From a virus (Duplodnaviria; Caudoviricetes), in the IMG/VR virus record IMGVR_UViG_3300043772_002998, positions 1-60,332 of that record: 60,332 bases of DNA. One strand, given 5' to 3'. The notes under the pieces are model-generated. The model ran no database searches. It worked only from the letters and a program-made list of their open reading frames with translations, and had not been told where the DNA came from. The translations under genes and the position numbers were made by a program. How positions within the stretch are numbered: position 1 is the stretch's first letter; the number at the start of each line of letters is the position of its first letter. This document shows, piece by piece, positions 1 through 60,332 of this stretch.

Positions 1-31
1 GCCGCTCTAGTTGTACCATCTCCCTTGTATT
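1..31. repeat. Terminal imperfect direct repeat, left copy
   Basis: gccgctctagttgtaccatctcccttgtatt matches 60302-60332 at 27/31 positions; the first 15 are identical. Confidence 0.9.
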
Positions 32-376
32 ACGGCCAGAGTTTACAAGGGCCAAGATGGCAACGATTGCTGCAACCCATGCGGCTGCTTGCGTGCTAAC
101 CCCTCCCAGTGCTCGATCCTTGCCGCGGCTTTCGGCTACGGCAGAAGTCAAGCGTCCTACCTCAGCCGACAGAGCCTGTAGATCATCCTTTGTCGCCAGG
201 CTGCCTTCAATGGTGTTCAATCGCCGTTCCAGCGTCTCCACCCTCTGATCCCGGGCCTGATTGCCCTGCTGCCATAGGTTGATGCTGGTGAGGATGCTCG
301 ACACCTGGCCGGCGAGCACCCCCACCTGATATTCCAAGCCTCCTTTGGCGGTTGGTAGCGTAGGATCTTCGCTCAT
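1..376 (-). CDS. Coiled-coil protein with C-terminal hydrophobic helix (holin/XhlA-like); continues across the junction into 60302-60243
   Basis: Not in the ORF track. ATG at 376 overlaps the upstream stop (ATGA); reads MSEDPTLPTAKGGLEYQVGVLAGQVSSILTSINLW...AAAWVAAIVAILALVNSGRNTREMVQLER with no stop before position 1. Confidence 0.75.
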   Translation of the reverse strand, partial: MSEDPTLPTAKGGLEYQVGVLAGQVSSILTSINLWQQGNQARDQRVETLERRLNTIEGSLATKDDLQALSAEVGRLTSAVAESRGKDRALGGVSTQAAAWVAAIVAILALVNSGRNTREMVQLER

Positions 377-744
377 GGTGTTGCGCTCGGCTGTAGCGCT
401 GTGATGAACTCAGCCGGCAGGCTGCATGCGGTAGCCTTCGCCACGATCGCCGCTAGATCAGCTGGCGCCATCTGAGACGCAAGCAGGAACTGTCCCCAGA
501 TCAGCGCAAAAACAGGATAATTTTCCCGCAATCGCGCTTCATCCATCGCCGTAGGCAACCCAGTGGTAGCCGGCTCACCCTGATGCGCAGCGCTTGCCCG
601 TGCCGTTGCCATTCCTGCCGCCATCGGCGGGAACTGATGCAGCCATGCCACAAACTGCGGCCAATCGGTCTGTGCAGGCACTGGCAACCCATCATCAATC
701 ACATTGATCGTGCCATCTGGTTCTTTGACGTAGGTGAGTCCCAT
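373..744 (-). CDS. Hypothetical protein, possibly fibre-associated
   Basis: Directly downstream of the fibre gene in a tightly packed operon. Confidence 0.6.
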   Translation of the reverse strand: MGLTYVKEPDGTINVIDDGLPVPAQTDWPQFVAWLHQFPPMAAGMATARASAAHQGEPATTGLPTAMDEARLRENYPVFALIWGQFLLASQMAPADLAAIVAKATACSLPAEFITALQPSATP

Positions 745-746
745 GA

Positions 747-2366
747 TCAGAATAGGAGGAACGCAGCGGGAAAGCCGGTACCATTGGGCAGGCCATTGGC
801 AACCGCAGGTAGGGTAGCAGCAACTTCAAGTAGGCTGGACATTGACGCGCCCGCAGTCGTGAACTCAGCAAAATACGGGAAGCCAACGCCGTTGGTATTG
901 TTGCCGCCGCCGAGGAATGATGGCGTTGTGCCGACACTGGCAACGCAAAACGCCAGCCAATACCAGCCAGGCGTTAATGTAACACCCGTAACGCTAGCAG
1001 CGTAGTTTGCACTTGCTGTCGCAACAGGCACATCGATCGTAATATTACCGCTTGTGTAAAGCCTGTTTCCGGCCCTATTGTTCACATTAGCATAGATCCC
1101 AAGCTGCACAACCGACGTACCTACATAGGTTGTATTTGTGCGGCAAAGAATCTGGCTAGGCGTTGACGTGGAATCAACGCGGATTTTCATGTAATGGATC
1201 CGGTTTGATGTGGCTGTTATGCCTGTAAGCGTGGGGATGTTCGCCGCTGTGATCATCACCCCCGTAGGTGTTCCGACCGCTGGCGGGATGCCTAGCAGGG
1301 CTCGCTGTGCAGCAACATCGGCTGCTGTGGCCAGGGCTCGACCCGCCGCCGTGGAAACCGTCAGCCACCACGCTGCCGCCGCCTGCCGCCATCGTTCCGG
1401 CGTCCATTTGACCGGAACCGTGCTGACGCCAGCCTCTGCGTCGGGCTGTGTGACAACCGACGCGGTCCACTCCCGGGCATCGCTCAGCCTTGAGTCTGTC
1501 TTGAGTGTGTAGGCTGACAACGCGGCGGGCTGCACTGCGGTATCCGCCTTTGCGCCCTGGGCAGCCGTAGCAGCGCCAATATCACCCGGGCTGGATGGGA
1601 TTGCCGGCTTACCGCTCAGGTCCGCATAGGCTCCCGTGTACCCAACCGGCGCCAGCACCGGGCCGATCAACGGCACCACGGAACCGGTGCTGACGTGCGA
1701 TCGGCCTACAACCGCCACCATCTGCACATTGCCGGCTGGCATGGTTGCCGTCAGTCCCCCGCCAACCGCCACATAAAGCGTTGTGCCCGGCGCATAGGCT
1801 GACGTGTCTACGCCCGTGATGGGGCCAACAACGGCACCATGACCATCGGCATTATTTGCCAACCCTATCGGCAGGATGCCTGATGCTGGCATGGTCTGCG
1901 GATCACCTGCGTCAGCGGCGATGATCTGCACCCGATCCGTGTCACCTTGATTTCCGACGATGTGATACGGCACGAGGGCACCGATCGCCACCCCAATTGG
2001 CCTGACGTGTTCGTAGACGATGCCGGCGAGGTTCCCATGGATATGCGGCAGGATCGCCGCTTCAGCACCTGAGACCCACCCGGGTGGCACTAGGCCCGCC
2101 GCTACAGCTGACGCCAACGGCAGGGTCACATCACCGCCGGTGGAGCTGCTGAGCAGTCGAGTGGCTGGGTCATACGATAGATTGGTTCCCTCGGCCGTTA
2201 GCACGCCGCCAGTGATCGTCAGGCCGCTGCCCAAAGGGATGGCAACCGGAGCCCCTGAGGTGGCTTCTGCACGCCCCAACACCGCAGGGCCCGTCAGCGT
2301 GATGCCCCCGCCAGTAGGGCCGGGAGGCCCTGGCGTGATGACTTCAATAACAGCAGGGCAGGTCAC
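747..2366 (-). CDS. Tail fibre / receptor-binding protein
   Basis: 539 aa, Gly/Ala/Thr-rich, short GPPGP stretch, modular with a beta-rich C-terminus; lies in the late region. Confidence 0.7.
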   Translation of the reverse strand: MTCPAVIEVITPGPPGPTGGGITLTGPAVLGRAEATSGAPVAIPLGSGLTITGGVLTAEGTNLSYDPATRLLSSSTGGDVTLPLASAVAAGLVPPGWVSGAEAAILPHIHGNLAGIVYEHVRPIGVAIGALVPYHIVGNQGDTDRVQIIAADAGDPQTMPASGILPIGLANNADGHGAVVGPITGVDTSAYAPGTTLYVAVGGGLTATMPAGNVQMVAVVGRSHVSTGSVVPLIGPVLAPVGYTGAYADLSGKPAIPSSPGDIGAATAAQGAKADTAVQPAALSAYTLKTDSRLSDAREWTASVVTQPDAEAGVSTVPVKWTPERWRQAAAAWWLTVSTAAGRALATAADVAAQRALLGIPPAVGTPTGVMITAANIPTLTGITATSNRIHYMKIRVDSTSTPSQILCRTNTTYVGTSVVQLGIYANVNNRAGNRLYTSGNITIDVPVATASANYAASVTGVTLTPGWYWLAFCVASVGTTPSFLGGGNNTNGVGFPYFAEFTTAGASMSSLLEVAATLPAVANGLPNGTGFPAAFLLF

Positions 2367-2722
2367 GGATCCCTCCGAGTGGAACGAATGGCGACACCGG
2401 CGGGGCCTGTGGCGAGGAACGAATCGTCAGCGATGGCGGCACCGGGGGCGATCATTAGGCAGTCATACCTATAGACCTTGCCGGGCCGCAGCTTGGCTAC
2501 GGTGGCCTCCAATGCGATCAGCCGCACCGTGCCCATTGCGGGATCCGCCTCGACGGTGAGCGGGTAAACGGTCCGACCGCTCGTATCGCTGATCGTTGCA
2601 TTCACGTCGTAGCCGGTGAACTGCCATGGTTGGGTCTTGGCGGCATCCTCCCAAAGCCGGAACGAAAGGGGATTGTCAATCCCCTGTTCCAGCTCCCACG
2701 CCCGATCATTGACCCACGCCAC
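2363..2722 (-). CDS. Small structural protein (baseplate/fibre adaptor-like)
   Basis: LEQG...F...W...YRYD pattern seen in small proteins that precede fibres; late motif at 2745-2753. Confidence 0.55.
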   Translation of the reverse strand: MAWVNDRAWELEQGIDNPLSFRLWEDAAKTQPWQFTGYDVNATISDTSGRTVYPLTVEADPAMGTVRLIALEATVAKLRPGKVYRYDCLMIAPGAAIADDSFLATGPAGVAIRSTRRDP

Positions 2723-2770
2723 CGCATTGCCGCCTACCTATCGGTAGGTTTCCGTGCCGCTGGCCAATGG

Positions 2771-2995
2771 TCAAGCCCTCGGGGTGGGAATGGCGGGGGC
2801 GTGCCCGATGGCCGGCTCGTGCCGAACCTCCAGGCGTGCTAGCCGCCGCTCATGCTGATCGGAGATCTCTTCCAGCCGCTCCACTCGGTAGCTGTTGGCA
2901 TCCACCCGGAAAGGCTCCGCCACGATGCGCAGCAGGAATCCGGCGGCGATGATGCCCAGCACGCCGATGGCAATGTCACGCCAGGCGCGGGTCAT
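2771..2995 (-). CDS. Small membrane protein, holin-like
   Basis: N-terminal TM (IAIGVLGIIAAGFLL) followed by a short coiled coil (HERRLARLE). Confidence 0.55.
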   Translation of the reverse strand: MTRAWRDIAIGVLGIIAAGFLLRIVAEPFRVDANSYRVERLEEISDQHERRLARLEVRHEPAIGHAPAIPTPRA

Positions 2996-3339
2996 GGTAT
3001 CGCCTCCGGCGGTGGCGGTGGGAGCAGCGCTTCAAACTCAGGCCATGGCACCACCAGCACGGAGGCGGCCAAGGTGCGATCCAGGCCACTGAAGATGTGC
3101 GCGAAAATCCCAAGCCCCTCGGCCTCGGTGAGCACATCGGCGCCAATGCCGTGATGGATGGCGCCATCCAAGACGACCGGCTCGACCCGGTGCTGCCAGC
3201 CGGCGGGCGTGTTCTGCGCTTGCTCTGCCATCACGGCTTGGTAGACGGCATCAGGAATGAGCAGAGCATGGGCGGAAGCGTCCCAGCCGGCGGGGAGATG
3301 GCCGCCACCAGCGGCGAGGATGTCAGCGAGTGTTGTCAT
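2992..3339 (-). CDS. Hypothetical protein
   Basis: ATGA overlaps at both ends. Confidence 0.65.
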   Translation of the reverse strand: MTTLADILAAGGGHLPAGWDASAHALLIPDAVYQAVMAEQAQNTPAGWQHRVEPVVLDGAIHHGIGADVLTEAEGLGIFAHIFSGLDRTLAASVLVVPWPEFEALLPPPPPEAIP

Positions 3340-4190
3340 AGCGAGAGGGCGGCGAGGGTGCTCATTAAGGTAGCGATGCGAGACCGAAAAACAGGCATGT
3401 CTATGTTTTCCCCTTGGCTATACATCGATATTCGCGCAGGCGACCACTGCGTTCCAGGGTTTCCGTTGTTGCTAAGGTTAAAGACAAAGACAGGAAAGTT
3501 AACAACGCCTGTCGATGCAACGGCTACTGAGGTTGTTCCAGCTCCCGGCCGAAACACTGAATAGTTTGCGCTAGAGTTCCTGGATATTCCATAAAAACCT
3601 ACGCCGGTATCAATAAAATTGGCGCTTGTGGCTGTATTACAATAAACTCCCCTTTCTCCAATAGCATTTACAACCGAAGGACTTGTAGCCGCGGCGCCAA
3701 TTAGATATGGGTTGGTACTAGAAATGGTGTTAGTTCTCCATGCCGACAAATGGCAATTATTTTGGGGATCAGCGGAGCTATTTCTATTTGTGCTTAAATA
3801 CGTCGTAGCTCCATCGCCAAGCAAACCAAGCTTTCTGTCATATCTTGCTCCTGTAAAATTGAAATTCATCGGCGCAGGCCCTACTACGGGCACCAAGCAC
3901 CCGCTTATCGTACGGGCTCCGCACATAAACGGCATCGCCTTGATTGTGCTTGGCGCCTGCGCAATCACGTTGCCGCTTACTCCAAGGCTGGTGTCGGCAA
4001 CAAGAGACTGCAGCACCTGATTGAAGGCATCCGTGACGCCACGCTCCAGTCCTTGTGTGTTGCCGGCCGCAACGTCAGCCGCGGTCACCCGGTCCAGGTA
4101 GTCCTGCACGTAGGCGGGATACAGCAGCAGGCTCCCAGTGCTGCGACGCACCGGCTGGCCGATCATCCCCAGGGCTCCGATGCCAAACAT
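3336..4190 (-). CDS. Putative virion structural protein with a variable C-terminal half
   Basis: Operon position; 3' half (about 3400-3900) is visibly AT-richer. Confidence 0.6.
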   Translation of the reverse strand: MFGIGALGMIGQPVRRSTGSLLLYPAYVQDYLDRVTAADVAAGNTQGLERGVTDAFNQVLQSLVADTSLGVSGNVIAQAPSTIKAMPFMCGARTISGCLVPVVGPAPMNFNFTGARYDRKLGLLGDGATTYLSTNRNSSADPQNNCHLSAWRTNTISSTNPYLIGAAATSPSVVNAIGERGVYCNTATSANFIDTGVGFYGISRNSSANYSVFRPGAGTTSVAVASTGVVNFPVFVFNLSNNGNPGTQWSPARISMYSQGENIDMPVFRSRIATLMSTLAALSL

Positions 4191-5023
4191 CAGACCACCG
4201 GGATAGCGCGGATAAAGCCATCCGCAGTGTCGCGAATCACCGTAAAGTGAGTCGCGGTCGCAGGGATGCGCAGGTGAAACATCGCATCAGCAGGGACAGC
4301 AAGAACATCTAAATCAGTTGCCACTGCTGCCGTCACAGCGGATGTTCCGAACTTTACAAAGCACCGTGACGATGTGATCAGCATTAGCTCCCTGGAGGTT
4401 CCCAGTGTGCCAATAGGAATCGCTGCGGAAGAAGTTGCCGTTACTGCCGTGCGCGTAGCCTGGGCAAAGTTATATTCTCTTGTGCCATTACCAAACCCAT
4501 CCGCAGCAATCCCGGTAACAGGCACTGCTCCGCTCTGCAGCGTCGGAATCCTGGCCAAGAGTGATGTCCAGTTCGTCAATCCACGCTTAATCAGCGGGAT
4601 CACTCCAAATGTACCTGCGTCAGTTGTTGCCGCCGCGTCAGCCGGGGCGCCTAGATCGGTGTTGATTGCGGTGAGCTGCGTGGTCTGCAGTACCTGGTTA
4701 GCTGCCGTCGCATCCCCAGTCCCGCCGCCGCCACCGCCGCCGCCACCTCCACTGCTGCCGTCGTCGTATTCAATGAACAGCAGATCAGTGTTTTGATGCG
4801 TTCTGGTATCAACCCCAGCCAACGTCAGCACTGGCGACGCATAAGTAGCAGTGCCTACATATCCGATTCCATCCTCTGCCGTGGGGTTGAAGTACACCAC
4901 CTCACGGGTCATATTCACCACCCGCAGCACATGGCTCAGGCTTGCCGGGATGACCGTGCTAAAAGTGATTGTCCCCGCCGCTGCGTCAAACGCAGCATTT
5001 GCGGGATCTAGCGCGAGTCTCAT
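4190..5023 (-). CDS. Putative virion fibre/decoration protein
   Basis: Poly-Gly linker and GDATAANQ motif; late motif at 5043-5051. Confidence 0.6.
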   Translation of the reverse strand: MRLALDPANAAFDAAAGTITFSTVIPASLSHVLRVVNMTREVVYFNPTAEDGIGYVGTATYASPVLTLAGVDTRTHQNTDLLFIEYDDGSSGGGGGGGGGGTGDATAANQVLQTTQLTAINTDLGAPADAAATTDAGTFGVIPLIKRGLTNWTSLLARIPTLQSGAVPVTGIAADGFGNGTREYNFAQATRTAVTATSSAAIPIGTLGTSRELMLITSSRCFVKFGTSAVTAAVATDLDVLAVPADAMFHLRIPATATHFTVIRDTADGFIRAIPVV

Positions 5024-5029
5024 CGTAAC

Positions 5030-5260
5030 TTACCTTTGAGTAGAGCTTTCCCGCGGCTTGGGTGCTTGCGCCGTCGGTTTGGTTTGGCTGTCGCTTGTCG
5101 CTGGTGCTACGGCTGGTGCAGGGGCAGTCCCATCCTTCGCGCCATCGGGCGGGGTGATAACAACCGGCATCGGCTGCGTCTCCCCTTCGTGCGAATGTCC
5201 CACCAGCTTGTAATCTGGGCTAGTGCCGAGGCCAAAGCTGAAGACTTGCAGTTCAGACAT
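5030..5260 (-). CDS. Small hypothetical protein after the capsid genes
   Basis: ATG at 5260 (MSELQVFSFG), Pro/Ala-rich tail. Confidence 0.5.
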   Translation of the reverse strand: MSELQVFSFGLGTSPDYKLVGHSHEGETQPMPVVITPPDGAKDGTAPAPAVAPATSDSQTKPTAQAPKPRESSTQR

Positions 5261-5360
5261 AATCGAAGACAGCAGGAAGAATGGCGACGGGTCAGGGGAT
5301 ACCCGACGGGCCGAGGGAGGGGCCAGCAATGCCGGCCGCCTCCCTGCGCCCTATCGGGGT

Positions 5361-5849
5361 TCAGAACGGCTGATAGTGGATGCTGGCTGCGCTGGTGTTC
5401 ACCGGAGCGGCAAGGCCGTTGGCGCCGACGCCAGTGCCCGCCACGAGTCGCAGGGCCACGATCCGCACGTCTCCGACGATCGCCGGGGATGCTGCAGCTC
5501 GTACCTGAGCGTCAATGGTGGCGCCACTGATCGCGAACTCCATCGGGGTGGTCCCGTTGAAGCTGATGCTCCCAATCCGCACATAGGCAGCAGGGTTGGC
5601 GGTACCGATGGCGGCACCTCGGGCCACGTGCGCCACCTCGATGAAGTAACCACCGGCGGCATTGGAAGCGCCGCCATTGGCCACCACCTTAAAGGTATCG
5701 GCGAGGTTGAGGCTATCGGACAGGATGCGGGCGGAACCATCACGGGTGCCGGCGACTTGGCCGTCGCCAACACGGACGGGGCCAAACAGAACAGCGTCAC
5801 GGTCCACCATGTAGCCCCGTACAGGGGCCAGGCCAGTTGCTTGAGGCAT
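5361..5849 (-). CDS. Putative capsid decoration/cement protein
   Basis: 162 aa beta-rich ORF directly after the major capsid gene. Confidence 0.55.
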   Translation of the reverse strand: MPQATGLAPVRGYMVDRDAVLFGPVRVGDGQVAGTRDGSARILSDSLNLADTFKVVANGGASNAAGGYFIEVAHVARGAAIGTANPAAYVRIGSISFNGTTPMEFAISGATIDAQVRAAASPAIVGDVRIVALRLVAGTGVGANGLAAPVNTSAASIHYQPF

Positions 5850-5888
5850 GATAAATCAGGGGATGAATGGAACGAAATAGCCTGACTA

Positions 5889-6851
5889 TCAGGCAATCGG
5901 GGCCGCTGCGGTGATCTTGTCCAAACGAGCCGCAGCACGCTTGTTCTCCATTACCAGGTTGATGTACCAGGCGATGCGGGTGAGGTAGTGCGGGGTTTGG
6001 TGCATTTCGCCTACGTCGTAGACGGCCAGCCCCTCTTGTCGCCCACCGTTGGGGACATTGACAAATCCTTGGATGCCAGTGACCAACCCTTCGCCAAGGG
6101 CTACACAGTAAATACTGGTAGTGCTACTGGCCTCGGTAAATCCTTGGATTGCCTCGTTGTTTTCGTCAACATCCGTACGGATGATCTCCACGTCGTTGTA
6201 GTATTGAGCCTGCCTTCCGAACTCATTGAGTCGGAAATCAACATTCCCGGCGAAGGCGGGATTGCTCGCGGCAGAACCAAGAAGCCGACCCATGGCTTTG
6301 CCGCAGATCAGGATCTTTTCGCTGGGAGGCATGTCCACAGCATCGATCAGCTCATCCAGCTTGCCGCGGGACAGGGGGCCAGCGGTGGCGTGGTTGCTGA
6401 TGTACTGGCTGGAGCCGGCGGTAATCAGGCTTTCCAAGCCGCGCATGTTCCGGCCGCCATTTTCGGTTGCGGACCCTTTAATCAGGTCGCGCTCCAAGCG
6501 AAGGCGAAGCGCCCGGATGTTCATGTCCAGCTGCCGCCGGTGAGCACGAATCCCGAGCTGGTCGATCAATGCACGGTCCGTTTTCACGTCCTTGCCGTAG
6601 ATCTTCAGTACCTCGGATTCCTGCGTGAGCTTGCCAAGGCCGTCGTCGTTTGCTTCGTTGATAGCACGAGGGGACATGCTCGGAAGCTCACGCTCCAGCG
6701 CGTAGGCGTAGGCGCCGCCTTCCACCCCGGTAAACGGGATGCGGGCGTTGAGAGGGGACAGGTTGATGCCAGCCCGCACGGCCAGCTCGTTTTCAGATGC
6801 GCCCTGATCGGCGCGGAGAGCGAATTGCTCCCAAAGGGTGAGGGTTGCCAC
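5889..6851 (-). CDS. Major capsid protein (HK97 fold)
   Basis: IPF..VEGGAY.Y..E..LP....RAINE, LDELIDAV, TTSIY.V..GE..V.G and AAARL..I motifs; follows the scaffold gene. Confidence 0.88.
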   Translation of the reverse strand: MATLTLWEQFALRADQGASENELAVRAGINLSPLNARIPFTGVEGGAYAYALERELPSMSPRAINEANDDGLGKLTQESEVLKIYGKDVKTDRALIDQLGIRAHRRQLDMNIRALRLRLERDLIKGSATENGGRNMRGLESLITAGSSQYISNHATAGPLSRGKLDELIDAVDMPPSEKILICGKAMGRLLGSAASNPAFAGNVDFRLNEFGRQAQYYNDVEIIRTDVDENNEAIQGFTEASSTTSIYCVALGEGLVTGIQGFVNVPNGGRQEGLAVYDVGEMHQTPHYLTRIAWYINLVMENKRAAARLDKITAAAPIA

Positions 6852-6931
6852 TTGGCGAAGATGAATGAAGGAGGAATGGAGAAAGACCCACTACATGCGC
6901 CATGGATGGTGCATCGTGTGGTGGATTTGCC

Positions 6932-6997
6932 CCCGGCAGGCATCGCGCCAAACGAAAGGGCGGACCCGGCAGGCATCGCGCCTTGCAGGTCCGCCCT
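6932..6997 (-). promoter_or_regulatory. Structured 5' leader of the capsid mRNA (18-bp direct repeat plus hairpin)
   Basis: cccggcaggcatcgcgcc at 6932-6949 and 6965-6982; inverted repeat agggcggacc (6957-6966) / ggtccgccct (6988-6997). Confidence 0.7.
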
Positions 6998-7035
6998 AAG
7001 CTTTCCCGGTCCTTTCGGCGGGATGAGTTACCGAA

Positions 7036-7845
7036 TCAATCCGGGTACGCTTGATTCAGTAACTGCGTTGGCGTCATCTTCGCCACCTCCTTCGGATCGC
7101 GTCCCTGGCTGGCGCGGAATCCACGGGTTCCGACGAAACCACCGGAGCCCACCCCACCCTTGGGCAGGAAGTGCGCGCCGATCACATCGGAGCTGTCGGC
7201 CTGCAGTTCGAGCCAGTCATGCAGGGCGATGGGACCGCTCTTGTCGGCTGCCAGCACCGGATCGCCATCGTCGTCAACGACCACCACCTTGCCATTGCTG
7301 AGGCGCAGGTTGGCGGAAAGCTGATTGAAGACGGCTTCCCCGTGGGTGAGCTTGCCGTGGCCACCCGGGCGGCCCTCGGCGGCCTGGAAGGCCTGATTAA
7401 ACGCGGTCTTGATCTGCAGTTGCTCCGCTGCTAGCCGGGCTTCGTCGCGTTCCTTTTGCAAGGCGTCACGCTCCCGCTGGTGTTTCTGCTCCAGCCTGGT
7501 ACGGGTGTCCTCAACCTTTCGTGTTACGTCCTCCTCTGCCCGCCTGGCGCGCTCATCGGCCTCCTGCTGGCGCCTCCGAGCTTCCTCCACCTGCGCTGCA
7601 ATCTCGGGGCCCATGCCTTTCAGCTCGCCCAGCTGGCGCTCCAGGGCCCGCACACGCTCGCGCTCCTTCCGCAGGGCATCACGGCCCGCCGGTCCAAGGT
7701 CTTCATCCTCGATGGGATCGGTCTTGCCTTTTGCGGCCTCCTGCCCGCCGCCTTCCTCCTGTCCCTCGGGTGCAGGGTCAACATGCGGGAACAGCTCCGC
7801 CAGGAAGCGGGCTTGGTTTTTGATCTTCATGCGTTGCCGGGGCAT
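7036..7845 (-). CDS. Capsid scaffolding protein
   Basis: Acidic N-terminus, LGPAGRDALRKERE, long coiled coil, GSGG near the C-terminus; upstream of the MCP; start may be ATG 7830. Confidence 0.8.
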   Translation of the reverse strand: MPRQRMKIKNQARFLAELFPHVDPAPEGQEEGGGQEAAKGKTDPIEDEDLGPAGRDALRKERERVRALERQLGELKGMGPEIAAQVEEARRRQQEADERARRAEEDVTRKVEDTRTRLEQKHQRERDALQKERDEARLAAEQLQIKTAFNQAFQAAEGRPGGHGKLTHGEAVFNQLSANLRLSNGKVVVVDDDGDPVLAADKSGPIALHDWLELQADSSDVIGAHFLPKGGVGSGGFVGTRGFRASQGRDPKEVAKMTPTQLLNQAYPD

Positions 7846-7890
7846 CGCGCCACCGGTGCAAGTTGCTCCCGTAGTTTTCCCGTTCGCCTG

Positions 7891-8049
7891 TCAGCCTTTC
7901 GCTACACGTCGCACTACGTTATCAATCATGCGGCGACGGTCCTCCGCTTGCTGCAGCCGGCGGCGGTTCGTCAGGGCCATCAAGGCTGCCACCTCCGTCA
8001 GGGAAGCCGACGCGGCGGGGATCGTTACGGGCTGGTCGGTGTTGTTCAT
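7891..8049 (-). CDS. Small hypothetical protein (52 aa)
   Basis: Read manually: MNNTDQPVTIPAASASLTEVAALMALTNRRRLQQAEDRRRMIDNVVRRVAKG; fills the gap between genes. Confidence 0.5.
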   Translation of the reverse strand: MNNTDQPVTIPAASASLTEVAALMALTNRRRLQQAEDRRRMIDNVVRRVAKG

Positions 8050-8061
8050 GGGTGCAGGGGA

Positions 8062-9696
8062 TCAGAACTTAAAGGCGGTTGTCGTCGGGTCCGCCTCGGT
8101 GAGAGCCTTGACCTCATCATCGGACAGCATCAGATCAGCGGCGGTGAAGCCAAGCCGGAGCAATTCAAGCCAACAGGCTAGCGGACGATTCCAGTCCCAT
8201 GCGGCAACAGGAATCTCGTACTCACTGACAAACCACAACCCGCCGGATTCAATGTGTTTTTGCGTTTCAGGCAAAGAAGACTGAAAAACCTCCCTCGTAT
8301 ATTCGCCGCGGTTGGGTCGAAGGGCAATCGGCACAATGGTATTATCTTCTGTCCTGAAGGTTAAAGGGTTGCTGTAGTCAAGTGGTATGTCGTAGGCCGG
8401 CGCCCGAAAGTAGTAATACGTTTTTGTCGTGTCCACGATTGCCTCTGGTATCGCTACATTAGTTGTGAGGAAGTACGGCGGGGCATCTTGCGGTATGTAG
8501 TTGTCGCGGGCATGCTGATAACTGTTGGCTTTAGTCAACATGCTGGTATCGCCGTCTTCCTTGTGAAACTCGCCAGTATAGTTCTTCAGAAAAGAGAAGA
8601 CCGCTGGAGTCCGCCCCCATCCCGGGGTCTGCCCAGCTGCGTCGCGGTTCACAAGGTATCCATAGCCGTAGGACCGCATTAGCGGATGCCAAACGTAAAT
8701 GCCAATAATATCGGGGCCGCCTGGCGTGCTGAATTGCAACAGGGTTGGCACTTGGTAGGCGTTTGGCGTAAGGTCTACCCTATAATCCTGATTGTATGCG
8801 CCAGTTGGCACCGCGGTTGTGCTGGTGTAGACCTCGCCGTAAGGCACAATATAGTCGTTGTAGTAAACGTCCCAATTCGCAAGCTCTACAATCTGCGTCG
8901 TCCGTATGACCGGGTTCGTATTGACCACCGTGATGCCGGTTGCGATCGTATATTTTTGCTTGATGATGCTGTCCAGTGCCCCCGGCCACGATGGCGCAAC
9001 CCGTATTGACTGGCTGGACACCACCACCGCATACCGAAAATCGGAAAAGCTGGTGCTGGTAACCGTTTGCCTTCCTTCTGAAATGGTGGTCTCTGTGTAG
9101 GTGTCGGGAAATGGTCTCAGTTCATATTTTGTTGGGTAAACAGGCGGCGGGCCTGGCAATGGCGGTTGCTCTTGAAATTGAGCGATAGCATTTGGCGCTC
9201 CTGCTACCTTGCTATAGCTACCGTTGTTTTCGTCTCCATATTCAGCCGATGCTGAATACCCATAAAACAACAGCACAACCCGATCGCCGCCGGCCGGCAA
9301 TGCCTCGTACCATCGCGGAGCGTATGGCAGGTTTATCACTACCGACTGCTCTTTGCTCGCTGTCCATATCAATAGCCTACCGGTTGATACTGGCGCAACA
9401 CCGTCGCGGCGCCACTGGAAATAGGCCCCTGCGACTTTGAATTGCTTGCCAGGGATCCTCGCCCGCACCTCCGACGGTGGGTCAAACTCCGGCACTGCCC
9501 CGCGCCATGGATCGTCTCTTGCTGCCCTGCTGGCTGGGTTGCCGACGAAAGACCGGGCACGTTCCGCCAGCCGTTCCGCCTCGCGCTCTGCCCATCCTTC
9601 CGCCTGTCGATCCGCTAGCCGCCGTTGGTTTGCCAGCTGCAACACCCGGGCGGTCTCACCAACTTCCGAAGGCGTCTGGATGTCAATCCGCGTCAT
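8062..9696 (-). CDS. Tail-tip-associated hypothetical protein
   Basis: 544 aa, Tyr/Thr-rich, last large gene of the tail operon. Confidence 0.6.
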   Translation of the reverse strand: MTRIDIQTPSEVGETARVLQLANQRRLADRQAEGWAEREAERLAERARSFVGNPASRAARDDPWRGAVPEFDPPSEVRARIPGKQFKVAGAYFQWRRDGVAPVSTGRLLIWTASKEQSVVINLPYAPRWYEALPAGGDRVVLLFYGYSASAEYGDENNGSYSKVAGAPNAIAQFQEQPPLPGPPPVYPTKYELRPFPDTYTETTISEGRQTVTSTSFSDFRYAVVVSSQSIRVAPSWPGALDSIIKQKYTIATGITVVNTNPVIRTTQIVELANWDVYYNDYIVPYGEVYTSTTAVPTGAYNQDYRVDLTPNAYQVPTLLQFSTPGGPDIIGIYVWHPLMRSYGYGYLVNRDAAGQTPGWGRTPAVFSFLKNYTGEFHKEDGDTSMLTKANSYQHARDNYIPQDAPPYFLTTNVAIPEAIVDTTKTYYYFRAPAYDIPLDYSNPLTFRTEDNTIVPIALRPNRGEYTREVFQSSLPETQKHIESGGLWFVSEYEIPVAAWDWNRPLACWLELLRLGFTAADLMLSDDEVKALTEADPTTTAFKF

Positions 9697-10151
9697 GCCA
9701 CGGTCGTGATGTCATCCACCATCGTAAAAACTTCAATGCTCAGCGGTTGGCCAGGCGATAGGGTTTGATCCTCTGGCAGCATCGGCAGGATGCCCGCCAC
9801 GATGGTGTCCCATGTGGTGGTCCCGCCGCTGACGGTGCCGAGCACAAGGTAAGCCGTATCAAACTGCAGCCCCAGCCCGCCGGAGCTGGCCTGGAAGGTT
9901 GAGAGATTGCCGGTGCCCACCACCATGCCTTGGGTGGAGCTGTAGGCCCCTGCAGGTAGCGTCCATTCCACCCGGGCGTAACCGTTGCTGGCTTGGCTGC
10001 TGATCTCCACCGCGTCCCATTGTGCGGTGGTCGAGTCTTTGGTGAGCGAGGCAGAATTGATCGCCAGGCATAGCCGCGCCTTACGGCCCTGATAGGCGAC
10101 GGCATGAACGCGAAGCAGCTCCGCGTTACTCCACTGCATTGCCAATGTCAC
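9693..10151 (-). CDS. Minor tail protein
   Basis: E.S...NGYARV motif typical of small tail proteins. Confidence 0.6.
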   Translation of the reverse strand: MTLAMQWSNAELLRVHAVAYQGRKARLCLAINSASLTKDSTTAQWDAVEISSQASNGYARVEWTLPAGAYSSTQGMVVGTGNLSTFQASSGGLGLQFDTAYLVLGTVSGGTTTWDTIVAGILPMLPEDQTLSPGQPLSIEVFTMVDDITTVA

Positions 10152-10849
10152 AGGATCACCCCCTTCATGGTTGACGTAAAGGCGCCATTTGCCGGATCAA
10201 AGGCCACGTTATAGACCCCTCCCGGGCCAACAGTTACGGTCTCTGGCATGATGAGCTTTCCGGTCGTTACCGCTTGGCTGGTGACGGTGGTAGAATACGC
10301 TACTGTAATATCAAATGTGTTCGTGGTGACGTTGGCGATAGTGAAGGTGCCATTCATCCACCAGAACGGCAGCTGATCAATCACCACCACGCTGCCATTC
10401 GCCATCCCGTGGGCGGCCTTGGTGAGCGTAGCGGTAACGCTGGTTTGCGCTACATTCGTGATGGATACCTGCCCAGCACTGGAGCTGAATAGGCAGCCGA
10501 TCACGTTCTTACCAATGGCGGTACTGTTGTAAAACACCAGCGACTTGAAGGCAAACCCGCTACCGCTTGCCGATAGCGTCGGGATGAATGACGGATTGAA
10601 CCGGTACGTTCCGCCTTGCCATGTTGCAGGTTCCGTGACGCTGACGTTCACCCCCCCAAGCGTGTAGCCGTTCCCATTCGCCACCTGCGTAACGTCTGAC
10701 AGCACCGTATGGGACTGGATCAGCGGTACGTTAGTGGTTAGCGCCATCTTGACCACATGCACCCCGAGGGCATGGATTCCACGGGACATGGCCGCCGGGA
10801 CGAAGGCATGAAACGGGATGAACCCGCAGGTTCTGGTTACGGTGGTCAT
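10148..10849 (-). CDS. Minor tail protein with an inserted FCCH-like beta domain
   Basis: KMALT...QVANGNGYTLGG core plus insert AT.T..AHG..NGS.V.I......NGTFTI..VT.NTF. Confidence 0.65.
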   Translation of the reverse strand: MTTVTRTCGFIPFHAFVPAAMSRGIHALGVHVVKMALTTNVPLIQSHTVLSDVTQVANGNGYTLGGVNVSVTEPATWQGGTYRFNPSFIPTLSASGSGFAFKSLVFYNSTAIGKNVIGCLFSSSAGQVSITNVAQTSVTATLTKAAHGMANGSVVVIDQLPFWWMNGTFTIANVTTNTFDITVAYSTTVTSQAVTTGKLIMPETVTVGPGGVYNVAFDPANGAFTSTMKGVIL

Positions 10850-10864
10850 GCCCTTAGCTTTCCG

Positions 10865-13732
10865 TCAGGGGTTGGGATATGGCGCCGTCGGTGGCGTGAA
10901 GTTCGCATCCACCACCCGGCCGGGCTCTACCACTACATCGTCAATGTAGCCGGGGAAGATGGCTGCGTATTGATCAGCGCCGCCAACCTGTACGGTAGTG
11001 GTGGTGATGTTTGCAGTACTTGTCGGGCCGGTAATAACATAATCATCGGTGCTCTTGACGCCATTGACGAATACCCTGACGGTTTGCGCTTCCTTGCTCA
11101 CCAGAACATGGGTCCATGTCTCGGTTGGGATGGCATTGCTCAGGGCCTCGGGGGTAAAGTTGTCGTCAAACCAGCCGACGTTCCATTCGCTGTTGTAGTT
11201 GACGACGCCAAGCGCTGAGCTGTAGCCAACGCCAAACTGGGCAATCATGTGCTCGGTGTTGGTGTCGCCGCTGTTGATCCGGATCCATGCCTGCATGGTC
11301 CAGTTGCCGACACCCATTGCCAGCCCTGCACCGGTGGCGGTCACAAAGCCGTCAAAGGCATCAAACTCAGCCGCCGCCCCGCCGAACTTGGATTGCGCGG
11401 TGCTGATTGCAGCATTGCCGCTGGCAACGACCGGGTAGGCGTTGGCGCTGCTATCGACGAAACCGGGCCCGTCGAAGTGCAGGATCAGGGCGGCGGCATT
11501 GCCGAACCCGCCCACCTGGGTGAGGGTTGCCGGATTGGTGGTGATGGTCGCGCTGCTGCCGGTGCCGATCAGGTGGATCCGGCGACCCATGCCGCCCACG
11601 CGGACGCCACCGGCCACCTGGAGGGTCTTTGGCAGCCAGCGTTGCAGCCGCGCCCGAGCGCCAACCCTGGCCCCTCCACGGGCCTGCAGGATGGTGTTAT
11701 ACGGCGCCACAAACCGCGTGGGGGTGATGGTCGCCCGGGGGATCGGCGCCAGTCCCGAGGGGAGCGCCGCGAACAATGCCGACAGGTTGGGGGCCAACGG
11801 ATTAAACCCGGCCGGGATCGCCATGGCATTCGGCGGCCGTGGGTTGGGGTTGGTGGTCACGGCGGCGGCAGCCGGCAGGGTGGTCACCCCAGGCGGCAGG
11901 GGGAAGAATGCCTTGCTGGCGTCGCCATCGACTGCAGCCCAGAACATCGCATCGGTCGTACAGCGGATCCCATCGGCGGCCATTGACCACGTGCAGCCGT
12001 TGACGCGATAGGCCCCGGTGGCGCCATTGATTCGCAGATACAGCACGTCCATGGGCTTAGCGGGTAGGTCCATGGGGTGGAGCTGCAGCCCCTGCCCGTT
12101 GCGGTTGCCGAGTAGAAGGCGGTTCTCGCCCGTGGCGAAGGCTTGCGCCTCTCGATCTGCAAAGCTCTTGATAACCCGATACGCTGGCGGGTTACCTGTC
12201 TTTACCACAATGTCATCGCTGACGTAAGGAGGCGAAAGCTCCACGGCGGCTTCGCTTGCGGGTGAACCCATCGCAAAGACGACCGATGAAACGCTTTCTA
12301 CCGATGGTGAGTTGGCGGATGGATCTTTCGCCAGCGCAGTGGCATTCCGCTCCTGCTGCTTAGGCCGAACCTGCAACCCAAACTCTCGTTCGGTGCGGAT
12401 TCGGGTCTGGCTGCCGTAGCCCACGAGCCGGCCAGCGGCGGCCTCAATAGTTTTCAATGGCTCTCCGTTATCCCTCAGCTTAGCGATTGCGTCTGCGCCA
12501 AATGGCGTGTTGACATATTGAGTTGCATTGCGCGTTGCCGTTCTCGTGATGCCAGACGCCTTGTCTTTATCGTAATAGGTGACACGCCATCCAGTTGTTA
12601 TGGTGCCAACCTGCCTGAATGTCTTGGCATGTGGCCCATTGGCGCCACACGTGGCAAGCAGATCGCCTCTTGGCCCCCATTCCGTAACCCGCTCTTCCCT
12701 CACGTCTGCGGTATCGCCTTCGCCGTCGGCGTTGGCTGCATAGATAAATGTTGTCAGCGTCTCGCGGGTGCCGTTCAGCGTGCTTGACAGCTCACGTCGT
12801 TCGCTAACCCGGTCTTTTGCGTCATAGCTCGTGACCGTAAGGCTGTAATCGTTATATGTGATGTATTCCTTTATTGACTGTCCGGCTTCGTCCGTGTAGG
12901 TATGAATGGCCTGCACGGGGGCACCAAAGACGACTTCCTTTTCCCAGTTGCGCTTTTTGACCTTCTCTTCATCTTCAGTGCCTGGTGTCGGATTCCCGTT
13001 TTCATCTACTTGGTCTGGTTCACGTAGCTTTAGGCTTGAGTACCTAGCAAAGACCGCATCCCCTGGCAGGTCGCCCACGTTCACGGGTGTCATTTCCAGA
13101 AGCTGCCCGTTCGTCAGCAATGGGCCGGGACCTATTGGGTTGCCGCGCTTGCGGATGAACTCAACCTGCTCTGATTCGTTAACCCAGGCGAAGTACCCTT
13201 CGCTATGCGCGATCTTGCCTAGTTCTTCCACGTAGCCGCCGGACATATCCCATTCGTCTACAACCCGCTTGATCAGAAAAGGGAATCCATTTGCGGATGG
13301 GATTTGCAGTTTTGATAGGATTTTTGCCGCCACCCAAGCCGACGACATTGGCAACACAGCCACGCGACGATCAATTTCTGGCACGCTGCTATTCTCCTCC
13401 GTCTCTTTGAGCACCTCCACCGGCGGTTTGCGGTTGCTGTGATACGTCAGCAAACACCCCGCGCTGATCGTGGTGATGTTCTGCAACGGATCCACCTGAC
13501 TGGATAGCACCCGCAGCCGCCGCGGCACCCGGGCGATCCAGTTCGCGCCATCGGAATACGCCAGGCTGATCGGCGACCCTGCGGCGGGCCTATAGGTGCC
13601 GGTGAGCGTGATCGTAGCCTTCGTGAGGCACAGCCCCTGCCCCTGTACGTGGTCTTCCTGGATCGTGACCGGCGACCGGGGGTCAACCGGCCCAAGGCTG
13701 CAGAACACCCAATGGCGCAGGTCCAGGCTCAT
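10865..13732 (-). CDS. Large tail tip/baseplate protein with C-terminal LamG/concanavalin-A-like domain
   Basis: C-terminal LILHFDG...DSS...GNAAISTAQSKFGG...WT..AWI...WTHV...RVFVNG...GYIDDV...FTPPTAP. Confidence 0.78.
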   Translation of the reverse strand: MSLDLRHWVFCSLGPVDPRSPVTIQEDHVQGQGLCLTKATITLTGTYRPAAGSPISLAYSDGANWIARVPRRLRVLSSQVDPLQNITTISAGCLLTYHSNRKPPVEVLKETEENSSVPEIDRRVAVLPMSSAWVAAKILSKLQIPSANGFPFLIKRVVDEWDMSGGYVEELGKIAHSEGYFAWVNESEQVEFIRKRGNPIGPGPLLTNGQLLEMTPVNVGDLPGDAVFARYSSLKLREPDQVDENGNPTPGTEDEEKVKKRNWEKEVVFGAPVQAIHTYTDEAGQSIKEYITYNDYSLTVTSYDAKDRVSERRELSSTLNGTRETLTTFIYAANADGEGDTADVREERVTEWGPRGDLLATCGANGPHAKTFRQVGTITTGWRVTYYDKDKASGITRTATRNATQYVNTPFGADAIAKLRDNGEPLKTIEAAAGRLVGYGSQTRIRTEREFGLQVRPKQQERNATALAKDPSANSPSVESVSSVVFAMGSPASEAAVELSPPYVSDDIVVKTGNPPAYRVIKSFADREAQAFATGENRLLLGNRNGQGLQLHPMDLPAKPMDVLYLRINGATGAYRVNGCTWSMAADGIRCTTDAMFWAAVDGDASKAFFPLPPGVTTLPAAAAVTTNPNPRPPNAMAIPAGFNPLAPNLSALFAALPSGLAPIPRATITPTRFVAPYNTILQARGGARVGARARLQRWLPKTLQVAGGVRVGGMGRRIHLIGTGSSATITTNPATLTQVGGFGNAAALILHFDGPGFVDSSANAYPVVASGNAAISTAQSKFGGAAAEFDAFDGFVTATGAGLAMGVGNWTMQAWIRINSGDTNTEHMIAQFGVGYSSALGVVNYNSEWNVGWFDDNFTPEALSNAIPTETWTHVLVSKEAQTVRVFVNGVKSTDDYVITGPTSTANITTTTVQVGGADQYAAIFPGYIDDVVVEPGRVVDANFTPPTAPYPNP

Positions 13733-14505
13733 ACGGCGGCACGGATCTTCGTGAGGGTCAGCGACACGTCGTAGACGGTGCTCACTGCCCCGGCATTGCG
13801 CTTGAGACGTGCGGTGGGGATGCCCCAGCCGTTCGGGAACCAGCTATTAGCCGCCGGGGTGCTCGTGGCGACGGTGGTCTTCACCCACGTCTCCAGGGTC
13901 GGCAGGTGGGCAGCCGTGACCCAACCGCGGACTTCCTTCGTGTCAACGGTCGCAAGGTTGCCGGTGATCACGTGCGCGCCTGCGGCCGATAGCTCCAGCT
14001 GCGGTAGCCCCTCGATATTCTCGGGCCGGGCGGTCAGGTTGATCACAGCCCCGCCAAGCGTGAGGGTGCCGAGGTTGAGGGCCTCCTGTTCCTCCTCCCC
14101 CTCCTCCAGCTCGCGCAGCAGCACCGCAAGGGCCTGGTTGGCATCCACAAGGGTCAATCCTACCCGCGTGAACGGCCCCACCTGCGTCGGCTTCTCGATC
14201 GCACGGATCCAGGCTTGGCGATTGGTCCAGGCATGGGCACCGCTGTAGCCGGGCCCCCGGGCGGTCACCAGCACCACCTCTCCAACGGTTCCGGTGCGCT
14301 CCGGGGCCTCCTGCAGCAACCGGGCGGCAGTCCATGCCCGGAACATGCCGAGCAGGGCATCCGCCTGGGTCTTCTGCAGTAACCCCGAGGGCTGCAGCAT
14401 TTCCGGCGCCCGCCCGCGGTCTACATCCACCCCATCAAACGCCAAGGGATGCTGTTCCAGGTTCGGAAACGTGAATGAGCTGCCGCCGTAGGAGATGGTA
14501 AGCAT
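13729..14505 (-). CDS. Putative distal tail protein
   Basis: Directly downstream of the tape measure gene. Confidence 0.55.
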   Translation of the reverse strand: MLTISYGGSSFTFPNLEQHPLAFDGVDVDRGRAPEMLQPSGLLQKTQADALLGMFRAWTAARLLQEAPERTGTVGEVVLVTARGPGYSGAHAWTNRQAWIRAIEKPTQVGPFTRVGLTLVDANQALAVLLRELEEGEEEQEALNLGTLTLGGAVINLTARPENIEGLPQLELSAAGAHVITGNLATVDTKEVRGWVTAAHLPTLETWVKTTVATSTPAANSWFPNGWGIPTARLKRNAGAVSTVYDVSLTLTKIRAAV

Positions 14506-17500
14506 TAGTACCCCCCGACGCTGCGCAGGATGCCGGCATTAGACGGCAACACCACCCGCACAGAAAAGTCCTTGGCCACCAGGGCATCCATGCGGCCAGT
14601 GAGGCGATTGATCGCTGCATTGAGTTTTCCAAGCCCCGGGATATTGGCCGCCCGCGGCGAACCCATGACCGCCATCGACTGCCCACCACCACCGCGGCGG
14701 CCCATCGCGGCACCAGCGGCCCCGAAGGCCCCGCCAGCGGCGAGGGAAGCAGTGATGCCTGCCGGTAGCACCGTGCCCGCAGTAGGGGGGGTCCAGTAGC
14801 CATTGCGTGGGGCATTGATCAGCGACAGGTTGCCGGAATCACTCAGGAACGATTCCAGCCCCAGTTCGTTGATCTTGTACTTTGTACCAGGCTCAACCCC
14901 GCCGCCGGCCCATCGGGCCTGAGGGACGGTGGCAATCTGCTTGAGAGTTTCAAGCAGGGCCCCGGCGTTGGCGTTGGCGTTGGCATAGCCGGCAGCCAGG
15001 GCGCCAGCGGCATCAGCGGCGCTTGCGGTGGATGTTGCCGCCGCGTCTAGGTTGCCCTGGATCTGGATGGTCTGACCACCGGCGGAAATGAAGCCAGCGG
15101 AAACGGACTGGAGTTCGGTGGCGATCTGGGCTGCAGACCCCGCCGATGCGTCAAGTTTGGTCAGCGGTCCTGATAACGACTGCTCCCATCCCTTGGTGGC
15201 CGCCTGAGCCTTGAGGCCATTGGCCGCGGTCTGCTGTTGCATCCCGAGGGATTGGCGCTCCAAACCGAACACCAGCCCCAGGGTCTGCAACCGCCCACCT
15301 TCCGCCTGTTGCTGTTGTTGCGCCAGCCCGATGGCCTGCCGCTGCAACGCCAGCTGCTGCTCCAACGCCTGCCGTTGCTTGGCCCCCAGCGATGGATCCG
15401 CCATCTGCCCCTGCAGCTCTAACAACCGCTGCTGCTGCTGCAAAGTGTTCTGCGCCGCCGCACGCTGCGCCCCCTGGGCCTCTAGTACCTGCTGCGCTTG
15501 CTTCAACTCTAGCACCTGCCGCTCCAGCTCAAACCGCTGTTGTGCCGCCGCGATCGATGCCTCTAACGCCCGGTACTCAATCGTCTCTGCCCCACGCTTT
15601 AATGACTTGATGTACTCCTCCTGCTCGCTGATCTGATCCACGGCGGCCCCGCGATCACGCATCAGTTGTAGGTGCTGCTCTGCCCCGCTGATCTGTGCAT
15701 TTTGCCGAGCCGACTCCACCGCAAACAGGCTTTCGGATAGCCCCTGCTGCGCCTGTTGCAGCCCCATCAACGCATCCGCTACCTGCTGTTGCGCCCGCAA
15801 CCGGCTTACCGCAAGCTGCCCCGCGGTGTTCTCCAGCTCTACCTGTTGCTGTGTGATCTGCAGCCGGGTTTGCGCCAGCTGCAAGATCTCCTGCCGGCGT
15901 TGCACCTCCGCCCGGGAGCCCTCGGCTTCCAGCTTCGCCAGCTCCAGCACCTTCTGGGCTCGTGCTGATTGGGCGGCCATGATTGCCTTGTCGTTGCCGC
16001 TCTCGGCGCCCTGTGCCTTGGCTGCCTTCAACTTTTCAATCAGTGCATCCTGCCCCCTGATCTCCTCCTGCAGCGCCTGCTTGCGAGCACCGGCCATCAT
16101 CTTATCGGCATCGGCCTGCGTCAGCTTGCCGGCGGTGACCCGATTAATCATTTCCGCCTCAGCTTCAAGCGCGGACACTCCAATGCGCTGAGCATATACA
16201 GCATTAGATTGCTGTTGTGCCTTGACGCTATCGTCTAGCTTGGTTTGCAATGTTTGCAATGCCGAGGCATTGGCGTTAATCTCCCCCCTGGAGTCGCGCT
16301 GTCCTTCGCGGAACTTCTTGGCAAGCGGTTCGATATTGTTGAGCAGTCCTTCAACGGTGCGGGCGTCTTCTTTGATGGTGCCAAAAAGCGGGGTCCTCGT
16401 GTTGCCCGTTGCCGCCTCTGCTTGGCTGAAAATGTTGCGGGCTTCCTGAGCTGTGAGGTTAAACTTTTTCTGCACTCGATCCAGCTCAGTAGCAACCTGC
16501 ACGGCAGCCACTCCAACACCACCCAGTCCGTTCACCGCAAAGCCCAAGCCCCTGGCACTCTCTCCAATCTCAAGTCCCTGCTTTGCGGCAAGAAACTGTT
16601 TGATCTGGGCTGTGATCGCAGGCAGCAGGCTCTGACCCAATGAAGCCTGCAATTCTTCCCATTCATTCCTGAACTGCTGCAGCGTCTGCGCAGCGGTTGG
16701 CACGCCGGACGATGCCGACGTTAAGGTATTTAGACCTTTGGTAAATGCCGGAAAGAACTTATTGGCCGATAGCTGGCCAGTTTCAACCAGCTTAATCATC
16801 GCCGCCGTGCTAATCCCGAGACCCTTCGCCGTTGCTGCTATCGCAATCGGCAGGCGTTCTCCCAGTTGTTGCCGCAGCTCCTCCATGCTCACAGTGCCCT
16901 TGGATGCGATCTGCTGCAACGCCAGGAACGCGCCATTTACCTCATCGCTCGTAAGGCCCAGCGTCTGTCCTGCACGCGACACCGCCGTAAATAGCTCATT
17001 CTGCTGCTGCAATGGCACGTTCGCCGCCGTGGCTGCCGCTGTGAATCGGCCGTAGCTGCTTACAAGATCACGGAACGACAAGCCCAGCTGGTCGCTGATG
17101 CCTCGCAAAAAGCCAAGCGCCTGTCCTGCACCTTGCGGGCCTAGTGTATTTGACAGCCGCCGCGTGGCTGATTCAAGCTGGATCGCCTGATCGATTGAAC
17201 TCCGCAGAAACTGAGCCGCCGAGAACCCGCCCACAAGCGCCATCGCGCCACGCATCAGGCCGATGCCCTTTGCTGCTAAGCCACCCGCATCGCCCGCACG
17301 CCGTAGGTCATTTTCAACCCCTGCGATCTCTTGCTTTAGCTTCCGAAACGATCTAGACCCGATCGCTACTCGTTCCAACTGGCTGGTAAGATCGCTCAGC
17401 TTTGTCCGCAACGCCGAGATACTACCGGTCGCCGCCTGCTCCATCTCCTTCGCAAACTGCCCTAGTGACTTGTTCGCATCCTTCAGCCCCTTGTCCAACT

Positions 17501-17762
17501 TCGCTAGGCGGTTGAAAACTTCATCCGGCACAACCTTACCGCTGGCATCCTCAAACCTGAGCTTCGTCTTATTAAACGCCAACCCGACACGCTTCGCCGC
17601 TGCTTCCGCGTCCCTGACGATCCCATCCAGTCGCTTTTGCGATTCAGCCGATAGCGACTCACCAAATACCTGCCCGCCGGCCTTGCCCGCCTCTTGCAGC
17701 TGGCCCACAAGATCCTTGAGGCCATCCAGGATGATCTTGGCTGAAACCTCAAAATCGGACAC
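14505..17762 (-). CDS. Tail tape measure protein
   Basis: 1085 aa Ala/Gln-rich; tape-measure domain ALQQIASKGTVSMEELRQQLGERLP; C-terminal RWAGG.V......INELG.E. Confidence 0.93.
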   Translation of the reverse strand: MSDFEVSAKIILDGLKDLVGQLQEAGKAGGQVFGESLSAESQKRLDGIVRDAEAAAKRVGLAFNKTKLRFEDASGKVVPDEVFNRLAKLDKGLKDANKSLGQFAKEMEQAATGSISALRTKLSDLTSQLERVAIGSRSFRKLKQEIAGVENDLRRAGDAGGLAAKGIGLMRGAMALVGGFSAAQFLRSSIDQAIQLESATRRLSNTLGPQGAGQALGFLRGISDQLGLSFRDLVSSYGRFTAAATAANVPLQQQNELFTAVSRAGQTLGLTSDEVNGAFLALQQIASKGTVSMEELRQQLGERLPIAIAATAKGLGISTAAMIKLVETGQLSANKFFPAFTKGLNTLTSASSGVPTAAQTLQQFRNEWEELQASLGQSLLPAITAQIKQFLAAKQGLEIGESARGLGFAVNGLGGVGVAAVQVATELDRVQKKFNLTAQEARNIFSQAEAATGNTRTPLFGTIKEDARTVEGLLNNIEPLAKKFREGQRDSRGEINANASALQTLQTKLDDSVKAQQQSNAVYAQRIGVSALEAEAEMINRVTAGKLTQADADKMMAGARKQALQEEIRGQDALIEKLKAAKAQGAESGNDKAIMAAQSARAQKVLELAKLEAEGSRAEVQRRQEILQLAQTRLQITQQQVELENTAGQLAVSRLRAQQQVADALMGLQQAQQGLSESLFAVESARQNAQISGAEQHLQLMRDRGAAVDQISEQEEYIKSLKRGAETIEYRALEASIAAAQQRFELERQVLELKQAQQVLEAQGAQRAAAQNTLQQQQRLLELQGQMADPSLGAKQRQALEQQLALQRQAIGLAQQQQQAEGGRLQTLGLVFGLERQSLGMQQQTAANGLKAQAATKGWEQSLSGPLTKLDASAGSAAQIATELQSVSAGFISAGGQTIQIQGNLDAAATSTASAADAAGALAAGYANANANAGALLETLKQIATVPQARWAGGGVEPGTKYKINELGLESFLSDSGNLSLINAPRNGYWTPPTAGTVLPAGITASLAAGGAFGAAGAAMGRRGGGGQSMAVMGSPRAANIPGLGKLNAAINRLTGRMDALVAKDFSVRVVLPSNAGILRSVGGY

Positions 17763-17786
17763 GGCAGCGCCTACCCTCGTTCCTTC

Positions 17787-17836
17787 TAGGTTTCCGCGTT
17801 TGCGCTAGCCCGCTTGCCGTGGCGGGCGGAAAGCTA
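17787..17836. promoter_or_regulatory. Back-to-back putative late promoters
   Basis: GGAAACCTA on minus (17787-17795) faces the tape measure gene; GGAAAGCTA on plus (17828-17836) faces ATG 17864. Confidence 0.7.
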
Positions 17837-17863
17837 CGGTTAGATCATCGCCTACCTTCTTCC

Positions 17864-18445
17864 ATGGCCCGCACGTATTCCCGCGACTCCAGCGGGCGGT
17901 TTAGTTCCACCGGCGGTGGTGGTAAATCAAGGGGGCGCGGCAGCAAGAGAGGCGATCAGCGGTCCAATGCACCGGCCAGCAAGGCAGCCGCCACCCGGGC
18001 CACCAACACCGCCCGCGCCGCGCAGCTTCGCGCCGGTGGTACGACCGCAATCGGCGGGCGGGTCAAGGCCAGGGGCTTTGCTGGCGGCGCCGGGGCTCAG
18101 CAACGCGCCGGGGGGCTCCGCAAGGCTGGTCAGACCACCCTCAAGCGCGCCAGCGGGGCTGCTGCCGGCACCCGATCCGGGCTGAAGGCTGGCGCCGCCG
18201 CTGCGGCCAAGGCTCGCATGGCTGCCGCGAAGAAGTCCGCAGGGCCCGCCAAACCCATCAAGAAGATGAGCAAAGCCCCGGTGAGCGCGGCGAAAGCCCG
18301 CTACAAAGAGCTGAGCGGCAAGGCGCGATCTAGCTCCGCCTATCGTTCCGCCAGCGAGAACCGCGCCGCCGCTGGGGCCCGTCGGAGCCTCAAGGCCATG
18401 GAACAGTCCCGCGGGGTCACCAAGAAGCGCAAGGGCAAGCGCTGA
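17864..18445 (+). CDS. Highly basic (R/K/A/G-rich) histone-H1-like protein
   Basis: Starts MARTYSRDSSGRFSS; almost no acidic residues; only plus-strand gene in the late block; hairpin at about 18457-18480. Confidence 0.75.
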   Translation: MARTYSRDSSGRFSSTGGGGKSRGRGSKRGDQRSNAPASKAAATRATNTARAAQLRAGGTTAIGGRVKARGFAGGAGAQQRAGGLRKAGQTTLKRASGAAAGTRSGLKAGAAAAAKARMAAAKKSAGPAKPIKKMSKAPVSAAKARYKELSGKARSSSAYRSASENRAAAGARRSLKAMEQSRGVTKKRKGKR

Positions 18446-18481
18446 TCCATCCCCAAGCCCCGGGGCCTTCCCCGGGGCGCC

Positions 18482-18916
18482 CTAGGGCTCGATCACCAAC
18501 GGCGCCTGCCACGTCAACGCCCGCTGCTCCAGCCCCGTAGTCAGGTCCGGCACGGTGGAATCTGCCGATCGGCACCCGGGCAGCAACAGCTGAATCCGTC
18601 GCACCGCCGCCTGTAGGTGATACGGGCCCCCTGGGGTCTCCGTTTCCCATTGCGTCGCCGCCATCCGCATCGTCGGGTTGACGATCACCTCACCCGTAGC
18701 GCACACCTGAGGATCATCGGACGTGAGGCGAAAAATGACGATCTCCACCCCCCGCACGACGGTGGTGGGCTCTTCCTGCGCCTGATTGATGAACTGCCGC
18801 GACAGCGCCGGCAGGGTGGTGCCATCCGAGTATAGGTACGTCCCGAGCATGCTCGCCAGGGTGGCATCAGCCGCCAGCAGGTCATAGACAGCTTCGGTGG
18901 TGGTGGGCAGCGTCAT
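18482..18916 (-). CDS. Putative tail terminator/completion protein
   Basis: AVYDLLAADATLASMLG N-terminus typical of this class. Confidence 0.6.
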   Translation of the reverse strand: MTLPTTTEAVYDLLAADATLASMLGTYLYSDGTTLPALSRQFINQAQEEPTTVVRGVEIVIFRLTSDDPQVCATGEVIVNPTMRMAATQWETETPGGPYHLQAAVRRIQLLLPGCRSADSTVPDLTTGLEQRALTWQAPLVIEP

Positions 18917-19056
18917 CAGCCAAGGATGCGGCGGGGCTTGGCCTTAGGCTTGGGCTTTGCCATTGCGGTAGTCTTGAATGAAACCGCTCCCTTGCCGGCG
19001 GTCTTGGATGGCTTCTTGCCCTTGCTAGATGCTTTTGCCGTTGGGCTTGCCATCAT
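18916..19056 (-). CDS. Small Lys-rich protein
   Basis: MMASPTAKASSKGKKPSK...KPKPKAKPRRILG; late motif at 19080-19088. Confidence 0.6.
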   Translation of the reverse strand: MMASPTAKASSKGKKPSKTAGKGAVSFKTTAMAKPKPKAKPRRILG

Positions 19057-19096
19057 CGAGTCCCGATAGGATCCGATCCTAGCTTTCCTTCCCAGC

Positions 19097-19122
19097 AAAA
19101 AGGCGCCCCTCCCGAGGCGCCT
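19097..19122 (-). terminator. Rho-independent terminator after the major tail gene
   Basis: GGCGCC-TCGGGAGG-GGCGCC-TTTTT on minus. Confidence 0.7.
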
Positions 19123-19167
19123 GGTTCCCGACTAAAGATTGAGCCCAATCTCAATCCTCGCCCAAGA

Positions 19168-20019
19168 TCATAACCCGGTATTGTCCGGGATGGTGCGCAG
19201 GGGGCCGATCACGCCGAGCGTTCCGGTGAACTTCTGCAACGATCCGCTTTCGCCATCCTCCGAGATGTTGATCCGGCCAAAACCGATCTGTGCTTCGGTG
19301 GAACCGGCCGGACCTTGTCGCAGGAACTTAACCACCAGGCCAGGGCTCACGCTTCGCTCACTGCACATCAGCAGGATCTTCCACGTGTAGGACTTGCGGT
19401 CAACCAATCCGCTCAGGTTATACGAGAAGCTATTGCTACTCGCAATGGTGATCATGTTACCGGAATCCTCCGGGTCCAAGGTCATTGCCTGATCAGTTTG
19501 GGTGTCGCCGGACATTGGGATGCCGGTAAGACCCATGATGCGGATGGGCTTATCGGTGCCATCCAGTTTGAGGGCACCTTTGCCTACGGTGCCGGTATCA
19601 GCGCCGCTCGTGATGGTCGGGCCGGTGTTGGCGTAGGTGAAGGTTTTAGCTACCGCGTCGATGGACGCCACGACGAAAGTACCGTTGACGCTGACATTGG
19701 TGACGGCAGCAACCTGCACGACGTCACCAATCACCAGTCCATGGGTGACGGCCGTGGTGATGGTGACCACGTTCGCGGCACGGGCTACGTTTGAGATTGC
19801 GAGTTCAGTCTTGTTGACGAACGCCGCGAAAGGCTTGGTGAGGGTGCCAACGCCGCTCCAGTCCACCTTCCCGCGGCCCTGCAGGGCGTCGGCGGTGTTG
19901 ATGAATCCGGTCAGGTTGGTGCGGGCGGTTTCCAGTTGGTCGTAGTCGACAGCGCTCGCCAGCATGGGCACCATGTGGGTGAGCACGTCGACGGTCGCCC
20001 CATAAGCGGCGCTAGCCAT
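19168..20019 (-). CDS. Major tail (tube) protein with an inserted FCCH-like domain
   Basis: Has its own late motif and terminator; beta-rich tube-like C-terminal half; insert VVTITTAVTHGL.IGD.V...VNGTFVV. Confidence 0.65.
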   Translation of the reverse strand: MASAAYGATVDVLTHMVPMLASAVDYDQLETARTNLTGFINTADALQGRGKVDWSGVGTLTKPFAAFVNKTELAISNVARAANVVTITTAVTHGLVIGDVVQVAAVTNVSVNGTFVVASIDAVAKTFTYANTGPTITSGADTGTVGKGALKLDGTDKPIRIMGLTGIPMSGDTQTDQAMTLDPEDSGNMITIASSNSFSYNLSGLVDRKSYTWKILLMCSERSVSPGLVVKFLRQGPAGSTEAQIGFGRINISEDGESGSLQKFTGTLGVIGPLRTIPDNTGL

Positions 20020-20065
20020 GATTCAGTCCCGTGGGGGTGATACTGTGCTTAGCTTTCCGCAGGTT

Positions 20066-20725
20066 CTACCGGACAATCGGTAGCGTTACGCCTTCGCGGG
20101 CGAACAAGAACGCTCCGGGGGCGGTGAGGGATGATGGGATCAGTAGATCGACTGATTCGCCTTCCTCGGACCATAGGGTGCGTCGCTGGCCGATGGCCTT
20201 CCGATCGGCGATCAGGAACCCGCACCAGTGCTCACCATCCGCCCGCCATGGGGCGAGGATGAGAACGTCATCAGCGGCCCAGCAGAGGCGCGCTGGCGCC
20301 TTGTGGCCCTCGCCGGCCTGTTCCAGGGCCTCACACCATGGCCCGATCGCCCAGCCGGGCATCAGATCGCGCGCTACCAATGCCAGCAGGGCGGCACCAG
20401 CGGCAGCCGGCGGCAGGGGAGCTTCGGTGCGATCGGCGAAGAAACAGAAGTCATTCAGCTCAAAGGGCTTGCTGCGTTGCTTGCGGTCGCGGTTGGCTTC
20501 CGCCTGCAGCCATGCCAGCTGGGCGGTACTCAGCTCCGCGGCGTGGAGCGCTTCGCGACGGCTGCGGTGGCCCCTCTCGATCGCCTGGATGATGTAGCTG
20601 GCAGGGAGCTTCCCGAATCGTTCCCGGCTGGCGTCGGGGTCGGCAGGGTAGAAGAATCGGAACTGCCAGTAGAGTTCTCCCCAGTCGGGTCGGGGAGCGG
20701 TAAGGGTTCCGGCTGCAGCTTTCCC
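20066..20725 (-). CDS. -1 frameshift extension of the tail chaperone (gpGT-like)
   Basis: G GGA AAG at 20725-20719; the -1 frame is open (PDWGELYWQFRFFYPAD...) to the stop at 20066. Confidence 0.8.
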   Translation of the reverse strand, partial: GKAAAGTLTAPRPDWGELYWQFRFFYPADPDASRERFGKLPASYIIQAIERGHRSRREALHAAELSTAQLAWLQAEANRDRKQRSKPFELNDFCFFADRTEAPLPPAAAGAALLALVARDLMPGWAIGPWCEALEQAGEGHKAPARLCWAADDVLILAPWRADGEHWCGFLIADRKAIGQRRTLWSEEGESVDLLIPSSLTAPGAFLFAREGVTLPIVR

Positions 20726-21279
20726 AAGTCGGCCTCCAGCTGCGCCAGCTGTTCCTTCGGATCGGCGGGAGGATTCATCGCCATTTCTTCCAGCCAGGCA
20801 ACATCAGCAATGGCGCGTTGCAGGGTCGTCGGCAGCTCGCGGCTGTCGGCATCGGTCCATTCGCTGCAGCCCTCCAGCCGGCGCACCATAGCGGTCACGC
20901 GCCGTACGTTCTGATCTGCCGCTAGCCGCTTGTTCAGGTGGATCAGCGGGGTAGTGATCTGCCAATGGCGGATCTTCAGGTCCTGGTCTTCCTCGGAAAG
21001 GGGCTGGCCGATGCCAAACATACTGGCGACGATCCGCACCAGTGCATTTTGCGCTTCGACCGGTGAGATACCGGCGGCAGTAGCCAGGTCCACCGCTGCA
21101 GCACAGTTCTCTGTGTACTGGCGGTTTTCAGGATCGATCTCGCCGATGATCGCTGCCTCTTCGCCGGTGATCCATCCGTAGAGCGGGATCTGCAGGGTGC
21201 CGACGCGGTCATCCCCTACAGTGGCGAACGGCTCTTTGGGTTCCGCTGGCTTGACGATGAAGGGCAGCGGTTTGATCAT
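20530..21279 (-). CDS. Tail assembly chaperone (gpG-like)
   Basis: ATG 21279 overlaps the upstream stop; DLGK followed by a low-complexity S/T/P tail. Confidence 0.7.
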   Translation of the reverse strand: MIKPLPFIVKPAEPKEPFATVGDDRVGTLQIPLYGWITGEEAAIIGEIDPENRQYTENCAAAVDLATAAGISPVEAQNALVRIVASMFGIGQPLSEEDQDLKIRHWQITTPLIHLNKRLAADQNVRRVTAMVRRLEGCSEWTDADSRELPTTLQRAIADVAWLEEMAMNPPADPKEQLAQLEADLGKLQPEPLPLPDPTGENSTGSSDSSTLPTPTPAGNDSGSSLPATSSRRSRGATAAVAKRSTPRS

Positions 21280-21782
21280 TTGACGGTGCGCCATGCGTGC
21301 TGGAAGTTTACCCGAAACGTTTGTTGGATCGGGAAAACAGGGACTCCTGAGTATGGCACGAGACCAAGGGGAGCGGTGACAAACGGCCGGGCAGGCAGGT
21401 AGACCCGTTGCCGGGTCTTGTCACCCCATGGGTAGATGTAGGCGCCGTTGTGGACTGCGGTGCCGTAGTTGAGGGAGAACCGGAAGGTGGCGAGGGTGCC
21501 GGTAACGGTCATGCTGCCCGAGGCGCGCAACAGGCCCGTATCGACGATATTCCGGGGGCTGCCGACGGCCGTACCCTTGGTGCGGGAGCCGTCTTTGCGG
21601 TAGGTGCCGCCGCGGTAGGTGATGCGGCCCGGGGTCCACCGCCATACCGGGCTGCCCATCGTGTCGAGGATGTGTTCCCACGCCTGATCAAAGGTGATCC
21701 GGGCGGCCTGGTTGGCGGCAGCCTGCACACGCCGCGAGAATGCGGCATCCACGGTTACGCGGGTGCGGACAGTGGCTCTCAT
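21276..21782 (-). CDS. Tail completion / neck protein (HK97 gp10-like)
   Basis: VDTG.LRAS, Y...VH.G and PARPF motifs. Confidence 0.75.
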   Translation of the reverse strand: MRATVRTRVTVDAAFSRRVQAAANQAARITFDQAWEHILDTMGSPVWRWTPGRITYRGGTYRKDGSRTKGTAVGSPRNIVDTGLLRASGSMTVTGTLATFRFSLNYGTAVHNGAYIYPWGDKTRQRVYLPARPFVTAPLGLVPYSGVPVFPIQQTFRVNFQHAWRTVK

Positions 21783-22255
21783 CTGCCGTCCGCGAAGACG
21801 CCGGTGAACTCATCCCCAGCGGCAGCCCGCACGATGGCATCAATCCCGCCGGTGCCCGAGAGCGTGCCGATGGTGAACCACCCGCGGCGGCCATTGGTGA
21901 CAACCGGCAGCTCGCTCAGGGGCCCCTCCCATGCTTCCATGCGGATGCCGGCGACAAGGCCCGGGGGGCGCAGGCCGGTATCGGTCCAGGTCCAGGAGCT
22001 GCCGGCATCCAGCCAGGATGCGCCCGCAGGCAGCACCGCCCATCGGGTGATGTTGCCTTCCATGTTCTGCGACCCGATGTCAATACCGCCGGCATCGGCG
22101 CCAGCAGGGCCCGATGGTGTGGCGTCGATGTAGCACTCAACCACCACAAGGCGCGTACTGGCGGGCACCGGGCCATCGCGTAGGTTGACCGGCTTGGCGG
22201 TCGGGTCACGCCATAACAGGCGCAGGCTGGCGAACGGGGCGAAGGGGGTGGGCAT
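21779..22255 (-). CDS. Putative head closure protein
   Basis: Position and size only. Confidence 0.5.
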   Translation of the reverse strand: MPTPFAPFASLRLLWRDPTAKPVNLRDGPVPASTRLVVVECYIDATPSGPAGADAGGIDIGSQNMEGNITRWAVLPAGASWLDAGSSWTWTDTGLRPPGLVAGIRMEAWEGPLSELPVVTNGRRGWFTIGTLSGTGGIDAIVRAAAGDEFTGVFADGR

Positions 22256-22258
22256 GGG

Positions 22259-23146
22259 TCAGCGGTATCTATTCCTAGTATTGATTTCCATTCTCTTATT
22301 GGCATTCCCGACAACATCAAGCGCTTTGCGCCTTACGCTAAGGCTTTTCTCGGCTTTGGCGATTTGGCGCCTAATGGATTGAAAATTAGCCTCCATGGTT
22401 TTGGTTATCGCCTTTCCTTGCGCCTTGCGCTCTTTCGCTTGATTCTGCATCTTTATCGCTTTTGCTGTTAGCGCATTTTTGCTCCTTTCAATGCTTGTCC
22501 CCTCTCTGAAATTGGCATCGGCCCTCTTGGCCCTGCGAGTCATCGCATTCTCTGCTGCGTAGTATTTTGGTGAATACCTTGTTACAGAAAGGGGCTCGGT
22601 TCTGTCGGATGTCATCTGACGCGCTGCTTTGCGCTCCGCTCGCAAGGCCCCGGCCCTCTGCACGTCAGCCAGTGCCGTGTTCTTCTCTCTGGCTCGATCC
22701 TTGCCCCGCATTCTCAACCGTTCCTGCGGTGTCGCAATTTGTCCGGCTTTGTTGTATTTGTAGTAATCAGACGTTGCTGCCGGAGTTTTGGATGCCGGAG
22801 CCCTGCCCTTTCCGGTAAGTCCAGCGCGACCGCCAGCTTTCGCTTTTACCCTTGCCTCCATCGCTCCGGGCTTCAATCCCTTCGGCTTGGCAATCGTCCC
22901 TGCCCGCTGGCCCTTAATCTTCGCCGTCTGCGTCGCCCGCAGCTTACCGCTCGCCGTCCGCAACCTGCCGCCCCGGGCCGTCGCACCATCACCCGTGCCA
23001 GTGATCCGCCCCGCATTGTTTCGCGTCAGCCGATTCGTTCCCCTCTTGACCCGTTGCGCCGGTGGTCGCGCTGCCCTCGTGGTACCGCTTGACGAAAACC
23101 GCCCGCTGGCATCCCTGCTGTACTGCCTGCGACCACCTCGCGCCAT
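22259..23146 (-). CDS. Highly basic protein sharing its N-terminal motif with 17864-18445
   Basis: MARGGRRQYSRDASGRFSS and a second RNNAGRI; R/K-rich throughout; late motif at 23170-23178. Confidence 0.75.
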   Translation of the reverse strand: MARGGRRQYSRDASGRFSSSGTTRAARPPAQRVKRGTNRLTRNNAGRITGTGDGATARGGRLRTASGKLRATQTAKIKGQRAGTIAKPKGLKPGAMEARVKAKAGGRAGLTGKGRAPASKTPAATSDYYKYNKAGQIATPQERLRMRGKDRAREKNTALADVQRAGALRAERKAARQMTSDRTEPLSVTRYSPKYYAAENAMTRRAKRADANFREGTSIERSKNALTAKAIKMQNQAKERKAQGKAITKTMEANFQSIRRQIAKAEKSLSVRRKALDVVGNANKRMEINTRNRYR

Positions 23147-23167
23147 GAGTTGCTACCTATCTGTGCT

Positions 23168-23368
23168 CTAAGGTTTCCGCGCCTTCTTCTTCCCCTTCTT
23201 CGCCACCATCGCCGCTTCCGACAACGCGATAGCCACCGCCTGCTTACGGCTCTTGACCTTCCCGCCCTTCCCCGGGCCCGGCTTGCCGGTGTGCAGCGTG
23301 CCCATCTTGAACTCGTGCATCACGGCCGCCACCTTCTTTTGCGCAGCGGTCGGCTTCTTGGCGGCCAT
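23168..23368 (-). CDS. Small basic protein (DUF6496-like)
   Basis: KKVAAVMHEFK.GTLH.GK.G..VKSRKQA.AIALSEA; late motif at 23391-23399. Confidence 0.75.
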   Translation of the reverse strand: MAAKKPTAAQKKVAAVMHEFKMGTLHTGKPGPGKGGKVKSRKQAVAIALSEAAMVAKKGKKKARKP

Positions 23369-23407
23369 GGAACAAGGCATCAGTTACTCCGAGGTTTCCG
23401 CTCGCCC

Positions 23408-23950
23408 TCAGCTCCTCACCAGCCCCGAGTAGCCGAAACCGCCATTGGTGGTGGCCTGCGCATCCAACGCCAACGCATCCAGGATCCGCCATCGCAGCAT
23501 CGAAATCTCCGATCGCCGCTGCCCGTCCGCTGTGCTCGCCACCCCGCTGCCATTGCCGCCGACCCCGAACTTATACCGGACCTTGAGAACGCTGGTATCC
23601 CACGTGAGCTTGCCCGCCTGGCTCAGCTGCTGATCCCGCGTCGGGCTCGTGCCAGGGATCGGGCCCTCGTACTCCTCTGCATTCCCCAGGTGCGCCGTAC
23701 CCGCCTCCACCGCGCTCGTATGGTCCTGCTCCAACACGTCAATCTGATCCAGCCACCCCTGGATGGAAGCCACCGTAGGCGGGTAGCCCTCGGCGATCTC
23801 ATTCATCCGGCACGTCAAGATGTGCATGGCCTCGTAGTGGCCGCCCCAGCTGCAGTGCATCCTGATCAGCTCGCGATCGTCCACCGCCGCCGGTGGAGTG
23901 GCCAGCACGCTCCGCCAGAGGGCATTCAGCTCAGGCAATGGCAGGGGCAT
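23408..23950 (-). CDS. Putative head-tail adaptor
   Basis: ATG 23950 follows the late motif at 23977-23985; position in the operon. Confidence 0.5.
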   Translation of the reverse strand: MPLPLPELNALWRSVLATPPAAVDDRELIRMHCSWGGHYEAMHILTCRMNEIAEGYPPTVASIQGWLDQIDVLEQDHTSAVEAGTAHLGNAEEYEGPIPGTSPTRDQQLSQAGKLTWDTSVLKVRYKFGVGGNGSGVASTADGQRRSEISMLRWRILDALALDAQATTNGGFGYSGLVRS

Positions 23951-24004
23951 GGATCGATCGCACGGCCGGCTAGGTTGAGGTTTCCGGGAACACGAGCGGC
24001 CATC

Positions 24005-24034
24005 AAAAAGGGCCCCCTGCACAGGAGCCCCTTT
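24005..24034 (-). terminator. Rho-independent terminator
   Basis: AAAGGGGCTCCTGTGCAGGGGGCCCTTTTT on minus. Confidence 0.65.
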
Positions 24035-24301
24035 CGGTCAGTCACTACCCTAGCCGCTGCGCTCGTTTCCTAGGCCAGAGCAGCGACCGGGGCCCACCAG
24101 GGAAGGATCCTGCGTGCCCGACCCGCAAACCATATCACGGATTCCCGGGAGCGCCACCGGCTGATCCGCATGCAAGAAAGGGCCCCCAGAGAGCCCGTTT
24201 CTTCAAGAACGCAGGGGGCAGGCCACGTGATCAGCACGGGCCCAGCCTTTCATGTGGAAGCTTCCCTGCCCCACTGCTTGCCCACAATATCACGCCAGCC
24301 A

Positions 24302-24664
24302 TCACCAGAACGCTTTCCCCGCCCGGCGCCGCGGACCATCCAGCCGCGACAGCCAGAACCGACTCACAGGGTCGCTCAGGTTCACCAGCATTTCCGCTAG
24401 CCCTTGCGTTTCTTCATCCCCCAGGGTGGTAGCAGCCAGCCGGAGCCCCTGCCGCACCCCCTCCTCTGATCGGGTCAGCACGCCCGCGTACAGCGACAGC
24501 AGGAGCTGCAGCCGTGGGCATAGGTTCTCGGTGGTGGACTGGGGATCCGGTTTGTCCGCCCCGGTCAGGTCCGGCTCGTACCACGTGAACTTCCAGCCAT
24601 CGCCAGTCGCGTTATCAGTCGCATCCACTGGGGCATCTTGATCGGCGACGGCTGCAGGAACCAC
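24302..24664 (-). CDS. Hypothetical protein (start uncertain)
   Basis: 3' part of the 24302-25006 frame has protein-like composition; GTG at 24664. Confidence 0.45.
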   Translation of the reverse strand: MVPAAVADQDAPVDATDNATGDGWKFTWYEPDLTGADKPDPQSTTENLCPRLQLLLSLYAGVLTRSEEGVRQGLRLAATTLGDEETQGLAEMLVNLSDPVSRFWLSRLDGPRRRAGKAFW

Positions 24665-24728
24665 GCAAGGCGACGGCTGACGGCTTCCTGATCTTCTAAC
24701 GATTTGTTGATTTGCGCAACCCCTTGTA

Positions 24729-25799
24729 TCACACCACCGGCAACGCCGCCGTCTTGATGCCCGGGAACTGCCGCTTTTCCGATGGCGACGGCTTGCGCAT
24801 GTGTTCTTCCAGCACCTTTGACGCCTTGTCAAAGGGCCAGCTGTTTCCCTTGGCGAATGCCTTGACGACCTCTTCCTTTGACTTTTCCCAATATGCCGTG
24901 CGCAGCAACTGATCCCTAACTTCTGGATCCTTTTCTTCCACCGCTTCGGTTGATACTGGGGCGATACTGCACACGCAACGAGGATGCTGAGTTCCAACCA
25001 ATTCACTTAGCCTGTAGATGTTGCCGTGACGACTGGCGCAATACCTACAAACGTTTTCTTTCTTCGTCGCAATCCATCGTGCATACTGATACCCATTCTG
25101 CTCCGCCCGTGTCTTCTGCGCATTGACGTAGGCATTGCTCAGCTCACTCCTGGCGATCAGTTCCGCCCGCTGCAATAGGCCCATGGACTGGGTGAGCCCC
25201 TGCGGATCCCTTGCACCCTGCAGTGCCACCCGCACATCCTTTTCGATCGCCCGGAACCCCTGGCCACGGCCCACGCCGCTGGTGACGATCTGCGTCAACC
25301 GATCACGGAAGCTCTCCACCTCCGCCCTGATGTATGCGCTGGTGGTGTTGGCGGCAGCCCTGATCGCCTCACGGTTGGGGCCCACGAACGGCGACGCCGC
25401 TACGGTGCCCGGATCAGTCAACGCCTGCAGCTGCTGCCCCAGGTCGCCGCCAGCGTTGACGGCACGCTCTAGGTCCGCCTGGTATTGCCGCGTCAGTGCC
25501 TGCAATTCCGCCGGGGCTAGGAAGCTCTGCGCGATCCTTTGCAGCTCCGTCAGCTTCCGGCTCGACTCGGCGATGCTGTAGGACCGTGGCCGCCTCACGA
25601 CACCATCGGCTGATCGTTCCGCCGGCAGCTGTGGATCCACCGCCGCCGAATACCACCGCCGCAGATCCCGCAACGTCAACCGCATCGCCCGCAGCAATGC
25701 CCGGCGCGTGTTATCGGTCGCACGATCGCCGATTGCATCCAATGCCGCCGCGTAGTCATCCGCTAGCTGCAGCTGCTGATCGCCGATCGTGATGGTCAT
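24729..25799 (-). CDS. Head morphogenesis / minor capsid protein (SPP1 gp7, Mu F-like)
   Basis: RAELIARSE, WIAT..E.VC..C..RHG and HPRC.C motifs. Confidence 0.88.
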   Translation of the reverse strand: MTITIGDQQLQLADDYAAALDAIGDRATDNTRRALLRAMRLTLRDLRRWYSAAVDPQLPAERSADGVVRRPRSYSIAESSRKLTELQRIAQSFLAPAELQALTRQYQADLERAVNAGGDLGQQLQALTDPGTVAASPFVGPNREAIRAAANTTSAYIRAEVESFRDRLTQIVTSGVGRGQGFRAIEKDVRVALQGARDPQGLTQSMGLLQRAELIARSELSNAYVNAQKTRAEQNGYQYARWIATKKENVCRYCASRHGNIYRLSELVGTQHPRCVCSIAPVSTEAVEEKDPEVRDQLLRTAYWEKSKEEVVKAFAKGNSWPFDKASKVLEEHMRKPSPSEKRQFPGIKTAALPVV

Positions 25800-25802
25800 G
25801 GG

Positions 25803-27323
25803 TTAGGGCTGCGCTCCCCCTCCACTACCCGGCACATCCCAGGTGCTCTCATCATTCAGGTCAGGCAACGGCGCCTCCTCCTCTTCCATCGCCTTCTGCT
25901 CCCTATCCAGGGTCTCGACTTCATCGTCTGCCGTCCTGCCCTGCGGCAACAGGCCAGCGCGTGCCATAAGGCTTACCGCTGTCTTCCGCGTCGCCAGCGT
26001 AGCGTTATACCATTCCCGCACTTCACGTAGCGTATCAATATCAATCGGTTTCTCGACTAGACCCTTCTCCATTTCCAGCCCAGCATCCGGCGGCAGCTCC
26101 TCCCCGCTCATCTCCGCCCACAACGCCATCACGCTCTGCATTGCGGAAGCCTTGGCTTCCGCCACACCCGCCAGGGATGCGGTCAACTGAGCCGACGCCA
26201 GCACCGCTTCGGTGGCCGTGCGATCGGTCGTCGCGTTGCTCAGTAGAAATGCCAGCGTCTGGCGATCCATGAGCCCTTCCAGGTGCTCCAGGCTCTGCTG
26301 CCTGAGGCTAAGACTGCTGCCGCTGATCTCCTTCCAGTCAAAGTCCCCGTCAGCGTTGGGAATATCCACGATGGAATTGGGCCCGATCTCAAGCGGCATC
26401 GATCGCATCTGCCCATCCGGGCCGGTAACCGCTGGCACCCCCTTTCGCACACCGACCGGAAGCGCGCACTTATGAAGCAGCTCCTCCTGGTCTGAGTCCT
26501 TCCGGTACCAGGCCAGCGATAGCTCCGCCAGGTTCTGAAGCATCAGCAGACCACGGCCAAAGCCCTGCCCGATCGCCCCGGGATACCAGATCACCGGGGG
26601 AGCTTTTAGGGGCTCGCCGCCAGCACCCAAGAACTCCCCTTCTTTAACCACCTCCTCACGCCAGCTGCCCCGTCCTTTGCCCTCCACAAGCCGCAACAGC
26701 TGCCACGTGCCGCCAGTCATGACCCGATACAACGGCTCCAGCTTCACGCCGTACCGGCCGTCCTTCACCTCGTGGAACTCGCGCACCGTGACCGCAACCG
26801 GTACTTCCCTCCCGGCGATCGTCTCGGTTTGCCAGTTCAGCACCGCCGACCGTTCTGCCATCGTCAGCAACGGCCGCCGGCCCATCAGCCGCTCATCCCC
26901 CCGGTTGTCCACCTTGCCGGCAGGCATATCCACCAGAAGCAGACAGCCCTGATCACGTAGCACCAGCGCGTCCGCCTGCAGCGTGAACGCCTTTAGGCTT
27001 GTGCCCTGCCCGTCGATGTTATCTTGCGCCTCCTCAAAGCTCGGCGGCGCCGATCGCAACGACCACCGACTTAGCGCACCGGCAAAGCCAATGATCCCAT
27101 CACGGTAGAAGCTCGGGTACTTGGACCGCATGACGCGGCCCTTATATGCCCGCTGCGGTTCCTTCTGTTCCTGCGGCAAATACTTCGCCTTGACGCCACG
27201 CAACAGATCCCAGCAATCGCGCACCATTTCCAAGTCCGCGGCAACCTCCTCTAGGCCAGGATGCACAAAGCTTGGCAAACTGGGGTCGTCGGTTGGATGT
27301 GAGATTTTACCGGCCTGCGCCAC
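25803..27323 (-). CDS. Portal protein (DUF4055-type)
   Basis: KYLPQ...E....Y..R, NIDG.GTSL, LLVDMP, RTATE motifs; late motif at 27353-27361. Confidence 0.88.
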   Translation of the reverse strand: MAQAGKISHPTDDPSLPSFVHPGLEEVAADLEMVRDCWDLLRGVKAKYLPQEQKEPQRAYKGRVMRSKYPSFYRDGIIGFAGALSRWSLRSAPPSFEEAQDNIDGQGTSLKAFTLQADALVLRDQGCLLLVDMPAGKVDNRGDERLMGRRPLLTMAERSAVLNWQTETIAGREVPVAVTVREFHEVKDGRYGVKLEPLYRVMTGGTWQLLRLVEGKGRGSWREEVVKEGEFLGAGGEPLKAPPVIWYPGAIGQGFGRGLLMLQNLAELSLAWYRKDSDQEELLHKCALPVGVRKGVPAVTGPDGQMRSMPLEIGPNSIVDIPNADGDFDWKEISGSSLSLRQQSLEHLEGLMDRQTLAFLLSNATTDRTATEAVLASAQLTASLAGVAEAKASAMQSVMALWAEMSGEELPPDAGLEMEKGLVEKPIDIDTLREVREWYNATLATRKTAVSLMARAGLLPQGRTADDEVETLDREQKAMEEEEAPLPDLNDESTWDVPGSGGGAQP

Positions 27324-27372
27324 CAGCCGCCCCGCAATCTTTCTACTACCCTGAGCTTTCCCGAGCTAAACC

Positions 27373-28365
27373 CTAGACACCTAACCCCAGTTGCTCCACC
27401 ACTTCCGCCAGCTTCTCACCATCGACACCAGCGGCAGCCGCCATCCGCCGGGGCCGCTTGCTGCCGCCGATGCCGCGCTCTACCGAAAAGCCAAGCGGCG
27501 CCAGCTCTGCCTCTCCCCGCACCTGATGCCGACCGATGGCACCCTTGACGTGAACCGCGAATTGCCCGAGCGGTAGGCCCGGCACATGCCGCCGCTTGCC
27601 ATTCCAGCCGGCGACAATGGCATCCCGATCGCCGGGCTCCATCCGGTGCCATGCCCGCGTCGCAAGGTCATACAGGCCATTCAGCTCTGCGGCATCCTCG
27701 AACTCCTGATCTTCCAATACCTGGCCATTGCGCACCCGCGGTTCAGAGTCCAACCCAAGCACTTCATCCCAGTGCTTGAATTGCCGGCTGACGTGGAGCA
27801 TCTCGCGCACGTCCGCTTCCGTCAGAATCGCGCTACTGCTGCCAGCCCTTGCGCCAACCTCCTCCACGATCTCAGCCGCGCTCTTGCCGCTTTGCGCCAG
27901 CTTCCGCACCTTCGGCATGTACTCCCGCCAGCTGTGCGGGAACTTCACGGCATAGCCATAGTCCCGGATCCATTGCTTAATGGTGCCGACGATCTTCGGC
28001 ACCGCATGGGTTGAGAACTTATTGCCCCGGGATGGATCGAAGGTACGGGCAGCTTTGATCAGGCCCCACACGGCGGCATCGTGTAGGTCTTCCGCGGAAA
28101 ACTTGGTCTTGAAGCCCATCTGACGGGCAAATGACCGCGCCAGGTCCAGGTTGTTGACGATCAGTGCGTCGGACTCCGGCGTGCGTTTCGGCAGCCCATA
28201 GGCGTCTGTGGCGTCCGCATCCTCGGGGCTGGCATCATCCGCCAACTCAACCGGCGGCAGGTCTTCCGCGCCCTCCTGGGCCTCCACCGGGGGCGCCTCC
28301 ACCGCAGCCAATGCCGCCCGCCCGCTACGGCGCCCCCTGCCCCTCGGCGTTGCCGTTGCCGTCAC
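27373..28365 (-). CDS. Phage RNA polymerase sigma factor (sigma70 family, SigF/SigB-like)
   Basis: Region 2: LI..NL.LAR.FA...EDL......GLIKAA..FDPSRG.KFSTHA.P.I.G.IK..IRD....VK.P. Confidence 0.88.
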   Translation of the reverse strand: MTATATPRGRGRRSGRAALAAVEAPPVEAQEGAEDLPPVELADDASPEDADATDAYGLPKRTPESDALIVNNLDLARSFARQMGFKTKFSAEDLHDAAVWGLIKAARTFDPSRGNKFSTHAVPKIVGTIKQWIRDYGYAVKFPHSWREYMPKVRKLAQSGKSAAEIVEEVGARAGSSSAILTEADVREMLHVSRQFKHWDEVLGLDSEPRVRNGQVLEDQEFEDAAELNGLYDLATRAWHRMEPGDRDAIVAGWNGKRRHVPGLPLGQFAVHVKGAIGRHQVRGEAELAPLGFSVERGIGGSKRPRRMAAAAGVDGEKLAEVVEQLGLGV

Positions 28366-30014
28366 ACATCCTCCGAGTGAGCCTGCAGCTGTTGCCGCAG
28401 CTCATCCAATGCCCTGATCTGATCCGCCGTCATCCCAGGCATAACCTCAAGATCCCCCAACATACTACCCGAACCGTGGCCATAATGCACAGTTGAAACA
28501 GTCATCGGCCCTGTTCCCATCGCGAAGTTCACCGCCTGGGTCGTAGCGTCCACAAGGTCGTCGTAGGTGCCGCCGGGGAACTCCAACAGCTGCGCTACCA
28601 GCGTGGCCGTCAGCGGATGGAACCGCGGGAAGAACACCCGACCCTGTGTGAACTGTGGCGTGCTGGCGTTGGCGCGGGCGGTCTTGCCGCCGTCAGGGGT
28701 GACAGCATGAACGATGAAGCCGGCCGCGGACTGAATCAGGCTATCCACCACCGCCGGGCCATTGGCCTTATCCTCAATCACCAGCTCACCGAACTGCCAG
28801 ACCGGATACAGGGCCTTGATGGTCTCAAGCGTCAGGCTAAAGCCCATCCGCTGGTTCTTCATATCCAGCAACCACAACCCGGCATTCGTCTGCCCCCATA
28901 ATGTCATCGCCACCATATCATTGCCTGGGTTATCCTTAAATGCACAGTCAACAGAGTTAAACTTACGGATGAATCGCCGCGGAACCACCACGTCACCCGG
29001 TTCGCCCGCCACGCCTTCCGGCACCCAGAACCTGAACATCGGCGCCGAAAAGATCGTGCCGCCATCTGGTGTAGGCCGCTGCTGATATAGGGCTGCCCAG
29101 TCGCGCTCCGGGGTATTCAGTTTCTTCTTGCGGGCCCATTCTTCATCATACCGCTCAGGATCCAACGCCTCCCCAGGCTGCCGGTGGTCCGGTTCCTTCG
29201 TCAGCGTCGCCGGCACCGCCGTTTGGATCGGCTCTGCGATCATCGGCATTTCGATCACGTGCCACGGTTCTGCCGCGTCGCCGTCGCCGGTGCGTTCCAG
29301 CTCCTCCACCTGTTTGATCAGCCAGCCGATCAGGTCTGCCGTTGCCCATCGCGTGTGGGTGATGAGCTTGAGGCAGTCCGGCTCCTCCCGGGTATTGAGC
29401 ACCGACGACCACCAGTTGTAGAGCCGCCGCCGGTAGGCTGCGCTCTCCGCTTCATCCCGGTTCTTGATCGGGTCATCTACGTTCAGGAAGTGCGCGGGCA
29501 AGCCGGTACCAAGGCCCACGCCAGCACCCCAGAAGCCCCCGAGGGCATTGGCCACCGACCACCGACCCTTGCCGGAGCTACTGGGGTCCAATAGGCCGCC
29601 AGATGCCACGAAATAATCGCGGGCATCCTGCCCGAACTCTTGCGCCAGGGTCTGGGTGTGCGCGCCTTGGCCCCAGGTGCGGTCCGGGTACTTGCGCAGG
29701 AAGTAGGCTGGCCCGAAACGGCTAAAGACGGTGCTCTTATAATGCCGTGGCGGCATCATCAGCAGCACCCGAGATAGCTCACCAATAAACACCCGCTGGC
29801 CAATCTCAATCAGCCGTGTTGTATGCCTTGTGAATGGAAACTTGGGGTAGACCTCGGCGATCATGTCGCCAAAGCTCTTGCTGTAGGGCTCCGGTGCCGC
29901 TACGACCGGGTTCTTTCGCCGTTCCTCCACCTCCCGCATCTTTGCGTCGATGGCAGCTAGTGGCAGCGTGCGGGCGCTGGCGTGTTGCAGGATCCTGGCG
30001 GAAAGGTTGCGCAT
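28362..30014 (-). CDS. terL: Terminase large subunit
   Basis: Walker A MPPRHYKS, Walker B LNVDDPIKN, coupling motif TRW, ALYQQRP, nuclease VD.AFK / IEDKANG / DDLVDA. Confidence 0.95.
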   Translation of the reverse strand: MRNLSARILQHASARTLPLAAIDAKMREVEERRKNPVVAAPEPYSKSFGDMIAEVYPKFPFTRHTTRLIEIGQRVFIGELSRVLLMMPPRHYKSTVFSRFGPAYFLRKYPDRTWGQGAHTQTLAQEFGQDARDYFVASGGLLDPSSSGKGRWSVANALGGFWGAGVGLGTGLPAHFLNVDDPIKNRDEAESAAYRRRLYNWWSSVLNTREEPDCLKLITHTRWATADLIGWLIKQVEELERTGDGDAAEPWHVIEMPMIAEPIQTAVPATLTKEPDHRQPGEALDPERYDEEWARKKKLNTPERDWAALYQQRPTPDGGTIFSAPMFRFWVPEGVAGEPGDVVVPRRFIRKFNSVDCAFKDNPGNDMVAMTLWGQTNAGLWLLDMKNQRMGFSLTLETIKALYPVWQFGELVIEDKANGPAVVDSLIQSAAGFIVHAVTPDGGKTARANASTPQFTQGRVFFPRFHPLTATLVAQLLEFPGGTYDDLVDATTQAVNFAMGTGPMTVSTVHYGHGSGSMLGDLEVMPGMTADQIRALDELRQQLQAHSEDV

Positions 30015-30190
30015 CTAGCCCGGCGGATTGGCCCGCACTATCTTACACCGCCAAGCCTCTTCTCGTATCCTGATGTCTTCCTCGCTCAGTCGGTCGTATA
30101 CATCGCGATCAACCACCAGGATTCGCATCACCGGCACCGATTCGGCGATCTCGCAAAAGGCTTGGAGTGACTCTAGGGAAAAGTGCTTGC

Positions 30191-30619
30191 TCATAATTTT
30201 GCCGGTGGCGCCTTCGGCACCGAATCCGCCTCACTGGTGGCGGCCATGATTGCGTGAACGCGGTTAAAAATCTCTCGGCACTTCCACATATCGTGCTGTT
30301 CGTAATGGCCACATTTGACCCCGCCAACAAGGGAGCCAATCACGTCTAGTAGCTCTTGACACAACGCCCGCCAGTCGGGAGAGGCGGCGCCATGCGGCTT
30401 CCTGCTGTTAACGTAATCCCGTATGTCGCGCATCTTCACGCCAACCCGTTCCTCAAGCCTTGCGCAGGCATGTTGCTGCTCGGGGGTCATGTCCTCAAAC
30501 GGCACCTGCAGCGGAATCAATCCGTCAGAAGTTAGCAGCCGCGTAGGGTTTTCTACTGCGTCAATTAGCTCAATCAGCTTTTCGATGGTTAGGCGGTTGT
30601 TGGTGTCAGGTATTGGCAT
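30191..30619 (-). CDS. Hypothetical protein containing a PDWRALCQEL module
   Basis: ATG 30619 after a C-rich leader. Confidence 0.55.
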   Translation of the reverse strand: MPIPDTNNRLTIEKLIELIDAVENPTRLLTSDGLIPLQVPFEDMTPEQQHACARLEERVGVKMRDIRDYVNSRKPHGAASPDWRALCQELLDVIGSLVGGVKCGHYEQHDMWKCREIFNRVHAIMAATSEADSVPKAPPAKL

Positions 30620-30659
30620 GGGTCGGGGGAAAGGCTTTTGGGCTTGGGGGATTGATCTC

Positions 30660-30926
30660 TTAGGTGCTTGCCGCTGGCGGATCCGCCCGGCGGGCGGCAA
30701 CGGCATAACCGGCAATGTCGCGCCAGTGCTCTGGATCGTGGGGGTTAGCGCCGGAGAGGACGCGCGCGAGCTTGTGACAGATCATGTCCAACGCCTCACG
30801 CTCGCCAGCATCCAGCTTGCTCCAGCCGTTGCTGCGGCGGATGCAACCCTTGAGGTTCTGGCTGAGCGCGCCGACGGTTTCCATGCCGCCGTGCTGCTCG
30901 TCACGGTTCGGGATGTCAGCGGTCAT
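30660..30926 (-). CDS. DUF6378-like phage protein
   Basis: R...HG...EALDMI.HK.AR.L.G.....W.DIAGYA. Confidence 0.75.
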   Translation of the reverse strand: MTADIPNRDEQHGGMETVGALSQNLKGCIRRSNGWSKLDAGEREALDMICHKLARVLSGANPHDPEHWRDIAGYAVAARRADPPAAST

Positions 30927-31216
30927 CGCTTCGCCTCCTCCACGGGCCGGCTGAGCACCATAACGCGACTTACAGTGCATGGCTCGCCGGGAGCTGATGC
31001 GCACTCCTGCCGGGCTACAACTCCAATCAATGCGCCATCTTGAGCCTGAGCGAGCTGATTGATCACGGCAGGGCTTGTGGCCTTAAGACGCACATCCGCA
31101 AGGCCTGTCCTGGTTGGCTGCCGCAGCTTCCACTTTGCTATCCCACCATCAATGGCGAGGCTATGCAAATGGCCAACGTAGGTGCAGGCTTGGCCAGGGG
31201 TTGGGGGAAAGGTCAT
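30923..31216 (-). CDS. Hypothetical protein (possible OB fold)
   Basis: Operon packing; the fold guess is weak. Confidence 0.5.
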   Translation of the reverse strand: MTFPPTPGQACTYVGHLHSLAIDGGIAKWKLRQPTRTGLADVRLKATSPAVINQLAQAQDGALIGVVARQECASAPGEPCTVSRVMVLSRPVEEAKR

Positions 31217-31241
31217 TGGATTGGGTTGTGGGTGGTGGGGG

Positions 31242-31541
31242 TCATGGCTGCGGATCCTCTTTGCCCTGTGGCGGCTTCATGCCCCGCACGTTGCCGGCGA
31301 AGCCCTGGGCTAGCTGCAGCTGGCGGCGTGCAGCGTTCAAATGGGCATCAGCTCGGCGGGTCAGCTCGGCGTGCGCTTCCTCCCATGTGTCGAACACTTT
31401 ACCCGCCTTTTTCTGTTTGGTAATGTGGTCGGCGAAGTATTCGTGAAATCCCCTAAACCATACAAACACAGCGGTTTCTTTTGTGCATTCGCAGGCTTTG
31501 ATTTCTGCCCGGTAGTCGTGAACAACGTACTTCGTGCTCAT
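31242..31541 (-). CDS. Hypothetical protein
   Basis: Operon packing; FDTWEEAHA motif common in small phage proteins. Confidence 0.6.
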   Translation of the reverse strand: MSTKYVVHDYRAEIKACECTKETAVFVWFRGFHEYFADHITKQKKAGKVFDTWEEAHAELTRRADAHLNAARRQLQLAQGFAGNVRGMKPPQGKEDPQP

Positions 31542-31963
31542 GGCTGCCCCTCCCCAGCTGCGGCCTGCACCGCATCAACACCAGCGGCGGCAATCTCAGC
31601 GGCCGTGCCGTTGTTCCAGTAGATCGGCAGCAGGCCACCGGCGGCGGCCATTTCGTCGCGGAATCGTTGGATAATCCCCTGTTGCTGCGGCGTGTATGCC
31701 ATGGATGTTTCTGGCTTGGATTTTGCCGCCTCCCGGATCGCTTCCTCCATCGCAACCCGCGCAATGCCGGCCGCTGCCAGGAATGCAGCATTGTCGGGGG
31801 TGACGTTGTAGTAATACCGGGTTGACCCATCGCCAACGCAATGGGTTAGGCGAAACTCGCCGGCTTGCATGCGGTCGCCGTCACGGTGCCAATCAGAGAC
31901 ATTGCCGTAGGGGACGTAACGGCGGCCCTTCTTGACGTACAGCGTAGTGGTGGGCTGATCCAT
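31538..31963 (-). CDS. Hypothetical protein
   Basis: MDQPTTTLYVKKGRRYVP start; ATGA overlap downstream. Confidence 0.6.
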   Translation of the reverse strand: MDQPTTTLYVKKGRRYVPYGNVSDWHRDGDRMQAGEFRLTHCVGDGSTRYYYNVTPDNAAFLAAAGIARVAMEEAIREAAKSKPETSMAYTPQQQGIIQRFRDEMAAAGGLLPIYWNNGTAAEIAAAGVDAVQAAAGEGQP

Positions 31964-32108
31964 AACTGTTCTGGTTTGCAAGGCGGGACCTCCCCGCCGA
32001 TTGATCATAGCGCAAAAGGGGTGTCCCGGCTTCGGTTCCCTTGCGATCCCCAGTAGATGGCAAAGACGCTCCGCCTTACGGTTTGGAGCTGACCGGGACT
32101 GCAACAGT

Positions 32109-32354
32109 CTACACGGTTTCGGCAGCATGCCGGCGCCTTTCGCGTTGCCGGCGGTTCTGCCGTTGCGCCCATTCTGCCGCCCGTTCACGGCCCTCGGGGG
32201 TGTGCTTAAGCCAGCACCGGGAGCACAGGGGCCCATGGTTGCCGCGGCTGTGGCGTGGGCATCCTGGTGTCGCGCATGGGCCCGGGACAGGCGGTAGCTC
32301 ACCTGCCTTTCGGAGGCGATAGCGGCGGGTGCGTTCGGCAGGCGTCAACGCCAT
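32109..32354 (-). CDS. Small basic Zn-finger-like protein
   Basis: TPAERTRRYR.R; C....C...C..C. Confidence 0.6.
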   Translation of the reverse strand: MALTPAERTRRYRLRKAGELPPVPGPCATPGCPRHSRGNHGPLCSRCWLKHTPEGRERAAEWAQRQNRRQRERRRHAAETV

Positions 32355-33062
32355 GTCTGGCGGCGCCTGGGGCGCGGTCGAGGAGGGGCGGGGAGGACGG
32401 GCAGCACGGGGGCCGGGCCGCCTTGGCGCGCCAGCTCCTCCCGCAGCTCTCGCACGCAGTCAGGGCAGCCCCAGGCGTTTTCCGGCTGCTGGCCATGGGT
32501 GGGGCAATGGCGGAGGCGGGCCGGCATGGATCGACGGCGGCGGGGCTGGTAGCGGCTGAACCGGGGATGCCAGGGCCAGCCGCACAGCACCAGACAGAAC
32601 AGGGCGCCCAGGTTAAAGCCAATCAGGAAGGTTTTCAGCGTGGTCATCCCATCACCTCCAGCGCATTGATCACGGCCACCAGGTCAGCCCCCGGCGGCAG
32701 GGCACGCAGGGCAGCGGCGAGGCTTACAGGCTCCGGGAACTCCAGCGGGCCGGTGCGGTCGTAGCGGTCAAGGTAGGCGTCCACCATGGCGGTGGCGATC
32801 TCCTTGGGGGTCATGGCTGCACCTCCCCCGCGGCGGCAATGGGGCTGATGTGCTTGCCGATCTCTTTGATCAGCCGCCATCTGGCGCGGTCCGCTTCGGC
32901 TTCGGTGAGGACACGGCGGAATCGCAGGCGGAATATCTCGTCAGCGTCCCGCTGTAGGTTTTGTCGGGCTAGCTCAAGGTTAATCATTAGTCCCTGATTC
33001 TTTAGTTGCTCCTCAATACATGGCGACAGGGCGCCGAACTCCAGGTAGAGCTTGTCAGCCAT
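32345..33062 (-). CDS. Three overlapping small hypothetical genes (32345-32647, 32644-32814, 32811-33062)
   Basis: Consecutive ATGA overlaps; the first has a TM segment plus CP.HG...CPDC. Confidence 0.55.
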
Positions 33063-33948
33063 CGTCCCGGCCCTCCCCAGCGGCGGCGGCGGGCACCGGC
33101 AGCGCCCAGTGGGGCAACCAGTGGGAAAAGCAATACTTCAGGTGCGGCACTCCGGGGTTGACGACGCTCATCAACCTCCAATCACCCTCAACCTTTCCGC
33201 ACAGCCAGCACCGATCCTCTGAATCGCAATCCTCCGGCCCCGGCAGCCGCTCACTCACCGGCACCGGCTGCGGCACCGCAGCGCCGCCCCAGCGGGCCAG
33301 GGCGATATGAGTCCATTCGATGCACGCCACAAGCGGGATGGCGCCGAAATAGGCGGATCCAAACCGGTCGCTCCACCACGCACGGAAGCCCGATTCGATC
33401 TCATCGCTCGTCGGTTGCGCCCCCACCTGCGGCAGCTGCACCGCAGCGCCGCCCCAGCGGGCAAGCACGGCGCGGGCGAAGTGCTCCACGAATTCTGCGA
33501 ACGTCTGGCGGTCATGGGCCGCCATCACCTCGCTGCAGAGCCTCGTAGCCTGAGCTCTCGTGATCTCCGCCCCCGCCTGCGGCGGCGGCCCCGCCTCGCG
33601 GGTGGCGGCCGGCGGGGTGGAGGCCACTTCTGCTAGCACCATGGGCGCCATCTCTGCTGCTACCTCATCGGGGTCCCCGTAGTGACCTTCAACTGTTGCT
33701 TCGTGCCCGGCGATATACCCGGAGCAGACACCGGCGGTCACCAGGCGCAGCCGTTCATCTTCACCCATGGCCGGCGGGGTGGCCAGGGCGGCGCGGACGC
33801 GGGCCAGAAGAGGGGATGGCCCGTGATCAGAGCCAACCCAGGGGCCGTGCTGAATCGCTTGGGACTCGGCGTAGGCATCCCGTAGCTCCTGGCACAACGC
33901 CCTCCAGTCGGGCGCGGCCGGCAACGGCGTGGGGGTGGGGTCAGGCAT
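33055..33948 (-). CDS. Modular hypothetical protein with a DUF551-like C-terminus
   Basis: PVSERLP...HWLP.WALP; LARWGGAAV twice; N-terminal PDWRALCQEL. Confidence 0.65.
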   Translation of the reverse strand: MPDPTPTPLPAAPDWRALCQELRDAYAESQAIQHGPWVGSDHGPSPLLARVRAALATPPAMGEDERLRLVTAGVCSGYIAGHEATVEGHYGDPDEVAAEMAPMVLAEVASTPPAATREAGPPPQAGAEITRAQATRLCSEVMAAHDRQTFAEFVEHFARAVLARWGGAAVQLPQVGAQPTSDEIESGFRAWWSDRFGSAYFGAIPLVACIEWTHIALARWGGAAVPQPVPVSERLPGPEDCDSEDRCWLCGKVEGDWRLMSVVNPGVPHLKYCFSHWLPHWALPVPAAAAGEGRDDG

Positions 33949-34100
33949 CGGGGGTCTCCTTGGGTTGGGTGGTGTCTAGTTCGTCAGCGACGCCCCGGAA
34001 GGCATCGGCCAGTAGTTTCTGTTCGGCTTTGTCGAGTAGCGAAGTTGTGATCGTGCTTTTATTACCAGAGACACAAACCTCGGCGTATTCGCCGATGTGC

Positions 34101-34409
34101 CTAACGCTCAGAATCACTAGCTGTCTCCGTGGGTTGGGTGGTGTGCTGGCCCGCCCCGCCGGCCAGCTCGGCGGCGATGGCGAGCTGCTGGGCGCGGATG
34201 ATCATGCGCGATAACAGTCCATCAACGTCGGCATCGTCCCCTGATCCGTCCCATGTCGGGCAGACTTCTTCGGGCAGCGTCTGATCCACCAGGGCGCGGA
34301 TGGCGGCGGCGGCAACGTCGCGGCGCGTAAGCAGAAAGGTAGTTACGCAGACTTTGTCTACGGCATCAAGCACCGCCTGAGCGGCGGGGGAAAGGGGCGG
34401 AGTGGTCAT
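34101..34409 (-). CDS. Hypothetical protein
   Basis: LSPAAQAVLDA...LAIAAEL; operon packing. Confidence 0.6.
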   Translation of the reverse strand: MTTPPLSPAAQAVLDAVDKVCVTTFLLTRRDVAAAAIRALVDQTLPEEVCPTWDGSGDDADVDGLLSRMIIRAQQLAIAAELAGGAGQHTTQPTETASDSER

Positions 34410-34990
34410 CGTGGGCTCCGATAAAGGTTCTTCTCAAGGCTGGTCCAATACGTACAGGATTCGTAAATCCTGCTCACGTTCTCCCGGATCACGGCCGCCG
34501 CTTCATCATCCGGCTCGCTCTTGTTGGTGCGGGTGGACAGGTCACCCTGCCAACCCTCGGGTAGGTGCTCACCGAAGGCCGCCATGAAGTCGGCCGCGAA
34601 ATGTTCTTGCCGGATGAACAAGACCCGGTGATTGTTCACCAGCCATTCGCTGGCCCAGTTCCGGGCATAGAAATCGGCGAAGCCTTCCTGCCCGTCCTCC
34701 TCCAGGAACCAGCCTTCAGCAAGCCGCTGGGGATCGTGGGGCAGGTGCGGCGACCGCTGCCGCTCAAAAGAATAGCGGCTGTGCAGCCAGCTGGGCAGCC
34801 GGCGGAAGCCGACGACCACCGTTCGATCGCCAACCCTGAAACTCGGGTCCCGTTCAATGCGGGCTTCGATGCTGTCGTGATGGTTGTTGGCGACCCTTTC
34901 GGCGCCGGGGATGGTAAGGAGTAGTTCAAGCATCTTCATCCCGCCGGTCTTGGGGAAATGGACGTAGATGAAAGAAGGATGAATGATCAT
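34406..34990 (-). CDS. Sulfotransferase-family-like protein
   Basis: N-terminal FIYVHFPKTGG (5'-PSB loop), R...W..S.Y (3'-PB-like), IRQE....DF. Confidence 0.65.
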   Translation of the reverse strand: MIIHPSFIYVHFPKTGGMKMLELLLTIPGAERVANNHHDSIEARIERDPSFRVGDRTVVVGFRRLPSWLHSRYSFERQRSPHLPHDPQRLAEGWFLEEDGQEGFADFYARNWASEWLVNNHRVLFIRQEHFAADFMAAFGEHLPEGWQGDLSTRTNKSEPDDEAAAVIRENVSRIYESCTYWTSLEKNLYRSPR

Positions 34991-35427
34991 CGGTTGGCCT
35001 CCTGCTCCAGCAGCTCGGCGGCGATGGGGTAGCCCTTGCTGCGCAGCCATTCGGCTATCGCGTGATGGCTGGAGAAGTATTGGGGATGCGTGGGCTCGGG
35101 CTCTGCGGCTGCCTGCTGCTCCGCCATCGGCTCACGGATCGCCCGCTCGATGGTGTCGCAGATATGACCGGTTACTCCGATCCTGTGGCGCAAGGTATCC
35201 ATCATGCCCAGTGCAACGGTGTGCAGGGTCTGGGGCGCGTCAGGGTCGGGATCGGGCGTTGAGTCGTCAAGGATTCCTTGACTGCTGCTTCCCTGCTCGG
35301 CGCGGCCGGCCGCCTCCAGCTTCTCCACGCGGTCGCGGAGTTCGCATATCGTGCTGGGGATGGGGTGGATGATTGCTTCCGCCTCAACTCGCTGCCAGTC
35401 TTCTTCTTCAGCCTTGAACTGTTCCAT
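34987..35427 (-). CDS. Hypothetical protein
   Basis: ATG 35427 downstream of the repeated early promoter. Confidence 0.55.
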   Translation of the reverse strand: MEQFKAEEEDWQRVEAEAIIHPIPSTICELRDRVEKLEAAGRAEQGSSSQGILDDSTPDPDPDAPQTLHTVALGMMDTLRHRIGVTGHICDTIERAIREPMAEQQAAAEPEPTHPQYFSSHHAIAEWLRSKGYPIAAELLEQEANR

Positions 35428-35457
35428 GGTGTCGTTGGGGATTGGGGAACCGCTGCC

Positions 35458-35476
35458 AGCATAGAGCATTCGTCAC
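35458..35476 (-). promoter_or_regulatory. Repeated early promoter motif, copy 1
   Basis: GTGACGAATGCTCTATGCT, identical to 38116-38134. Confidence 0.65.
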
Positions 35477-35528
35477 GGCTTGGCTAGCGGGGTGGGGGGT
35501 GGTTGTGATTCGTTACGGATCGGTCGGG

Positions 35529-36011
35529 TCAGTCGGCATACCGCCAGTGCAGACCCGCTACAGTTCCGTTATTCTTTAATGCGTGGCCGATTGTGGTCCT
35601 ATCAAGGTAGACACTACGGGCAGCTTCGCGGATGCTTTCGTACCGCTTGCCGGTCTCGACACACACCACCGGCCGAAACCGTCGGTAGCGTTGCATCCCC
35701 ATCGCGGCCAGCTCGGCGGCCATGGCTTTGCTGTCCAAAAGTTGAATTAGCTCCGGTTCGGTCAAGCCTGCGAACACCTTAGGCCGGCGACTGGCCAACG
35801 TCCGCAGCATGGGCCGTGAAATCCAGTGGGTGCCCGTGATGATGTGCGGGGTGATGCCCTCCTCCCGCATGGCCCGTGTCAACCGCCTGGGGTCGGTGTG
35901 GACTGTCCGCGCCACCTGCGTCAGGCTCATCCACACCCACTGGCCTGATCTATCAATCGGGCTATCGACCGCGGGCAGCGCGTCACCAGGCATCGGGGTC
36001 CTCGTCGTCAA
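35529..36011 (-). CDS. DNA-binding protein with HTH-like and NUMOD1 domains
   Basis: C-terminal RPVVCVETGKRYESIREAAR...AG.HWRY; start uncertain. Confidence 0.7.
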   Translation of the reverse strand: MTTRTPMPGDALPAVDSPIDRSGQWVWMSLTQVARTVHTDPRRLTRAMREEGITPHIITGTHWISRPMLRTLASRRPKVFAGLTEPELIQLLDSKAMAAELAAMGMQRYRRFRPVVCVETGKRYESIREAARSVYLDRTTIGHALKNNGTVAGLHWRYAD

Positions 36012-36092
36012 CCATCGGCGGCAGCAACCGCCTCAGCAGCAAGCCCACAGCGCTTGACAACAGCAGCGCCAGCAACCATGAAGCGATCATGC

Positions 36093-36602
36093 TCAGCCCC
36101 TTGATTGCTGGACGGTGGCGTCGCCTTGGTACCGCCCAGTCTCCGCATAGCTGCGTCGCGGGTCGGCATCCATCGGGTGGAACACCAGCTGGCCAATCAA
36201 CAGCCCCGGCCAGATCGGCACCGGCCGCGACTGCCGGACGTTCTTCAGCTCCAGGGTCAACACCCCCTCGAAGCCGGGATCAATCCAGCCCGCCAGAAGG
36301 TGCTGTAGGCCCTCCCGTGCGCGGCTGGACTTGAGCGCGAACTGGGCCGATAGGGTCGGCGGGATCGCCAGCCGGGCCGCTGTGTGGGCCAGCACGAACT
36401 GACCAGGCGACAGCAGGTAGGGACGGGTGGGGCTGTGATTTGACAGCGGGTAGGGGACCATCGCGTCACTTACCACCGACTCAATCAGGATCGAATCCCC
36501 CAGCCGCACATCCAGCGACGCGGGGTTGACTAGCTCAGGCTCAAAGGGTTCCACCATGCCGGCGAGGGCAAGGTTGGTGATTTGGAAGTCAGCGAGAGGC
36601 AT
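36093..36602 (-). CDS. dcd: dCTP deaminase
   Basis: VNPASLDVRLG, KSSRAREG, AGWIDPGF.G.LTLEL, IGQL.F, GRYQG. Confidence 0.92.
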   Translation of the reverse strand: MPLADFQITNLALAGMVEPFEPELVNPASLDVRLGDSILIESVVSDAMVPYPLSNHSPTRPYLLSPGQFVLAHTAARLAIPPTLSAQFALKSSRAREGLQHLLAGWIDPGFEGVLTLELKNVRQSRPVPIWPGLLIGQLVFHPMDADPRRSYAETGRYQGDATVQQSRG

Positions 36603-36765
36603 CAGGAAACGTCTCCAAGGGCTACATGTTGGTCGAAGTCAATCAGCTCTGCTATGCGCAGCTGCAACAGGCCGGTATACAAACCATGGGCAGGATGGCG
36701 GGGGTCATCACGGCCCGCCTGGCGGTAGAGCCATTCCAGGTACGCCTGCCGCCGCGTCTGGTGAA

Positions 36766-37185
36766 TTACGGGGTGCATTGAAGTGCTGCGATGAGTTGGG
36801 CCTTGGTGGCTTGGCTGACCGGAATGCAGCCCTTCAGATCTCCTCTATCAATAAGGCTTATTCCTTTGGCTTTTGCAATGTTGCGCAATTTATTAACTGA
36901 TAGCGAATTGGCATTCAAGAAGTAATGATTGAACCCGTCAGCAATCAGCACAGGCTTGCCTGTACCTGTGGCCACGGACCGGGGCGCCGCTACAGCTCCC
37001 CCTGCAACCGGCCACGGCCGGCGATCACCTGACAGCCAGTCGTTTGCCCAGTGGATTACCACGCCAACCGCCAGACCAGCGACATAGAGCGCAGCCGCAA
37101 CGACGGCGGCACGTTGGGCGAGGCGGTGGAGATCACCGCCCAGATCATGCGCCACGTAGGCGCGGGTGAAGGAGGAAGGGGTCAT
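36766..37185 (-). CDS. Membrane protein with a C-terminal Rho-N/SAP-like helical motif
   Basis: TM YVAGLAVG; LSVNKLRNIAKAKGI...TKAQLIAAL. Confidence 0.65.
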   Translation of the reverse strand: MTPSSFTRAYVAHDLGGDLHRLAQRAAVVAAALYVAGLAVGVVIHWANDWLSGDRRPWPVAGGAVAAPRSVATGTGKPVLIADGFNHYFLNANSLSVNKLRNIAKAKGISLIDRGDLKGCIPVSQATKAQLIAALQCTP

Positions 37186-37189
37186 GGTT

Positions 37190-38069
37190 CTATCCTGCGT
37201 TGAGTTCTTTGATGCGCTGCATTTTAGCCCTGCGGTGTTGATCGGCCTGAATTGCGCTGGTGATCCAGTCCACGGTCTCCCTTACGTGCAAATCGCCTCC
37301 CGCGTACTGAATATAAGAGCCCCTGTAACTGGGAGAAGACCATTTGGGGGAGTCGTCTTGACTGTGACAATAAATCGCATTGATTGCATCTATGCGAACC
37401 CAAACCGTTTTGCCGTTAGAGCAATCGCGAAGCCCAAGAAAACCGTTCATGGCTCAGAACCTCCGGCAAGCGGCGGCGCTGGCGTAGCTGGTGCAGCTGC
37501 AATCAAGGCGGGTCTCGTCACGACCCAGCCAGCTGAAGACGCAGAGGATCAGGAACAGCACCGCTAGGGTAGGTTGGACTCTGAAGGGGATGTAATGGTG
37601 GATCATTGGAAGGGGTGGGGGGGGGAGGGATGCAAGTAGTGGTCAAGATTTAGCCAGGCGCCGCTCAATCACTCTTTGGCGCTCAATTTCAACTTCACTA
37701 GGCTCCTGATCATTAAGACTTGGCTTGCTCCAGTCTGCGTTGAAGTAGCAGCAGTCATAACAGAAATCGGTGCCGTGCTTGTCTTGCTGGGTGCAGCCGT
37801 GGCAGCCGCCGTGGAAAAGGATCATTGGAAGGGGTGGGGATTGAGGGGATGGGTGTTACCGGGATCGGCTCCCGGCGGGCCGGGGATCAGCGGATGAGTC
37901 TGTAGATCAGTCGAGATCCGATCAACAGGGGCCACGTCAGACCAAGCAGGAAGAGTCCGACTCGCTCGTTTGCGTCGCTGGGCGGCGTTTTAATAGCTGC
38001 CGCGATCATCGTGCATACAGCCACGTATCCGTAGATCGGACCGGTGAGCGTAATCAGCATGTCGGCCAT
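37190..38069 (-). CDS. Four small hypothetical genes (37190-37450, 37454-37606, 37643-37825, 37887-38069)
   Basis: Compact ORFs; two share an identical ~20-nt leader ending CCCTTCCAATGATCC; one is Cys-rich. Confidence 0.55.
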
Positions 38070-38115
38070 TGCTTGTGCTGGGGAAAGGACCGCGGGGCCT
38101 CCCCCGCTGAACAGC

Positions 38116-38134
38116 AGCATAGAGCATTCGTCAC
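38116..38134 (-). promoter_or_regulatory. Repeated early promoter motif, copy 2
   Basis: GTGACGAATGCTCTATGCT. Confidence 0.65.
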
Positions 38135-38162
38135 GCTGTTGCGAGGGGGCTGTTGTAATCCG

Positions 38163-39978
38163 TTACCAAAGCCACCAATGCGGCCGGATCGGTGCCAGTC
38201 GCTCCAATTTCTTTCGTGCCGCCCACTGCAGGGCATCCCTCTGGAGCCCCATACGTTCGGAGAACAGCGGACGATTCGCCGCGGCTTCCCTCCGGGCGCG
38301 CAGGGCTTCTATTTCCGCTAGTTCGGACTCGATGCGCTTCTCAAAGGCCGCTCGCCGCGCCCTCTCAGCCTTCTCCTTCTCCTCCTGTTCCGCCCGCTCC
38401 AGGGCATCCACCTCCTCCGCCGTCGGCTCCGGGATCGCCGGCAGCCGGCGCCAAGGCACCGTGGTGTTACCCGTGTCGAGCCAGATCGAGCCGTCGTTGC
38501 ACCTCACGTAGGCCATGCCAGCGCCGTCTTCGTCGCGGCTGCCAGTAATCCCCATCGGGAACCTTGCCGGCAGATCGGGATCCTGTAGTTGTCGGGTCAT
38601 CAGTTCACCCCCTGCCGCAGTTGGGCATTCTTGGCGAACACCCGATTAAGCTCCCCCTGCTGGCTGGGCGTCATGGATGCCCACAACCGATCCAGCTCCT
38701 CCAGAATGCTGGTTTCTTGGTCTTCGTTGCCGATGTCCCGGGCGCAGAGCATCCGGGCGATGGCGCATAGGTAGCTCACCTGCGGTAGCTGGCAGCCGGC
38801 CAGCAGCTGCGCCAATGCGGCGGGCACCTGGTCAACCTGATCCGCCTCGCAGAACATGTGCAATGTGTGGTCGGCATCGATCTCAACCATCATCTTGACC
38901 ATCGGGTCGTAGAAGGTGTGAACATCACCGGCGGCGGATGTCCACTCGCCCATGGCGGTAACGATCGGCTGGGGGCGGTTGCTGCCGGCTACTTGGATTT
39001 TGTGAATGGTGGTCATTGGATTGGGGTTTGGGGGATTGTGGGTTCTGCGTCATTGGCATCAATGAAGTCGCCGCACCATCCGTCAACGAACACTGGCGGG
39101 AATCCATTATGAGCCGGGGCATGCTTTCGGCAATGGCCGGCATCACCAGCCCTGAGCACGAACCAAGAGCATCCGCCGCAGGAGAATCCATCGGCGGTGC
39201 GCAAGGCCGGCTCCGGTGCTGGCGTGGGCTCGGACTCGGGCTCTAACTTGACCTCGCCGCCGCGGCGCTCCAGTTCGCGCTCAAGCTCTTTGATGCGGCA
39301 ATAAGCCCCATTCAAGTGCCGCTTATAGTATTCAAGATCTCTAGCGGCATTATTAAGCCCACGGCCAAGGCCATGGGTTTCGTCCTTGAGCCGCTCTGCC
39401 TCGCTCTTAAGCTGAGCATTCTCCTCCTGCAGGGCAGTCAGGTCAATGTGAAGACCCTTGTTCAGCTCCCAGAAGGCCTTCGCTTCCTTCATACCTTGGT
39501 CGTAGCCGTAGTCGTATAGGGCGCGGTGGGCGGCGATCAGAGGTTCGGATTCTGGAGACCACACCTGCCAGCCAATGTGCGGCCTTGATTGACTCTTTGC
39601 CTTCAGTTGCACCTCCCAAAGCTCCTGATCCGACGGCACCCCCGCCACGGCTGGCGATGGCTCGGCGGCTGGTTCGGGGGTCGGCTCAGGGGTTGGGCCT
39701 GGGTTGGCGGCGGCAGCAGCGGCCCGCTCGGCGGCGGCGGCTGTCTGCTGGGCTTGGGCAGTCATTGCAGCAAGTTTATTCGCTGGCCACCACCGCTGAC
39801 CGAGAACGATCCCAGTAAACATTGCGTGCGTATATGCTTCGCCTGGAATAACGCAACCAAGCCATTCAACAACATTTTCACGCTCACAGGGAATCAATAC
39901 ATTCCCATTCGCGTCCGCATCCTCCGCTGTCGGCAGCCGATGCGTAATCCATTCACTCACCGTAATCCATTCACTCAC
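38163..39978 (-). CDS. Three hypothetical genes (38163-38600, 38600-39016, 39013-39978)
   Basis: Overlapping start/stop codons; the last has WIT.RLPT..DAD, a coiled coil and a C..C...C....WCG.F end. Confidence 0.6.
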
Positions 39979-40972
39979 TTTGATCCTCCTCGGGTGGTTG
40001 CTGGGGGTCCGTGGCGCATGCAATCGCCGCCGGTTGCATTTCAGCATATCCCATACCCTCCCCCTGCGCCAACAGCGCCTCAAAACGCTCCAGCATCGCC
40101 GCCACGCCAACCGCCTGACCCCAGTTCTCGCGGCCTAGCGTCCCCATCTGGGTCGCGGCTGCCGACAGCCTCTGCAGGGTCTGCGCAGCGATCGTCAGCT
40201 GTTGGCTCAAGAACTGCTCCGATGCCCGCGTGTCCCTGGTCTCCTCAGCCTCCTGATGCGCCGCCGCCATCGACACTGTTCGTTCAATGATCTGCAGGGT
40301 GTGGGACGACAAGCGCACAAAGCCCTCCGTCAGGTGCTCGCATGCCTGCAGCTGCCGCTTCCCCAGTGACAGGATCGCCAGTCGGTACTCCTCCTGCGCT
40401 CGCATTGACCGGGCAGGAGACGACAGGAACGGCAGGGGCCGCGGCGGCGGCTCTTCATCCATCACCTGCAGCCGTTCCACCACGAGGGGATTCTTCAACG
40501 GCTCCGGCAGACCTTGAGTTTCGCGGTAGCGGTCAAACGCATCCGCACGCTCCCTCCAGTTGCGGGACTTGGCAAGGTTGGCGATGTAGCCGACCGTTAC
40601 CTTCTCGATTGCCGCGATGGTGGTGTAGCGCCTGGGGGGCGGCAGGGCGAGGTAGGACTTGAAACGGTTGTACTGGAGCTTGGTCTCTTCATCCCCAAAC
40701 CGTATGCCACGATTGCGATCCCAGAGGTTGCCGGGCTCCAAGGGGTATAGATTTTGAGGGTGGGCGAAGGAAGTATACCACGGAAGTATAGAAGGCTGAG
40801 GGAAAACGGCGAAAAGTGAACCCGCGGGGCCGAAAAGCGAAGAATTGCGGCGGCTGAGATCCGTTGCGCTGGAAGGGATTATACCTGGGTTATACCGGAA
40901 TGTATACCAGGGATGCGGAAGGGGGTCTGAGGAGTCGCTAGGATGTTGGCTGCGGGGGCGATGCCCCGGCAA
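39971..40972 (-). CDS. Putative terminase small subunit-like HTH protein (start uncertain)
   Basis: WDR......E....Y..F..YL.L...R....IA.............W.ERA.AFD followed by a helical domain. Confidence 0.55.
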   Translation of the reverse strand: MPGHRPRSQHPSDSSDPLPHPWYTFRYNPGIIPSSATDLSRRNSSLFGPAGSLFAVFPQPSILPWYTSFAHPQNLYPLEPGNLWDRNRGIRFGDEETKLQYNRFKSYLALPPPRRYTTIAAIEKVTVGYIANLAKSRNWRERADAFDRYRETQGLPEPLKNPLVVERLQVMDEEPPPRPLPFLSSPARSMRAQEEYRLAILSLGKRQLQACEHLTEGFVRLSSHTLQIIERTVSMAAAHQEAEETRDTRASEQFLSQQLTIAAQTLQRLSAAATQMGTLGRENWGQAVGVAAMLERFEALLAQGEGMGYAEMQPAAIACATDPQQPPEEDQSE

Positions 40973-41078
40973 ACTGGGTCTATGGCGCCTGGCGCCGTGA
41001 GGCCAAGAAAAAGCCCAGAGGGGACGTTAACCCCCCTGGGCCGGTCAAGGTCTGTTCAGTTCACTACGCGGATTCTAC

Positions 41079-42236
41079 ATGTTCACAGACGACAACGCAA
41101 GCGCCGACGCAATGCCGACCGCGCAACGGCCGCCATTTACGGCGCTGCCGAACTGGATGCGGGGGCGGTTTACGGCAGAGGAGATCGGGCTTCTCTGGTG
41201 CCTGCAGTCCTACTTCCCGGATATTCGGCCGTCGGTCGGGACGCTGGAGAGGGTCACGGGGATCAGCCGGCGGCAGCTGCATCGAATGCTGACGGTGCTG
41301 GATCGCGACGGGGTGACGGTGCGCCGGTCAAGGCGCCGGTCAGACGGGGGGAAGACCGCGAACGGATACGGGCTGCGGCTGTGGGATGAGGACGCGAGCC
41401 GGACGATCCGAGCGGGTGAGGGCGGGGGGGTATGTGCCACACAGTCACATGCCCATGTGCCACACAGTCACATCCCATGTGCCACGGTGACACCCCCCCC
41501 ATGTGCCACACAGTCACATGCCCATGTGCCACACAGTCACATCCCATGTGCCACGGTGGCACATCAGGAAGAAGAACAAGGGGAACAAGAACAAGGCTTG
41601 AAGAAAGAAATCCAACAGCCGTACCCCCCTAAAAGCCCCCCCCAGGGGGGGAGCACCCCGCAAGCGGGGCCCGTTTTGGGGTTCCAAACGGAAGAGGTCC
41701 CCAGAAGGCCCCAGAATGCCCCTGAAATCGACGCCAGCCCCATCGGTACGCAACAGCCCCCGGAAAGGCCTTCTAGCGCCACGCAACAGCCACTGGCGGT
41801 TGTTGCTGATCCCAGTTCAACCCCAGTCGTTGAAGGTGCCGACAAGCCCAAGGCGAAGCGTTCCGCGGCGGCGCGGGATCCGTTCGCGAGCAAAACCCTT
41901 CCAGCGACTGCGGTCCCAGATGATCTGCTGGACTGTCAGCAGCTGCTAGCCGAGTGGTGGCAGGTGAAGGGCCGTGGCCGCACCCGGGTGGCATTCAATC
42001 GAGCATGCGGGTTGCTGCGGCAGCAGTCGCCAGAGGATCGGCGGCAGATGCTCACCAATGCCGTGATTGGCGGTTGGCAGGGGCTGCATGAGATACAGAA
42101 AGGCCGTGGTGTTTCCAACGGGCAGGGGATGGGTTATGGTGAGCGCCGGCTGACCCAGAACGAGCGGAGCACGCTGGAGGCGATGGCTATCGTTCGTGGT
42201 GAGCGGCCTGGTTTTTCGATCTTTCGTGCCCCATGA
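41079..42236 (+). CDS. Replication initiator (N-terminal winged HTH, lambda O-like organisation)
   Basis: FTALPNW, PSV.TL...TGISRR.....L..L...G, N.Y.L; internal iterons. Confidence 0.8.
   Translation: MFTDDNASADAMPTAQRPPFTALPNWMRGRFTAEEIGLLWCLQSYFPDIRPSVGTLERVTGISRRQLHRMLTVLDRDGVTVRRSRRRSDGGKTANGYGLRLWDEDASRTIRAGEGGGVCATQSHAHVPHSHIPCATVTPPPCATQSHAHVPHSHIPCATVAHQEEEQGEQEQGLKKEIQQPYPPKSPPQGGSTPQAGPVLGFQTEEVPRRPQNAPEIDASPIGTQQPPERPSSATQQPLAVVADPSSTPVVEGADKPKAKRSAAARDPFASKTLPATAVPDDLLDCQQLLAEWWQVKGRGRTRVAFNRACGLLRQQSPEDRRQMLTNAVIGGWQGLHEIQKGRGVSNGQGMGYGERRLTQNERSTLEAMAIVRGERPGFSIFRAP
41432..41564. repeat. Iteron array / probable replication origin
   Basis: ATGTGCCAC at 41432, 41455, 41477, 41501, 41524, 41546 plus an inverted copy at 41556-41564. 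Confidence 0.85.
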
Positions 42237-43029
42237 TCACAGAATCACAATTTTTTCAGGCTTTGCATACATTATGCGAAGTGCTGCCATTCAGTAAGCA
42301 GCTGAGCCCTGAGAGCAAGGCAGCGTTGTGGGATATGTTCCCGGAGCGTGCGAAGCGGGACTTAAATCCGGGTGATTTGAGGTGGGCGATGGAACAGCGA
42401 TTACTGGATCCAGACCCGCCGCGTGAAATGGCGATGTCTACTGTATTCCTGCATTATTGCTATCCGAAACGTGATGGATGGCCGGCGTTGGATGCGGGGC
42501 CGCGGCGGCGGGATCCACGGGATCTGGCTACGTGGGTGCCTGGGCAGGCGTTGCCGATGCAACAGGAGGCGAAGCAGCTGCCGGGATCGGCCCCGGTCTT
42601 TGACTGTGACGCGAACTGGGCTGGTGGTTTTATCGGGCATGGTGATCGCCGATGAAAAGGACCGTGATTGGCGTGGGCCCTTTGCTGGCCGGGATGGTGG
42701 CGAAAGGGCTGGTGACGCTGGAACAACTAGACACGCCGACCCCGAGGTGGCAGGCAGAACTACCGCTGATGACTGAGTATCGGGCAATGGACGGTCAGCC
42801 GGCGCCTGAATGGCGCAATTCAGCGCGGGAATGGATCGAGGCGCACCCGGGCGATTGGGTGGCGTTGCAGAAACTGCATGCGGAAGCACGGCAGAACCGT
42901 GAGGAGTTCCGGCGGTCCCGGTCGGGCCTTGGTTGGCCGGCGGCAGCGGGAGAACGGCTGGCGGAAGTGCCGGCGACGCCTGCCAGGGGGTGGGCGGATT
43001 CGGATGACCTTGTGGATTTTGAGCCATGA
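42233..43029 (+). CDS. Two replication-associated hypothetical genes (42233-42655 helicase-loader-like; 42652-43029)
   Basis: ATGA-coupled to the initiator. Confidence 0.55.
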
Positions 43030-44219
43030 TCGCTCCTTTCGTACTTCACCTCGGCGATTGCCTCGACGTGTTGCGCACGATGGAGGCGGAGAGTGTTCAC
43101 GCGATCGTGACGGATCCGCCCTATGGGTTGGCGTTCATGGGCAAGCGGTGGGATTACGACGTGCCCAGCGTGGAAATCTGGGCCGAGTGTCTGCGCGTGC
43201 TGAAGCCCGGCGGGCACCTGCTGGCGTTCGCCGGGACAAGGACACAGCATCGGATGGCGTGCAGGATTGAGGATGCGGGCTTTGAGATTCGGGACATGAT
43301 TGCCTGGGTCTACGGGTCGGGGTTCCCGAAATCGATGGACGTGAGCAAGGCGATTGATCGGGTGGCAGGGGCGGAGCGGGAGGTGGTGGGCTCAAAGCTT
43401 GGCCAGCCAGGCTATCGCAGCGGTCCAACAGGTGAAAACGACGTGTACGGCGCCGGTTTGGCGAATGGTGACGCGAAGTGCGAAGTAACCGCCCCCGCCA
43501 CCCCCGAAGCCCAGCAGTGGGCCGGCTGGGGCACAGCGCTAAAGCCCGCCCTGGAGCCCATCACCATGGCCCGCAAGCCACTGGCCGGCACCGTGGCAGC
43601 GAACGTGTTGGAGCACGGCACCGGTGCGCTGAATGTTGATGGTTGCAGGGTGGCGGCTGAAGACGGCTACACAGAGAATGCCGTAACTCAAGGAGTCAAC
43701 ACGGCTCAAACGTCCTACGCGCCTGCCGTGGTTCGTAGAACGTTTGAGCCGTGTCAATCCGGCCGCTGGCCCGCCAATTTGGTCCACGACGGCAGCGAAG
43801 ATGTCATGGAGTTGTTTCCAGAGACGTCCAGTGGAGCGCTAAACCAAGCAAGCGTCAAGGCAACCAACCGGATCTACAACAACTTTCCCAATACCTACGC
43901 CAACCCTAAGCAGTTTGAGCCAAGTACCGGCAGCGCCGCCCGGTTCTTCTACACCGCCAAGGCCAGCGCCGCCGAACGGCAAGGCGTCACCCATCCGACG
44001 GTGAAGCCCCTCGACTTGATGGCCTACCTCTGCCGGCTGGTGACCCCACCCGGCGGGATCGTGCTGGATCCATTCGCCGGCAGCGGCACCACCCTGAAGG
44101 CTGCGATCTCCGAAGGCTTTCAGGCCATCGGCATTGAACGCGACCCCGCTTACCACGCCATGGCTGAACGGCGCCTCAACGGGGCCCAGCTGGGCTTGTC
44201 GCTAGGGGGGTTGCCATGA
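43026..44219 (+). CDS. DNA N6-adenine/N4-cytosine methyltransferase (beta class)
   Basis: VTDPPY (motif IV), RVLKPGG, HPTVKP, VLDPFAGSGTT (motif I). Confidence 0.93.
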   Translation: MIAPFVLHLGDCLDVLRTMEAESVHAIVTDPPYGLAFMGKRWDYDVPSVEIWAECLRVLKPGGHLLAFAGTRTQHRMACRIEDAGFEIRDMIAWVYGSGFPKSMDVSKAIDRVAGAEREVVGSKLGQPGYRSGPTGENDVYGAGLANGDAKCEVTAPATPEAQQWAGWGTALKPALEPITMARKPLAGTVAANVLEHGTGALNVDGCRVAAEDGYTENAVTQGVNTAQTSYAPAVVRRTFEPCQSGRWPANLVHDGSEDVMELFPETSSGALNQASVKATNRIYNNFPNTYANPKQFEPSTGSAARFFYTAKASAAERQGVTHPTVKPLDLMAYLCRLVTPPGGIVLDPFAGSGTTLKAAISEGFQAIGIERDPAYHAMAERRLNGAQLGLSLGGLP

Positions 44220-44869
44220 TCACCGAATGGCAAGACACCCATCCGGTCAAGCCGGATCCTGGCAGCGGGTTGTATGTGAGGCCCGATGGCAGCACGGCGG
44301 TACCGGCGAAGAAGCTGATCGATTGGGCATACCCGCCGCCGCCGGGGCAGCCGGAACGCAATCGAGCGGTGAGGGCTGCGTGCGCGACCCATGCAAGGTT
44401 TGTGGCGGGGAAGGGCCCGGCGGTGGATCTGGCGAAGGTGCCGGATGCTGAACGTCCCACGGTTGGGACACTCGTTGGCCATCGGTTTTGGGAGCGGCTG
44501 GATGTGCTGGGCGCGCCGGTGCATACGGCGTTCCCTGGCGATCCGTTCGGGACCACCATCGATCTGCTGGTGAGATTCAAGGAGGGCGGTCTGAACGCGG
44601 TGGCGTCGCTGCAGACTGCCCCGAAGGATGGGGTGCGGCGGGATGCGGTGATGGCAGAGCTTGGGGTAGCGTTACATATCCTGTCCGATCTTCATAGTAC
44701 GTTAATCCCGAAAGCGTTTGTGATTTGGGCGCAACCACAAAAGGTAGAAATTGAGTTGCTGGATGCGGACGTCTGTACGATTGAATGGTTCCATGCGTGG
44801 AAGTTATGCCGATGGCAGGAGAAAAGGGATGAGATTATGACCCATTACGGAATCGAGCCGAAGCAATGA
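44216..44869 (+). CDS. Hypothetical protein, degenerate PD-(D/E)XK-like
   Basis: GTTIDLL...ASLQT in place of D...DLKT. Confidence 0.45.
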   Translation: MITEWQDTHPVKPDPGSGLYVRPDGSTAVPAKKLIDWAYPPPPGQPERNRAVRAACATHARFVAGKGPAVDLAKVPDAERPTVGTLVGHRFWERLDVLGAPVHTAFPGDPFGTTIDLLVRFKEGGLNAVASLQTAPKDGVRRDAVMAELGVALHILSDLHSTLIPKAFVIWAQPQKVEIELLDADVCTIEWFHAWKLCRWQEKRDEIMTHYGIEPKQ

Positions 44870-45002
44870 CTGACGACATGCTGACGACGGATCAGGGGAC
44901 GGTAGATGTCGGTGGCCCTGCGCCGCCGTTGTGGCCGGAGGAGATGCCGGCGACGATCGAAACCCTTAACGCCATCGCCCACGAACTTCAACACGAAACA
45001 CC

Positions 45003-45206
45003 ATGACCACCTACACAGCATCACAACCCCTGATTCCGAGCGTGGGGGAGCACTGGGAATCCCCGAGGGGGAACCGGTATGAATGCACCAGAACGCAGGC
45101 TGATGGGCTGGTGTACTTCACGCCGCTACCCGGGTCCGGCGGGGTGTTGCATTGCTGGAACACCCGCTTTCGGCTGAAAGGCTGGCAGCGGCTGGCAGTG
45201 GGGTAA
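45003..45206 (+). CDS. Small hypothetical protein
   Basis: P.VGE.W.SPRG..Y; ends at a hairpin. Confidence 0.5.
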   Translation: MTTYTASQPLIPSVGEHWESPRGNRYECTRTQADGLVYFTPLPGSGGVLHCWNTRFRLKGWQRLAVG

Positions 45207-45211
45207 GGGCA

Positions 45212-45249
45212 CAAAAAAGCGGCTGCCGGCATGATGGCTGGCAGCCGCG
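45212..45249 (-). terminator. Terminator between convergent genes
   Basis: GCGGCTGCC...GGCAGCCGC followed by TTTTTT on minus. Confidence 0.7.
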
Positions 45250-45266
45250 GGGCGGTGGGGGAGGGA

Positions 45267-45632
45267 TCAGCCTTCCCCGTCGTCGTCTTCATCTGCCAGG
45301 TCTTCGCTGACCACGGCAGCACCGGCGAGATCAGAGAGGCTTTCAAGCGCGACCATGAGCCGCTCGCTGTCGGAAGCCCAGGCGAGGAAGCAGGCGGCTT
45401 GAGATTCGCGCTCTTCCTGGCTGATGGCGGCATCGGTGCTGGTGATGCCGCTGATCAGGTCGCTCAGTTCTTCCTCGTGATGCTGTCGGTAGTTTTTCAG
45501 CAGCTCATAGCCCACTAGGAAGGCGTGATCAGGCGAGAGGGAGAGCGTTTCGAGGTGCAGGAGGGCATTAGAGACGGGTGCCGGCAGCTCCATTTCCATT
45601 TCGTCTTCATTGAAGGGGGTGAAGGGTTCCAC
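45267..45632 (-). CDS. Very acidic small protein
   Basis: D/E-rich with very few K/R; isolated minus-strand gene with its own terminator. Confidence 0.6.
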   Translation of the reverse strand: MEPFTPFNEDEMEMELPAPVSNALLHLETLSLSPDHAFLVGYELLKNYRQHHEEELSDLISGITSTDAAISQEERESQAACFLAWASDSERLMVALESLSDLAGAAVVSEDLADEDDDGEG

Positions 45633-45794
45633 GGGTGTGGGTCAGTGCGGAAGCACTATAGACCATGCCGAACGTTGCGGAATATGACTAGGGGTGTTGC
45701 CTGGGGTTTGCATGGGTGGTAATGTATGGAAGTCAGCAGGCCGAGCGCGCCGCTGACGCATCCACACCACGTCCGGCGGGAGCCGGCAACACCA

Positions 45795-46196
45795 ATGAAA
45801 ACGACCACGATTCAAGGGATCACCCGGGCCAACTGGGGCGCATGGCTGGAGGCGACCGCGCGGCGGGTTGTGCCGATCATCGCCCTGGCCTATGTGGCGG
45901 GCATAGCGGTTGGCGCCTTCGTGCATGGGCTGAATGAAGGGCTGGCGGCACTGGTGCGCGAACCGCGGCGGGAGGCTGTGCAGGATGCCCCGGTGGCGGT
46001 TGCGGAGGCCCTGCCGGCGATGGCAGCACCGATCGCCGGGGCGATCGCCCCTGCGGCTCCTGCGGTGCGCCCTGTGCGGGCTGCGGAAGCAGTCACCCTG
46101 GCGCAGCTGACGAATCGGGAGCTTATGCAGCTGGTGGGCACCCGGCGGCGGCTGCCGAAGACACAGCTCATTGCGATGGCGGTGCAGATGGCATAG
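45795..46196 (+). CDS. Membrane protein, paralogue of 36766-37185
   Basis: YVAGIAVG...H..N; LTNRELMQLVG.....KTQLIAMA. Confidence 0.65.
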   Translation: MKTTTIQGITRANWGAWLEATARRVVPIIALAYVAGIAVGAFVHGLNEGLAALVREPRREAVQDAPVAVAEALPAMAAPIAGAIAPAAPAVRPVRAAEAVTLAQLTNRELMQLVGTRRRLPKTQLIAMAVQMA

Positions 46197-46225
46197 GATG
46201 CCGCTGCAAATGACCCTCTGATTTT

Positions 46226-46489
46226 ATGGCTGGCGTCATGCTTTCCGTTCATGACTCTGAGTTTGAGCAGCGGTATCCCAACTTCTGCAAAACATATGAC
46301 GCCATGGGCCGACGCATCCGCATGATTGAATCATGCAACCCAGAGACTGGAGAGGTTGTGCGGCTTGACCTTGATGCCTACAACCTTCTCCGGCGGTTGC
46401 CTTTTGCGTGGCGATTCCACTCCAAGCTCGGGATTGCGCGCCGGCATGGGTTCTTCCCCGCTCCGCTGACGATCGTGCCCATCCCCTGA
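46226..46489 (+). CDS. Hypothetical protein
   Basis: CNPETGEVV...RRHGFFPAPL. Confidence 0.55.
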   Translation: MAGVMLSVHDSEFEQRYPNFCKTYDAMGRRIRMIESCNPETGEVVRLDLDAYNLLRRLPFAWRFHSKLGIARRHGFFPAPLTIVPIP

Positions 46490-46503
46490 TCACACCACCA
46501 CCC

Positions 46504-46836
46504 ATGGCCAACGCAAACAAGCGCAAAGGCGACGCCTTCGAGCTGAGCATCCAGCGGTACCTTGCGGAGCGGTTGGACTGCGAGCGGATCCCGGCCGGTG
46601 CGACCGTTGACCGGGGGGACCTCTGGACCCGGACGTGCCTGGTGCAATGCAAAAACCAGAAGGCGATCCGCCTCGGGGAGTGGTTGCGGGAGACGATCCA
46701 GCAGCAGCAGGACGCGAAGAAGCCCTTGCATGCTCTGGTGATCAAGCGCTACCGCACCACCGACCCAGCAGATCAGTTTGTCGTGATGACGCTGGAGCAG
46801 TTGCGGGAGCTGCTGGCGGGGCAGGCGCAACCATGA
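46504..46836 (+). CDS. Holliday junction resolvase (Hjc-like PD-(D/E)XK)
   Basis: NKRKG..FE, DRGDL, VQCKN, LVIKR. Confidence 0.8.
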   Translation: MANANKRKGDAFELSIQRYLAERLDCERIPAGATVDRGDLWTRTCLVQCKNQKAIRLGEWLRETIQQQQDAKKPLHALVIKRYRTTDPADQFVVMTLEQLRELLAGQAQP

Positions 46837-48691
46837 AAGAAACCATAACCGGGACAGTCCAGGGCGAGTACGCACGGCGATACCCGTCGTACACGTACCG
46901 CAAGCCAGTGCAAAGCCCGCTCACACCGCATGAACTGTATGCCGACCGGGTGTACTGGGACCGTGAATACCCAAGGTGGAGCAAAGCTATTCCACTAGCT
47001 GCAATCCAGTGTGTTGAGCTGGCGGATTATTCAATCACCACCGACGATCACCCGTTGTATCCCAAGGCGATCCTTCGGGTAGAGGTATGGTTGCAACCCA
47101 ACCAGTACACAGCGGCAAAAAATGCGGTGCTTTTGCGTGAATTCATGATCAGCCTTGAATTGTTCCTGACCAAGTGGGAGGATGTGCGAGATGAGCTGAT
47201 CCGGGAGGCCTTCGGGCCTCCTAGAGCCAGAGTAAACAACTGCAACAATCCCCCGTGACGAACGATCCGCAGACCTAGGCTTGCTTTGTCACCCGACAAC
47301 CTCTCTCAATCCCAGTCCAATGACCACACCCGAAGACCTCCTGCGGCATCTACAGGAACTCCCAACCTTCACTCTGCCGACTATTCACCTAAACGGCACC
47401 GGCGCGCAGTCGTTAAAGGATGAATACCGCGCATTGCGGAAGGCGGTTGAAACCGCCGAAGATGCGCTTGTCGCCGCCACCTGCAACGGCCGCGACTTCT
47501 ACCCCCAAGAACCCGGAGCATTTGAGGCAGCTCGGCGGGAGCGGGAGGAGATGCAAGGCCATCTCGCCCGGGTCCGCCAGTATGCGGAACGGTGGGAGCT
47601 GCACGCCATGGATCACGTCCGCGGCAAAGACTGATCCTGACCCGTTTCCATCCATCCATCCATCCCCCACCCCATCCCCAGCTATGAACCTGACCCCCAC
47701 CGAAGCCCTGCGCCGCCTTCGCCTGCTCTACCGCAACGCTCACCACATCTCCACCGGTCCCGTCGATGATCTGACGGTACTGTGGTGGGCGTCGCCGCTG
47801 CTGCTGTCCAATTGGGCAACCCATAAGATCCGTTCCGGCGGGTGGTCGTTTGATGCCACCCAAACGGTGGTGCGGGACGCGAAGCAGCTGCAGCGGCGGG
47901 CGATCTTGGCACCCCCTGAGGATGCCGTGATGCCTGAGCCGCCAACTACGGGCGCCGACCCTTTCGATGCCCTGTTGCCGATTGAGGGGAACCGGTGAGC
48001 CGCGGCTATGTGTTCCCGTTCCGCGTCGTAGCCCGTCGGCATGGCGCGGAACCCGCCCGGATTGATTGCCTGGCATCGACGCCCGCGGCTGCGGTGCTGA
48101 TCGGCCGGCGGTGCTTTCCGGGCTGGCTGATCAGCGCCACACCACGTCCCATTCGCGTTCTGTACCTCGCATGAGCACCTCCACCCCCACCCTTGACCAG
48201 GCCCGCGAGGCCCTCGCCATCGCTGGCAAAGCTGGCAGGGAGCTGCAGCGCGACTACATCGTGGCTGCCCTGCGAAAGCGGCACGCGGGACTGAAGGCAT
48301 CCTACGAAGTCTCGCCAACGCCAGCCCATCGCGCCCTCGTGGCGGAGCTGGCCATGCTGGTGTGCTGGGTGGAGTCGCTTCCCTGCGACCCGCCGCCGCT
48401 GCCAGATGACGGATTGTGACGCGGGCATGACCAGGGGTGTCACGAGTGATCTACGATATGGGAACCGGAGGGGAGGCCCTCCGTTCCTTTCGTCCGGCCC
48501 CGCAGCCGGCCCCCAGCATGGCCAACAACCAAGTTGTTGAGTTGATTGCTCAGTTCACGGCAGAAGCCGAATCCGTGGCATCTGAGCTTCGGCACCTGCT
48601 CCCACATAGCGACCCCGGCCGCTACTTGGATCTGATCCGGCGATATTCAGAGCTGAAAGGGTGGATCACAACCTGTCAAGCTCGCGCCTGA
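46833..48691 (+). CDS. Five small hypothetical genes (46833-47258, 47320-47634, 47684-47998, 48171-48419, 48518-48691)
   Basis: Protein-like ORFs after C-rich leaders; 47320 has PTIHLNGT...NGRDFYPQ. Confidence 0.55.
48439..48457 (+). promoter_or_regulatory. Repeated early promoter motif, diverged copy
   Basis: GTCACGAGTGATCTACGAT followed by GGGGGAGGCC, as in two other copies. Confidence 0.5.
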
Positions 48692-48738
48692 CCCCCCCCG
48701 CCCCGGCACCCCCCGGGGCTTTTTCATGCCCGCTCGTG

Positions 48739-48826
48739 TTGACGGCAGCCCGCTGCGGGGGTATTGTGCCATCGGTTCATAGGCTCTCTGAGCCCCCTGC
48801 CGACTGCAATCGGTGGGGGGCTTTTT
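48739..48826 (+). ncRNA. Candidate small RNA gene 1 (promoter, ~55 nt RNA, terminator)
   Basis: TTGACG-17bp-TATTGT, then TCGGTTCATAGGCTCTCT and a GC hairpin with TTTTT; no ORF. Confidence 0.55.
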
Positions 48827-48859
48827 CATGCCGCCCAATGCGCCCGTCCCCTGCGGGCA

Positions 48860-48940
48860 TGGTATGATTTGCAAGTACACCGAACCGGCAACCTCGGTTA
48901 CACCGAGAAGCCCCCCAGTCGTCAGGCCGGGGGGCTTCCT
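48860..48940 (+). ncRNA. Candidate small RNA gene 2
   Basis: Extended -10 TGGTATGAT; CTCGGT..ACCGAG hairpin; AAGCCCCCC..GGGGGGCTT hairpin. Confidence 0.45.
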
Positions 48941-49354
48941 ATTGGCTGGTGTCAACAGGCTGCTAGGCTGCATGGGCAATGGATGGTTCTGGGGTCCACC
49001 GTTGGGTGGGGTGCCCTTCCCGTCTCTTGTAAATCCTGCGCTTGCAGGTCGGGGATCTAATCACTCCCCGCTCGCCTGATCCACGATTGCGCCGGGGACC
49101 GATTCGGCAAGCGCGACGGATCCGTAGCCAACCACGGACGGTAGGGGTTGCGTTCAGTGGCCTCACTGCTGAGCCCGGCGGGGATGGGACCCGCACACAA
49201 GGCCCCTGGTACGCCGGGGGCTTTGTGCTGCATGCTGTGTGGTCAATGCCTACGACAAAGCCCCGGCGGGGCCAGGGCGAGGGCTTTGCGTGTCACTGCT
49301 AGCCGGTCTTCCGTCCCTAGGAACGGGGGGCATCGAACCCCAACAGCCGGGCCC

Positions 49355-50948
49355 TCACTGGACCCGCCGGGAATCCCACCCGGAACCATCGGATGGTAGC
49401 ACCGGCGCCACGGCTTCCAACCTGACTACTTCCGAGCTGTCTCCTTGGCTCTTCGGCCACGTTGCAAGGAAGGCAACCAGCTGCCCGGCATTGAGTTGAC
49501 TGAGCTGTTCAATGATCTCGGGTCTTTCCGCTTGGAGCCGAATAAACCTCGGTTCTTCTAGTTGGTTTCGAGTCAATACCGCAAAGTATTCTCCGCCTCC
49601 CTTGTAAAGGAATCCGGCACCAGACCAAAAAGAAGGAACCTCGGCGATTTCATTTAGCGGGATTGAGGCTCTACCGTTAATCAAGTCCGGTGATAGCAGC
49701 TTCATGGTCATAAGCTCTTTGTACGGGGGCAGTGATGCCGGCGGTGGGATTTGCATGGGAGAGGGTTGCAGTGGGGAATGGCAGGGTCAGTCGTCGGAAC
49801 TGATGCGCTGCGTATTTATCAAGAGAAGCCCAACGCCTGAAAGTGTAAGGTTTCTAACAAGTTTGTCGATTTCAGGGGAAGAATCAAAAGTTGCAAAGAC
49901 GGCGGTTGTGACAAGGAGACAGCCCATGGAATAAGTCAAGAAGCTGTTAAGGGTTTTCATTATGATCAGGGGATAGGGTGGATGCCGCCGGGATGCGCTC
50001 CCGGCTGGCGGGGGTCAGCTATTGTTTTTGGTTAGCCTCTCCATGTCAGGCGATCGTCAAAAATTGCTTCCCAGTCGGGATTGGCGGGATCGTAGACCTC
50101 TTCCAGCAGGGGGCGGATCTCTTCTGTGGTGAGATTGATGGAGCCGCCTTCAACGGCCCAACGATGGAAACCGCCGCCGATTGCAGTACGAGCCAGCACA
50201 TCGTCAACGGTCGGGACAGCATCAGGTTCCGGCCCCCACATCTCTACTAGCCACGCCACCCGAACGGCATGATCCATCGCGTTGAACGCATCTTGCAAGA
50301 CGCGTTCGGTGGTGGTGGCGTTGGGGTCGATGTACTCTTGCCAGAGATCAAAGGAGCTGGCGATCTCGGAGTAGGAGGGCTTCATGGATTGTTCTCGGCG
50401 AGCCAGGAAAGGGCGTTGCGGGCGCGGGCATCTTCTTTGAGGGCGTCATGCGCGTCCACGTCAAAGAAGACTTCCACTACGTGATCTCGGCCTAAGGCGA
50501 CAGAGGCGTACAGGGAGCTGGATTGAGTTGCGGTGAATGCGGACGTGCGCAGCTCCACTGTGGACGGCCCTTCCCACTTTTGGGACAGCAGCCAGTCGCA
50601 GACCTCTGGGGGTGGTAGGTGTGGATCTCGTTTGTATTTGCGCGGCATGGTCGTGCTTGGGATTGGGGTGGGATGGGAGGCCGGGAGGGGACCCGGCCGG
50701 GGAGATGGTCAGTCTTCGTCGGCCGTGATGGACACGAGCAGAGGGTTGCACCAGATGCCGTGGTAGGGGCGGAAGTAGAACCCGGGCCATACTTCCAGCC
50801 CGTTTTCTGCGAGGTAGATGTGGAAATCAGCGGTATGGCCATCTGCGGTGGTGCCCGTAGCGAAGATTGCCGCATTGGGATCAGTGTCGGCGCCAGGGGT
50901 AAGGTCAAACTCCTTGGCGATGTCGGCGAGTTGGGAAAGAATAGACAT
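49355..50948 (-). CDS. Early operon of five small hypothetical genes (49355-49756, 49787-49960, 50032-50385, 50382-50648, 50709-50948)
   Basis: Downstream of the promoter copy at 51000-51018; two products are acidic and one has two hydrophobic segments. Confidence 0.55.
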
Positions 50949-50999
50949 TGCTGTGTCTGGGAATGGAGTGAGAAGCGAGGCCTCCCCCGCTGTCCTTTC

Positions 51000-51018
51000 A
51001 TCATAGGTCATTCGTCAC
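51000..51018 (-). promoter_or_regulatory. Repeated early promoter motif, copy 3
   Basis: GTGACGAATGACCTATGAT, then CAGCGGGGGAGGCC shared with copy 2. Confidence 0.65.
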
Positions 51019-51114
51019 ACCCCCGGAGGGGGTCGCGTAACACGCTGTCACAATCCCCCAGGGCGCCCCGGACTGCCGCTGCCCTAGCCTGTTCCCGTCG
51101 CCAACACTTCCCCA

Positions 51115-51321
51115 ATGCCCGAAAACATGAACATCGGTAACAGCATCAATGATACGAACGATGACGGTTTTCCTATGGTATGGTTCCCACCGCGTCCCGT
51201 CTTGGATGCCTTAGGAATCGCCGCTGAATACCAGCCGGCGTGTGGAACCGGCAGCTTACTCACCCATGCGGCTGGTTTCATCCTGTCCAACCCACCATTC
51301 GCCCCAGATCGTCGCCCATGA
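51115..51321 (+). pseudogene. Collapsed N6-adenine methyltransferase remnant (68 aa)
   Basis: PACGTGSLL (motif I) and ILSNPPF (motif IV) separated by only about 6 residues. Confidence 0.6.
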
Positions 51322-52589
51322 CCGCCACCCCAGCCCCGGAGGGCTTCAAGTTCAGTAAGGGGCATGACCCCACCAGTCTCAACGCCGCCTTGGCAATCAA
51401 GGATCGGAACCAGCGGCAAGCGGCCGTCAACAAGCTCACCCTAAAGGGTGGTCGCAAGCTGGTGTCGCCGCAGGCTGGCGTCATGGTAACCGGCGACTCG
51501 CCGGTGCCGGGCAGCCCGGAAAACATGAGCCCCCGGACGGCAGCTGAGCTTGCGGAGCTGGGCTTGCGGTTCCTGCTCGCCGACGTGCCCCTCTCTGAGC
51601 TGGCAAACCATCCAATCGCCATCCGTGGCGCCCAGATGCTCAAGGAGTTCGGCATCCCCCGGATGCTCTACGGCGAGGGCCCAGACGGCCTGTTCCGCAT
51701 GAATGCTGAGCGGGTGGGCGCCGATCGCGTGGGGCGCATCTCGGGGGCCTGGATCCCAACCGGATGGGGTGAACCGTTCTCGTTCCACGCCTACCGCCGA
51801 CTGGGGGCGTACGGGACCACGGAAGCCGAGTGGAAGGCCCTGCAGGACGGCAACATCCCGCGGCGGCAGGAAATGTCGCCCTGCACCATGCCGATTACTA
51901 CGGGCCGGGATATTGCCAGCCTCGCGCACCAAGACCCCCCGATCTCGATTGGGGATTGCGTCACGCGGATCCTGTTGGCGCACAATGCCAAGTTCTCCAC
52001 CCGTGCGCCGCTGACGCCAAACGAACAGGCGTTTGTGTCGCCCGGTGGGGTTTGGGAAATGCAATGCGCCAACGGCATTGCAGCGCTGCCCGCAGGCCAG
52101 ATCGGCTGGCGCCTCAAGGCTCGGGACTATCGCCGCGCCCGGCCGGAGGAACTGTGGCCGATGGCGGTCCGCGGCGAGCTGCACGAGTCATTCCTGCGGC
52201 TTGCCGGCTGGCTGGTGGACCTCGTGGGCCCCTACCTGCCCCTCGGCTATGCGGAGGGCTGCCCGCTCCATTCGGATGACCCCTCGGGCCATGCCATTTC
52301 CGCTGGCGTGTGGATCACCCTGTGCAAAGCCTGGTTCGCCGATGGTCCGGTGCCGTCGCTGAGCATCCAGAACCTGCACGCAGAAATTGATCTGATGGGC
52401 TGGCATCAGGCCGATGGTCGAGCATGGGCACGAATCCACACCCGCCGGAGCCTTACCGCTGGACTGCGGATCGGTGAGCAGCATGCCTTGGCATACCTGC
52501 GGCAGCAGAATGCCACGAGCCCGCAACCGCTGGGCGCGACCTCGTTTATCGGGGTGGATGGCAAGCTCATTGAACTGGAAGGAACCTGA
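51318..52589 (+). CDS. Vanadium-dependent haloperoxidase homologue (bromoperoxidase type, PAP2 fold)
   Basis: AAELAEL....L.DVP, TGRDIASLAHQD, W..K.......RPE, YL...Y.EG.P.H...PSGHA, GR....IH, GLRIGEQ.A, F..DG..I. Confidence 0.85.
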   Translation: MTATPAPEGFKFSKGHDPTSLNAALAIKDRNQRQAAVNKLTLKGGRKLVSPQAGVMVTGDSPVPGSPENMSPRTAAELAELGLRFLLADVPLSELANHPIAIRGAQMLKEFGIPRMLYGEGPDGLFRMNAERVGADRVGRISGAWIPTGWGEPFSFHAYRRLGAYGTTEAEWKALQDGNIPRRQEMSPCTMPITTGRDIASLAHQDPPISIGDCVTRILLAHNAKFSTRAPLTPNEQAFVSPGGVWEMQCANGIAALPAGQIGWRLKARDYRRARPEELWPMAVRGELHESFLRLAGWLVDLVGPYLPLGYAEGCPLHSDDPSGHAISAGVWITLCKAWFADGPVPSLSIQNLHAEIDLMGWHQADGRAWARIHTRRSLTAGLRIGEQHALAYLRQQNATSPQPLGATSFIGVDGKLIELEGT

Positions 52590-52597
52590 ACCGGGAC

Positions 52598-52620
52598 CGG
52601 GGGGCTGCGGCCCCCCTTTC
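52598..52620 (+). terminator. Terminator-like hairpin after the haloperoxidase gene
   Basis: GGGGGGC-TGCG-GCCCCCC-TTT. Confidence 0.6.
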
Positions 52621-52626
52621 CTGCGG

Positions 52627-52962
52627 TCAGTTGCTCATGCCGAGCTTCTGCATGACGCGTGCATTGAACGCCTCAAGGCTATTCAGCCGGGCATCCTGCT
52701 CCTTGTTGATCCTGTTGGTGTCTATGTGCTGCTGACACAGGACCTCAACTTTTTCGGTGAGCTTCGTGGTTTCCTTGGTGGATTCCGCGATCTTTTCCGC
52801 CAGCTTGGCGTTCTGATCCGCTAGCTTGCTGGATCCGGTCTGGTGGGTTTGCACCAGGATCGACAGCACGAGGCCAGCAAGGCCCACCACGGCCGGCGCC
52901 CACGTCTTCCAGGGGCTCTCCGGTGCGGCGTGAACGGTGGTGATGTTGCTGGTTTCGGGCAT
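52627..52962 (-). CDS. TM plus coiled-coil protein (holin/XhlA-like) with late motif
   Basis: TM AVVGLAGLVLSILV; QDARLNSLE; GGAAACCTA at 53005-53013. Confidence 0.6.
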   Translation of the reverse strand: MPETSNITTVHAAPESPWKTWAPAVVGLAGLVLSILVQTHQTGSSKLADQNAKLAEKIAESTKETTKLTEKVEVLCQQHIDTNRINKEQDARLNSLEAFNARVMQKLGMSN

Positions 52963-53171
52963 TGGGGGTTACGGCCCCACCGCAGGGGCTACTTCACATG
53001 CCGTTAGGTTTCCTGCGGCTGGCGGCTGAGGAAGATTTGAGGAAACCTCAGCGGGAGCGGCCCGGGGACCCTGGAAATCGAGATTGACCTATGGGAGGAA
53101 GTGCGCCGGCTGCTGCCGTTGTTGGAAACCTGCGAGCAGATTGAGGGGACTACCCCGGGCCTGCCGGCGGA

Positions 53172-53360
53172 TCAAAACGGCGACGGCTGCCCCAGCCCGG
53201 AGTAGAGCCCTCGCATGGTGTTATGCGGATCATCCCGCCTGGCGCCGTGATAAAGCAATTCAAGCCGCCGCACCCGGTTTTCCATCGCCTCAATATCCTC
53301 TGCCCCGGGTCGGTTTGCCGTAATCCGCAGCGCCGCGGCCCGCTGCTCCTTGGTGGCCAT
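53172..53360 (-). CDS. Small hypothetical protein with late motif
   Basis: GAEDI.AM..R...LE.LY....R.DP....RGLY.GL; GGAAAGCTA at 53384-53392. Confidence 0.6.
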   Translation of the reverse strand: MATKEQRAAALRITANRPGAEDIEAMENRVRRLELLYHGARRDDPHNTMRGLYSGLGQPSPF

Positions 53361-53447
53361 GGTTGACGCAACCTATCAACCCTTAGCTTTCCGGTTGCGG
53401 TTTACGGCTTGACGTGGAACAATGAGCGATGAACCATCCACGTTTCA

Positions 53448-53936
53448 ATGGAACGACTCACGGGAAAAGCCCTGCTGGCGCATTACAAGGCAGGGGTTGA
53501 AGCCTGCAAGCTGAAGGGCCACATCATTGCGGAAGCCGGGTACGTCAAGACCTTGCCGGACGGTAAGGAACGGATTGAGTATGCGAAGTTCAATGCCGCC
53601 CTGCTGGCCAGTAAGGGGCTGTCAATTGGCCGGAAGCCGGCAGGTCGCCGCGGCCGGGATCTGAGCTACCGGGCAACCGTGCTCAAGCCGGGCCATGCCG
53701 TGATCGGCCGCGGGTATCTGCGGCAGATCGGCGCTGAACCTGACAGCGTGTTGGCCATTGAGGTGCGCGGGCACAGGCTGATCATCCAGGTGGCTGACCC
53801 GGTGGACAACACGGCGCCCACGCCCTGCGAAACCGGTAACTGCCCGATGCCGGCCCCTGCCGCTGCCCCCGCGCCTGCGGTGGCTCCTGAAACCGCCGCC
53901 TGCGGTATCGCCGCGCCTGTCGCTACGGTCGCCTGA
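53448..53936 (+). CDS. Cyanobacterial-type AbrB transcriptional regulator
   Basis: LTGKALL, AGYV, F..ALL..KG, RGR.LSYR..V...G...IG..Y...IG..P.....I. Confidence 0.85.
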   Translation: MERLTGKALLAHYKAGVEACKLKGHIIAEAGYVKTLPDGKERIEYAKFNAALLASKGLSIGRKPAGRRGRDLSYRATVLKPGHAVIGRGYLRQIGAEPDSVLAIEVRGHRLIIQVADPVDNTAPTPCETGNCPMPAPAAAPAPAVAPETAACGIAAPVATVA

Positions 53937-54952
53937 TGAGTAAGCTCCCTGCAATCCTTCAGGACAACCGCCGCGAGCCTGTTGAGGGCGAGACGTTCAG
54001 CTCTAACCCTGCCCACCCGTTCTGGCGGGTAAAGGTGCGGTTCACGACCGGCATACAGCCGTCGCTGGAGCGCATCAGGGCCGCGACCGCTGCGCAGGCC
54101 TTGGACTTCGTGTGCGCCCGTTACTCGTACGCCAGCCGATCGGGTAGCGAGGTGCTGGGCCGTTGGGATCCAGACACGGCGCCGATCGATCACAGCCACG
54201 CCAGCCGATCGGCAGCTGAGGATCAGCCGACAGCGGCCAAGCCCAAACCGGTCGCCTGCCATGCCCCTGCGCGCCATGCGCCGAAGGCAAAGGAGAAGCC
54301 ATCCCTGCCTAAGTTCGCTCGCCTGCCACGGGATTGCCAAGGCCGGGCCATCATGGACCTCACCTTGGTTCCCAGCATTGCGGCGGCACATGATGGCGGG
54401 ATGAGCTGGCCTGCCATCGCGAAAGCCCTCGGCTGCGGCGAATCGACGCTGCGGCACAAGGTGCTCGACTGGCGGCGGGCACAGGCTGGGGATCAGTCCC
54501 CGGGCGGTGAGGTGGCGAAGGCCGAGGCCCCGGCCACGGCGGCCCCTGCAGCCCCTGCCCCGGAGCCCCCTGCTCCCGCGGTTGAGGCTCCGGCCCCGGC
54601 CCCCGAGGTGGAAGCACCAGCCCCGTCGGTGGAGCCCCCTGCTACGGCCCCAACCGCCGCGCCAAAGACCACCGATGCCCCCGAGCCCCCCAGCCGGGAG
54701 GCAATCGAGCGCCTCCACTCCATCCGCGAATGGGATGTGCTCGCCGATGGCAAGGTCGTCGCCCAACGGCAGCCGACAGCGCTTGCCGATTCCCTCACCC
54801 GGCTACTTGAAGCCGCCGGCCATCGCGCTGTCGCATGGCCAAGCCCCACCCCACCAACCCCGGAGCCCACCCCAGCCCCACCCGCCACGGTGGTCACCAC
54901 CCCTGACGGTGGCTTCCTGGTTCAGGTGATCGTCAAGCCCATCCAAGCCTGA
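53936..54952 (+). CDS. Pro/Ala-rich protein with a central HTH
   Basis: GMSWPAIAKALGCGESTLR. Confidence 0.6.
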   Translation: MSKLPAILQDNRREPVEGETFSSNPAHPFWRVKVRFTTGIQPSLERIRAATAAQALDFVCARYSYASRSGSEVLGRWDPDTAPIDHSHASRSAAEDQPTAAKPKPVACHAPARHAPKAKEKPSLPKFARLPRDCQGRAIMDLTLVPSIAAAHDGGMSWPAIAKALGCGESTLRHKVLDWRRAQAGDQSPGGEVAKAEAPATAAPAAPAPEPPAPAVEAPAPAPEVEAPAPSVEPPATAPTAAPKTTDAPEPPSREAIERLHSIREWDVLADGKVVAQRQPTALADSLTRLLEAAGHRAVAWPSPTPPTPEPTPAPPATVVTTPDGGFLVQVIVKPIQA

Positions 54953-54964
54953 CCATCACCCGAA

Positions 54965-55007
54965 AGGCCCTCCACCGCTGCCATCCGGCCAGCAGGAGGG
55001 CTTTTTG
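54965..55007 (+). terminator. Rho-independent terminator
   Basis: GCCCTCC...GGAGGGC-TTTTT. Confidence 0.65.
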
Positions 55008-55157
55008 CTGCCCGCCGCCCAGCCAGTAGCCAGGTTGCAAACCGTTACGGGATCCCCCTCGCCAACCCCCGCCCGCTGGCAGCCCGGCAGGCTTTGAGCT
55101 AATGTATTGACAAGCGCATCTGACGCGCCATCTTTTGTCCCCAATCGCAAAACACCT

Positions 55158-56270
55158 ATGACCGTTTCAAGGTATCGCGGCGGCAATGCTGCGCCTGCAC
55201 GTACTGGCATCGCCCCGCCTCCTGGTGCGCCTGACGCCAAAGAAGATACGTCAATCGAAGCTCTATTCAAAAAGCACGCCCCAGAGATCGCGCTGGCGTT
55301 GCCGAAGCACGTCACGGTAGAGCGCCTGATGCGGATTGTCCTTTCGGAAGTGCGGAAGAATCCGCGGCTTGGGCAATGCACCCCGGCGTCGCTGCTGGTG
55401 TCGGCATTCAACTGCGCCGCGTTGGGACTGGAACCCGGCGGCATCCTCGGGCACGCCTATCTGATTCCCTACTGGAACGGCCGTGAAAAGCGGAATGAAT
55501 GCCAAGTCCAGATCGGTTACCGCGGCATGCTGGATCTTGCCCGCCGGTCCGGGCAGATTCAGTCAATCTCAGCTCATGTCGTCTACTCAAACGATGAGTT
55601 TGAGTATTTCTATGGCCTGAATGAAGACTTGATCCACCGCCCGGGGAAGGGTCAGCGTGGCGAGGTGGTCGCTGCCTATGCGGTGGCAAAGCTGAAGGAT
55701 GGTGGCAGTCAGTTTGAGGTGATGACCATTGATGATTTACTTGATGTTCGGGACAGCTCGCAGGGCTACCGGCAGGCAGTGGAAAAGGGCTGGGATAACC
55801 CGTGGATCAGCAACTTCGATGAGATGTGCCGAAAAAGCCCCGTCCGGCGTCTGTTCAAGTATCTGCCCGTTTCGATTGAAATGATGAAGGCCGCCAGCCT
55901 GGATGAATACGGCGAGCGTGGTCAGCATCAGGAATCGGAGCTGGATAGCATCCTCGGCCGACTGGCACCGGAAGCGCCGCCGGCAATGCCGACCCTGCGC
56001 GGTGCGCCTGAGCCCGCGGGTGAGCCCGAAGCTGTTCAGGCTGTCACGGTGGCCGCAGTCCCGCAGGCTGCCCCCGAGCCCATCCAGGCAGCCCCTACGG
56101 CAGCCCCTGCAGCCGCACCAGAGGCCGAACCGCAACGCCGCCAGCGCGCGCCCCGCCCGGTGCCGGTCGCCCAAGCAGAGGCCCCCGCGACAGCACCTGC
56201 CGAGGCCCCGAAACCGCCCGCCGATGAACCGCCCGCTGGTGAGATGGTGGAGCAAGAGCAGTTCCTGTGA
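55158..56270 (+). CDS. recT: RecT single-strand annealing recombinase
   Basis: ALPKH.T.ER..RI, LGLEP...LGHAYLIPY, QIGYRGM.DLARRSGQI, AYAVA.LKDGG.QF, PW...FDEM..K...RRLFKYLP.SIE. Confidence 0.93.
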   Translation: MTVSRYRGGNAAPARTGIAPPPGAPDAKEDTSIEALFKKHAPEIALALPKHVTVERLMRIVLSEVRKNPRLGQCTPASLLVSAFNCAALGLEPGGILGHAYLIPYWNGREKRNECQVQIGYRGMLDLARRSGQIQSISAHVVYSNDEFEYFYGLNEDLIHRPGKGQRGEVVAAYAVAKLKDGGSQFEVMTIDDLLDVRDSSQGYRQAVEKGWDNPWISNFDEMCRKSPVRRLFKYLPVSIEMMKAASLDEYGERGQHQESELDSILGRLAPEAPPAMPTLRGAPEPAGEPEAVQAVTVAAVPQAAPEPIQAAPTAAPAAAPEAEPQRRQRAPRPVPVAQAEAPATAPAEAPKPPADEPPAGEMVEQEQFL

Positions 56271-56363
56271 CCGCCCTCGCCATCGTCTACAGGGTAAAGG
56301 CTCTTGCCTTTGCCCTGCTGTTGGCATCCGTCCTCCTAATCCTCCGCCTTGACGCAAAACGCA

Positions 56364-56957
56364 ATGACTGATTCTGTTCCTGTTGCCAGCCTGGTAGGCC
56401 CCTATCCCGATGACGTGCTGACGCTGGCAGTCATCATCCGAGAGGCTGAAGTCAACCAAGGCATGGGCTATACCAGCCTTGCAGAGGCCATCCTGAGCCA
56501 TCCGGCATGGCCCGCGCTGGTTCAGCGATTCCACCCCCAGGAGCCAGCCCAACCCGTACCCGCCAACGACCCCGCCCCCGATCCCATCGCCGAAGTCCTC
56601 CCGGCATCCGGCGAGGATTGGGCCGCGGTGGTCCGCAAAGCCGCCCAGCCCGATGGCCACGAGGCCCGGGTCATGCTGGAAATCCAGCAACGGCTTGTCA
56701 CAGTGGAAGGGCCGGTCGTTAAGGCGGAGCCGGTGCGGGAGCCGGTGAAACAGCCGGCGCCCCCTTGGGGGCTGTGGCGGCCGATGGATGAAGCGCCCAC
56801 GGATGGGACTCGAATCCTTGCGCATGACCGTCGTTACTACGTGAACATTGCTTACTGGAGTCGCGGGGGCCGGTCATGGCAAAACCCCATGGGCAAACTT
56901 CCACGTCACTGGCTCTGCGCCTGGATGCCCCTCCCAGAGGCACCCAAGAAGTCATGA
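56364..56957 (+). CDS. DUF551-like domain protein
   Basis: WRPM..AP.DGT.IL...WMPLP.AP. Confidence 0.7.
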   Translation: MTDSVPVASLVGPYPDDVLTLAVIIREAEVNQGMGYTSLAEAILSHPAWPALVQRFHPQEPAQPVPANDPAPDPIAEVLPASGEDWAAVVRKAAQPDGHEARVMLEIQQRLVTVEGPVVKAEPVREPVKQPAPPWGLWRPMDEAPTDGTRILAHDRRYYVNIAYWSRGGRSWQNPMGKLPRHWLCAWMPLPEAPKKS

Positions 56958-57289
56958 CCTCCACCCCCGACTGGCCCCGCTTTGCCAAGATGACGGCAAC
57001 ACCTGAGCTACTGGAGGCCATGGAGGCCTTTGGTATCCCCGACCCGCCGCCAGAAGGCCGGCCTATGGTGTTCAGGGCGCATCGGAACGATGATAAGTGC
57101 GTTGGGATCAATGCGGCCAAGTATAAAGACCTTGGTACGCATGGCACAACCGCCTTCATCACCTACGCCGATGGCGGCACTCGCCTTGCGTTCACAGCTG
57201 CCGAAGTCCGTAAAACCCTCAAGCTTACCGCTGGCACGTCAAGCCGTAAGGCATTGGATCGCTGGCTAGCATGGTGGGGGTTGACATAA
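56954..57289 (+). CDS. Hypothetical protein
   Basis: ATGA overlap with the upstream gene. Confidence 0.5.
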   Translation: MTSTPDWPRFAKMTATPELLEAMEAFGIPDPPPEGRPMVFRAHRNDDKCVGINAAKYKDLGTHGTTAFITYADGGTRLAFTAAEVRKTLKLTAGTSSRKALDRWLAWWGLT

Positions 57290-57587
57290 TCCGCAATCAT
57301 GAAAACCATCATCAACCTATCGCGTCTTCCGGTTTCCGCGTTTCGCATCCTGCGGTGGCGGTCGCCATCACTCGGTCTTTCGCTACGGCTCGAATTGATC
57401 CGCCTGTTATTTGTTGATGCGATCAACCCCGAAAGCTAACACCAATGCCCAAGCCTTCTAGCCCGCCTAAATATGGCATCCGTCGGGTCCTTTGTAACGA
57501 TACCCCGTTTCTGATCATCAACGGTCGTAGGGTATGGTTGCAGGATCCGCCGCCTGATGTGCGCCCATCCCTTTCCCCTGATCTGAG

Positions 57588-58613
57588 ATGACAACCGCCA
57601 TCACAGCGCCGATCATCACCGGCCCTGCCGTCTACGCCAACCTGCCCCGCGAGTCCTATGACGCCATGCGGGGGTGGAATGCAAGCCTGCTAAAAAAGGT
57701 TCTTGAAAAGACCTTGGGCCATGCCTGGTTTGAGTTTATCCGTCCCGACCGCGAACCCCAGGCCGACAAGGAGGAGTTCATCAAGGGCAACCAGCTGCAC
57801 ACCTTGACCCTGGAGCCGGAGATGTATGACAGCCGCTACGTGGTCGCGCCTGAATCGTTGCCTAGCCGACCGACGAAAAAGCAGCTTGAGGAACCCACGG
57901 CAAAGCCTGGCACCAAGACCCACGAAAGCTGGCTGGATGCCAAGGCCCGGGAGGCGGCATGGGTCGAGTGGGAGCGGACTTTGCCCGCCGATGTCAAGGT
58001 GGTTCCCGCCAGCTGGCACGATGAAGCCAGCGCATGGAACGCCGCCATCGCCCGCCATCGCCTCCTGGGCCCGCGGTTCACGCCTGAGTTTCGGCACCTG
58101 AACGAGCTGACGCTGACATACCTGGACCCGATCACGAAAGCACCCTGCAAGGCCCGACTAGACGCCCTGAGGATCTTTGATGACCACATCTGGATCGGCG
58201 ACCTCAAGACCGCCATGGCCGCCGGCAGCGTCTTCGAGCGGTCTGCCGCAAACCTCTGGTATCCCGTCGCCGCCACCTTCTACACCGATGCGGTGTTCCA
58301 CTGCCGCCCCCAACTGGAAAGCTACCTAGGGATGCCTGATGGCGCCCTGATCGGCCGTGAAGTCCAGTTTGAGTGGATCGCTATTGAGAAGACCGCGCCG
58401 CACTTCATTGAGCGGTTGCTGTTGGATAAAGAAGCGCTTGAAACCAGCCGGAAGCTTATCCGCCGGGCATTGGATGCTGTGGTCGCCGCTGATGCCGCAA
58501 ATTGGTGGCCTGCCTATTCCGATGAAGCCCGTCCGCTCCAGCTGCCCGGCTACTGGTTCCAGAATGCCGAACGGATCGCCGATCGGCTTGAATCCCTCCT
58601 TGTCGCCGGCTGA
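57588..58613 (+). CDS. RecE/exonuclease VIII-like PD-(D/E)XK nuclease (DUF3799-type)
   Basis: S.LK, G..LH...LEP, CKARLD, DLKT, Y...A.FY, F..IA.EK..P. Confidence 0.85.
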   Translation: MTTAITAPIITGPAVYANLPRESYDAMRGWNASLLKKVLEKTLGHAWFEFIRPDREPQADKEEFIKGNQLHTLTLEPEMYDSRYVVAPESLPSRPTKKQLEEPTAKPGTKTHESWLDAKAREAAWVEWERTLPADVKVVPASWHDEASAWNAAIARHRLLGPRFTPEFRHLNELTLTYLDPITKAPCKARLDALRIFDDHIWIGDLKTAMAAGSVFERSAANLWYPVAATFYTDAVFHCRPQLESYLGMPDGALIGREVQFEWIAIEKTAPHFIERLLLDKEALETSRKLIRRALDAVVAADAANWWPAYSDEARPLQLPGYWFQNAERIADRLESLLVAG

Positions 58614-58616
58614 TGG

Positions 58617-59097
58617 ATGACGGACGAATGGCACGTGTTGCTGCATCGGGATACCGGGCTGCGACGCTATCGGGTGCGGGCCACGGCGCAGGAAGCGTGC
58701 CAAGCAAACCGACGACTGGCGGATTCTGGCAGCCAGCTACGGTTTGTGGCGGAACGGCTCACGGGGCATGGGGTGGAGCGGGAGGCCCCTGCTGACGATC
58801 GGTAACCACCCCCGCCCCATGTTGCCCCGCTGTTACATCGGCGGGGCTTTTTGCTGGCCATTGCCTGGCGGCTGGGTAGGGTGAGAGTGACCGCAGGGGA
58901 GGCCCTGCGCAGCATCCCAGACCATGACCGCTACCACCCCCCAGCAACGCCGCCGGCCCCTATGGCGCGTGGTCACGAGCACCGGCCAGCTTGACCTCTA
59001 CGCCCCGGACCGGCGGGAGGCGATCCTATGCGGGCTGGAACTGCTGGGGCCCGGTGCGGCGCTTGTGCGATGCTCGCTGCTGGAGGAATGGAGCTAG
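58617..59097 (+). CDS. Two small hypothetical genes (58617-58805, 58924-59097)
   Basis: Short ORFs separated by a terminator hairpin at about 58823-58852. Confidence 0.45.
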
Positions 59098-59100
59098 CCC

Positions 59101-59826
59101 CTACTGGGGCCGCACATCCAGCGCCCACCCGGTGGCGGGGCCGTCAGCTTCCCAGCGGCGGCCCCAGTTTTTCCGGCTGTAGTGGATGCCGGCGCCGTTG
59201 CTGTGGTTGACGTAGCCGCCGCCGATCAGATCGGCTTCGCCGTTGGGGTCGTTGTGGATCCAGTCGGTGGGGGTGCAGCCGATCACCACGGTCCAATGGC
59301 CGCCGATCTTCTTGATACTCGTGATGGGCCCCTGGTGGAACCAGCCGACGGGCACGGGCCGGCCCGCGGCCAGGGCGCCCTCAAGGAATGCCGGGGTGCA
59401 GTTCGTCACCAGCCTGGCGGAGAGGCCCAGATGGCGCAGGGTGGCAATCTGCGCGTTGGCGTCGGTGGTATCGCCGAACTTGGCGCGGATCTTGTTGTAG
59501 GCATCGTCTGAGCCGATCTTCCCGTAGAACGCCGCGACCATGGCGCAGCTGCTGCTGAAGCACTCGCGATAGCCGGTGCCGCTGGCGTTGTCGTTCTGGC
59601 TGAAGTAGGGCACCCGCAGGACCGTGGGTGTCGGCTGCTTGCCGCCCGTGCTCCAGGTGGCGAACCACGACTCAGAGCGGCGCATCACATCGACGTAGGG
59701 CCTGCCCTTCATCAGTTCCGCCTCAAGCTCCACGATGGCGGCATCCTGCCGGGCGGCGGCCTCGGTGCCTGCGGCGGCCTTGTATCGCCAGAGCTGCTGG
59801 AAGGTGATCGGTGCTGGATTCGTCAT
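59101..59826 (-). CDS. C39-like cysteine peptidase, probable endolysin
   Basis: L.VPYFSQ.DN...RECFSSSCAM, GHW.VVIG, HNDP.G (Cys-His-Asp triad). Confidence 0.82.
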   Translation of the reverse strand: MTNPAPITFQQLWRYKAAAGTEAAARQDAAIVELEAELMKGRPYVDVMRRSESWFATWSTGGKQPTPTVLRVPYFSQNDNASGTGYRECFSSSCAMVAAFYGKIGSDDAYNKIRAKFGDTTDANAQIATLRHLGLSARLVTNCTPAFLEGALAAGRPVPVGWFHQGPITSIKKIGGHWTVVIGCTPTDWIHNDPNGEADLIGGGYVNHSNGAGIHYSRKNWGRRWEADGPATGWALDVRPQ

Positions 59827-60158
59827 GGTGTGGTGTAGTTGGGGTCAGGTTCGCCGGCTCGCGGGTCGCGCAGCGCCGGATTGAGGGTGTTGTAGCCATC
59901 GCGCCACGAGGCCCGGGCATGTTGGCCCGAGAGGCCCGCCACCAGCGCCAGGGGCCCGGTTGCCCCTAGGCCAGACAGCGAAATGCCTTTCTCCCAGCAT
60001 TGCTGCACCTCCCCACCGGCACGCCGACAATCCCAGATGTAGCCCGCGCCAATGGCGATATTGATACTGACAACCCCCACCGCAACGATTGCACCAAGCA
60101 CGGCAAACGTCGTGATGGATGCCGGCTCGGCAGATGGCGTTGTCACGCGATCACTCAT
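59823..60158 (-). CDS. Membrane protein (holin candidate)
   Basis: Two hydrophobic segments; upstream of the lysin; late motif at 60207-60215. Confidence 0.6.
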   Translation of the reverse strand: MSDRVTTPSAEPASITTFAVLGAIVAVGVVSINIAIGAGYIWDCRRAGGEVQQCWEKGISLSGLGATGPLALVAGLSGQHARASWRDGYNTLNPALRDPRAGEPDPNYTTP

Positions 60159-60242
60159 CACCAGCTCCGGCAGGTTTTGGCACAATCCTTGTGTGAGCCT
60201 TGCCCTTAGCTTTCCAGCAAAAGCCCAGATGCAACCTCGTGT

Positions 60243-60332
60243 CTATGGCGGATGAGAAGGATTAGACGGCCCAAGCATTTGCGGGGGGGGGGGGGCAGAA
60301 CGCCGCTCTAGTTGTAACAAATCCCTTTTATT
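60243..60332 (-). CDS. C-terminal continuation of the junction-spanning ORF
   Basis: NKRDLLQLERRSAPPPPQMLGPSNPSHPP-stop, in frame with 376-1. Confidence 0.65.
   Translation of the reverse strand, partial: NKRDLLQLERRSAPPPPQMLGPSNPSHPP
60302..60332. repeat. Terminal imperfect direct repeat, right copy
   Basis: 27/31 identity to 1-31. Confidence 0.9.

Follow-up and report, generated by a model that had tools for sequence, protein, structure and literature searches.

Known haloperoxidases, halogenases, and phosphatases

Vanadium bromoperoxidases (VBPOs) usually release diffusible hypohalous acid, and they are held to be a main biological source of marine bromoform and other volatile halocarbons; to our knowledge, algae, fungi, bacteria, and cyanobacteria are the sources described so far. 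PAP2 phosphatases carry the motifs K-x6-RP and SR-x5-H-x3-D, and the class A acid phosphatases, which keep HxxxD, are periplasmic. The solved VBPOs closest to the gene described here include those of Ascophyllum nodosum (1QI9), Corallina (1QHB, 1UP8), and Acaryochloris marina (5LPC). Synechococcus CC9311 has a native VBPO that has also been characterized (PMC10427571), and cyanobacterial VBPOs are enzymes of a kind that can be encoded by the probable hosts of our phage. Class A acid phosphatases (PhoN, 2A96; the E. blattae enzyme, 1D2T; PhoC) share with the phage protein the catalytic helix bundle and a Lys/Arg/Ser-Gly-His/Arg/His site but consist of one bundle of ∼220 aa (PMC4859513), of which ∼185 residues align.

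On the viral side, the cyanophage Syn10 encodes VirX1, an active flavin-dependent halogenase that halogenates bound substrates regiospecifically (PMC8407142). It is, like the probable source of our gene, cyanophage-encoded, but its fold and cofactor are unrelated (FAD vs. vanadate), and it is the only characterized virus-encoded halogenase that we found. Literature searches on vanadium haloperoxidases and phages showed no phage enzyme of this kind in the titles and abstracts of the papers listed, and those on bromoperoxidase as an auxiliary metabolic gene returned no report; “phage” in PMC11312541 refers to integrases near bacterial vanadium haloperoxidase (VHPO) genes, and the cyanophage in PMC8407142, a review that also touches on vanadium bromoperoxidases, is Syn10 itself, the VirX1 source.

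Here, we describe a compact VBPO-family gene in IMG/VR record IMGVR_UViG_3300043772_002998, the whole 60,332-nucleotide stretch of which is called the window below. We are close to certain that its product (P0001) is a VBPO homolog of phage origin, taken without activity; the fuller statement that it is a working vanadium-dependent haloperoxidase, which draws on sequence and a structural model, we favor by a modest margin over its being wrong.

The phage record and its probable host

The record is a 60-kb siphovirus. It contains TerL, portal, minor head protein, and tape measure genes, is 92% complete by CheckV, and is linear without terminal repeats; related records are CheckV-complete, one of them with direct terminal repeats. 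TerL, portal, and tape measure on the same record bear out the claim of the sequence-only reading that the gene is phage-encoded. By similarity, the packaging and lysis genes appear to be of cyanophage type: All 106 phage records matched by the endolysin (59101-59826) are cyanophage-type (93 Synechococcus phages, 13 cyanophages), with identity to cyanophage records of up to 55%, and among cultured phages TerL and portal come closest to the cyanosiphoviruses S-CBS2, S-CRES1-3, and PSS2 (32%-39% identity). The host is probably Synechococcus or a picocyanobacterium. One gene near the VBPO-family gene matches AcrF31, a family from phages of Proteobacteria, and with 24 kb of the window as a megablast query the only hits were four short methylase matches (∼76%) to Mycobacterium phages, which have no bearing on host. 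A search of the record for tRNAs found none, and neither a tyrosine nor a serine recombinase, and hence no integrase, was detected on it (controls were positive in 14 and in 12 of 14 genomes).

The gene and its product

51318..52589, + strand, compact VBPO-family gene, 423 aa from ATG at 51318

The open reading frame list and the translation agree with the 423-aa product proposed earlier. The longest reading at this locus runs from a GTG (51240..52589, + strand, 449 aa); the start at 51318 is supported because the two closest relatives (P0002, P0003) likewise begin MTATPAPEG. GC3 of the reading frame is 0.78. Two long open reading frames on the opposite strand (51441-52184 and 52188-52526) were rejected as shadows of the gene, their tblastn “conservation” always falling under the VHPO-like gene of other loci. 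The protein has neither a signal peptide nor a hydrophobic segment (top 19-residue Kyte-Doolittle mean, 1.12), which makes external phosphate scavenging, one of the roles considered earlier, unlikely.

Homology and fold

The resemblance to VBPOs goes well past what chance would give. In a phmmer search of the protein against the PDB, 10 VBPO/haloperoxidase sequences had E values from 2.8e-8 to 2e-5; the one other hit, an antibody at E 0.93, is noise. For family-level comparisons we used an alignment (A1) of 36 of the 38 short-form sequences (query plus 37 hits), from which the fragments P0020 and P0031 and eight long hits (P0039-P0046) were left out. With the profile of this family, 1QI9 is found at E 3.4e-33, profile positions 39-413 aligning with residues 100-531 of the chain, and the PDB sequences that the profile reaches at E ≤ 0.01 are only 10 VBPOs and the Zobellia iodoperoxidase 4CIT. 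The AlphaFold (AF2) model of the protein (pLDDT 92.3, pTM 0.92) superposes on 1QI9 with Z 37.7 and an rmsd of 2.3 Å over 410 of 423 residues (VIA) and with TM 0.86 (Foldseek). Across ten VBPO entries Z is 30.7-37.7 over 399-412 residues; VCPO, VIPO, and NapH3 give Z 12-17 over ∼230 residues, and acid phosphatases Z ∼13 over only ∼185. The 423 residues form two helical bundles, not the single bundle of the class A acid phosphatases.

General family models capture less of this. No Pfam or NCBIfam family matches the protein at E ≤ 1, and an NCBIfam scan of the family matched 0 of 36 members. Pfam PAP2 matches 15 of the 36 (best E 1.2e-10), and PF22778 (VCPO_2nd) is among the precomputed hits of 14 of the 37 short-form relatives.

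The protein belongs to the algal/cyanobacterial structural subfamily of VBPOs, full-length but trimmed. Profile search, Foldseek, and VIA agree in placing it among true VBPO homologs and not among simple PAP2 phosphatases, as had been proposed from the letters of the DNA, and the N-terminal blocks singled out at that time, TAAELAELGLRFLLADVPL and TTGRDIASLAHQD, line up with their counterparts in 5LPC and 1QI9. Its reported shortness also stands (423 aa vs. 556-666 aa in solved VBPOs). It has the same two-bundle fold as 1QI9 and the Corallina enzymes, but these have 556-598 aa, and identity to them is only 20%-24%. The structural match covers chain range 45-534 of 1QI9, leaving out its first ∼44 residues, and insertions of ∼13 and ∼19 residues present in 1QI9 are missing from the phage protein in the profile alignment. 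The Acaryochloris enzyme 5LPC belongs to the same subfamily (Z 31.2, phmmer E 2.8e-8) with ∼23% identity over the structural alignment; judged against 5LPC, the cyanobacterial sequence compared, the phage gene would not be a recent copy of a host gene.

The active site

52107..52148, + strand, motif 1, W264-E277 (WRLKARDYRRARPE), W264-x2-K267-x7-R275-P276, ungapped in the profile alignment with 1QI9
52263..52295, + strand, motif 2, P316-A326 (PLHSDDPSGHA), P316-x-H318-x4-S323-G324-H325
52416-52439, + strand, motif 3, G367-H374 (GRAWARIH), G367-R368-x5-H374
52416..52451, + strand, motif 3 extended to T375 and S378 in the 1QI9 profile alignment

All three vanadate motifs (K-x7-RP, H-x4-SGH, and R-x5-H) are present where they had been placed, and 1QI9 shares them together with the Trp and the second His. 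With 1QI9 residue numbers counted from the profile alignment, W264, K267, R275, and P276 correspond to W338, K341, R349, and P350; H318, S323, G324, and H325 to H411, S416, G417, and H418; and R368, H374, T375, and S378 to R480, H486, Y487, and D490. With K267, R275, S323, G324, H325, R368, and the metal-ligand H374, the protein has every residue known to hold vanadate in 1QI9, and it keeps the second-shell W264 and H318, which are marks of bromoperoxidases; the equivalents of these two are not known to play a role in phosphatases.

Conservation is strict at these sites. Eight residues (K267, R275, P276, H318, S323, H325, R368, and H374) are invariant in 36/36 relatives, among them the second His to which attention had been drawn, and W264 and G324 are each found in 34/36; the same ten positions are kept in 10/10 viral copies. 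The K-x7-RP spacing equals that of 1QI9, and neither K-x6-RP nor SR-x5-H-x3-D, the PAP2 phosphatase motifs, occurs in the protein, which has K-x7-RP and H374-x3-S378.

The last of these also departs from the H-x3-D of VBPOs, the Asp and Tyr of 1QI9 being S378 and T375 in the phage-encoded protein. Among the 36 relatives, 25 have S at position 378, 7 have D, and 4 have A, and the residue there co-varies perfectly with that at position 375 (Y/F with D in 7; T/S/L with S/A in 29). An Asp four residues past the ligand His is found in 18/18 long-form relatives and in 1QI9. The divergence noted earlier at SDDPSGH and IHTRRS is real in the alignment of relatives, and a Ser where an Asp stands behind the vanadate-binding His would make altered chemistry possible.

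A phage clade of short forms

The short form is present on at least 10 phage genomes, the window included, nine of them related loci (L002-L010), and its clade comprises 37 clusters at 90% identity; the longest contig bearing any short form is 61,785 bp. In a FastTree phylogeny (122 rows, SH-like support only, no outgroup; short rows <380 aa, long rows <470 aa, P0125-P0193, and L010, identical to L009, were left out), short forms make up one clade with support of 100 and phage contigs in each deep branch. The nearest relatives outside it (∼490-540 aa) are themselves on viral contigs, and long-form relatives occur at a further 38 IMG/VR loci. The short-form clade appears to be phage-only.

This clade seems to have been studied by no one: The 10 short-form clusters for which source names were looked up are “hypothetical protein” or nameless, and some long relatives are named “membrane-associated phospholipid phosphatase” by JGI. 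Neither the protein nor a long form (P0064) found a match by tblastn in 50,697 deposited phage records, and scans of cellular sequences (genome_contigs) yielded 42 and 69 pattern matches, none confirmed as a relative; these scans rest on few peptide patterns and so are weak evidence of absence. The statement that no phage-encoded VBPO has been characterized holds over the deposited records and the literature searched. The gene is not unique, however: It belongs to a clade of 37 clusters, and these and the long-form relatives are all unstudied.

The open reading frame is intact in all 11 viral copies, including all nine phage loci and a giant-virus locus (402-455 aa), and the clade is under purifying selection, with dN/dS of 0.17 (L002/L003) and 0.12 (L006/L007), both usable pairs being of the Asp type and not the Ser type of the window. 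The pair L009/L010 is identical and uninformative, and five more distant pairs were unused (four with dS > 1.5; L004/L002 too saturated for dS).

Beyond the clade, “PAP2 superfamily” proteins of Hokovirus, Yasminevirus, and Sylvanvirus have the same fold (TM 0.81-0.83). These giant-virus and long-form viral copies (485-637 aa) lie outside the short phage clade, as does locus L011, are carried by eukaryotic viruses or on larger viral genomes, and are also uncharacterized. Five long-form viral records searched lack a cyanophage-type endolysin, and one of the five has Terminase_6N; an NCLDV capsid family matched no long-form record and none of the controls either, making that search uninformative. 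The giant-virus and long-form copies beside the short clade show that viruses acquired this family more than once.

Neighboring genes and transcription signals

51012..51317, no strand, divergent intergenic region of 306 bp between the gene at 50709-51011 (− strand) and the VHPO-like gene
51115..51321, + strand, 68-aa open reading frame whose stop overlaps the VHPO start (ATGA)
52599..52619, no strand, hairpin with a 7-bp stem (GGGGGGC/GCCCCCC), loop TGCG, then TTT, read from the sequence
52627..52962, − strand, gene convergent with the VHPO-like gene, for a 111-aa protein that has a hydrophobic helix at its N terminus and a coiled coil

The promoter is presumed to lie in the divergent region (51012..51317), where a sigma-70 consensus scan found no site; promoter and terminator scans around the gene gave nothing useful, with counts as in shuffles. 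The hairpin between the two convergent genes is a candidate terminator, missed by the consensus scan because its T run is short. The 68-aa open reading frame, with GC3 under the 0.66 cut-off of the ORF filter, weakly matches a 619-aa methyltransferase by BLASTP at two collinear places (E 0.009 and 0.011), namely motif I and the NPPF motif of that enzyme. In L009 and L010 the gene of that methyltransferase is directly upstream of the VHPO-like gene, and the short frame is probably a DNA methyltransferase gene remnant.

In the window and in 9/9 phage loci (L002-L010), the VHPO-like gene is followed directly, in tail-to-tail orientation, by a gene of this build; in L009 that gene is the last of the lysis cassette. 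The 111-aa protein falls in no Pfam family and has a single PHROG hit, which is marginal (tape-measure phrog_13137, E 0.00094, 18.8 bits); it may be spanin-like. By BLAST the small neighbors form two groups only (the window with L002 and L003; L004-L007), and an alignment of seven representatives and one further L009 protein has zero invariant columns. A common Trp, hydrophobic helix, and LCxQ...DKxQD pattern were judged by eye.

Alternative explanations

The main rival to a haloperoxidase is a vanadate-free histidine phosphatase, which we regard as unlikely though deserving serious attention. Its PAP2-type site would strip phosphate from a metabolite or nucleotide in the cytoplasm of the infected cell, H374 being the nucleophile and H325 the proton donor. 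Vanadate residues alone cannot tell the two apart, because they are common to PAP2 acid phosphatases (PMC4859513); apo-chloroperoxidase has phosphatase activity, and the two families have their active site in common (same source; title of PDB 3BB0). A phosphatase would also fit the phosphate economy of cyanophages. The three motifs are those of the PAP2 superfamily, the Pfam PAP2 model matches 15/36 members (best E 1.2e-10), and the JGI label on some long relatives names a phospholipid phosphatase. However, the whole chain follows VBPOs (Z 30.7-37.7), whereas phosphatases align over ∼185 residues at Z ∼13, and K-x7-RP is spaced as in 1QI9 and not as the K-x6-RP of PAP2 enzymes. W264 is kept in 34/36 and H318 in 36/36 relatives, 29/36 have Ser or Ala where a nucleophilic His should be backed by a charge-relay Asp, and the absence of a signal peptide speaks against phosphate scavenging outside the cell.

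It is less probable still that a VBPO-fold enzyme has been retuned by T375/S378 and phage-specific trimming to a chemistry other than oxidation of halides, or serves one specific substrate. The perfect co-variation of positions 375 and 378 across 36 relatives is in keeping with this, as is the tail-to-tail neighbor conserved in 10/10 phage genomes, and NapH3 (8CXL), a VHPO homolog catalyzing a rearrangement according to its PDB title, sets a precedent for non-halogenating reactions on this fold. Yet all first-shell residues as well as W264 and H318 are retained, as an ordinary haloperoxidase needs, the conserved neighborhood may be mere synteny within one phage lineage, and no candidate substrate genes lie near. 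Such a substrate would perhaps be linked to the conserved membrane neighbor or the upstream methyltransferase. That the gene is a decaying or functionless passenger, or sits on a cellular contig misbinned as viral, is very improbable and already contradicted by the evidence: No family model matches the protein, the linear record lacks terminal repeats, and a methyltransferase remnant lies just upstream, but 11/11 viral copies are intact, dN/dS is 0.12-0.17, the catalytic residues include eight without any variation, the record is full of phage hallmark genes, and related records are CheckV-complete, one with direct terminal repeats.

Proposed function and significance

Under the haloperoxidase reading, the protein would be soluble and cytoplasmic and would be produced while the phage lytically infects a picocyanobacterium, its gene forming a separate transcription unit that runs from the divergent intergenic region to the shared hairpin. 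Vanadate would be bound at H374 and form peroxovanadate with H2O2, H325 would serve as the acid-base residue, and bromide or iodide would be oxidized to hypohalous acid, which would halogenate nearby organic molecules or consume a second H2O2. If so, the enzyme would convert H2O2 present at infection into reactive halogen. H2O2 removal, halogenation, and phosphate scavenging, the roles put forward earlier, cannot be separated by sequence.

Phage infection may thus make reactive halogens. The broadest form of the proposal, the first phage vanadium enzyme and haloperoxidase, a minimal VBPO with which a clade of lytic cyanosiphoviruses turns H2O2 in the infected cell into hypobromous or hypoiodous acid so that infection of picocyanobacteria directly yields reactive halogen and volatile halocarbons such as bromoform, is tentative, and we put its chances somewhat short of even. 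In this form the enzyme might work with the small membrane protein whose gene always lies tail-to-tail with its own, at the end of the lysis genes. Such an enzyme would be the second viral halogenating enzyme after VirX1, and mechanistically different from it. At ∼420 aa, against 556-666 aa in solved enzymes, it would be the smallest natural VBPO scaffold, one in which nature already provides an Asp/Ser and Tyr/Thr switch behind the metal-binding His, and a phage-borne VBPO clade would make viral infection a driver of halogen chemistry.

The VHPO-like gene and its relatives

The vanadium haloperoxidase (VHPO)-like gene occupies the following reading frame, in which translation from the ATG at 51318 gives the 423-aa product described in the sequence-only reading.

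51240-52589, +: ORF (ORF listing)

This ATG is the likely start codon because the closest relatives begin with the identical N-terminus, MTATPAPEG, by sequence comparison. GC3 of the frame is 0.78, and long antisense ORFs were rejected as genes, being shadows of the VHPO-like gene on comparison with other loci.

The product, P0001, matched no Pfam or NCBIfam model, and phmmer against the PDB returned ten vanadium bromoperoxidase (VBPO)/haloperoxidase sequences (E 2.8e-8 to 2e-5) and no other significant match. A word-indexed search covering 5.8 billion clusters yielded 45 proteins: 37 short relatives (321-448 aa, 35-96% identity) and eight long ones (534-589 aa, 24-27% identity). In the 10 clusters looked up, short forms carried the source name 'hypothetical protein' or none. 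Exhaustive HMMER searching of 50%-identity representatives recovered 456 proteins at E<=1e-3 and only 14 at E<=1e-30; past these, scores dropped steeply to longer proteins (roughly 490-600 aa, about 30% identity), one of which, from a Haloarchaeobius, is annotated 'vanadium-dependent haloperoxidase'. A profile of 36 aligned short forms, query included (A1), matched the Ascophyllum nodosum VBPO structure 1QI9 over nearly its full length (E 3.4e-33), and at E<=0.01 its only PDB matches were ten VBPOs and a Zobellia iodoperoxidase.

Predicted structure and active site

An AlphaFold2 model of P0001 with A1 as input (pLDDT 92.3, pTM 0.92) had 1QI9 as its top Foldseek match (E 1.8e-21, TM 0.86). Superposition on this Ascophyllum enzyme with VIA-align, a check proposed with the sequence-only reading, aligned 410 of 423 residues (Z 37.7, rmsd 2.3 A). 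All ten VBPO entries scored Z 30.7-37.7 with 399-412 residues aligned, against Z 12-17 and about 230 residues for the iodoperoxidase, chloroperoxidases and the VHPO homologue NapH3, and Z about 13 for acid phosphatases; by profile and structure alike, VBPOs are far ahead of the phosphatases, which bears out the homology first proposed. These scores and aligned lengths indicate that P0001, as modelled, is a whole but trimmed VBPO. Nor is it a phosphatase of the one-bundle kind carrying an extra domain: acid phosphatases cover only about 185 residues in the structural alignment. The difference between one-bundle and two-bundle proteins is set out in PMC4859513.

The three vanadate-site motifs named in the sequence-only reading all lie where it had placed them, and their 1QI9 equivalents were counted along an ungapped stretch of the profile alignment.

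Active-site motifs of P0001 and 1QI9 equivalents
52107-52148, +: motif 1, W264-x2-K267-x7-R275-P276 (W264 = W338, K267 = K341, R275 = R349)
52263-52295, +: motif 2, P316-x-H318-x4-S323-G324-H325 (H318 = H411; S323, G324, H325 = S416, G417, H418)
52416-52439, +: motif 3, G367-R368-x5-H374 (R368 = R480, H374 = H486)

The matched 1QI9 positions are the vanadate hydrogen-bonding residues, the acid-base His and the ligand His, and W264 and H318 correspond to the Trp and additional His that characterise bromoperoxidases. K267, R275, P276, H318, S323, H325, R368 and H374 occur in 36/36 sequences of A1, W264 and G324 in 34/36, and all ten positions are retained in 10/10 viral gene copies. Alone among the relatives, P0010 and P0011 have Gly for W264 and Trp for G324 (PSWH, not PSGH), an exchange in which a change on one side of the active site may compensate for that on the other.

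P0001 differs from 1QI9 four residues past the ligand His, where it has S378 and 1QI9 has D490, an Asp invariant in 18/18 long forms. Positions 375 and 378 co-vary perfectly in A1, Y/F occurring with D (n=7) and T/S/L with S/A (n=29). P0001 is probably cytoplasmic because it has no hydrophobic segment (highest 19-residue KD mean 1.12).

Gene neighbourhood

The VHPO-like gene is probably its own unit, with a 306-bp region between it and its divergent neighbour.

51115-51321, +: 68-aa ORF overlapping the VHPO start (ATGA), with compressed methyltransferase motifs CGTGS ... NPPF
52599-52616: G+C hairpin, then TTT to 52619, between the VHPO-like gene and the convergent 111-aa gene
52627-52962, -: small protein gene, 111 aa, convergent with the VHPO-like gene

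The small protein begins with a hydrophobic helix, and the coiled coil after it contains a single conserved Cys; a gene of this build lies tail-to-tail with the VHPO-like gene in 9/9 phage loci.

Small-protein counterparts in related phage loci
L002, 4261-4590
L004, 11260-11565
L005, 6093-6386
L006, 11250-11471
L008, 1695-1994
L009, 11267-11578

The neighbour may be spanin-like, because the L009 counterpart closes a lysis cassette, which in L009 and L010 comprises a C39 endolysin, a lysozyme and, last, the small helix/coiled-coil gene. These two loci also carry a 619-aa methyltransferase directly upstream of the VHPO-like gene; the 68-aa ORF gives two collinear weak matches to it and looks like a deletion remnant of such a gene.

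The phage genome and its probable host

The window spans an entire IMG/VR virus record, which is linear and 92% complete (CheckV).

-: TerL, sigma-70-like protein, portal, minor head protein, tape measure (annotation)
27373-28365, -: the sigma-70-like protein, 330 aa, with a sigma-70 region 2 domain, between the large terminase and portal genes
36093-36602, -: dCTP deaminase-like protein (Pfam DCD, E 8e-28; 60% identical to an L003 gene)
50032-50385, -: AcrF31-like protein (anti-CRISPR F31), 117 aa (Pfam AcrF31, PHROG 17406)
55107-56270, +: RecT-like annealing protein (domain/family match)
57588-58613, +: exonuclease VIII/PDDEXK protein (domain/family match)
59101-59826, -: C39-type endolysin (PHROG 10051, E 2.8e-69)

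A homologue of the sigma-70-like gene has the same position in L006. The RecT-like and exonuclease genes make up a recombination module of the RecET type, and an AbrB-like regulator (53448-53936) lies upstream of it. Several DNA methyltransferase-like genes, one of them annotated, together with the dCTP deaminase-like gene hint that phages of this group modify nucleotides or DNA. Searches for an integrase or resolvase, whose positive controls gave hits, detected none in the record.

The endolysin is the best host clue: among deposited phages it has 106 matches, every one to a Synechococcus phage or a cyanophage, at up to 55% identity. Because of this, and because TerL and portal are nearest to the cyanosiphoviruses S-CBS2, S-CRES1-3 and PSS2 (32-39% identity), the host is likely a picocyanobacterium. 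The AcrF31-like protein (35.3 bits, cut-off 27 bits; E 1.2e-8) is the sole hint away from such a host: an anti-CRISPR-like domain of type I-F would not be expected in what is probably a cyanophage.

Distribution and evolution

Ten IMG/VR loci carry relatives of the short form. Nine have further phage genes in common with the window; the tenth is a giant-virus MAG whose protein is 25% identical. Three of five related records checked are CheckV-complete (48-60 kb), one of these with terminal repeats. A phylogeny, a check suggested with the sequence-only reading, placed 48 short forms and nine phage copies besides the window's in one clade with support 100 (FastTree, 122 rows), each deep branch of which includes phage contigs; among the long forms, P0062, P0064, P0066 and P0073 lie closest to it. 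The short form was absent from contigs >61,785 bp in the word-indexed cluster search and from genome contigs in two pattern-based scans, and deposited phage genomes gave no match to the VHPO-like gene. dN/dS was 0.17 (L002/L003) and 0.12 (L006/L007).

Long-form VHPO-like genes (about 440-530 aa matched) occur in 38 further IMG/VR loci; among these are giant-virus MAGs, 100-600-kb contigs and one 74-kb record with a Terminase_6N gene. VBPO-like clusters are also present in the ESM Atlas, and most of the few members that carry a label there are viral. The family seems to have entered viruses repeatedly.

Function and novelty

The analysis shows P0001 to be a compact member of the VBPO subfamily, specific to phages and under selection, whose vanadate site is complete. 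We infer that it would bind vanadate and oxidise halide with H2O2 in the cytoplasm of picocyanobacterial cells during lytic infection. A vanadate-free phosphatase, the chief alternative, is less likely: P0001 resembles VBPOs over its whole chain, has the K-x7-RP spacing, keeps W264 and the second His (H318), and has lost the Asp expected behind a nucleophilic His. This alternative retains some probability because haloperoxidases and phosphatases have their first-shell residues in common. The Ser/Thr variant site also leaves room for a VBPO-fold enzyme with changed chemistry.

No publication on a phage VHPO was found in the literature searched, largely by title and abstract and including PMC11312541 and PMC8407142; the only characterised viral halogenase found was VirX1, a flavin enzyme of cyanophage Syn10 (PMC8407142). 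The enzyme family and its chemistry are already known; what is new is a minimal, phage-only clade with a variant second shell.
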